37,911 nt of DNA, from the NCBI GenBank assembly GCA_016927185.1, contig JAFGND010000031.1:1-37911 (forward strand). Direction: 5' to 3'. The first letter of the stretch is position 1, and each line of letters opens with the position of its first letter. Shown one piece after another: positions 1 to 37,911 of the stretch. The notes under the pieces were generated by a model, which was not told the DNA's origin, did not search any database, and saw only the letters and a program-made list of their open reading frames with translations. The position numbers were made by a program, and so were the translations under genes. Origin of the DNA: Candidatus Coatesbacteria bacterium. GTDB lineage: Bacteria; JAFGND01.

Positions 1-83
1 AAATATTTATAATATAAAACGATTTTTATCGTGGAAATACACATTAAAAAGACTGTATTAATAATATTAAAACATCTGATTTG

Positions 84-1025
84 TCAATCGTCTGAATCTG
101 GATTGCACCTTTTTAGTATAAGTCTTTCTGTTTCCATAATTTCGTCCTCAGAAGGGATTCTTTTCCATCTTTTATGCAACCATAGCCAGTGATCAGGATA
201 ATCCATTATGAATTTCTCTATTATTGAGTAATAAGAATAGGTTATTCTAACCAGGTCATATTCTTCATCTTCTGTTTTCTCGAAATATAATGGTTCAACC
301 AGGTTAACATTCAAATGACCATTTTTATCTCTTATCATGAAGCCGAGAAGAATGGGAGAATCGAATTTTCTTGCAAAAACTGCTGGTCCTCTCGGGGCAT
401 AAGCAGGTTGACCAAGAAATCTTATAGGTATTGTTGTTTTGCCGGGGTCCTGATCAGGAAGTATTGCAATCAACCTTCCATTTTTCAGGGAAGTCATTAT
501 TTTCTTTATACCATCCTTTACAGGAATTATCCCTACCATTTTTGCTTTTCTTGCATTGTTAAGCATATTATCTATATAAGGATTTTTCAAGGTTCCTGTA
601 ATGAAATCAACAGGCAAATCCATTAATCCAAAACTGCATCCCATTAGCTCCCAGTTACCGAAATGTGCTGTAATGAGAAGAGCTCCTTTTTTCGCGTCTC
701 TTATCTTGAACAGGTATTCTGGATGATTTATGGTAAGGAATTTATTGAAATTATTCTTATTGATTTTATCAAATGCAATCATTTCAACAATTGTCTGCCC
801 AATATTAATATAAACTTGTTTTGAAAGTTGTTCTATTTCCTTTTTGTTTTTGATATCCTTGAATGCTATTGAAAGGTTTTCAATGCAGACTTCTTTTCTT
901 ATCGGTAATATGTAGTAAAAAAAATAGCCAAGGAACCTGCCTGCTAGTTGAAGGGATCTCCATGGCAGTAATTTGGTTAATAATTTCAACAAAAAAATAA
1001 AGACATATTCAGCTAAATGCTTCAT
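84..1025 (-). CDS. lpxL: Lipid A biosynthesis (lauroyl/late) acyltransferase, LpxL/HtrB family
   Basis: N-terminal TM, TAHFGNWE catalytic H-x4-E motif, ILPDQD, FLGQPA, PDHWLWLHKRWK C-terminal motif. Confidence 0.85.
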   Translation of the reverse strand: MKHLAEYVFIFLLKLLTKLLPWRSLQLAGRFLGYFFYYILPIRKEVCIENLSIAFKDIKNKKEIEQLSKQVYINIGQTIVEMIAFDKINKNNFNKFLTINHPEYLFKIRDAKKGALLITAHFGNWELMGCSFGLMDLPVDFITGTLKNPYIDNMLNNARKAKMVGIIPVKDGIKKIMTSLKNGRLIAILPDQDPGKTTIPIRFLGQPAYAPRGPAVFARKFDSPILLGFMIRDKNGHLNVNLVEPLYFEKTEDEEYDLVRITYSYYSIIEKFIMDYPDHWLWLHKRWKRIPSEDEIMETERLILKRCNPDSDD

Positions 1026-2158
1026 CTAAGTTTGTTTCTTAATTCCTGTGCTTTCTGCCTAAGCTTGAGAAGAGGACTTACCTTCAATTCAATAGCTCCA
1101 TATGGGCATAGCTCGTGACAACACAAGCAAGAGATACATTTTTCCGTATCAATCCTGAAGCCCTCCTTAGAATCAGAAATTGCTTTGGCAGGACATTTCT
1201 GGATACAAATCATGCACTTCTTGCATTTTGACTGATTAATGGCAAGTCTTATCCAGAACAATCTGCCAAAACGCTTGATAATAGGTTCAAGCTTATTGAT
1301 GATGGTGGTAGCAGGGGCATTGAAGTCTTTTAATCTTTCTTGCTTGTTTATTATTGATATTTCATCAATACTATCTGGCTTGATTTTCAAATTAAAGCAT
1401 TCAAGCATGATGGGGGAATTTTCCAGAGGAACTCCAGCAAAATCATGCAAAGCTATATCCAGTGCAAGTGAATCAGGGCTTATTATTATTACATTTGTCC
1501 ATATGAGTCTTCCTGATCCAGGACCGTTACCATCCATTCCGAGAATTCCATCCATTACAGTCCATGCAGGTTTTACTTTATCATAAATATCAGCAGGAAT
1601 TTTTGAGAAATCCTTAGGTCCAGGTGCTTTGAAATGTAAATTTCCTTTTGCAAGTCCAGGAATCAATCCATATAAGTTTTTTATCGCTCCAGTCATTGTA
1701 GTGAGTGAATGTGTCTTGAGTTTAGGAAGGTTTACAATATAATCAACATCTTTGATTAGTTTTGTAAGCGGATACTTTCCAATCCTGCCTTCCATCTCTA
1801 TTTTATCATATTTTTCGAGACATACTAAATCAATATTATATTTTTCTTTTAAAGAAGTCATTCCAGTTTTCATCCATACACGCTCAATACCTTTTTCAAT
1901 ACTGCCAGGACTATCTGCAAGAATAACTCTGTTCTTATCCAGAGAGATTAAGTTAAGAATTGCCTCTATTATAACAGGATGAGTTGTTACAGCTCTATCA
2001 GGTGTTTGAGCACTTAACAAGTTAGGTTTCAGAAGAACTTTTTTGTCTTTCAGCTCTTTGCACCATCTACCAAATTCCGTTTCTGATAACTTAGCAGTAA
2101 TCTCATCAAGCTCATATGTTTCCTGATTAATAAATTGAACCCAATAGGGATTATTCAC
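1022..2158 (-). CDS. DUF362 domain protein with C-terminal 2x[4Fe-4S] ferredoxin domain
   Basis: VLLKPNLL, TTHP, NLPKLKTHSLTTMTGAIKNLYG, DGILGMDGNGP; CKKCMICIQKCP and CISCLCCHELCP. Start moved to the GTG at 2158 (GAGGAGG RBS, overlaps upstream stop); ORF track gives 2191. Confidence 0.9.
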   Translation of the reverse strand: MNNPYWVQFINQETYELDEITAKLSETEFGRWCKELKDKKVLLKPNLLSAQTPDRAVTTHPVIIEAILNLISLDKNRVILADSPGSIEKGIERVWMKTGMTSLKEKYNIDLVCLEKYDKIEMEGRIGKYPLTKLIKDVDYIVNLPKLKTHSLTTMTGAIKNLYGLIPGLAKGNLHFKAPGPKDFSKIPADIYDKVKPAWTVMDGILGMDGNGPGSGRLIWTNVIIISPDSLALDIALHDFAGVPLENSPIMLECFNLKIKPDSIDEISIINKQERLKDFNAPATTIINKLEPIIKRFGRLFWIRLAINQSKCKKCMICIQKCPAKAISDSKEGFRIDTEKCISCLCCHELCPYGAIELKVSPLLKLRQKAQELRNKLR

Positions 2159-3158
2159 TTTTCCTCCTCGCAATATGCTTCTTGAGTACATGAGCTATTT
2201 CATTTGCCGATTTTGAATACAATTCGACTTGATAAAATGGAATAATGTGAGTTGCAAAATCACGTTTGAAAAGAGCTATATCATATATATTAGCACCAAC
2301 AAGATCAAGATGATCCACTTTCCCGAATAAATCCTTGATTATTTCCCAATACATCAATGAGGTTGCCTGGGTATTCTTGAACTTGTTATTTATTCCGCCC
2401 AGCCATAGATATGCTCTTTTATTATCTATGGCAGCAATATAGAATGATATCAATTCATTGTTTTTTGTATAAGCACAGTAGCATTTAAGGCAATTCTCTT
2501 TTTTCATGGTATAGTATATTTCTTCTATTTGCTTTTTCTTGAGTATAAGCCTTGATGGCCTTTTAGGTGAGAATTGCTTACGGTAAATATCATATATTTC
2601 TGGTAATTCTTCTTCTATCTTTATTACCACACCTTCCTTTTCTGCCTTCCTTACCTGAGTTCTCGAGTTATGATCAACAATATTCCATAGCTCTTTCAAA
2701 TCAATATTCCGGAAATCCACTAGATAGGTATATCGAACATTGATATTCCAGTTTTTCCAGATGAATGATCTAATATCTATAAGATCAGGAAATGCATTAA
2801 AGCAGATATATTCATATTTGCTTTTCAAAAGTTCTCTTATCAAGACATTACAGAATTTATGCAGATTACTTTCTATTCTTGAATACTTGTTACTTGCTGC
2901 TGGAGCTATCAAGGGTCCCATGTAAGGAATTGATGGTGGCTGGATAATTTTCTTGCCGTAAATGAAACATGGCATTGCACCAACTAGTTCTCCCTCTCTC
3001 CAAATCTGTATTATATCTAATTTTAGATTATCAAAAGATTTCTCCAGACATTGCAACCATTCTTTGGAAATGAATGAAAATCCTATGTTCATGCTGATGA
3101 CAAATTTGTCCCATACATTTTTATCAAGATTTGAGGGAGGAAGACTTATGATATTCAT
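2151..3158 (-). CDS. GNAT-fold acyl/aminoacyl-transferase (FemAB/BioF2-like)
   Basis: WDKFV start, RTQVRKAEKEGV, AYLWLGG, LMYWEIIK, LDLVGAN..IALFKRDF typical of FemAB-related GNATs. Confidence 0.75.
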   Translation of the reverse strand: MNIISLPPSNLDKNVWDKFVISMNIGFSFISKEWLQCLEKSFDNLKLDIIQIWREGELVGAMPCFIYGKKIIQPPSIPYMGPLIAPAASNKYSRIESNLHKFCNVLIRELLKSKYEYICFNAFPDLIDIRSFIWKNWNINVRYTYLVDFRNIDLKELWNIVDHNSRTQVRKAEKEGVVIKIEEELPEIYDIYRKQFSPKRPSRLILKKKQIEEIYYTMKKENCLKCYCAYTKNNELISFYIAAIDNKRAYLWLGGINNKFKNTQATSLMYWEIIKDLFGKVDHLDLVGANIYDIALFKRDFATHIIPFYQVELYSKSANEIAHVLKKHIARRKSE

Positions 3159-3378
3159 GTAACCTTAAATATTATTATATGCATATTTAGCAAGCTTTTT
3201 CCTCTCAGAAAATATTTTTATTTAATTGTTCACGACTTAAATATGATAATGAAAGTCAGGACTTGTTGCTTATTGATTTCATAAAACAATGATATATAAC
3301 AAGTTAAATTATAGGTCTTTACTGCCTTGAATTATCAGAAAAAAAATAAAAATGATTAAGAAATTTTAATTATTTCTA

Positions 3379-3408
3379 TTGACAGAATTTTCTGAATAAA
3401 TGTAAATG
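3379..3408 (+). promoter_or_regulatory. Putative sigma70-type promoter for the small ORF/uvrA transcript
   Basis: TTGACA at 3379-3384; imperfect -10 (GTAAAT/TAAATG) 17-18 nt downstream. Confidence 0.4.
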
Positions 3409-3410
3409 GC

Positions 3411-3467
3411 AAACAATGAAAAATATAGATTGAAGTTATTTGTTAACGACAATCTATATACTTGTTT
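3411..3467 (+). other. Long imperfect stem-loop in putative 5' UTR
   Basis: ATATAGATTG (3423-3432) / CAATCTATAT (3450-3459), inner GTTA/TAAC, outer AAACAA/TTGTTT. Confidence 0.55.
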
Positions 3468-3502
3468 TAAAGGGGCTTTAGAAACTAATGAAAGGAGCGG
3501 AA

Positions 3503-3574
3503 ATGGCTAAGAAAAAACCCGACACCGGTAAAAAAACAGGTTGCAAGAAAACAACTGAAAAGAAAAGCAAATAA
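3503..3574 (+). CDS. 23-aa lysine-rich small protein MAKKKPDTGKKTGCKKTTEKKSK (not in ORF track)
   Basis: AAGGAG RBS at 3492-3497, ATG 3503, TAA 3572-3574; translated by hand. Confidence 0.6.
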   Translation: MAKKKPDTGKKTGCKKTTEKKSK

Positions 3575-3615
3575 GCAGGAACAGAGGAATATTAAAAAAG
3601 TCAGGTTTTTACTAA

Positions 3616-3684
3616 ACAAAGCCGCTACTTACCAGCTTCTACTTAAAGTAGTAATGGTAATACTAAGTAGCGGTTTTTGTTTTG
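3616..3684 (+). terminator. Long hairpin followed by U-rich tract; terminator/attenuator candidate
   Basis: GCCGCTACTTA (3621-3631) / TAAGTAGCGGT (3664-3674), inner CTACT/AGTAG, then TTTTGTTTT. Confidence 0.45.
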
Positions 3685-4058
3685 ACTGTAAAGATAAAAA
3701 AGAAAACATAACTGAACAGCAGTCATTAACTTTAAAAAAGATTGACAAGATAGATGAAGATAGATTTATCGAGATATATTTAAGACTTGAAAAAATTCGT
3801 GATGAATTCCCTAAAGACAAGCTGAAAAGAGAGGAAGTTGTCAAGAATTATCTTGACAGTATAGGAACTAAGCCTCAAGAATTGATTGAATTTATTAACA
3901 AACAACCTGATACTTTAGCGTGGCCAAAAATATGGAATAAAATTTCAAAGAAGTATGCAGAAATCAATCCATCCAGAAAAGCCATCCAGGATACAACAAC
4001 AAGAAATGAAGATAAGAAAAACCAAGAAAAAAACAAAAAAACAGATAGAAACAATTGA
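3654..4058 (+). CDS. Probable lipoprotein (DUF4296-like); true start probably further upstream
   Basis: Hydrophobic stretch ending in Cys (FCFDC-KDK) then a helical domain; frame is open back to 3492. Confidence 0.55.
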   Translation: MVILSSGFCFDCKDKKENITEQQSLTLKKIDKIDEDRFIEIYLRLEKIRDEFPKDKLKREEVVKNYLDSIGTKPQELIEFINKQPDTLAWPKIWNKISKKYAEINPSRKAIQDTTTRNEDKKNQEKNKKTDRNN

Positions 4059-6885
4059 TATCAAAGGTGCTTCAGAACATAATCTGAAAAATATTTGCGT
4101 TTCAATACCCAAGAATAAATTGATTGTTTTTTCTGGCTACTCAGGCTCAGGCAAATCTAGTCTTGTATTTGATGTCATCTATTCAGAAGGAAAGAGAAGA
4201 TATTTAGAATCGCTTTCTACCTATGCAAGACAATTTCTTGGGCAAATGGATAAACCAAAAGTTGATTCAATTGAGGGTCTCTCTCCAGCTATATCAATTA
4301 AACAGAAGGTTTTATCTCACAATCCAAGATCTACAGTAGGAACAGTAACAGAAATATATGATTATTTGAGAATTCTATTTGCCAGACTGGGAAAACCTTA
4401 TTGTTATGTCTGCAATAAACCAATAGAACCAGTTACATCCACTGAAATAATAAGAATGATAATGAATTTGCCTGAAGAATCCAGAATCCAGATTCTTTTC
4501 CCTGTAACAGAAAATCAGAAGGGTGAAGCAGAGAGAGAACTGGATTTCCTGAAGAAAAAAGGTTATGTAAGGGTTTTGATTGATGGAGAACTATTCAGAC
4601 TAGATGAAGATGAGATAAAAATTAATAAGCATAAAAAGCACTTCATAGATTGCGTACTTGACAGATTCACAATAAAGGGAGATGACAGGGAAGAGAGAAT
4701 AAGAAGCAGTGTTGAATTAGCTTTGAAAGAAGGAAAGGGAGTACTGAGATTAGAGATCAAGAGAAAGAATGAAGAGACAGAATTGATTACATTATCAGAG
4801 CATACAACATGCACTGATTGCAACATCTCTCTTGGTGAACTGACTCCTCAATTATTCAGTTTTAATTCTCCCCTGGGGATGTGTACCAAATGCAACGGGC
4901 TGGGAGTAATAACAGAATCAGATCCTGAAGCAGTTATTGAAGATGAAGATTTGTCTATTTCAGAAGGGGCATTGAAACCATTTGGCAATCTCAAAGATGG
5001 CTCAAGAAGAACATTAGGAATAAAGGAATTTGCCAGGATTAATGATATAGATCTTGAAAAACCTTTCAAGGAACTGCCTCAGAAGCAAAGAAGATTACTG
5101 TTATTTTCACCAAGAAAAGCATTCAATATAAGGCTTCCTGAAGGACAGCAAATAGAGATAGCTTTTGAAGGTGCTGTAACATGGGTGCATAGATTTTATC
5201 AGAATACTACATCCGAATGGATAAGGGAGCAGTTTGGGCAGTTTCTCAAGCAAGATACATGCAAGGAATGCAATGGCAAGAGGCTTAGAAAAGAAGCATT
5301 ATCAGTCAAATTTGAAGGCAGGAATATTGCTGAGCTGTCTGAGCTGTCTCTGAGAGAATTGTACGAATTCCTTGAAAACCTTGATTTAAAGGGAAATATC
5401 AAGGAAGTAGCCAGTCCTCTTGTCTATGAAATAAAGGAAAGATTGAGATTTCTCATTGATGTTGGTGTTGAATACTTAAACCTTGCAAGAACAGCATCAT
5501 CTCTTTCAGGAGGAGAAAGCCAGAGAATAAGATTAGCTAGCCAGATTGGTTCTGGATTAAGTGGAATAATTTATGCACTTGATGAACCGACAATAGGACT
5601 TCATCCAAGAGATAATCAACGATTGATTGCATTGATGGAGAAGCTAAGAGATAAAGGTAATACACTTCTGGTTATTGAACATGACAGAGAAACACTTCTA
5701 TCAGCAGATTTGATAATAGATATGGGACCTGGTGCAGGAATCCATGGTGGAGAAATAGTTGAAATAAATACGCCTGATGATTTGAAAAAATCAAGAAACA
5801 GCATAACTGGTGACTATCTTTCCAACAATAAAGTGATTTCTTTCCCTCAGAAAAAAATAGAAGGGAACGTTCCCAAAATAATACTCAAAGGTGCAAACTT
5901 GCATAACTTGAAAAACATTAATGTTGAATTTCCGCTTGGTCATCTTATTTGTGTTACAGGCGTTTCTGGTTCAGGCAAAAGCAGTCTCGTAAATGAAACA
6001 TTATTCCCGATATTGTATAACAAGATTTACGATTCATCATTATTTTCAGGACCATATGAAAGTATCGAAGGAGTAGAGCTAGTCAATAAAATCATATCTA
6101 TTTCACAGGATCCGATAGGAAGAACACCAAGATCCAATCCAGCTACATATACAAAAGTATTTGATTTCATAAGAAATCTTCTTGCTAAAACTCCTTCAGC
6201 AAGGGCATTAGGATTTACTCCGGGGAGGTTTTCTTTCAATGTACAAAGCGGGAGATGTCCTGCTTGTAATGGTGATGGTGTAAAGAGAATTGAAATGCAT
6301 TTCCTCCCTGATGTTTATATTACTTGTGATGAGTGTAAGGGTACAAGATATAAATCAAGTACTCTGCAAGTAACGTATAAGGGATTGAATATAGCAGAAA
6401 TTCTTGATTTGACTATTGATCAAGCAATAAAGCATTTCTCTACGATCCCCCAGATAGTGAGAATATTGAATACTCTTTCAGATGTTGGTTTAGGTTATAT
6501 TAAGCTTGGTCAACCAGCACCAACCTTGTCAGGGGGAGAGGCACAGAGAATAAAATTATCAAGGGAACTTGCAAAAAGACCAACAGGACATACCATGTAT
6601 ACTTTGGATGAACCCACAACCGGATTGCATTTTGCTGATTTGGAAAAATTATTGAGAGTATTAATCAAGCTAAGAGACCAGGGGAATACAATACTTGTTA
6701 TTGAGCATAATCTTGATTTCATATCACAAGCTGATTACATAATTGACTTGGGACCTGAAGGAGGTCACAAGGGTGGTGAAATAGTTGCTACTGGGACAGT
6801 AGAAGAGATAACTGCAAATAATAAGAGCTTGACAGGCTATTATCTTAAGAAACATCTTCATAGTATTAGAACTTCAGGGAGTTAG
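4006..6885 (+). CDS. uvrA: Excinuclease ABC subunit A
   Basis: Two ABC ATPase domains (GYSGSGKSS, GVSGSGKSS, LSGGE, LDEPT), Zn fingers, SHNPRSTVGTVTEIYDYLR. Start ATG 4006 or 3955. Confidence 0.98.
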   Translation: MKIRKTKKKTKKQIETIDIKGASEHNLKNICVSIPKNKLIVFSGYSGSGKSSLVFDVIYSEGKRRYLESLSTYARQFLGQMDKPKVDSIEGLSPAISIKQKVLSHNPRSTVGTVTEIYDYLRILFARLGKPYCYVCNKPIEPVTSTEIIRMIMNLPEESRIQILFPVTENQKGEAERELDFLKKKGYVRVLIDGELFRLDEDEIKINKHKKHFIDCVLDRFTIKGDDREERIRSSVELALKEGKGVLRLEIKRKNEETELITLSEHTTCTDCNISLGELTPQLFSFNSPLGMCTKCNGLGVITESDPEAVIEDEDLSISEGALKPFGNLKDGSRRTLGIKEFARINDIDLEKPFKELPQKQRRLLLFSPRKAFNIRLPEGQQIEIAFEGAVTWVHRFYQNTTSEWIREQFGQFLKQDTCKECNGKRLRKEALSVKFEGRNIAELSELSLRELYEFLENLDLKGNIKEVASPLVYEIKERLRFLIDVGVEYLNLARTASSLSGGESQRIRLASQIGSGLSGIIYALDEPTIGLHPRDNQRLIALMEKLRDKGNTLLVIEHDRETLLSADLIIDMGPGAGIHGGEIVEINTPDDLKKSRNSITGDYLSNNKVISFPQKKIEGNVPKIILKGANLHNLKNINVEFPLGHLICVTGVSGSGKSSLVNETLFPILYNKIYDSSLFSGPYESIEGVELVNKIISISQDPIGRTPRSNPATYTKVFDFIRNLLAKTPSARALGFTPGRFSFNVQSGRCPACNGDGVKRIEMHFLPDVYITCDECKGTRYKSSTLQVTYKGLNIAEILDLTIDQAIKHFSTIPQIVRILNTLSDVGLGYIKLGQPAPTLSGGEAQRIKLSRELAKRPTGHTMYTLDEPTTGLHFADLEKLLRVLIKLRDQGNTILVIEHNLDFISQADYIIDLGPEGGHKGGEIVATGTVEEITANNKSLTGYYLKKHLHSIRTSGS

Positions 6886-6886
6886 T

Positions 6887-7081
6887 ATGTTGAAATTTGT
6901 TTATGGTTATGGTATTGGTTTCAGTTTGATTATTGCTGGTTTGTTATTTATCTTAAAGCATTATCCGGTGTTTATAAGAGGAACTCACTTGAATTTCGGC
7001 TGGTTATTGATAGTCCTTGGAATAGTCAGGATAATATGGGCTTTTTATGCACAAAAAAAAGGCAGGGATGAACAGAATTAA
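6887..7081 (+). CDS. Small 2-TM membrane protein
   Basis: 64 aa, two hydrophobic helices, starts 1 nt after the uvrA stop. Confidence 0.65.
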   Translation: MLKFVYGYGIGFSLIIAGLLFILKHYPVFIRGTHLNFGWLLIVLGIVRIIWAFYAQKKGRDEQN

Positions 7082-7481
7082 GATGAATGAATCAAGAAAA
7101 CTGTATGAGTATCATCAATGCGTTATTTTCAAGGACAGGAGAGGCTTTGTTGCAAATACTCCCTGGAACGAGATTGTCAGTATATTATGCAATATTCATA
7201 TTTTCAGCTTAAATAAGAATTGTACTAGAGGGAATCATTTACATCCCAAAAGAGATGAATGGCTTTTCATTTTGAATGGAAAAGCAAAGATAAATCTTTC
7301 TTACGAAAATATTGAAGAGGAAATCATACTTGATGCAACCGAAGGTAAGTGGTTATTGATATATCCGAATGTTATTCATACAATTGAAACAATAAGTGAA
7401 GAAACAACATACTGGTTTGCGGGAAGCAGGTGTTTTAAAGAAAGCGAAGAACCTGATACAATAAAGGCAGAATTATTGTGA
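7068..7481 (+). CDS. Cupin, WxcM/FdtA-like sugar ketoisomerase-type domain
   Basis: DRRG, RGNHLHPKRDEWL, IYPNVIHTIE cupin motifs; start 7068 or 7083. Confidence 0.75.
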   Translation: MNRIKMNESRKLYEYHQCVIFKDRRGFVANTPWNEIVSILCNIHIFSLNKNCTRGNHLHPKRDEWLFILNGKAKINLSYENIEEEIILDATEGKWLLIYPNVIHTIETISEETTYWFAGSRCFKESEEPDTIKAELL

Positions 7482-7754
7482 GTCTTTTTTAGTTTTCTCT
7501 TCCTTTAATATATCATTCACTTCTTTCATCCTCTGCTTTATTCTTTTCTCCTCATTATCTCTTACTCTTGCAAATCTGGAAGGATTAACGGGAGGATTTG
7601 CCAGTTGTTTTTCTGATTCGCTTGGATTGCTTATATAATCACTTTCTTTTGCTTTCGTGCTAGGCTTAACTAGTATATATAATGTCAAAACTAATACAAT
7701 AATTATGAATATAATTGTGAATTTACTAAGTGCTGGTTTTCTTGTTTCTTCCAT
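7473..7754 (-). CDS. Hypothetical single-pass membrane protein
   Basis: TAAGGA RBS before ATG 7754, strong TM segment, charged C-terminus. Confidence 0.65.
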   Translation of the reverse strand: MEETRKPALSKFTIIFIIIVLVLTLYILVKPSTKAKESDYISNPSESEKQLANPPVNPSRFARVRDNEEKRIKQRMKEVNDILKEEKTKKDSQ

Positions 7755-8046
7755 TACTATCCTTATGGACAAGAAATAAACATGCTTTGTTTTGTCAAGA
7801 ACTGAAATATCTGAGCTCTTTCTGGAAATATAAGACTGAAAGGAAAATATTTATTTTCTTCTTCAGATGCAAAACAAGGTTGAAAAGCAATACAGGATTT
7901 AACATATCTTTATGAAAGATATTATACTGTTTTTTATATTCTGATCATTGAGTTTTTCGATAAGTTGATAATGAGCACTATATGTGCTTGACATAAAACT
8001 CTCAATATTAGATTATGACCTTAAGAATTGAAAGATAAGGAGTTAC

Positions 8047-8547
8047 ATGGCAACTGATATTTCCAGATTAAAAAAGCAACTAAAAGAAAAAGATAGAAGT
8101 CTCAGAGCTAGTGCAGCTGAGGAGCTGGCAGATATTGAAACACCTGAAGCGATAAATGCTCTGTTAGAAACACTAAATGAAGAGAAAGATCCTTATATTA
8201 TTGAGCTTTTAATCAGATTACTCGGAGAGGCGGGAGCTTCTGAGGCAGTATCAGTAATTATTACCTTGCTTAATCATGAAGATGAAGATGTAGTAGAGCA
8301 ATGCCTTGATGCCCTAAGCGACCTGGCAGATGAAGAAAATGCGATTGATATATTTCTTTCTCTTGATGAACTGGAAAGAAATGTTGATGATATGCAGTTG
8401 AGGAATAATATCCAAAATCATATAGAGCATGTTTTGCCTTTTTTAAGAACATTTATTATAGAATCAAGAAACCGAATCAAGGAACTTGAGAATAAAGTTG
8501 TTCAACTCCAAAAAGAATTGCAGAAAGTTAAGAAAACCAAGAAATAA
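8047..8547 (+). CDS. HEAT (PBS lyase-like) repeat protein with C-terminal coiled coil
   Basis: LRASAAEELADI..EAINALLETL, LLGEAGASEAVSVIITLLNHEDEDV repeats; TAAGGAG RBS; TTGACA at 7988. Confidence 0.8.
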   Translation: MATDISRLKKQLKEKDRSLRASAAEELADIETPEAINALLETLNEEKDPYIIELLIRLLGEAGASEAVSVIITLLNHEDEDVVEQCLDALSDLADEENAIDIFLSLDELERNVDDMQLRNNIQNHIEHVLPFLRTFIIESRNRIKELENKVVQLQKELQKVKKTKK

Positions 8548-8574
8548 AGATCTGGTAATAATCCAGATCTTTAT
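8544..8574. terminator. Bidirectional intrinsic terminator between convergent genes
   Basis: Perfect 12-bp inverted repeat ATAAAGATCTGG-taataat-CCAGATCTTTAT. Confidence 0.75.
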
Positions 8575-8583
8575 ATGAAAAAT

Positions 8584-9702
8584 CTAGTTCTGTTTTTGAT
8601 ATTTTTCAGCCAGCTGTTTGTGTTCCGTATATTTCATATTATTCCCAGTATTAAGATAGCAGACAGCAAGATTTTGATGAGCATTTGCATCTTCCGGGAA
8701 TAGCTTGAGATATTCAAGCCAGGCATCAATTGATTTTTGCCAGTCTTTTGCCTTGATATAAGACATTCCAGCTTTCCAGAAAGCATCTCCCTTATATTTT
8801 TTCTCTTTTTCAAATTCAGCTGACTTCAAAAAAGAGGTAGCTGCATTTTCCCATTGTTCAGTTTCATAATATGCAAGACCGATATTATAATACAATGTTG
8901 AGCTGGAAGGATTGTCTGCAATAAGCTGCTCGTATATTTTCATGGCTTCAGATTGTTTGTTTTCTGCCATAAGCAATGCGGCATATCCTGTCATGGCATC
9001 AGTTCTAATTTTTTTGGCATTTTCCTTGACCTGTTTGTTTGGATTTTTTTCAATATTTTCAGGTTTTGTAGCTTCAATGAGAATAGAATAAATTTCCTTT
9101 GCCTTATCTATTTTCTTGTTCTGTCTGTAAATGGATGCTATATTGGAAAGAACAATAAGGTTATCCTTGTTTTTTTGATATGCCTGATCATATAATTCAA
9201 GAGCTTTTTCTTTCTGATCCATTTTACTATAAATCTGACCTATCATTATGTATCCTTCAGACCATTCTGGTGCAATTATCAAAGCTTTCTTGAAATGATT
9301 GATTGCTTCTTCATATAATTTGGTTTGTTCTGCCTTGTCTTTGCTTTCTTCTGCTTTTTTGTAAGAGCTTACGCCTTCATTTGAAGATCTATTCCTCAAA
9401 AAATCAATTCTAAAAGCATCAATATCCTTTATAAGCTCTGGTTTCAGTTTCATGGCTGCTGCAAAATGATCGTAAGCCTTTTGATAGTCATCTAGTCTAC
9501 CATAGCAAATCCCGGCCTGCATATGTGCATCTGCATCATTTGGCTTGTTTTTTAAATGCTTTTCCCAGAAAACAACTGCTTTATCCCAAATTTCCTGTCT
9601 CATATACAGGGTTGCACTTGTACTTTCTGAAGATGAATAAAGTATTGAACAAGAAATTGAAATAATAATCAAAATTAAGAATAACCTACTTAATTTGCTC
9701 AT
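8584..9702 (-). CDS. Exported TPR-repeat protein
   Basis: N-terminal signal peptide, multiple TPR motifs (YYNIGLAYY, AHQNLAVCY); GGAGGT RBS. Confidence 0.9.
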   Translation of the reverse strand: MSKLSRLFLILIIISISCSILYSSSESTSATLYMRQEIWDKAVVFWEKHLKNKPNDADAHMQAGICYGRLDDYQKAYDHFAAAMKLKPELIKDIDAFRIDFLRNRSSNEGVSSYKKAEESKDKAEQTKLYEEAINHFKKALIIAPEWSEGYIMIGQIYSKMDQKEKALELYDQAYQKNKDNLIVLSNIASIYRQNKKIDKAKEIYSILIEATKPENIEKNPNKQVKENAKKIRTDAMTGYAALLMAENKQSEAMKIYEQLIADNPSSSTLYYNIGLAYYETEQWENAATSFLKSAEFEKEKKYKGDAFWKAGMSYIKAKDWQKSIDAWLEYLKLFPEDANAHQNLAVCYLNTGNNMKYTEHKQLAEKYQKQN

Positions 9703-9907
9703 TACCTAACCTCCATATCTTGTAAATATCATGAATTCCTAAATCAAATTTATCCTTTTTTGGTCAAGTAATATAATAATTTTTTCCAAACTGGAGCAAG
9801 CAATAAATGCTTTATATTAATGATTTCAGAATACAAAAAACAAGAAAGCTCTTTAGCTTATTGTTGACATAAATCATGGCATGCTGTGGATTTGGTTTAA
9901 TATTATT

Positions 9908-10705
9908 ATGGATTTAAACAAAATACCCAAGAGCTTGAATAATCCCGTTCTGGCTGATGAAATTGTCAGAGCTAAAGAGCTGCTTGAAGGAGTTAATGAA
10001 GCGGATCAAACGCAAACAATCATAGAATTTTTTTCAATGGTAATACATGAAGTGAAAAATCCTTTGGCTGCAATCAGAACAATGCATGAAAGCTTTTTTC
10101 TGGAACTGGAATCAGATCTGAGAGACAGACCTGAGGTTATTGTCTATGCAAAGGAATATTCAGACAGAATACTTTCTGAAATAGACCGATTGAATAATCT
10201 ACTTTCGTCAGCTAAGCATTTTTCACAACCTGAAAAAGCAAGATGGGAGCTAGTAAATGTAGTTTGTTTGATAGATGAAATAAATGACATTTATTCACCG
10301 CTTTTCAAGAAACTTGATATTGAATTCAGGATATCTTCGAATGCCCAATTCATAGATTTCTTTTGCAGCAAGGATGAAATTATTCAGCTTATCATAAATC
10401 TTCTTGAGAATTCCAAGAATGCTATTTTGATTAGCAACAATAAACTGAGAAAAATCACTCTGGAGATTCTATTACATAAATCGTATTTTTTCATAATAAT
10501 AAGGGATACAGGATGTGGTTTGAACAAAGATGAAATCAAGGAGATATTCAAGCCTTCCAGGACAAAGAGAAAACATGGTTTGGGATTAGCTGTTTGCAGA
10601 GTTATAGCACAAAGATATAAAGGCAGAATATTCATACATAGCCTAAAGGGACAAGGTTCAACATTTGCATTAGTATTACCTTTAAATCAATCTCAATGCA
10701 AATAA
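9908..10705 (+). CDS. Cytoplasmic histidine kinase (HisKA + HATPase_c), no obvious sensor domain
   Basis: HEVKNPL H-box, NLLENS N-box, DTGCG G1, HGLGL G2, GSTF; start 9908 (track 9881). Confidence 0.9.
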   Translation: MDLNKIPKSLNNPVLADEIVRAKELLEGVNEADQTQTIIEFFSMVIHEVKNPLAAIRTMHESFFLELESDLRDRPEVIVYAKEYSDRILSEIDRLNNLLSSAKHFSQPEKARWELVNVVCLIDEINDIYSPLFKKLDIEFRISSNAQFIDFFCSKDEIIQLIINLLENSKNAILISNNKLRKITLEILLHKSYFFIIIRDTGCGLNKDEIKEIFKPSRTKRKHGLGLAVCRVIAQRYKGRIFIHSLKGQGSTFALVLPLNQSQCK

Positions 10706-10714
10706 AGGAGAAAT

Positions 10715-11731
10715 ATGAAAAGAATTCTTATAATTGATGATGAAGAAAATATTGTCTGGTCATTGCAAAGAATATTGTCAAAGGAATACATTGTAGCTGG
10801 TTTCACACAAGCAGATGATGGATTGATTGCTCTTGCTCAGGGAGATTTCAATCTAGTTATTACTGATCTTCGAATGCCAGGTCTTGATGGTTTTGAAGTT
10901 GTTCAATGGATATTGAAAAATAAACCTAATACCAAGATAATGGTTATTACTGCTCATGGCTCTAGTACAGTAAAGAAGTATCTGCTTGAAAAAGGGGTTT
11001 CGCAATATATTGAAAAGCCTTTTAATGCCAGTGATCTCCAGATAACCATTCATAATCTGCTTAATGAAGAAAGCTACAAAATTATTGAATCTGATTTAGT
11101 AAGTATTCTTACATTACTGGCTAAAAGTAAAAAGAAGAAAATGATTGTTATCCAGGCCGAAAGTGAACATGGTGAAATATATTGCAATGATGGTATGATA
11201 ATACAGGCAATCTGGGGAGAAAAATATGGGAATTATGCATTAAGAGCACTTTTACAGATGAAGGGAATAACAATAACTGTCCAGAATTGGGATCTGGAAG
11301 AGGAATTACTCTTACATCCAGTATTGAATATAGAGATTTCAAGGCTCTTGTTGTTGGGAGAAGAAGAAGAACTTAAGGATAAACAGGAAACTACTGAACC
11401 ACCTGCAGCTTTCGAGGAAGACGAGATACTCAATCAATTACCAGCTGATTTCTTAACAAATTTGTTATCAATAGAAGATCTGACAGGCTGGGGAGTTGCC
11501 CTTGAAGATGGAAGTCCATTAGTATCACATGGAGTTGATATTGAATTCCTAAATACTGCCATATATAATTATTTGAAACAGAAGAAAGACGAAAAAATAC
11601 ATCTTATAAATGATGCTTCGTTCTCTAGTATTATTGTTCCAAACGAACTCATGATAGTAATTTTCTTTTTTCCTCCTAATATAGCAGGTAAAGAGACAAA
11701 AGAGAAGATATCAAAGATTTTCAATAAATGA
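10715..11731 (+). CDS. Response regulator: receiver + DUF4388 (PATAN-like) + C-terminal roadblock-like region
   Basis: IIDDEE, TDLRMPGLDG, ITAHG, EKPF; HGEIYCNDGMIIQA..G.YALRALL; AAGGAG RBS. Confidence 0.85.
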   Translation: MKRILIIDDEENIVWSLQRILSKEYIVAGFTQADDGLIALAQGDFNLVITDLRMPGLDGFEVVQWILKNKPNTKIMVITAHGSSTVKKYLLEKGVSQYIEKPFNASDLQITIHNLLNEESYKIIESDLVSILTLLAKSKKKKMIVIQAESEHGEIYCNDGMIIQAIWGEKYGNYALRALLQMKGITITVQNWDLEEELLLHPVLNIEISRLLLLGEEEELKDKQETTEPPAAFEEDEILNQLPADFLTNLLSIEDLTGWGVALEDGSPLVSHGVDIEFLNTAIYNYLKQKKDEKIHLINDASFSSIIVPNELMIVIFFFPPNIAGKETKEKISKIFNK

Positions 11732-12366
11732 TTATTCATGATTTGACTTTACCTTTAAATGAAGAAATTCCTGTGTATCCAGGAGATCCTCCTTTTAAGA
11801 TAAATACCATAAGTTCACTTGAGAACTCAGATGAATACAACCTGTCATCTATTTCTTTATGTCTTCATTGTGGAACCCATATAGATGCACCATTTCATTT
11901 CAGAAGGAATGGCAAGAAAGTAGAAGATTTTTCTCTTGAATACTTGATTGGAGAAGCCTATATTGTCAATATTTTGAACAGTTCTGTAATAAATGCTGAA
12001 ATAATGAAAAGAGCTGTTGTAAATATTGAAACTGAAAGATTGATTATAAGAACAGGCTTCATGCATCAATCCTTGAACAAGTCATGGGATGAAGGATATC
12101 CATCATTGACTGAAGATGCCTCAGAATGGCTTATTAATAACAAGAAACTGAAAATACTGGGGATAGATTCTCCTGATATTGACTTGTTTCATAACAGGGA
12201 ATTTCCCGTGCATAAAATTTTTGCTGATAATGACATACTTGTTATTGAAAACCTTGATTTAAGCAAAGAGGAAGAAGGCAAGGGAAGAATTATAATTTCT
12301 CCTCTTTATGTTGAAGGAGTTGAAGCACTTCCCGCAAGAGTTTATTTTTTAAAAGATATCGGGTAA
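11728..12366 (+). CDS. Cyclase family protein (kynurenine formamidase KynB-like)
   Basis: DLT, YPGDP, HCGTHIDAPFHF, GIDSPDID, IENL, PARV. Confidence 0.9.
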   Translation: MIIHDLTLPLNEEIPVYPGDPPFKINTISSLENSDEYNLSSISLCLHCGTHIDAPFHFRRNGKKVEDFSLEYLIGEAYIVNILNSSVINAEIMKRAVVNIETERLIIRTGFMHQSLNKSWDEGYPSLTEDASEWLINNKKLKILGIDSPDIDLFHNREFPVHKIFADNDILVIENLDLSKEEEGKGRIIISPLYVEGVEALPARVYFLKDIG

Positions 12367-13551
12367 ATCACTCTCATCAGACCAGTCATCAAGGTCTTCT
12401 GAAAAACGAATAGTTCTCAGTCTTTCTATAATTCCAGGCAAAATCTGAGCGACATATTCAATATCTACAAGTGTATTTTCCCTGCCAAGACTGAATCTTA
12501 TAGTACTAGCTGCATCGGCATCAGAAATACCAATTGCTTTAAGGACATGAGAAGGTTCGAGTAAGTGACTTGAGCTAGCAGCAGCACTGGAGACATATAT
12601 TCCTTTCAAATCCAGTTCCAGGACCAATACTTCACTATCAACTCCATGAAAAGTAATGCTGCTTGTGTTTGGCAGTCTCAATTCCGGATGCCCATTTATC
12701 TTCATATCAACAACAAGAGAGCTTAGTTTTTCCTCAAGCAAGTCTCTCAAGTGCTGAAGATGTTCCATTTCTCCAATAAGCTGGTTTGCTGCAATTTCTG
12801 CTGCCTTTCCGAAACCTACAATACTTGGCACATTTTGCGTACCAGCCCAGTAGTTGCTGTCCTGCAAAGGTCCATATACAAAAGGATCTATTTTAATTCC
12901 GCTTCTTATGTATACAGCCCCAACTCCTTTAGGACCATATACTTTGTGGCTTGATAAAGTAAGAATATCTATACTCAGCTCTTCAACATCCACTGGCAAT
13001 TTCCCAAGGCATTGTATTGCATCGCAATGAAATACAATATCATATTTCTTTACAATATTGGCAATTTCCCTTATTGGCTGGATTGTTCCTATTTCATTAT
13101 TGGCCAGCATTATGCTTACAAGTGCTGTGTTAGGTCCTATTGATTTGGCAACGTCATCAGGATTAATCATGCCATACTTATCAACTGGAATGAAAGTGAC
13201 ATGAGCCCCCATTTGAGCATATTTCTTGAATAAATAGTGAATGCTCAGATGCTCAACATTGCTGCAAATAATTTGCCTTCCTCTAGGTCTTGGAAATATA
13301 GACATAACTCCAGAAATTGCCATATTATTGGATTCTGTTCCACCACTTGTAAAGACAATTTCTTTCGGTTTTGCATTTATTACATCTGCAATTCTTTTTT
13401 GTGCCAATTCGACTGCTTCTTTTGCAGATTTTCCTAATTTGTGAATATTAGCCGGATTTCCGTACTGCTCAGTAAAATATGGTAACATCTCAGCCAATAC
13501 TCTTTTATCTAGTGCAGTTGTTGAATTATGGTCTAAATAGACCGTTCGCAT
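12349..13551 (-). CDS. Group I cysteine desulfurase (IscS/NifS) homologue with catalytic Cys replaced by Ser
   Basis: YLDHNSTT, FTSGGTESNN, ANNEIGTIQP, SSHKVYGPKG (PLP Lys), IRFSLGR; loop reads SSAAASSS instead of SSGSACxS. Confidence 0.9.
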   Translation of the reverse strand: MRTVYLDHNSTTALDKRVLAEMLPYFTEQYGNPANIHKLGKSAKEAVELAQKRIADVINAKPKEIVFTSGGTESNNMAISGVMSIFPRPRGRQIICSNVEHLSIHYLFKKYAQMGAHVTFIPVDKYGMINPDDVAKSIGPNTALVSIMLANNEIGTIQPIREIANIVKKYDIVFHCDAIQCLGKLPVDVEELSIDILTLSSHKVYGPKGVGAVYIRSGIKIDPFVYGPLQDSNYWAGTQNVPSIVGFGKAAEIAANQLIGEMEHLQHLRDLLEEKLSSLVVDMKINGHPELRLPNTSSITFHGVDSEVLVLELDLKGIYVSSAAASSSHLLEPSHVLKAIGISDADAASTIRFSLGRENTLVDIEYVAQILPGIIERLRTIRFSEDLDDWSDESDLPDIF

Positions 13552-13674
13552 TAATTACCTCCCACAAAAAGTAAGTGGCATGGTTACATATAATGTTAAA
13601 TTAGTCAAGGCTTTTGTGGATTTATCAGTATTTCTTGAAAATTTTATTAAAAATCGAGATATTTTTTTGAAGGC

Positions 13675-13702
13675 TTGACAACAATTAAATATTACTTATA
13701 TT
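13675..13702 (+). promoter_or_regulatory. sigma70-type promoter for ferredoxin gene
   Basis: TTGACA-N16-TATATT. Confidence 0.55.
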
Positions 13703-13716
13703 TAAGAATGGTTAGA

Positions 13717-13986
13717 ATGAATAGAAGATACTTCTTGAAACTGGTTGCACTAAGTACATGTGGTTACATTGGTTATACTAAATTGATAGCTGAACAGGAT
13801 GCAAAGGCAGTTTATAAAGTTGATGAATCATTATGCATAAATTGTGGAATTTGCATGAGTGTCTGCGAGGCAGGTGCGATTACTTTAGGCAAGAAACATG
13901 CAAGTATTGATATGAGTAAATGCATTTCATGCGGTAAATGCAAGGATGCCTGCCCAAAAGAAGCTATTTATGAAACTAGTTCTTAG
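13717..13986 (+). CDS. 2x[4Fe-4S] ferredoxin with twin-arginine (Tat) signal
   Basis: MNRRYFLK; CINCGICMSVCE and CISCGKCKDACP; start 13717 or 13708. Confidence 0.85.
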   Translation: MNRRYFLKLVALSTCGYIGYTKLIAEQDAKAVYKVDESLCINCGICMSVCEAGAITLGKKHASIDMSKCISCGKCKDACPKEAIYETSS

Positions 13987-15115
13987 GTTCCATATGAATG
14001 CTTATTGATGCATTAGGAAAAACCATCTTTATTTTGTTTTCAATAACACTGGTTATATCATGAGCTTCTGATAAAGATATGTTTTCCTGAAATGTAAGAT
14101 GCAGATTAATTATCTCAGATTCAGACGAAAGTCTGTAATCAAGATCATGAAAATCTATTATTTTCTTTTTATCAATATTGCTGTTTATTATATCTGATAT
14201 TATCAGACTTCTTTTTTTCAATTCCTCGTCATTTTTCACAGCATGAACATGAAGATTTACGCCAGCAACAAAATTGAATTTCCTGAGCAGATTTTCTTCT
14301 ATTCTATGTATGATTTCATGTACATCATTAAGAGAATAAAATGAGAGGAAGTCTATACCTATATCAAGTATATAGAATGAACCCATTTTTCTGCCATTCA
14401 AATAATTAACTTCATATATTCCTTCTTCATTTAAAAGATATTCCCTTATTTCATTGCTTATTTTCTCAGGAATTGCCTTATCAAGCAAATCATTACAAGC
14501 TTCTTTCAAGATTTTTATTGCAACAACAACTATGAATATCCCAACAACAAAAGCAGCAATAGGATCCAGCAATCCAAATCCAAATACAGCTCCAGTTATT
14601 CCGGCTAAAACACCTATAGATGAATAGGCATCACTTCTGTGATCCCATGCATTCGCTATCACTGCAGGGCTGTCAATCTTTTTTCCTATTCTGTAAGTAT
14701 ATCTGAATAACCATTCCTTTACAATTATTGATATAATAGCTCCAATCAATGCAAACCATGATGGAGAGTTAACAGTTTTTTTAAGTATCAGGTTATCATA
14801 AAAGGAATGTCCTACATCATAGAACAAGAAAATGACAATACCGAAGAGAATTAGAGAAACAAAGATTGCTGCAAGACTCTCTATTTTTCCATGACCGTAG
14901 GGATGATCCTTGTCTTTTGGTTTATATGCATAAAAAAGGCTCAGATAAACGACTGCTGTTGCTAGTATATCTGAGCCTGAATGTATTCCATCAGCTACTA
15001 AAGCTTGAGATTTTGCAAGAATTCCTATAAGAATTTTGATTATTGTGAGTGATATATTTATCCATAAACCAACTTTTGATGCTCTTTTAGCTGCCTCATA
15101 AATCTGCATTCTCAA
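13976..15115 (-). CDS. Cation diffusion facilitator (FieF-like) with two C-terminal dimerisation domains
   Basis: SQALVADGIHSGSD, HPYGHGKIE, ANAWDHRSD, repeated domain ending in VNLHVH and ISIHMEP. Confidence 0.93.
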   Translation of the reverse strand: MRMQIYEAAKRASKVGLWINISLTIIKILIGILAKSQALVADGIHSGSDILATAVVYLSLFYAYKPKDKDHPYGHGKIESLAAIFVSLILFGIVIFLFYDVGHSFYDNLILKKTVNSPSWFALIGAIISIIVKEWLFRYTYRIGKKIDSPAVIANAWDHRSDAYSSIGVLAGITGAVFGFGLLDPIAAFVVGIFIVVVAIKILKEACNDLLDKAIPEKISNEIREYLLNEEGIYEVNYLNGRKMGSFYILDIGIDFLSFYSLNDVHEIIHRIEENLLRKFNFVAGVNLHVHAVKNDEELKKRSLIISDIINSNIDKKKIIDFHDLDYRLSSESEIINLHLTFQENISLSEAHDITSVIENKIKMVFPNASISIHMEPKN

Positions 15116-15642
15116 TCTTGAGTAAGTATTTCATGAAAATTTATATCCATAATCAAGCATGTTGCAAGACCATATATTGGATTTATTCCTTCCCTTAAGG
15201 TTTTCAAGTAATACGTATGCCCCATACCTTTTGCTGGAGTGATTTCTGACATTTCCCCACCATGAGGTCCTGATAATTTCATGCTTAGCTTATTCCAGTC
15301 TCCGGTTCCTTTCAGAATCAGTTCTTTTGTTTCGGGATTAACAAGTTCAAGAACTACTTTTGTTATGGTTTTGACAGATACCTTTGCAAGTTCAGTTCCA
15401 TCAGGAAGAACTAGTCTTAATTGAAGATTCGTAAAGTTTGCATAAACCACTTTAAAAATAAGATTTCCCTCTGTATCATTTACCTGTAATTCCTTGACCT
15501 GGTCTTTTCTCTTAATCAATCCCTTGGCAATCTTTGTTTTGTTTTCAGAATAAATATCATAGCTGGGATTGTTTGTTTTCAGTTGCTGAACTATTTTGAG
15601 GACCTTATGTGGTGCAAGATAAGCCATTGCATCGGATGACAT
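15112..15642 (-). CDS. LURP-one/scramblase (tubby-like barrel) family protein
   Basis: Repeating beta-hairpins (V-x-D-x-x-G-x-x-I, PDGTELAKV, GDW) and C-terminal helix ending LIMD; GGGAGGG RBS. Confidence 0.6.
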   Translation of the reverse strand: MSSDAMAYLAPHKVLKIVQQLKTNNPSYDIYSENKTKIAKGLIKRKDQVKELQVNDTEGNLIFKVVYANFTNLQLRLVLPDGTELAKVSVKTITKVVLELVNPETKELILKGTGDWNKLSMKLSGPHGGEMSEITPAKGMGHTYYLKTLREGINPIYGLATCLIMDINFHEILTQD

Positions 15643-15724
15643 GCTTCCCTCCCTTGAAAGTCTTGTACAACAAAAATAACTTGTACTAATAAAAAAAAGG
15701 GCGTATAACCTGTCCAGAAATTTC

Positions 15725-17422
15725 TTAAGAAAACTGTATATCTCTTATTTTCAATTGAATCTTTGTTATTCCATTGAAATAGTTCGTTTCTGGTTCATAA
15801 ACCATATTGATTTTTGGGGAGGTTAATTTATCAAATAAATACCCCATATTCCAGCCAATTGTTTCCAGATGGCCTTGTGTTTTTGATTTAACATATATTT
15901 TGATATGCTTGCCTTCACTCAATTTCCGCTTATCTATTACCTGTAAATCATAGCTTGCCAAAATGGGATAATTATTGCTGTTTCCAAATGGAGCAAGCAT
16001 GCCTATTTCGTTTATCAAATCCAGAGAAAGAGATTCTATCGGGATTACAGCATCTATTTCCAGTTTGGGAATAAGATCCTCTTTTTTAAGTATTTCTTTT
16101 GAATAAGTATTTAATTCAGATTTAAGCTTGTTAATGTTTTTTTCATCTATTGTAAATCCTGCTGCCTGTGGATGCCCTCCTAATCTCAGAAAATATCCCT
16201 GAAATTTCCTCAAAGCATCAATTATATTGAATTCAGGGATACTTCTGCATGAACCAACTCCTATATTCTTGGATAATGATATCACTATTGTTGGTTTATA
16301 TAGATTATCTTGGAGTTTCGAAGCAACTAAACCTATTATTCCAGCATGGAGATCTTTACCTACTGCAAAATTAATATACGCATCTTCGCTTGCTTCTTCA
16401 GATAATTGCATCTCCATCTTCTTCAGGATTTTTTCCTGTTCATCCTGTCTTTGACTGTTTATTTTATTCAGTTCAATTGCAAGTTTTTCCGCTCTTGCCG
16501 GATTATCAGTAAGCAGCAATTCCGTAGCTAGGGATGGTTCCCCCATTCTACCGGCAGCATTAAGTCTTGGTCCCAGATAGAAGCCTAAATGCATAGTATT
16601 TATATTTTTTTTATCCAGTCTGGATATTCTTATTAGAGAGTCCAAGCCTAATATTTTTGTATTGGCAATGGCTTTCAGACCATGATAAACGAACAATCTG
16701 TTTTCTCCCATTAAAGGAGCTACATCTACTACTGTTCCTAAAGCGAGAAGCTCCATCAGTGGTAACCAGTCTATCTTTTTATTCATTTTTCTAGCTAATG
16801 CTCTTGCAAGCTGAAATGCAACTCCTACTCCAGCGATATGCTGATTAGGATAGCAATCTCCTTTATCATTTTTCAAGGATGGGAGCAAGATTAAATCATT
16901 TGATGGTAATTCATTAACAATTTGGTGGTGATCAGTAACAATAACTTCCATTCCCTCATTATTTGCTTTTTCAACTGCCTTTCTATCTGTCACTCCACAA
17001 TCAACAGTAATTATGAGATCTACTGATTTTTTTTTTGCATATTCAGTTATCCATCCATGAAAACCGTATCCATCCTTAAGTCTGTTAGGTTGAAAGAATA
17101 TGAAATTATTGTAATCTATTGAATTAAAAAATCTTCCCAGGATTGCACAAGAAGCACTTCCATCAACATCATAGTCACCATATATAAGTATTTTTTTCCC
17201 TTTTTTAATTATATCTATTATTTTATCGGTAACTGGATGCATGTTCGTGAATAAGAATGGATCATTGGCCTTGTTCTGATCAAAATTCAAGAAATCATAA
17301 GCTGAATTTACATCTGTAATGCCTCTGTTAAGCAATATTTGTCCTGTCAAAGCAGATACATTCAGCTTATCTGCTATTTCTCTTGCTTTATCATGGTTTT
17401 GGCAGGCTAATTTCCAAATCAC
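15725..17422 (-). CDS. recJ: Single-stranded-DNA-specific exonuclease RecJ
   Basis: YGDYDVDG, ITVDCG, TDHH, GTVVDVAPLMGENR, PRLNAAGR, GGHPQAAG. Confidence 0.97.
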   Translation of the reverse strand: MIWKLACQNHDKAREIADKLNVSALTGQILLNRGITDVNSAYDFLNFDQNKANDPFLFTNMHPVTDKIIDIIKKGKKILIYGDYDVDGSASCAILGRFFNSIDYNNFIFFQPNRLKDGYGFHGWITEYAKKKSVDLIITVDCGVTDRKAVEKANNEGMEVIVTDHHQIVNELPSNDLILLPSLKNDKGDCYPNQHIAGVGVAFQLARALARKMNKKIDWLPLMELLALGTVVDVAPLMGENRLFVYHGLKAIANTKILGLDSLIRISRLDKKNINTMHLGFYLGPRLNAAGRMGEPSLATELLLTDNPARAEKLAIELNKINSQRQDEQEKILKKMEMQLSEEASEDAYINFAVGKDLHAGIIGLVASKLQDNLYKPTIVISLSKNIGVGSCRSIPEFNIIDALRKFQGYFLRLGGHPQAAGFTIDEKNINKLKSELNTYSKEILKKEDLIPKLEIDAVIPIESLSLDLINEIGMLAPFGNSNNYPILASYDLQVIDKRKLSEGKHIKIYVKSKTQGHLETIGWNMGYLFDKLTSPKINMVYEPETNYFNGITKIQLKIRDIQFS

Positions 17423-17436
17423 CTGCTGTCTTTCTT

Positions 17437-19323
17437 TTATAATTCCTCGCCTTTAGATTTGAATTTATCCCTGTAATCTGTTATTTTTAACGTTGTCTTC
17501 ATATTTTTTAGCCATGCATCAAATATCCATGCCTGTTTCATGTTATTTATACCCATGAAAATCAAACCGCTTGATGCATTGAATTTCTTTATATCTACAG
17601 GATCATGCTTTTTTACCTTGAAAAAGAAATATCCATTTTTAGATTTGAATATTTCAGATACTTTATCCAGAGATATTGTCCATGCAGTTTGTATGAAGTC
17701 TGATTCATTACCTAAAACTTCATGACCTTCGAAGAAATTGAATTCTTCTGTTTCCTTTGGTTTTATTTCGATATTTTCCCATGCTGTACCATTCTTGAGG
17801 TCTTCCAGAGCCGATTGGGCTTGTTTCTTGCTTATATCCATTGCATCATTCAATGCTAATTCCATTGCGATGTCTTCTTTGACTTCATTGAAATCTCTCA
17901 AGCCTGCAGGTTTGATATCTATAAGTTGACCAATATAATAACCCATAGAAGCATCTTCCTCTATTCCTTTAATTATATCACTTAATTCGCTTTTCTGGGC
18001 ATAAAGGAAAAAATCATTGAGCTCTTTTGCATAGTTGCCACCAGTTTTATCTGCCAATATTTCTTTTGTTTTATGAATTTCTAAGTTGTTGTCAGTTACT
18101 ACCTTATCAAAATTCTTCTGGGTTCTTATTGCTTCCAGTATTTGATTTGCCTTTTTGGCAGCAGAAGTTGTAGCTTTTTCACTTATATCTATGCGTATAA
18201 GTATATGCCTTACTTTAATTTCCCTGTCCTTATCTATTGCTGTTTCATCTTCCTTTTTAGTTTCTTTTTTCTTTTCTGGTTCACTTTTTTCTAATGCTTT
18301 TTCATCATCAATTTTTATTATATGATATCCAAATTCAGTCAGAAATGGCTTACTTAAATCACCTTTCTTCAAAGCAAAGCTTTCATCCTTGAATTTTTCA
18401 CTGAATTCACTGTCGGCTTTTATAAAACCAAGATCCCCTCCATTTTTTGATGTCCCTGGATCTTCAGAATATTTCCTTGCAAGATCAGCAAAATTCTTGC
18501 CTGCCTGAAGCATTGTATAAATGCTATCTATTTTTGATTTAGCTTTCAAAGTGTCTTCTTTCAGAGGAGAAGCTTTTATGAATATGTATTTACCATATCT
18601 TCTTTCCTCAACCTGGAACTTGCTTTGATTAGCCTTATAGTATTCCTTGAGTTTGGCATCATCATAGTTTTTTGTTAATTCATTATCCTTTACTATCTGT
18701 TTTATGTCAGCAAGAACATAGCTTAATTTGACCTTGTCTTCTCTTTTTGCAAAAAACTCTTTAGCCTCTTCAACAGGTACCCTTGATCCTGAAGCAATAA
18801 TTGTCTGCAGCTTCCATCTTGGGATAGTCTCTCTGTAATGTGCTATCAATCGTATTACTTCTCTATTATTTGGTGTAGAAAGGAATCTCAAATACTTTTG
18901 AGGATCGAACTGATTGTTTGTATGCATTGATGGTGAATTGGTTATCCAGGCAGGCAGGAACATGAGGTTTCTGGCAAACAAGTAAATCTCGCTATCAGAA
19001 GCAGTCAGATTTCTCTTCTTTGCTTCCCTTGAAACGATATAATCTTCTATCATTTTTTCCCATGCCTGGTCTTCAAGATTCTTTTTTATTTCCTTGTCAG
19101 GGGTTTTTCCTGTGGTTGCTTGAAAATCCTCGCTTAATTCGAATAATTTTTGAGAATAAACTGAATAGTCAATTCCTTCACCATTTATTTCAGCTATATA
19201 TTGCTCCTTTATCTTCTGACCCTGACTCCACTTTGCTCCCCAGGCTGCAAAAATGAAAGCAACAAATGAAATTACAATAACCCATATTATAACTTTCATA
19301 TATTTACGCATTACCCGCATCAT
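17437..19323 (-). CDS. PpiD/SurA-type membrane-anchored parvulin peptidyl-prolyl isomerase
   Basis: N-terminal TM, SurA-N domain, FADLARKYSEDPGTSKNGGDLG, TEFGYHII, VRHILI; start 19323 or GTG 19335. Confidence 0.9.
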   Translation of the reverse strand: MMRVMRKYMKVIIWVIVISFVAFIFAAWGAKWSQGQKIKEQYIAEINGEGIDYSVYSQKLFELSEDFQATTGKTPDKEIKKNLEDQAWEKMIEDYIVSREAKKRNLTASDSEIYLFARNLMFLPAWITNSPSMHTNNQFDPQKYLRFLSTPNNREVIRLIAHYRETIPRWKLQTIIASGSRVPVEEAKEFFAKREDKVKLSYVLADIKQIVKDNELTKNYDDAKLKEYYKANQSKFQVEERRYGKYIFIKASPLKEDTLKAKSKIDSIYTMLQAGKNFADLARKYSEDPGTSKNGGDLGFIKADSEFSEKFKDESFALKKGDLSKPFLTEFGYHIIKIDDEKALEKSEPEKKKETKKEDETAIDKDREIKVRHILIRIDISEKATTSAAKKANQILEAIRTQKNFDKVVTDNNLEIHKTKEILADKTGGNYAKELNDFFLYAQKSELSDIIKGIEEDASMGYYIGQLIDIKPAGLRDFNEVKEDIAMELALNDAMDISKKQAQSALEDLKNGTAWENIEIKPKETEEFNFFEGHEVLGNESDFIQTAWTISLDKVSEIFKSKNGYFFFKVKKHDPVDIKKFNASSGLIFMGINNMKQAWIFDAWLKNMKTTLKITDYRDKFKSKGEEL

Positions 19324-19448
19324 ATGAAAAACCACCTTCCGCTATAAAACTGACTAATGGAAAAACTTAAATTAGCCCTAAGTCTGTCAAGGCTTTTCCC
19401 TGATGGCATAGGATGCATGATAAAGAGCTTGATCTGGCAGTTTAATGC

Positions 19449-21680
19449 TTACTTGAGATTCCAGATTAATATTACCCCATCTCTGCTTGCTGAAAAGAGT
19501 CTTTCTTCATCTTCCGTTAAACAAAAGGCATCTATATATGTCGAATGTCCATGCATTGTATAAGATAGTCTTATTTCAGGATTGATTTCGAAAACAGCTA
19601 TATCACCCTTTTTAAAACCTGCAATTATTCTGTTATTCATTGCTTTAAAACAAGTTGCCATTCCATTACAGGATTTGAATTCATGCAAGATTGAACCCGT
19701 ATCAATCCTGTAAATCTTGAAACCATTCTCGGAAGAAACTGCTATGCAACTACTATTTCTGCAGAAAGCGACAGGACTTCTCCCCTTGACAGCTGAAAGA
19801 TTATTCAAATCATCGGTTTTCATTATCTTTATCACATCTTCTTCAGCAGTATATGCAAGCATATGATTGTCACTTGAAAAAATCGCTGAATATGATCCTG
19901 AAGTATTGTTGTCTATCCAATAAGAGTAATTTGCAATTTTTAAATCCTTGATATAGATTTTCTTATCATTAATTGCATCCAGAATATAATTATTCTGTAT
20001 ATTATCCGACATTTGTCCTTCAGTTATTTCTGTAGCAAGAATATAATTTTCATCAGCAGATATTGCTATTACTAAGTTCTGAGAAACCTCCTTCAGGATT
20101 TTTAAAGTTTCAGTATCAATGATCTTGAAAGATCCACTTGCCTCATCAAGTCCAATAGTATTCATCAATATCTTGGAATTTTTCATGATCCTTATGAAAT
20201 TAAAAAAGTTGGCTGAAGGTTCATCAAGAATATGGATTCTATTTATCTTGTCACTTTTCAAATCCCCATATTCAACATAAGTTTTCTCCAGAGTATCAAT
20301 CACTGTAGCGGCAAAATAGCATTTATCATCATGAAATCTTATATCACCATTACATCCATTTTGGTACTTCTTCACTATCTTCCCGGTTTCAGTATCCCAT
20401 AATGTTAAATCCCAGTATTCAGAACCTTCAAGAAAGGAGTGAGATTCTGACGTAACATATTTACCTGAGCTTGATATATTAATATGATTAAATCCACCTA
20501 TATCAGAACCTGATATTTTTTTCAACAAGCGAAAGTCCTGTTTTTCATTGAAATCAGGATTCCAGACAGTAATATCTTCACCAGTCAAGGCAATGAGTTT
20601 GTTATTATCAGTGTATACAAGTTTGCTTATATTTGAGGAAGAGCCCATTAATGTCTTGACTATTTTCCAGTTATCAGTATCCCAGATGTTTATCTTTCCA
20701 AAGCTGCCTGAAGTAGCAAGATACTTATTGTCTTTCGATAAACATATTGCACTCATTGTGCTTCCAAAATAGCCTTCAGAATTTGTATCAAGTTTTTTAT
20801 TGTTTTTGCTGTTCTTCAAATCCCATACATATAATTGATTTGATATAATCCCTTCTGTATTATAAAACATCCCGATTATAAGTTCTTTGTTATCTTCAGT
20901 AAAAGCATAGGATCCTATATCAAATGGAATTCCGTCATTAATTTCCTTCGAAGGGACTATTCTCTTGCCTGATTTTATATTCCATAGAATTACTGAGTAA
21001 TCAATCTCATCAATGCAGACGAGGAATTTACCATCATTAGAAAAAGCAAGTGGTGCAAAACCTCTCAATTTTTTAAGTTGTTTACCAGTTTCAATCTCCA
21101 AGATGATAATAGAAGAATCTTTATTGGTATATGCAAATAACCTACTGTCATTTGAAAAAGCAGTTCCATTATCATTATACCCATAGTTTACGCTATTATA
21201 GCTTAAGATTTCTTTTCCAGACTTTGCTTGAAAAAGCCTTGATCTTGTTGATAAATAATTATTGTCTGGAGAGATTTTAAAGGGATAGAATAATTCATCA
21301 TTCGAATCAGCAGTATTGATCTTGTTAATCTCAGTTAAATCTTTGAATCTCATTAATCTGATAGATCTGTCTGTCGTATCTCTGTATGCCAATATGCTTG
21401 CATCATTAGATATTGTTATCTTCGTAGCATTTGTACCAAACTCCACTTTCCTTATAAGACCAGTTTTGGTATCATAACCGCAATCCATGCAATATCTGAG
21501 ATCCGGATTATTATTACTGGTTGCATCCTTCTTGCAGCAAGAAAACTGGATGCTATCAACTTTCTTGAAATTGCAATTAGGACATCTGGTAGAAGTATCC
21601 TCATTAATATTATTGCACATTGGACAATGCCATGCTGATATTATGTCTATCCATATTAGAACAACAATCAAGAATTTCAT
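19449..21680 (-). CDS. WD40 beta-propeller protein with predicted signal peptide and N-terminal zinc ribbons
   Basis: GGAGG RBS before ATG 21680; signal peptide MKFLIVVLIWIDIISA; WHCPMC..N..CPNC and CMDC; many WD repeats (LATSGSFGKINIWD, GHSTYIDA..LFSASRDGVILIWN). Confidence 0.88.
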   Translation of the reverse strand: MKFLIVVLIWIDIISAWHCPMCNNINEDTSTRCPNCNFKKVDSIQFSCCKKDATSNNNPDLRYCMDCGYDTKTGLIRKVEFGTNATKITISNDASILAYRDTTDRSIRLMRFKDLTEINKINTADSNDELFYPFKISPDNNYLSTRSRLFQAKSGKEILSYNSVNYGYNDNGTAFSNDSRLFAYTNKDSSIIILEIETGKQLKKLRGFAPLAFSNDGKFLVCIDEIDYSVILWNIKSGKRIVPSKEINDGIPFDIGSYAFTEDNKELIIGMFYNTEGIISNQLYVWDLKNSKNNKKLDTNSEGYFGSTMSAICLSKDNKYLATSGSFGKINIWDTDNWKIVKTLMGSSSNISKLVYTDNNKLIALTGEDITVWNPDFNEKQDFRLLKKISGSDIGGFNHINISSSGKYVTSESHSFLEGSEYWDLTLWDTETGKIVKKYQNGCNGDIRFHDDKCYFAATVIDTLEKTYVEYGDLKSDKINRIHILDEPSANFFNFIRIMKNSKILMNTIGLDEASGSFKIIDTETLKILKEVSQNLVIAISADENYILATEITEGQMSDNIQNNYILDAINDKKIYIKDLKIANYSYWIDNNTSGSYSAIFSSDNHMLAYTAEEDVIKIMKTDDLNNLSAVKGRSPVAFCRNSSCIAVSSENGFKIYRIDTGSILHEFKSCNGMATCFKAMNNRIIAGFKKGDIAVFEINPEIRLSYTMHGHSTYIDAFCLTEDEERLFSASRDGVILIWNLK

Positions 21681-21789
21681 AATTCCTCCACTAATAAAGT
21701 CATAGTTCACCTGATTACTATTACGAACCTGCAAATGACAGGATCAGTTAACATGTTTGATTATCAATTCAATGCTATAAAGATACTTT

Positions 21790-24700
21790 CTATTCATCTG
21801 TTTTTTTCCTGATCCTTTCTTTCCATTTTTCAGCATTTTCATGATCTGATAGGAGTTCATAAAGATCTATAATATTTCGTATATTGTAAATCAAGTCAGG
21901 ATGATATCTGACAAAGTTTCTTGTTCTTATTGAATTGCATTTTAGAAGGTATTCCATTGCCTTGTCATATTGTCCCATCTCCTTGAAAATTGTTCCTATG
22001 CATTCATAAGGATAGCTTATATCCGAATGATCCTCAGTCATGATCTTCCTTGCTATTTCGATTGACTTGTTAATCATTTCAATAGCTTCTTTGTATTTTT
22101 TCTGTTTCCTGAATATTTCAGCATAGGCATTGTAAACGCTTACCATATAACTATTATCTTCTCCGTACAATTTACTGTATCTTTCGGAAAACTTGTCTAT
22201 ATATTCCTTTGCCAATTCAAGTTTATCCGCTTCAAGATAGTTCAATCCCATGTTGCATACATTAGTTAATGTGAAATAATGATCATGACCGAATATTTTC
22301 TCACACATATATTCTGCATTCTTCAGTTTTTTCTCTGCTTCTTCATAATTCTTAAGTTTTATGAATACTGTTCCTAGAGTGGCAGTATTCATAACCGTTT
22401 TGGGGTGACTGGCTCCAAATATCTGAAGATATATATTTGAAGATCTCTCTATATACTTGAGCGTCTCTTTGTATTCACCTGTCCTGAAATATGCGATTGC
22501 CAGGTTATGAAGAAAATCTGCATATCTTGGATTAAGTGAATCATCCTTGTAATCCTTAAGAATAATCTCGTAATATCTTATGGTATCGTCTATATTATCA
22601 TTTATTTTATGGAAAACAGCAAAAGTATTGAATATATTATTCCTGATATCTTTGTTTATATCATGAACATCAGTTATTTCAGATAATAACTTGATATATA
22701 CGGCTGCTTCAGTTTTTCTGTTCATTCTAAGGTATGAGAAGCATATTGAATTATATATTTCAGCTATTTCATTGAAATCCGGTGTATTTATGTTTTCATG
22801 GATTTCAAGTGATTTGTGGAAATAATCCAGGCATTTATCGAATTGTCCCAGATCCTTCAGTAGCATTCCATAGTTTTTGTATAGGACTGCTTTTCTGGAC
22901 ATATCTTCACTATCTTCATTTGAACTGATTAATTCTGATATTATGCTTTCTGCAGCATTATATTCTGCCAGTTCTTTATGAAGCTGAAATTGTTTCAATT
23001 TTATACTGTCTATTTCCTCTGTATCACATAGTAAGCTTATCAACTTCTTGTTCTTCTCTATCACCTCTCTGTATCTATATCTGAGCTCATCATATTCACT
23101 TCCCAATCTCAAGTAATGCTTTAGTTTTTCCAGATCCCTGCCTTTCTCTGAATGAATACAAAGCTCATCAAGATATTCATTCATGTTTTCCTTATAAAGG
23201 TTTTCAATGAGATTGAGCACCAATAAATGAAGTGCAGCTCTTCTTTCTGAAAGCTGCATTTCATATGCTACATCCCTTATCAAGGCATGCGTAAAGAAAT
23301 AGCTGACTTCCTCAATATTTATCGCAATCTCTTCAGGTATAATCATTTGTGCTTTTTCAGCAACTTCAAGATTGTAATTGATATCCTTATCTGAAAGAAG
23401 CATTCTTGATAAAAGACCAATAGAGAATTTCTGACCTATTATACTGGCATGTTGAAGCATATCTTTCAGCTGAACACCAAGAGAATCAATTCTTGCGATT
23501 ATCAAGCTATCTATACTGGATGGCAGGTCAAATACAGATTTTGAGAATTCCCATTTATCATCTACAAGTCTTAATGCATTTGATTCCTTGAGATGCTTGA
23601 GCCATTGTTCTATATAAAAGGGATTGCTGGAGGATTTTCTTGAAAGGAAATCTTTTACATGACACGACAGATTGCTGTTTCCAAGGATGAAATATGCAAA
23701 TTGCTCTTCCAGACCACTTTTTAGTTCACATAATTCCATTTCCTTAACGGTGCATTTACCTGTTTTTGTGAAAATAACCTTTGAACCATCATTTCTATAC
23801 CTGCTTGTAACAATAATCATTATCGGAAAACCATCGATTTCCTCTATCAGGTTTTCGATGAATTCCTTACTTGTAGAATCAAGCCATTGACCATCTTCAA
23901 TTTCCATGATAAGAGGCTTGATTTGTGATTGAGCCTTGAATAGTTCCTTCAATCCAGTGAAAAGAATGTCTTTTTTCAATTTTATATTGTCTATTTTAGA
24001 AAAAAGCGAGTCTTCTATTGTTATGCCAAGCTCATTAGCAACAAAAGAGTGAGTCCTCAGGATTTCATCCTTTATATTTCTTGATATTGAATCATTCTCG
24101 ATTATCTCATTCAATTTGAAAATAAATCTGCTTTTATTGCCTTCGTTATCATTCTCCCTCTGGTTGAAAAAATGCATCAGGAAATTCTTTATTGAATCAA
24201 GTGATTTGGAAACAACACCGTCGCAGACGAATTGAAACCAGCAGTGTTTTATGTTATTCTCTTCCAGATGTTCTTTGAGTGAATACACAAGCTTGCTTTT
24301 CCCAATTCCAGGATTGCCATGAATATAGAACACCCCACCTGTTCCTGTGCTGAGTATGGTTTCATTCAGATAATCAAGCAGGTTCTTTATCTCATTCTCT
24401 CTTCCAATTAGAGGAAGGGATGAGAATTTTTTTTGTACAAACTGCTTCATTCCAATATATCTATAAACAGGCAATTTAAGGCTTTTACCCTTGAAAAGTT
24501 TCATAGTTGACAAGGGAATTCGCGCAAAGGAAGATGCTTTTTCAGCTGTTTCTTTGCTGCAATATATCTCGTTTATTTCACCTACAAACGCAAGTCTCGC
24601 TGCCAGATTTACTAGATCTCCAAGTGATGTGTATTCTTTCCTCTTTTTTCCTCCTGCTTCTCCTGTATAAGCCAATCCATAAGTTATACCCATAGTATAG

Positions 24701-25638
24701 AACATATTCAAATCGCTCTTTCTTATTTCATTCCTGAACTTGTTTACAAAGAGGAAAGCCCTTTTGAGATCATCCTCATGACTTTTAGGAAAACCGAAAA
24801 AAATCAGGAATTTTGCACCTTTGTCACCAAAATCAAGCCTGGATAAAAAACCTTCATATTCAGTCAGAACAGAGCTTGTTATTTTATAGAGTTTATCTAT
24901 ATTTTCAAAACTGAGATGCCCCTTGAAAGGCATGAATATAGTAGCTATTTGTCTGAATTCACCACCAGACCAATTCAGTAGCTCTTCAGGGATGAATTGT
25001 CTTAATATTCTCCTGTCAATACTTGATCCCCTGATAATAAAATCCGTCCTTGCAATGCTTTCAATATCAGTAATACCAATATCTTCAGCAAGGCTGAAAG
25101 ATCCACCAGACGTTACATGTTCAAGTTCGGCTGCTTTTTCAATTGCAGATCCCCTGAAGTAATACCCCATATTTTCCTTATTTCCAACTATTCCCCACTC
25201 AATCTCTCCGAAAGCGACCCCAATCTTAACTTCAAGTTTTAGTTCCCCGAATTCAGTTTTCATATTCCCATTCTGTTCAAAGTGGTTCAGTATTTCACGA
25301 CAGCTTGAAACAGAATGCTTTTTTATTAAATCACTGTCTCTTGAATCATCTACAGGAAAAATTGCAGTGCAACTGTCTCCACCAAATGATGAAATGAAGC
25401 CCCTGTGAGTATATATTGCTTCTATCATTGGCTCAAATGATGCCTGAAGGACTTGAGTTAATATTTCACTTCCATGTTTGCCATGATTGAGGAGTTTTTC
25501 TGTTAGGGCAGTGAATCCTGAGATGTCACAGAAAATGACATAAGCCACGAAATTTCCTTCAAACAACTCCTGCTTTAGTTTATCTAATATGAAATCAGGA
25601 ATAAGTTTATTGCATTCAAGATTTAAATCCGTATTCAT
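21790..25638 (-). CDS. Soluble adenylyl cyclase-like protein: two class III cyclase domains + STAND/AAA ATPase + TPR
   Basis: FCDISGFT, FGGD; GDKG, LGDLVNLAARL; IGRENE, GNPGIGKS, IEDGQWLD, NPFYIE, IIARIDSL, FTHALIRDVAY; kinesin-light-chain-like TPRs (FGASHP). Start 25638 (track 25695). Confidence 0.92.
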   Translation of the reverse strand: MNTDLNLECNKLIPDFILDKLKQELFEGNFVAYVIFCDISGFTALTEKLLNHGKHGSEILTQVLQASFEPMIEAIYTHRGFISSFGGDSCTAIFPVDDSRDSDLIKKHSVSSCREILNHFEQNGNMKTEFGELKLEVKIGVAFGEIEWGIVGNKENMGYYFRGSAIEKAAELEHVTSGGSFSLAEDIGITDIESIARTDFIIRGSSIDRRILRQFIPEELLNWSGGEFRQIATIFMPFKGHLSFENIDKLYKITSSVLTEYEGFLSRLDFGDKGAKFLIFFGFPKSHEDDLKRAFLFVNKFRNEIRKSDLNMFYTMGITYGLAYTGEAGGKKRKEYTSLGDLVNLAARLAFVGEINEIYCSKETAEKASSFARIPLSTMKLFKGKSLKLPVYRYIGMKQFVQKKFSSLPLIGRENEIKNLLDYLNETILSTGTGGVFYIHGNPGIGKSKLVYSLKEHLEENNIKHCWFQFVCDGVVSKSLDSIKNFLMHFFNQRENDNEGNKSRFIFKLNEIIENDSISRNIKDEILRTHSFVANELGITIEDSLFSKIDNIKLKKDILFTGLKELFKAQSQIKPLIMEIEDGQWLDSTSKEFIENLIEEIDGFPIMIIVTSRYRNDGSKVIFTKTGKCTVKEMELCELKSGLEEQFAYFILGNSNLSCHVKDFLSRKSSSNPFYIEQWLKHLKESNALRLVDDKWEFSKSVFDLPSSIDSLIIARIDSLGVQLKDMLQHASIIGQKFSIGLLSRMLLSDKDINYNLEVAEKAQMIIPEEIAINIEEVSYFFTHALIRDVAYEMQLSERRAALHLLVLNLIENLYKENMNEYLDELCIHSEKGRDLEKLKHYLRLGSEYDELRYRYREVIEKNKKLISLLCDTEEIDSIKLKQFQLHKELAEYNAAESIISELISSNEDSEDMSRKAVLYKNYGMLLKDLGQFDKCLDYFHKSLEIHENINTPDFNEIAEIYNSICFSYLRMNRKTEAAVYIKLLSEITDVHDINKDIRNNIFNTFAVFHKINDNIDDTIRYYEIILKDYKDDSLNPRYADFLHNLAIAYFRTGEYKETLKYIERSSNIYLQIFGASHPKTVMNTATLGTVFIKLKNYEEAEKKLKNAEYMCEKIFGHDHYFTLTNVCNMGLNYLEADKLELAKEYIDKFSERYSKLYGEDNSYMVSVYNAYAEIFRKQKKYKEAIEMINKSIEIARKIMTEDHSDISYPYECIGTIFKEMGQYDKAMEYLLKCNSIRTRNFVRYHPDLIYNIRNIIDLYELLSDHENAEKWKERIRKKTDE

Positions 25639-25752
25639 GTAGCCTTCCGCATCTACCTGTATCAAAGCTGTCAATGATTTGTCAAGAATTATCAAGTAAT
25701 AAGCAAGTTAATAGTACAATTCTGTCCAATACAAGATTCAATCCATTGCTGC

Positions 25753-25770
25753 TTTCAAGAATTCTTGAAA
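25753..25770. promoter_or_regulatory. 18-bp perfect palindrome in divergent promoter region
   Basis: TTTCAAGAATTCTTGAAA. Confidence 0.45.
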
Positions 25771-25874
25771 ATTGATAAATGCTGATGCTTTTTAATTTCA
25801 AAAGTCTTGACATCAGATTCACTTCCTTGAAACAGGTCAGCAGTTATCATAATCGGGGTAATAAATCAGTTAAA

Positions 25875-26288
25875 ATGGTATCATTTAACAGATTAGTCTT
25901 TTTTGTATTGGTTACATTTTGTAATGATTTGTTAGCAAATCATTTAAGCAATGTTTATTTCACGAATTATCTTGAAGGCGAAAAAATTGGTCTCAAGATA
26001 ACCGAAATAGTTGCTGATCCAGCTAATACTGTTTACTTGATTATTGAAACCAAGAATAATGCTTCTCCCGAGATGTTTGTGGCAAGATGGATTGCACCGG
26101 ATGGAACAGTATATGATCTTGGTCTGGGAGCCAGTTATATAAGCAGCAGAATGAAAATCTGTTATTTTTTTCTGGGGTGCAGTGAAGATATGCCAACAGG
26201 GAAATGGCAGGTTGAAATATATTACGATAAAAACAGGGAAAAGACTGTTGAGCTGAATGTCCTTCCGAATGACGCTTCAAATAAATAG
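25875..26288 (+). CDS. Hypothetical exported Ig-like beta-sandwich protein
   Basis: Signal-like N-terminus; WIAPDG and PTGKWQVEIYYD motifs; start 25875 (track 25779). Confidence 0.65.
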   Translation: MVSFNRLVFFVLVTFCNDLLANHLSNVYFTNYLEGEKIGLKITEIVADPANTVYLIIETKNNASPEMFVARWIAPDGTVYDLGLGASYISSRMKICYFFLGCSEDMPTGKWQVEIYYDKNREKTVELNVLPNDASNK

Positions 26289-27750
26289 CATCCTTAAAGA
26301 CAAAAATTATTTGATTCTTGTATTATGTTTCTTCATATTATATTTTTTTATTCTTTTGCTTCCTTTGAAGTTGCTTGAACCTGATGATAATACTTTCAAG
26401 ATAGGAGCAGATTTAGTAAGCAAGGGAAAGTTGTACTTCACTAAGAGTGAGTTCGAGATAGCAAAGGAAGAATACCTTAAAACAAATAACCATCCTGTAC
26501 CACTTTTTATAAGAAATGGCGATAAATTCTATCCAGAGAAATCTCCTGGATGGTGGTTTTTTCTAGGTATTGCAAAAACAATACATATAGAGAGATATGT
26601 TATACTATTATTTGCTATTGTTTTTTTTGTTTCATTTCTTTTTTTAAGGAATCATTCATCTGAAGAATTTTCAGATAATACAATTCTGTCAGGCTTGTTG
26701 TTTCTTCTGACTCCAGGATTTATCACTCTGCTTTACAGGCCTTATTTGAGTGATTTTCCGGCAGCAGCAATAATATCATTAGCTGGCTATCTAGCTTATA
26801 CTTCAAGGAGAAATCTCTCCTTTTTCTTTCTGGGTTTTTTTTCAGGTCTTGCCATAACTTTCAGATATGCGCATTTCCCATTGATCTTGTTTTTTATAGT
26901 ATTCAGTATCCTTATGAACAAGTCTTTCAAGAATGCATTATTTATTGCAACAGGTCTTGCAGTATCATTATTTCCATTGTTGTTATTCTTTTACAAAGTT
27001 ACTGGAAGCATTCTGGGAATCAATTATAGTTATATTAATTCTAACAAGCAGATATTTTCCTTGTTTGCCATAAAGAGGAATTTTCCCAAACTATTACCAA
27101 TACTTATTTGTGCATATCCCCATCTGTTTATACTTCCCTTCATGTCATTCTCAGAGATAAAGAAGAGCTTTGCAAGAAGCAAATTGACTGCCTTTTTGAT
27201 AATATGGTTTCTTATTGCATTTGTTCCCTATCTGTTTTTTTGCTGGCTGAGACATCAAGCCTATCCTTTCATGGCAAGATTTGAATTAACAGGCCTGGTT
27301 CCGTTAGTTCTATTGTCTTTGATTGTGTTGAAAAGCATGAAAAAGAAACACTCATTAGCTCTGATTTCGTTTGTATTTCTGTTTTCTGCATTCAGTATAT
27401 TCACCTTTTTTAATGAATGGATCATAAACCCGACTTATGTTGATGAAAACAATAAAAGTAAACCTAAAAAGGAGTTTTTTATTGCCCTGGATGACGCAGA
27501 TGAATCACTTGACAGACTTATTCTTGAAACAACACATGCAATGTACCTGACCGTTGAATACCAGATGGGATTCATGAAAACCAGAAATGATTTTTCGAAA
27601 AGCAATCAAAATGACTTGCATAATTTGGTATTAGTCAGCGAGTGGGTGGAACAGGAAATCAGGGAACCAGGCAGAATTAATAATGAAAAACAGGCTGAAA
27701 TCAGACGTATTTTAAGAACGATTAAAGAAGGATATTTGTATGGCAATTAG
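26257..27750 (+). CDS. Polytopic membrane protein, GT-C fold glycosyltransferase-like (PMT/ArnT superfamily)
   Basis: EPDD after first TM, YPEKSPG loop, SDFPAA, TFRY, many TM helices; start 26257 or 26269. Confidence 0.65.
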   Translation: MSFRMTLQINSILKDKNYLILVLCFFILYFFILLLPLKLLEPDDNTFKIGADLVSKGKLYFTKSEFEIAKEEYLKTNNHPVPLFIRNGDKFYPEKSPGWWFFLGIAKTIHIERYVILLFAIVFFVSFLFLRNHSSEEFSDNTILSGLLFLLTPGFITLLYRPYLSDFPAAAIISLAGYLAYTSRRNLSFFFLGFFSGLAITFRYAHFPLILFFIVFSILMNKSFKNALFIATGLAVSLFPLLLFFYKVTGSILGINYSYINSNKQIFSLFAIKRNFPKLLPILICAYPHLFILPFMSFSEIKKSFARSKLTAFLIIWFLIAFVPYLFFCWLRHQAYPFMARFELTGLVPLVLLSLIVLKSMKKKHSLALISFVFLFSAFSIFTFFNEWIINPTYVDENNKSKPKKEFFIALDDADESLDRLILETTHAMYLTVEYQMGFMKTRNDFSKSNQNDLHNLVLVSEWVEQEIREPGRINNEKQAEIRRILRTIKEGYLYGN

Positions 27751-28693
27751 CCAGACATCAAAAACCCCAGCTATCAAGGTTATTGATATTTCAATGAGAT
27801 ATGGAGCTCAGTTGGCTCTCAGGCATCTTTCTTTCGAAGTTCCTCCAGGAGAGATTTATGGTTTTATCGGACCTAATGGTGCAGGCAAGACAACAACCAT
27901 GAGGATTTTGGCAACACTTCTTGCTCCAACTTCAGGAGAAGCATTTGTTTTCGGTTATTCGTCAACCAGAGAACCTGATGAAGTGAGAAGAAGAATGGGT
28001 TTCATGCCAGATGTTTTTCAGGCGTATTATGACCTTTCAGTTATAGATTATCTCAGATTTTTTGCCTCAGCATATGGATTCGAATTTAGCGAAGGAGATC
28101 AGATAATAGCAGATATTCTTTCTCTTACGGAGCTTGATAATATAAAAAACAAGCGGATAACAGGATTATCCAGAGGAATGAAACAGAGATTGAGTCTTGC
28201 AAGAGTATTGGTTCATAATCCTCAAGTACTTATACTTGATGAACCTGCTTCAGGACTGGATCCACGAGCCAGGATGGAACTTCAGAGTATACTTCTCGAA
28301 CTACAGAAAATGGGAAAAACCATATTGATTTCATCACATATACTTGCAGAACTCAAGGAAATATGTACTTCAATAGGGATTATAGAAGAAGGGGAAATGA
28401 AATATAGCGGAAGCCTGCAAAGAGCTTTGCAAACTCTCAAGCCTTATAGAGAGCTAAGGATCGAGTTTTCAGGACCTCCTCTGGAGAATAAAGATGTATT
28501 ATGCGAGTATTCACAAATTGTATCATATAAATGGTCAGACTCTTCAATAGTTGTTCAATTATCTCCTTCATGCGACGATGTGAGTTTTCTCCCTAAATTA
28601 TTAATAGATAAAGGATTAAGGATACAGACTATTTCAGAAAATAAGCTGAAACTTGAAGAGCTGTTTTTGAGAATGACTGGTGGTGAAGATTGA
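27740..28693 (+). CDS. ABC-2 type transporter ATP-binding protein
   Basis: GPNGAGKTT, LSRGMKQR, ILDEPASGLDP, ISSH. Confidence 0.95.
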   Translation: MAISQTSKTPAIKVIDISMRYGAQLALRHLSFEVPPGEIYGFIGPNGAGKTTTMRILATLLAPTSGEAFVFGYSSTREPDEVRRRMGFMPDVFQAYYDLSVIDYLRFFASAYGFEFSEGDQIIADILSLTELDNIKNKRITGLSRGMKQRLSLARVLVHNPQVLILDEPASGLDPRARMELQSILLELQKMGKTILISSHILAELKEICTSIGIIEEGEMKYSGSLQRALQTLKPYRELRIEFSGPPLENKDVLCEYSQIVSYKWSDSSIVVQLSPSCDDVSFLPKLLIDKGLRIQTISENKLKLEELFLRMTGGED

Positions 28694-30348
28694 TAAATCC
28701 ACTTTTCCTGAGGGAGACCTCTTTCTTCAACGAAAAGCAAGAGGGGATTCTTATAAGATTTCTTTTCCCATTGGTTATCTATGGATTATTCCTCCTCTTT
28801 TTTCTTATAGCTTCTCTTGATCCAAAATTCAATCCAATTTCTCTTGGCTTTTATTTCTTCATAGTTCTTGAGTGGATAATATTCGTTTTGAGCCTTCTAT
28901 TATTGCTTGGAAGCACTTCAAGAACAATCACTTCTGAAAAAGAAAACGGTACGCTAGAGATATTGCTTCTGACCCCCATTTCTGCAAGGGGAATAGTAAG
29001 TGGTAAGTATATTGCATCATTATGGAATGCTTTTAATTTCGTATCCCTGGTTCTGCCGCTTGCAGGAATACTCATAGGATTGGGGGGATTCAATCCGGTA
29101 AGAATCCTGTCAGCCACTTTTCTGATGATTATAACGCTTATTGGAGTGGCAGCATTGGGAATTCTTTTCTCTGCATTATCAAAGAAGTCAGTTACGGCAT
29201 TTTTCATAAGTCTTTTTGCTTTTCTTGGTTTTAATTTATTGTCTCTACCACTTGCTTTTATCCCTGAAAAAAAGGTGCCTTCTATTATTAATGAAGCAGT
29301 AAAATATGTTATACTTACACTGAATCCAGTTTACAATCTAAATCATCTATTGCTAGTATCAGAACCCTATTATATACCTACAATAATATATTCATTGCTT
29401 GTTTTGTTTTTTTCATTCATAGCATTAAATCTATGTATCAAAATAATAGAGAAGCAGAGAGAATTAAGAGTCCCTGAGAACAAGAAAGTATTTCTTGCGA
29501 TTGAAAACAAAGATTCAATGCAGAAATCATTTACTGAAAAAGAAAAAGAAGTAGATGACAGTTTATTGATAAGATTTGATTTCAAATCAAAGGAAAATCC
29601 CATTTACTTTTTAACATGCAAAACCTCAGGTATTCTAAGCAAGGTTAATTATCTATCAAAAAAGAAATATCTATTAATCCTGTTATTATGCCTTATTCTT
29701 GGAATACCAATTAGCCTTATACCTTTAGGAAATTATCTTGTTTACATTGCATTAATATATCAGATATCAGCCAGTATTATTTCAGAAAGGGAAAGCGGTT
29801 TTTTTCAAATTCTCCTTTCAACACCTTTCCCTGACAACAAGTTTATAAAAGGCAAGATTCTTGGTTTTTTCAAGATTTCAATACCTATAATATTCTTGCA
29901 GTTAGGATCACCTATTACAAGAGCTATTGGTGCTAGCTTTTTAATGTCGCAATTAGTCTTCTGGCAGAAAATACTATTAATGATTCCAATATTTCTTGCA
30001 GGAGTTTTGGATGTTTTCATATACTCCTTTTTTGTTATTCTGGTTTCTATATATATCTCTTCAAATACGAAAGACATATTTCAAAGCAGTCTTAAAATTT
30101 TCATAACCATGCTTGTTATGGGAGCTATTGTGATATCTGCTAATTATTTCGGGATGTTTATTGCTTTAATCCCTATTGCTATCCTTAGCACGGTAACCAA
30201 AGGGACTTTTTATATTGCTTCAGCAATAACTGCTGGAGGGATTATAATCATTTACCTAATACCAATAATTATATATCTCCCTGGAGTGCTTGTTGTTTAT
30301 CAACTTATAAAAAATAGTCTTAGAAAGAGACTTCTTATGGCTAGTTAG
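28690..30348 (+). CDS. ABC-2 type permease with duplicated permease module
   Basis: ITSEKENGTLEILLLTP..IVSGK and ISERESGFFQILLSTP..FIKGK; TTG start overlapping upstream TGA. Confidence 0.88.
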   Translation: MINPLFLRETSFFNEKQEGILIRFLFPLVIYGLFLLFFLIASLDPKFNPISLGFYFFIVLEWIIFVLSLLLLLGSTSRTITSEKENGTLEILLLTPISARGIVSGKYIASLWNAFNFVSLVLPLAGILIGLGGFNPVRILSATFLMIITLIGVAALGILFSALSKKSVTAFFISLFAFLGFNLLSLPLAFIPEKKVPSIINEAVKYVILTLNPVYNLNHLLLVSEPYYIPTIIYSLLVLFFSFIALNLCIKIIEKQRELRVPENKKVFLAIENKDSMQKSFTEKEKEVDDSLLIRFDFKSKENPIYFLTCKTSGILSKVNYLSKKKYLLILLLCLILGIPISLIPLGNYLVYIALIYQISASIISERESGFFQILLSTPFPDNKFIKGKILGFFKISIPIIFLQLGSPITRAIGASFLMSQLVFWQKILLMIPIFLAGVLDVFIYSFFVILVSIYISSNTKDIFQSSLKIFITMLVMGAIVISANYFGMFIALIPIAILSTVTKGTFYIASAITAGGIIIIYLIPIIIYLPGVLVVYQLIKNSLRKRLLMAS

Positions 30349-30360
30349 AAAGGAGTTTAA

Positions 30361-31362
30361 ATGTTACGAAAGTGTTTGTTAGTTGTTTTATTTCTGTTTC
30401 TTAATATAAACCAATCATATGCAGAGTTATCTGAGGAGATGGAAGATAAAATTGAATCAATCATCAAGAAAATCGGTTTTGAAAATGAAATGAATATAGA
30501 GAATAGAAAAGCCAAAATACTGGAAATAGAGAAAGAATTATTGAAAATCCTGGATGAAAAAGTAACTGACAATGATAAGATGGAAGTTTATATTATCCTG
30601 TACAGGATTTTTTCCCCTATTGATGTCAAGAAAGCTGTTTCATATATAGATAAAGCTTTGGAAACCAAGGGAATTTCAGAAAGATATTCAGGCATGCTAA
30701 AGCTCACCAAAGCTTATCATCTGGGTAATGATTTTGGAGATCTTGATAATGCAAGAAAGGCATTTTCTGACATCAGGAAAGAGTATTCGAAAAGTATAGA
30801 ATTATTGACAGGTGCCTATAATCTTGAAATAAATCTTCTTATTTCCAAAGATAAAAAGGATGAAGCATTGAAGCTTATAAAGGAATTCAAGGCAGTAAAC
30901 AAGAAAGTGGCAGATAATATTGAAAAGGAAATCAGCATTCTTGGTTCAAAAGTACCAGATGATAAAATAGAGGATGTAAAGGAAGGTAAATCATTTTCTA
31001 TAAAAGATTTCAGGGGGAAATATATATTGATAGACTTCTGGGCTACATGGTGCGGACCTTGTATAAATGAGATACCAACTATTGAGGAAGCACATAAGAG
31101 ATTTAATAAGTCAGGATTGGTTGTAATAAGCATTTCTCTGGACAGAGAAAAGAAAGACTGGCTGGAGTTTTTAAAAAAGCATAAGGCAGAATGGAAACAG
31201 GGACATTTATCATGGGAACCAGGTAATAAGCTCATTGAATTTTTTTCTGTAAATTACATTCCATCAGTTTTTTTGATAGATCCAAAGGGAAATGTTATTG
31301 CCAAGAATTTAAGAGGTGAAGCCCTGATTAGGAAACTGGAAGAAACTTTTAAAGAAAAATAG
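30361..31362 (+). CDS. Exported TlpA/ResA-family thiol-disulfide oxidoreductase with helical N-terminal domain
   Basis: Signal peptide; IDFWATWCGPC, ISLD, YIP, LIDPKG; AAGGAG RBS. Confidence 0.92.
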   Translation: MLRKCLLVVLFLFLNINQSYAELSEEMEDKIESIIKKIGFENEMNIENRKAKILEIEKELLKILDEKVTDNDKMEVYIILYRIFSPIDVKKAVSYIDKALETKGISERYSGMLKLTKAYHLGNDFGDLDNARKAFSDIRKEYSKSIELLTGAYNLEINLLISKDKKDEALKLIKEFKAVNKKVADNIEKEISILGSKVPDDKIEDVKEGKSFSIKDFRGKYILIDFWATWCGPCINEIPTIEEAHKRFNKSGLVVISISLDREKKDWLEFLKKHKAEWKQGHLSWEPGNKLIEFFSVNYIPSVFLIDPKGNVIAKNLRGEALIRKLEETFKEK

Positions 31363-31378
31363 TGATAAATAAGGTTTG

Positions 31379-32164
31379 CTAAAAACCGAAATATTTCCTT
31401 AAACCTTCTGAAATATTCATGAAAGGCTGGGAGAGAAATCCTCCTAAAGCCAGGAATGGTCCTAGAGGGAATTCATCCTTTCTTCCTTTCATTCCTGATA
31501 CAAGAAAGAATATTGCGAATATGCCACTAACAAAAAAAGCAATGAACAAAGCTGTAACCATGTTTTTAACCCCCAAAAAACTGCCAAGAAATGCAGCAAA
31601 TACCAAGTCTCCTCCTCCCATAGCTTCTTTTTTATAGATATATTTACCTACAAGCCCAATCATTCCCATTATAGCAAATCCAGCTGCACAAGCAAGATAG
31701 TAATCCCACCAGGTATTTCTGAACAAAGCCCATAACAAACCTGTGAATATTCCGAATAGACTCAAGCTGAAAGGAAGCATCTGTGTTTCAATATCAATAA
31801 CTGATTGAGAATAAAGAACTGAAACAAATATAAACAATGGGATTAATTCTAAGTTACTGGAAAAATTTTTCAAATACAGGAAATACTGGATTCCAAAAAG
31901 CATTCCTGTCGTTAGTTCTATTACAGGATATCGCAGCGGTATCCTGCAATTACATTTCCTGCATTTCCCTTTAAGTATTATCCAACTCAGTATTGGAATA
32001 TTGTCATAAGCTTTTATTGGATACTTACAAATAGGACAGTGAGATGAAGGAAAGACAATACTTTCTCCCTTTGGAAACCTGCAGATTACAACATTCAGGA
32101 AACTGCCAACACATAAACCCAGAATAATCACCAAAATGCCTGATAAAAGTACTTCTGAACCCAA
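31379..32164 (-). CDS. pilD: Type IV prepilin peptidase / N-methyltransferase
   Basis: GSFLNVVI, SHCPIC, GKCRKC, IDIE, MGGGD, PLGPFL. Confidence 0.95.
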   Translation of the reverse strand: MGSEVLLSGILVIILGLCVGSFLNVVICRFPKGESIVFPSSHCPICKYPIKAYDNIPILSWIILKGKCRKCNCRIPLRYPVIELTTGMLFGIQYFLYLKNFSSNLELIPLFIFVSVLYSQSVIDIETQMLPFSLSLFGIFTGLLWALFRNTWWDYYLACAAGFAIMGMIGLVGKYIYKKEAMGGGDLVFAAFLGSFLGVKNMVTALFIAFFVSGIFAIFFLVSGMKGRKDEFPLGPFLALGGFLSQPFMNISEGLRKYFGF

Positions 32165-32172
32165 TCTATATC

Positions 32173-33327
32173 CTACAGATTAAACGACCAGCTATATGAA
32201 TAAGAAGAGGCTCCAGGTGCTGCTGAGAAACTTAATGATTGAAGGACTCTTCTTATCTCTGATCTCAGCTCAGAAGGCATGTTTCCGCCTGATACATTAA
32301 CATTTGTTACATTACCTGAAGAATCTACTATTATTGAACATGTTACTGTCCCTGACAAAGTTGCACCCCTGTTTACATATCGCTGTATGAGTTGCTGTAT
32401 TGATCCCCTTGTGGTTCTGCTTGCCTTGGCGGATATCTCGCCACCATCTCTCTTAACGACATCCTTTGATGATTTATCATTATTATATTTATACTGGTGG
32501 CTTTGTGCAGAGAGTTTCTCTCTTTTTCTTCCATGTCTGTCTATATAGAACTGAGTTGGAGCATCAGGACTCTTGTCTGCAGTGGAAGCATTGTTATTGC
32601 TTGCTTCCTCGCTATTTTCCTGATCCGAAGGCTGACTGCTGGTTTGATTACCTGAATTATCAACCTGATTAGACTGATTTGAAGAATATTGATTGCCAGT
32701 ATCCTTCTTCATTGCCTTATCAACAACCTTGATAGCCTCTGTTTTTCTTGCGCTTGTCTCAGTTACCTTTCCTTTCCCGAGATCTCCCAGATTTATTCCA
32801 ATGCTTTGTCCGATGTCTCTCCTGAAAATGAAAAGGGCAATTATGCCTGCTGCTATAACTCCAAACAAGGTATATAATTCTGTTGGTTTTTTCTTTACAT
32901 CAAGTCTTTCTTCCTCTTTGTGTATCAATTCGTTAAGTTGCTTTATATGATCCTGTGATACTGCCTTATCCCTTTTAACCATTCTCTTTTTGTGTACCCA
33001 GTCTTCAACAGCAATCAATACATCAAATCTTCTGGTTGGTTCATTCTCCAGTAAAAATTCATCAGCCTGGATTTGAGCTAATTCCTTGTTGGCAATTATT
33101 GGGCGTTCAGCGAACAATCTTTTGAGAAGAAGAAACTCCTCTTTCTGGATTTTCCCGTTTCTCAATGCTTTTTTAAGGGGACTGAGATCTGGTTCGTAAT
33201 TATCCCAGTCATAATATCCAGCAACTTTTACTTCATCTTCAATATCATCAAAAAGACCTTTATGAGCAGATATCTCTTGCTTGCTATCTTCCAGACCTGT
33301 CTGGTTTTCAATCTTTTTTGTTTTCAT
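32173..33327 (-). CDS. Membrane protein with C-terminal TonB/AgmX-PglI-like domain
   Basis: Cytoplasmic N-domain, single TM, S/N/Q-rich linker, SGTVTCSIIVDSSGNVTNV..IRRVLQSLSF. Confidence 0.65.
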   Translation of the reverse strand: MKTKKIENQTGLEDSKQEISAHKGLFDDIEDEVKVAGYYDWDNYEPDLSPLKKALRNGKIQKEEFLLLKRLFAERPIIANKELAQIQADEFLLENEPTRRFDVLIAVEDWVHKKRMVKRDKAVSQDHIKQLNELIHKEEERLDVKKKPTELYTLFGVIAAGIIALFIFRRDIGQSIGINLGDLGKGKVTETSARKTEAIKVVDKAMKKDTGNQYSSNQSNQVDNSGNQTSSQPSDQENSEEASNNNASTADKSPDAPTQFYIDRHGRKREKLSAQSHQYKYNNDKSSKDVVKRDGGEISAKASRTTRGSIQQLIQRYVNRGATLSGTVTCSIIVDSSGNVTNVNVSGGNMPSELRSEIRRVLQSLSFSAAPGASSYSYSWSFNL

Positions 33328-33395
33328 AGCTCTGGATATCTCCTTTCCTTTCCTAGTAAGAAATCTATTTCAGAAAGTCCTGTCAAGATAAATTA

Positions 33396-34226
33396 TCAGA
33401 AAAAAAGAAATTTATTCCCTTTTTTTTTGCTTTCCCTTGTAAATTGCTTTTCATTAAGATCATAAGATTGTCCAGGTGCTATCACATCAATCCTTGCATT
33501 GGATAGAGAGATTGGTTCTCCATAATCAATCTGATCAACATTAGTATTAATTATGTTAGCACCATCTACAATCATAACTATGCTCGTGCCAACTACCCTG
33601 GCAATATTCTCAGATGCTATTACTAATGCGGTATCTTCTCCTATACCTATTCCTAAAAGGCTGTTATTTATTGCTACTACCTGCAGTAACCTGCCTATTC
33701 TTGCTCTTGCCTCGAAGTGAGTGTCTATCACTGAGTTAGAGATAAATCCAAAACCGGGTGAAACTTTCACATCTCCATAATAAAAGGAATCTTCACTTGC
33801 TCCTTCATGAATCATTGGATTGCTTAGACAAGCAGCTCCAGCTGAAGTTCCTGCTATAATAATCCCTTCAGAAAACCTCTGTTCAAGTTTTTTTATGAAA
33901 CTTGTTCCCCCAAGAATCGTAGTGAGACGTAATTGAGATCCACCAGAAAACAGTACAGCATCAAGACTTGCCAATGCAGCTGAGTATCTGTCCTCATCTG
34001 CATCTTCTGCTCTTCTTATATCAAAATGATAAATCTCCGCTACTCCTATCTGGGAAAATGCACTCCTGTACTTGCCGATAACATCTCTCTCGTGCTCAGT
34101 TGCTGTAGTGATGACTCCTATTTTTGCCTTTGTCCCGCCTGCTTCCGACACTAGCTCGTTGAGAACTATCTTGTCTTTGCTTGTATCTTCTCCTCCACCA
34201 ATAATAAACAAAGTTCCCTTGTTCAT
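33396..34226 (-). CDS. cphB: Cyanophycinase (peptidase S51), intracellular
   Basis: IIGGGED, GGSQLRL, AGTSAGA (Ser), DTHF (His), RIGRL, GIGEDT (Glu); no signal peptide. Confidence 0.93.
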   Translation of the reverse strand: MNKGTLFIIGGGEDTSKDKIVLNELVSEAGGTKAKIGVITTATEHERDVIGKYRSAFSQIGVAEIYHFDIRRAEDADEDRYSAALASLDAVLFSGGSQLRLTTILGGTSFIKKLEQRFSEGIIIAGTSAGAACLSNPMIHEGASEDSFYYGDVKVSPGFGFISNSVIDTHFEARARIGRLLQVVAINNSLLGIGIGEDTALVIASENIARVVGTSIVMIVDGANIINTNVDQIDYGEPISLSNARIDVIAPGQSYDLNEKQFTRESKKKGNKFLFF

Positions 34227-34618
34227 AAGAGTTTCTTGTCTCTTTCTATTTCTTTCACTTTGTTTATCTTGTAATCTAACCCCTTGACTTTATTCTCAAG
34301 AAGCTTGACAGATTCTCTTTCTGAAGATGCCGGAATATAGAAAACCGTTTCTATCTGATAGAAGGAAGATATGTTTTCACAATAGTTTCTGAGTGAGAAA
34401 ATCAGACATTCAGGTTCATTTACTGCCTTGAGATATTCTTCTATCTCTTCCTCTTTCAGGTATTTCTTCAGAAAGTCATGATATAACTTGCAGATATTCT
34501 CTTCAGTAGAGTTTAAACTACTACTACACAGAATCTCTTTTTGCCATTTCAAGTAAATATTTTCGTATTTTTCCTTTTTTTCTGCATCAATCAGCATCCA
34601 TTTATCCTTATTTCTCAA
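34223..34618 (-). CDS. Hypothetical protein inside cyanophycin operon
   Basis: 131-aa ORF overlapping the iadA stop and the cphB start (ATGA). Confidence 0.6.
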   Translation of the reverse strand: MRNKDKWMLIDAEKKEKYENIYLKWQKEILCSSSLNSTEENICKLYHDFLKKYLKEEEIEEYLKAVNEPECLIFSLRNYCENISSFYQIETVFYIPASSERESVKLLENKVKGLDYKINKVKEIERDKKLL

Positions 34619-35789
34619 AAGTTCCTTTCTTGAGGATTATCCCGTCAGCAAGGAGAATGTTCCCCTTAGATATAATATAATTGATATTCAAATCCTTGTC
34701 AAGCAATACAATATCTGCATCATAACCTTCCTTGAGGTAGCCTTTTCTTTTAAGCTTGTAAATATCTGCCACATTAGCGGTTACAGGCAATATTGCATCC
34801 TGAAGATTAATCTCTTCATCAAGAACAGCTTCACGCATTTCCCTGAAAATCGAGAACATATCTCCCACTTTCAGGCTTATAAGGTTGCCGTTTATATCGA
34901 AATCAGGCAGGCTACCTCCTCCATCCGAGCTGATTGTTATTTTCCTTATATCCACTCCTGATAAAATCAACTCTTTCAAAGCTTTTGAAGGTTTTGTTTC
35001 ATACTGGGGATAATATGGATAGCTGCTTGCCGTGATATCCAGATATCCTCCTTTTTTACCATATTCCTTTGCCTGTTCGAATATGTCAGAGTTCCTGTTT
35101 ATATGTGTCGGCAGGAACTGGGTAATTGGCAAGGTAGAGCAACCGATCACATCATAAACCGGCTGGAAGTGATTTTTTCCTTCAGGCATGTCACCCATAT
35201 GAAGGTTTACTATTCCTGCCTTTCCGGCTAACATTCCGGCAACTCTTGCGTGTTCAGCCAGTCTGAGAAGTTCTTTTGTGGAAGGCCAGCTGGATCTGTG
35301 GTCGCTTACAGCAATTTCTCCAACACCAATGCACTCCTTGATAAGGCAAATATCACGCTCTATGCTTCCTGTAAGAGTTATTGGAGGATACTGGTAAGCA
35401 CCAGTCAGAATCCATGCTGAAACTCCTTCTTCCTTCAGGGATTTAGCCTTCATCAGGACGCTCTCGACATTCCTGGTAATCCCGTCAGTGCCCAGGCAGC
35501 CAACAACCCCTGTTATTCCGCCAGATAACATATCTGAAAGCTGGATTTCAGGAGTTCTTGTTTTTGGTCCGCCTTCGCCTCCAGCACCTGCAATATGAAC
35601 ATGACAGTCTATCAAGCCAGGAATTGCCTGAAATTTGGAGCAGTTTATTACAACACACTCAAGTCCTTTTGGAATTTCAATATTATCAGAAATGCTTAAA
35701 ATCCTGCTTGATCCAAGAAGTATATCCTTTTTCCCAATGAATTCTGGAGAATATACTTCAGTTCCTTTCAGTAGCGTAAGACTGCTCAT
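34608..35789 (-). CDS. iadA: Isoaspartyl dipeptidase (beta-aspartyl peptidase, amidohydrolase family)
   Basis: DCHVHIAGAGGEGG, RTPE, LGTDGITR, TGAY, SDHRSS, HMGD, PTHINR, SSDGGGSLP; AGGAG RBS. Confidence 0.95.
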   Translation of the reverse strand: MSSLTLLKGTEVYSPEFIGKKDILLGSSRILSISDNIEIPKGLECVVINCSKFQAIPGLIDCHVHIAGAGGEGGPKTRTPEIQLSDMLSGGITGVVGCLGTDGITRNVESVLMKAKSLKEEGVSAWILTGAYQYPPITLTGSIERDICLIKECIGVGEIAVSDHRSSWPSTKELLRLAEHARVAGMLAGKAGIVNLHMGDMPEGKNHFQPVYDVIGCSTLPITQFLPTHINRNSDIFEQAKEYGKKGGYLDITASSYPYYPQYETKPSKALKELILSGVDIRKITISSDGGGSLPDFDINGNLISLKVGDMFSIFREMREAVLDEEINLQDAILPVTANVADIYKLKRKGYLKEGYDADIVLLDKDLNINYIISKGNILLADGIILKKGTFEK

Positions 35790-35798
35790 TTCAATCTC

Positions 35799-37676
35799 CT
35801 ATTGTCTTGGTAAATACTTTTTCACTAAAGCAGCAATCTTGTTTTCCAGGTCTTCCTCATTTTCCCATGCCTGCTTTTTCAATTCCTTGCCATTTCTAGT
35901 GACAACTATTTCCTTGTTTCTTGGTCCTGTTTCAATCAAGACGCCTTCAGGGACAAGATCTCTTGTCAGAATCTCTTCAGTATTGTCAGGATCATCAAGA
36001 ATGACTATATTAGATCCCTTGAAAAACAATCCATAATCCAGTATGGAAGAGCTAGTTGCTTCAAAAATTGCGAAATCGAGTTTCGGGTTTCTTAGTGCAT
36101 TCTTGATATTCTTGCAGTAATCTTCATTCTTGCAAAGGAATTCACTATTCACAAAAAGACCTTCTTCCTGTGTATGGCAGGCAACTTCTTCATAACCTGC
36201 ATCTGATGCAATCTTGCTTAGTTTTTCAGCAAGATTCTTGCTTAATCTGTTCGCTGCGATTATGGGAATTTTACCTGACGGAGTATCTTCAAACCAGTGA
36301 TCTATTATTTTTGAAGGAACATTTACGCTTCCTCCAATAGCTGGTGCCAGATGCATGAATACTCCAGGTCCTGCATTGATTTCTATTATGGCAGTTGGGC
36401 TTTCAGTCCACGGTTTTGAAATATCTTCTGCAAGCAAATCAATACCAAGGCATGTCACGCATAAATACTTTCCAATGTCTTCAGCCAGTTTTACATTCGT
36501 TGGATGGATTTTGTCAGTGACATTTATGCTTACTCCACCAGCAGAAATATTTGCAACTCTTCTTAAAGTTATTCTCTCACCTTCCTTGGGGGTGCTATTC
36601 AAGTCAAGATCCTGGGCTGCAATGAAGTTAATCAAGTCATTGTCTACCTTTATCTTGCAAAGAGGAGACCTTGCATTATCAAGTCTTTCAATTGTATCAT
36701 TTTCTATCTCTATGAGCTCTCCAATTGTATGTCTTCCGTCTCCCTCAACATATGCAGGGACTCTTTCCAGTGCTGCAACGAATTTTCCTCCAACAGTCAG
36801 CAGTCTATGATCCGTGCCATTTACCTGCTTCTCGATAAGTGCTCCGTCCCATTCCTTGCCTTCAGGAACCTGGCTTGCAAGAAGATCGAAAGCATTCCTG
36901 ACTTCGGATGCGCTCATCAGGTTAGTATGAACACCCTGGCCTTTGTGTCCGGCAAGTGGCTTGACAACAACAGGATAGCCTAGCTGTTCAGCCTGTTCAA
37001 CTACTTCCTCTGCATCAAAGCAAAGCTGACCTTTCGGGCTTGGAAAATTGAAGTCAAACAGGAAGTCTTTAACCATATCCTTGTTCATTGTAAATTCAGT
37101 ATCTTTTATGCTGTCAGTATGGATAGTTGTTGATCTGCCTCTTCTCTGATACTTGCCATAGCCCATCTGGAAAACATTTTCATTATAGATATAGAATAAT
37201 GGAATATTCTGAAGATATGCTGCTTCCAGAATATGATATAATGTAGGTCCTCCAAACAAGGTTCTGTCAAAGTCTTTGGCAAGTTTCTCGAATTTCTTTT
37301 CAAATGGAAATTCCACTCTATCCATGATATCATGAAGCCAATCTACAGCAAAATATATTGCATCTTCGGTAATCTTGTCATCAAGATACTGTATGGCTAT
37401 TGTCCAGTAACCCTCTCTTTCAATAACATTATATTTTTTTGAAAACAGGTTCATATCAAGTAGCTGGATATGAATAATAGTTTCTGCAAGCAAAGTTGGG
37501 ATATCATTAATAGTCTTTTCCTTGATTGCAGGAAATTTTTTTGAAATCTCGACAAGGAAGTGATCTATGTCTGGAATCTTGTCTGACATGTCCAGATCAA
37601 ATACTACAGCCTGTTCATCTAGATAATAATTCGCTCCTGAATATGTCTTGAAGCGGCTTAATTTAAAATCTTTCAT
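35799..37676 (-). CDS. cphA2: CphA2-type cyanophycin synthetase (beta-Asp-Arg polymerase; N + ATP-grasp domains, vestigial Mur domain)
   Basis: 625 aa; GANYYL, FGGPTLY, QMGYGKYQ, KPLAGHKGQGV, DHRLL, GDG..TIGELI, ANISAGG, EINAGPG; KIPIIAANR where CphA1 has the RIPIxxVTGTNGKTT P-loop; GGAGGT RBS. Confidence 0.85.
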   Translation of the reverse strand: MKDFKLSRFKTYSGANYYLDEQAVVFDLDMSDKIPDIDHFLVEISKKFPAIKEKTINDIPTLLAETIIHIQLLDMNLFSKKYNVIEREGYWTIAIQYLDDKITEDAIYFAVDWLHDIMDRVEFPFEKKFEKLAKDFDRTLFGGPTLYHILEAAYLQNIPLFYIYNENVFQMGYGKYQRRGRSTTIHTDSIKDTEFTMNKDMVKDFLFDFNFPSPKGQLCFDAEEVVEQAEQLGYPVVVKPLAGHKGQGVHTNLMSASEVRNAFDLLASQVPEGKEWDGALIEKQVNGTDHRLLTVGGKFVAALERVPAYVEGDGRHTIGELIEIENDTIERLDNARSPLCKIKVDNDLINFIAAQDLDLNSTPKEGERITLRRVANISAGGVSINVTDKIHPTNVKLAEDIGKYLCVTCLGIDLLAEDISKPWTESPTAIIEINAGPGVFMHLAPAIGGSVNVPSKIIDHWFEDTPSGKIPIIAANRLSKNLAEKLSKIASDAGYEEVACHTQEEGLFVNSEFLCKNEDYCKNIKNALRNPKLDFAIFEATSSSILDYGLFFKGSNIVILDDPDNTEEILTRDLVPEGVLIETGPRNKEIVVTRNGKELKKQAWENEEDLENKIAALVKKYLPRQ

Positions 37677-37911
37677 TGTTACCTCCGCTGGTAAATAGTG
37701 TGTTGAATAAAGTTGTATACTTTGCCTTCAATTAATGAAGTTCATTTCATGTCAAGCTTAATGCAGTAGTAGTTGAATTGCCAGTTAATTGTATCACTCC
37801 TTTCAGGCTTTTTTATTTTCAATGCACTATAGAAAAACATGCAATAAAATTTCCTTTCAAATCTGAAATTATTCCATTAAAAAAGTTTCACCTATAATAT
37901 AAGGACAAAAC

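Follow-up and report, generated by a model that had tools for sequence, protein, structure and literature searches.

Gene organization of the cphA2 locus

The window, which is the whole stretch of 37,911 nucleotides analyzed here, represents an entire contig (C62). Its minus strand carries four consecutive genes, all confirmed as real open reading frames by the ORF list, and the identities given to them in the first-pass annotation (cphA2, iadA, a hypothetical gene, and cphB) were borne out by profile matches and by matches to structurally solved relatives. The cphA2 gene (35799 to 37676) encodes a 625-residue enzyme of the cyanophycin synthetase 2 type, assigned from its ORF, profile, structure matches, and tree. 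The next gene, iadA (34608 to 35789), encodes an isoaspartyl/beta-aspartyl dipeptidase of 393 residues (Pfam Amidohydro_1) that matches the equivalog TIGR01975 over its full length (1 to 389 of 389) with 492 bits against a cut-off of 331. It is followed by a small gene (34223 to 34597) for a conserved helical protein of 124 residues, counted from its ATG, and by cphB (33396 to 34226), which encodes an intracellular cyanophycinase of the peptidase S51 type (276 residues; TIGR02069, 241 bits, cut-off 127).

The solved relatives of this CphB are 7uqv, 3en0, and 7uqw, and S128 (in GTSAGA), H170, and E197, which we take to be the Ser-His-Glu catalytic triad, are invariant in 18 CphB sequences. The profile match begins at residue 6, and the protein therefore has no leader or signal peptide. 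It is the single cyanophycinase match in the whole genome, so the search for a secreted cyanophycinase gave none.

The spacing between cphA2 and iadA is 9 nt, and the small gene overlaps cphB by 4 nt, both as first described. A second overlap, between iadA and the small gene, held only for a TTG start: the ORF list reads the small gene from that codon (34223 to 34618, 131 residues; 11-nt overlap), whereas the ATG at 34597, which is preceded by AAGGA and at which the public gene call P0121 (124 residues) starts, leaves a gap of 10 nt. The noncoding region upstream of cphA2 (37677 to 37911, minus strand) reaches the contig end. Its 235 nt contain no ORF of at least 60 residues, in agreement with the proposed intergenic character, and a Shine-Dalgarno sequence, GGAGG (37686 to 37682), lies 5 nt ahead of the cphA2 ATG. 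The proposed -35 element is present as a perfect TTGACA (37755 to 37750), but no -10 hexamer accompanies it 16 to 18 nt downstream. A consensus scan of this region found no sigma-70-like promoter on the minus strand, and neither a promoter nor a terminator for the four-gene operon was identified by such a scan.

A CphA2-type synthetase outside cyanobacteria

The cphA2 product matches the cyanophycin synthetase profile only at positions 2 to 574 of 871. Among solved structures, it is closest to those of two CphA2 enzymes, 8fxh (E 3e-136, 458 bits) and 7ta5 (E 8e-136, 457 bits), and it aligns end to end with both (residues 4 to 611 with 8fxh), whereas solved CphA1 structures reached about 1e-68 and at most 236 bits. 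In a quick LG+G4 tree of 51 rows with SH-aLRT support, 30 CphA2-like rows stand apart from 21 CphA1 rows with a support of 100 on both sides, and two cyanobacterial-type representatives, P0132 (900 bits to 8fxh) and P0131 (635 bits), fall inside the CphA2 clade. Because the window enzyme is closer to CphA2 structures than to CphA1 and shares one clade with the cyanobacterial-type representatives, it is, judged by sequence, a true CphA2 orthologue.

The predicted architecture consists of an N domain, an intact ATP-grasp G domain, and a truncated M domain with no Mlid. The P-loop of the M domain is gone, the aligned segment reading IAANRLSKN against GTNGKTT in CphA1 representatives, while the ATP-grasp motifs (K239, G243-G248, E432, and N434) show no variation in the alignment with relatives. 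The CphA1 rows contain the region of Cx19HxxEH, the hydrolytic motif of the CphA1 N domain (criterion from PMC9262961), and every CphA2-like row shown has a deletion there. The N, G, and truncated-M layout is common to the CphA2 enzymes of Stanieria sp. NIES-3757 (8fxh/8fxi) and Gloeothece citriformis (7ta5), and cyanobacterial CphA2 likewise lacks the M-domain P-loop and Cx19HxxEH, keeps the substrate-site residues, and has a comparable length (629 to 642 residues). The CphA2 of Anabaena/Nostoc was reportedly the subject of work by Klemke et al. in 2016. Differences are also evident: P0132, the representative of the Stanieria cluster, is only 37% identical to the window enzyme, and the hexamer-interface residues Q416 and R528 of Stanieria CphA2 correspond to E399 and S511.

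Mutagenesis of the Stanieria enzyme showed that T163, T202, R308, D362, R389, N393, and S395 matter. All of them are kept in the window enzyme as T145, T184, R291, D345, R372, N376, and S378, respectively, and they show little or no variation across 87 non-cyanobacterial CphA2-like rows and both cyanobacterial-type rows. Among those 87 rows, D occurs in 86, R in 86, N in 87, and S in 87, while the same columns vary in 34 CphA1 rows. Two cyanophycin-contacting residues of cyanobacterial CphA2 are changed, H208 to Ile and D212 to Glu, as in 85 and 87 of the 87 non-cyanobacterial rows, respectively.

These two substitutions at polymer-contacting positions, together with the promiscuity of IadA enzymes described in the available part of PMC10206079, would fit an enzyme that polymerizes another beta-aspartyl dipeptide, such as beta-Asp-Lys or beta-Asp-Orn, or makes some other product, which the first-pass annotation had offered as its alternative. 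However, Glu at the D212 position retains the acidic charge pairing with the guanidinium group, Ile at the H208 position is also found in CphA1, and the gene clusters with a bona fide cyanophycinase. Because all four proposed beta-Asp-Arg-site residues are conserved in the window enzyme, as are the other tested polymer-binding residues, this alternative gained no support, and we regard it as very improbable.

Published work places CphA2 in cyanobacteria only (PMC9974463; PMC9262961; and, in its available part, PMC10206079). The genomes of uncultured bacteria contain at least 147 relatives of the window CphA2, and no cyanobacterial label occurs among the best 80. Clusters of the type cphB-cphA2-iadA(-cphA1) are frequent among them. 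The synteny survey suggested by the first-pass annotation showed at least one of cphB, iadA, and cphA1 beside cphA2 in 46 of 80 related loci, with cphA1 itself in 20 of the 80, and the order cphA2-iadA-hyp-cphB recurs unchanged in a relative with a 73% identical CphA2. None of 40 other genomes sampled as relatives proved to be closer kin to that of the window than "same domain." Neither a photosynthetic reaction-centre gene nor nifH was found in the genome of the window, which is unlike the hosts of cyanobacterial CphA2. The structural matches, the tree, and this reaction-centre search all uphold the earlier claim of a CphA2 outside cyanobacteria.

cphA1 and the rest of the genome

No cphA1 lies in the window, as first stated, and the check covered the whole contig C62. 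A full-length gene is, however, present on another contig of the same genome (C106:7310-9895). Its product of 888 residues has N, G, and M domains with Mlid, the P-loop GTSGKTS, and a C-x19-HIIEH motif; it matches TIGR02068 with 744 bits over positions 2 to 850 of 862 and 7lg5 with an E value of 5e-145. Since the scores fall below the NCBIfam curated cut-offs (744 versus 850 for TIGR02068 and 750 versus 877 for NF010623), its activity is a presumption. The best CphA1 match was also below the cut-off in 26 of 40 other CphA2-bearing genomes.

The genome is a 93%-complete bin of 109 contigs, in which cphA1 and the operon lie on different contigs. In the tree, the window CphA2 pairs with the CphA2 of locus L013 (99), and the genome's own CphA1 pairs with the CphA1 of L013 (100); these congruent pairings argue for a common lineage of the two genes. 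The cphA1 gene stands alone at its site, at least 7.5 kb from the operon even if C62 and C106 abut. Cyanobacterial CphA2 is likewise found in genomes that also have CphA1 (PMC9974463), and the window enzyme is similar to it in this respect. Among 45 CphA2-bearing genomes checked, 41 have a CphA1-type gene, 2 have only a fragment, and 2 have none.

The first-pass annotation had proposed a storage cycle independent of CphA1, in which beta-Asp-Arg or cyanophycin fragments made by others would be taken up, stored by CphA2, and mobilized by CphB and IadA. The operon does lack cphA1 and contains all three dipeptide-handling enzymes, and the window DNA is present in sediment and biogas-fermenter metagenomes, environments in which foreign cyanophycin could be at hand. 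Ben Hania et al. are said to have reported a cyanophycin utilization locus in strain L21-Spi-D4, and the window resembles such scavenging loci in that cyanophycinase adjoins iadA. Scavenging loci with cyanophycinase and iadA are known in genomes without cphA1, and they include transporters (PMC10206079, available part). In contrast, the window operon carries a polymerase, its genome encodes cphA1, and it has no exported cyanophycinase. Nor does the operon contain or adjoin a transporter gene, the nearest ABC genes being of the ABC-2 type on the other strand, and the check for dipeptide transporters found no PTR2 or SBP_bac_5 (Opp/Dpp-type) peptide-uptake gene in the 93%-complete genome. Moreover, CphA2 requires a cyanophycin primer, which CphA1 would supply. 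The scavenge-and-restore proposal failed on its own terms through the cphA1 on C106. The lack of a PTR2 or SBP_bac_5 importer in the 93%-complete genome and the cyanophycinase without a signal peptide also speak against it, and we consider it improbable.

The window is not a CphA2-only storage system. Because a full-length cphA1 is encoded elsewhere in the same genome, the operon is better read as a recycling branch than as a stand-alone one, and we think it likely that the four genes serve to mobilize and recycle cyanophycin within an ordinary CphA1-based system of a nonphototrophic host. Like the non-cyanobacterial cphA1-cyanophycinase-iadA/iaaA clusters in the available part of PMC10206079, the window combines a cytoplasmic cyanophycinase with IadA for putative full degradation to Asp and Arg and has CphA1 in the genome; unlike those clusters, the clustered synthetase is CphA2, and cphA1 stands apart. 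The queries listed in that part of the study (Sharon et al. 2023, Sci Rep) were cphA1, cyanophycinase, iadA, and iaaA, with no CphA2 query. The window also differs from the cyanobacterial situation in that cphA2 belongs to the same operon as iadA, cphB, and an additional small gene.

The small protein and possible regulation of the proposed recycling branch

The small protein upstream of CphB has no match in Pfam or NCBIfam, and no known fold or family was found for it. Its family comprises six members among 5.8 billion proteins, and the AF2 model is helical with a pLDDT of 83.8. The small gene occupies the same position in loci L013 and L094. In three genomes, with CphA2 proteins 56 to 73% identical to that of the window, it immediately precedes cphB; two of these show a 4-nt overlap between its stop and the cphB start.

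The predicted complex of the small protein with CphB scored 0.79 (runs of 0.79, 0.85, and 0.79). Of 80 solved complexes, 58 attained this mark, as did 2 of 110 mismatched pairs, counts that are only a rough guide here, as own alignments were used. The best of three controls scored 0.00. At least 96% of contacts are shared between the runs, the partner pLDDT is at least 82, and the partner alignment had 2 rows only. When the small protein is compared with its L013 homologue, only 5 of the 28 positions in the predicted interface are invariant, against 34 of 124 positions overall, and the best conserved stretch of the family (residues 59 to 111) lies mostly outside the predicted CphB interface.

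The lack of conservation at the interface, the two-row alignment, and the absence of a known fold or family would also suit genes that are mere neighbors, with a small ORF unrelated to CphB and a complex score that is a modeling artefact, for example, docking on a surface through which CphB normally oligomerizes. The constant position of the gene directly upstream of cphB in three genomes, the stop/start overlap in two of these, and the zero scores of all three controls make this explanation rather unlikely. According to the model, the product of the small gene, whose translation would directly precede that of CphB, is probably a CphB-binding regulator or adaptor.

The following scheme for the recycling branch, including the enzyme activities, co-transcription, and buffering role of the operon products, is what we infer from the sequences. 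CphA1, which carries the motif of a primer-generating N domain, would build the polymer from Asp, Arg, and ATP. Cytoplasmic CphB would cut it to beta-Asp-Arg, which IadA would split into Asp and Arg, while CphA2, with its single ATP-grasp site, would return surplus dipeptide to the polymer ends. Acting together, CphB, IadA, and CphA2 would balance release against storage and prevent the dipeptide from accumulating. Unless regulated, expression of these three enzymes from a single transcript would seem to create a futile cycle.

More tentatively, the re-polymerization of dipeptide by CphA2 might be a widely transferred module (cphB-cphA2-iadA, usually with a co-evolving CphA1) in many uncultured phyla, independent of photosynthesis and nitrogen fixation, to which this lineage might have added a cyanophycinase-binding small protein that gates degradation versus rebuilding. 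We know of no protein regulator of cyanophycinase, and the small protein is a concrete candidate for one. CphA2-type enzymes are spread over many phyla of uncultured bacteria, and the genomes concerned almost always encode a CphA1-type enzyme as well; the pool of single-active-site polymerases for modified cyanophycins is thus much larger. ATP-saving cyanophycin recycling therefore appears to be a general bacterial strategy that is not bound to heterocysts or to day/night nitrogen fixation.

Operon layout and gene identities

The window is the complete contig C62 (37,911 bp). The operon consists of four consecutive minus-strand ORFs, namely cphA2 (35799-37676, 625 aa), iadA (34608-35789, 393 aa), a small ORF (34223-34618, 131 aa with a TTG start) and cphB (33396-34226, 276 aa). 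The first-pass annotation described a tightly packed layout with one gap and two overlaps, and both the 9-nt gap between cphA2 and iadA and the 4-nt overlap between the small gene and cphB were confirmed. The 11-nt overlap in the middle exists solely with the TTG start; from the ATG at 34597, which has AAGGA in front and is the start of the public gene call (124 aa), a 10-nt gap separates the small gene from iadA. The 235 nt upstream of cphA2, previously read as intergenic with their own -35 element, indeed hold no ORF and carry a perfect TTGACA at 37755-37750, and GGAGG lies 5 nt ahead of the cphA2 ATG. A sigma-70 promoter could not be placed there, as the TTGACA has no correctly spaced -10 and the promoter scan was empty at that site. 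The scan gave as many matches in this region as in shuffled sequence, and no sigma-54 GG-N10-GC spacing was seen by eye.

A 384-aa protein whose C-terminal domain is of the TonB/AgmX type and which has a long linker rich in Q, S and N is encoded at 32173-33327 (minus), starting 68 nt 3' of cphB behind a strong Shine-Dalgarno sequence, and a prepilin peptidase gene follows 8 nt later (31379-32164, minus). Because no minus-strand terminator was found 3' of cphB, co-transcription of cphB with these two genes is possible. Farther along the minus strand, 21790-25695 encodes a 1,301-aa protein in which many TPR repeats accompany a nucleotide-cyclase-like region and an AAA_16 (STAND-type) ATPase, and the next gene (19449-21734) encodes a 761-aa WD40 beta-propeller protein.

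IadA and CphB both score above their NCBIfam equivalog cut-offs (492 vs 331 bits and 241 vs 127 bits, respectively). The 625-aa protein covers just positions 2 to 574 of 871 of the cyanophycin synthetase profiles, and its top solved relatives are both CphA2: the Stanieria enzyme 8fxh (E 3e-136, 458 bits, residues 4 to 611 aligned) and the Gloeothece enzyme 7ta5 (E 8e-136), against at most 236 bits for CphA1 structures. The Stanieria CphA2 mutagenesis paper assigns polymer binding to T163, T202 and R308 and proposes D362, R389, N393 and S395 as binding beta-Asp-Arg. By pairwise alignment to the solved structure, the former are kept as T145, T184 and R291 and the latter as D345, R372, N376 and S378. 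We then compared 87 non-cyanobacterial CphA2-like rows with 2 cyanobacterial-type CphA2 rows and 34 CphA1 rows. The proposed beta-Asp-Arg residues are nearly invariant in the non-cyanobacterial rows (D 86/87, R 86/87, N 87/87, S 87/87) and present in both cyanobacterial-type rows, while the same four columns are variable in CphA1 (the R389 column holds, for example, K 18, E 6, R 5 and Q 2). Two motifs are present in the CphA1 rows and missing from the CphA2-like rows: the P-loop of the M domain (GTNGKT) and, in the N domain, Cx19HxxEH, which is taken from PMC9262961. The window protein departs from cyanobacterial CphA2 at two positions, H208 to Ile and D212 to Glu; according to the Stanieria paper, CphA1 likewise has Ile at the former.

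In a quickly built maximum-likelihood tree, the two types (30 CphA2-like and 21 CphA1 rows, 51 in all) split with SH-aLRT 100 on either side. Two cyanobacterial-type rows, recognised by their scores to 8fxh (900 and 635 bits), took a near-basal place in the CphA2 clade, where the deep branch order lacks strong support. A search of plasmids for cyanobacterial CphA2 to add to the tree yielded none, the matches being CphA1 and GshAB only. The analysis agrees with the earlier identification of the CphA2-type synthetase, iadA and cphB.

The genome's own cphA1 and the scavenging reading

The source genome spans 2.99 Mb in 109 contigs and is estimated to be 93% complete. Searching it with TIGR02068 returned an 888-aa ORF on another contig (C106:7310-9895), matching positions 2 to 850 of 862 with 744 bits. 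Its product aligns with Synechocystis CphA1 (7lg5, E 5e-145) and has both the M-domain P-loop GTSGKTS and the primer-generating motif C-x19-HIIEH. Because the score lies under the curated cut-off of 850, we regard this gene on sequence grounds as a divergent CphA1 and infer its activity. It is solitary, between histidine-kinase and glycosyltransferase genes, and with the two contigs placed end to end its distance to cphA2 would still be 7.5 kb or more. In the tree, the window CphA2 forms a pair with its counterpart at L013, a locus from a Spirochaetia-labelled genome (99), and the C106 CphA1 pairs with the CphA1 of L013 (100), which supports a single lineage for the two genes.

The first-pass annotation had suggested that the organism might take up beta-Asp-Arg made by others and store it with CphA2. 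This reading fails with the cphA1 on C106, a canonical cphA1 elsewhere in the genome having been named beforehand as contrary evidence; a CphA2-only system was rejected on account of this gene. Uptake of the dipeptide is not supported either. The operon contains no transporter, the nearest ABC genes being of the ABC-2 type on the opposite strand, and the peptide importers PTR2 (PF00854) and SBP_bac_5 (PF00496) were not found in the genome, while named control genomes gave matches; given the 93% completeness, they are "not found" rather than "absent". A secreted cyanophycinase (cphE) was sought genome-wide and not found, the single TIGR02069 match being cphB itself, which has no leader, since its profile alignment begins at residue 6. 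The reading of the operon as CphA2-only scavenging is not supported.

A cyanobacterial origin of the contig was rejected, as the genome yielded no photosynthetic reaction-centre gene and has no close kin among the genomes sampled. nifH was likewise not found in the genome. The 40 other genomes sampled as relatives were related at the "same domain" level at best, which suggests that this sample holds no phylum-level relative of the organism. The window DNA (34.7% GC) is present in a sediment metagenome, from which it probably came, and partly also in metagenomes of biogas fermenters. GC is 0.392 in the operon, 0.342 in the remaining window, 0.321 to 0.389 in the 24 other window ORFs, 0.323 in the small gene and 0.402 in the genome's own cphA1; the higher values of the cyanophycin genes could come from horizontal acquisition or amino-acid constraints.

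CphA2 clusters outside cyanobacteria

Among the papers searched, a genome note on Bacillus horikoshii (PMC5532821) gave the sole hint at a CphA2-like enzyme outside cyanobacteria. A word-indexed protein search returned 828 proteins at E <= 1e-20; in the top 120, identity is 47 to 73% and length 620 to 690 aa, and the named ones belong to Bacteroidales, Cloacimonadota, Acidobacteriota, Negativicutes and the like. Two peptide patterns were then used in a scan that took a single genome from each species, and 147 relatives were confirmed. The 80 best of the 147 are all from metagenome-assembled genomes and are labelled Acidobacteriota, Bacillota, Bacteroidota, Chlorobiota, Cloacimonadota, Muiribacteriota, Planctomycetota, Spirochaetota, Sumerlaeota, Thermodesulfobacteriota or just "uncultured bacterium"; none bears a cyanobacterial label.

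Contig ends cut many of these 80 loci, so neighbour counts are lower bounds. The neighbours of cphA2 were cphA1, cphB and iadA at 13 loci, cphB and iadA at 8, iadA alone at 13, cphB alone at 5, cphA1 and iadA at 3, cphA1 and cphB at 3, and cphA1, cphB and the small gene at 1. No cyanophycin-gene neighbour was seen at 34 loci, 32 of which hold a longer (660-689 aa) Bacteroidota paralogue standing alone. When 45 CphA2-bearing genomes were checked as a whole, 41 had a CphA1-type gene, 2 only a contig-edge fragment and 2 none. CphA2 accompanies CphA1 in nearly all of these genomes, as it does in cyanobacteria. From the neighbour and co-occurrence counts, we conclude that a widespread cassette exists in several variants, the window operon being one of them.

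Several other forms were observed. The solitary paralogue, a second CphA2-like protein of Bacteroidota, is extended by about 40 aa at its N terminus, and several Bacteroidota genomes hold both it and a clustered form of about 630 aa. No cyanophycin gene was found beside it in the flanking sequence available, which reaches at most 10 kb on each side and is cut short on many contigs, at the 32 loci (L015-L017, L019-L022, L025, L027, L030, L036, L042, L043, L045, L048-L050, L055, L063, L065, L066, L069, L076-L079, L082-L084, L086, L087 and L090). Many CphA2-bearing genomes have a CphA1-type gene of just ~725 to 766 codons that stops around position 700-726 of the 862-position profile and therefore lacks the C-terminal Mlid part. 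It adjoins cphA2-iadA in L024, L033, L038, L040, L058, L064 and L080, occurs also in genomes G048, G049, G057, G061, G064, G066, G068-G071, G073, G077 and G079, and is the sole CphA1-type match in at least 13 of 40 genomes checked; the P-loop is degenerate in some of its products (GTDGATL in L038, GYSGCSL in L058). In L029, L047 and L067, two adjacent full-length CphA1 paralogues stand next to cphA2-iadA, one with the P-loop GTLGKT and the other with the canonical GTNGKTT; cphB follows the pair in L029 and L047 and lies upstream of cphA2 in L067. A metagenome contig (L095:4986-10927) encodes an M20-family peptidase in the usual iadA place, a cyanophycinase, a CphA2-like protein (43% identical) and a glutamine-synthetase-like protein.

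The small protein and a possible recycling cycle

The small protein matches no Pfam or NCBIfam family, a single-sequence search with it returned only itself, and the ESM Atlas gave no usable match. A profile search of 5.8 billion proteins found six family members, and another profile search, across 83 related loci, detected the gene in L013 only. In three genomes, that of the window included, the small gene immediately precedes cphB. L013 has the order cphA2-small gene-cphB-cphA1 and a small protein 28% identical (E 1e-13); L094, with a CphA2 73% identical to ours, has the window order cphA2-iadA-small gene-cphB, a 4-nt overlap between the last two genes and a small protein 35% identical. With low identity and the same place in three genomes, the gene evolves fast and yet is retained.

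A first AlphaFold2 model of the small protein, built on 2 rows, had a poor pLDDT of 72.9, and Foldseek found nothing in the PDB below E 1.5 with it. With 7 rows the protein was predicted to be helical (pLDDT 83.8), and the best match of this model (Z 6.5, a helical core domain) is under the meaningful level for helical bundles. Predicted together with CphB, from alignments of 18 rows for CphB and 2 for the small protein, it gave a complex score of 0.79 (runs 0.79, 0.85 and 0.79), compared with 0.00 for the best of three controls. Scores this high were reached by 58 of the 80 solved complexes and by 2 of the 110 mismatched pairs, counts that apply here just approximately, since our own alignments were used. 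At least 96% of contacts agree between runs, in which the small protein has a pLDDT of at least 82. The predicted CphB contacts (97, 99-108, 133-142, 150-164 and 183-190) flank the invariant residues S128, H170, E197 and Q98 without including them. Small-protein positions invariant between the window and L013 account for 5 of 28 at the interface versus 34 of 124 overall. The modelling supports binding of the small protein to CphB.

We infer a recycling scheme in which CphA1 would build the cyanophycin polymer, CphB would free beta-Asp-Arg from it and IadA would hydrolyse the dipeptide, while CphA2 would put surplus dipeptide back on the polymer via its single ATP-grasp site, a mechanism described in the Stanieria CphA2 paper. 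By tuning CphB, the small protein may keep degradation and re-polymerisation from merely cancelling each other. The findings point to two things that appear new in view of the papers searched: a true CphA2 module in bacteria other than cyanobacteria, contrary to what has been stated in print, and a rare accessory protein for which binding to cyanophycinase is predicted.
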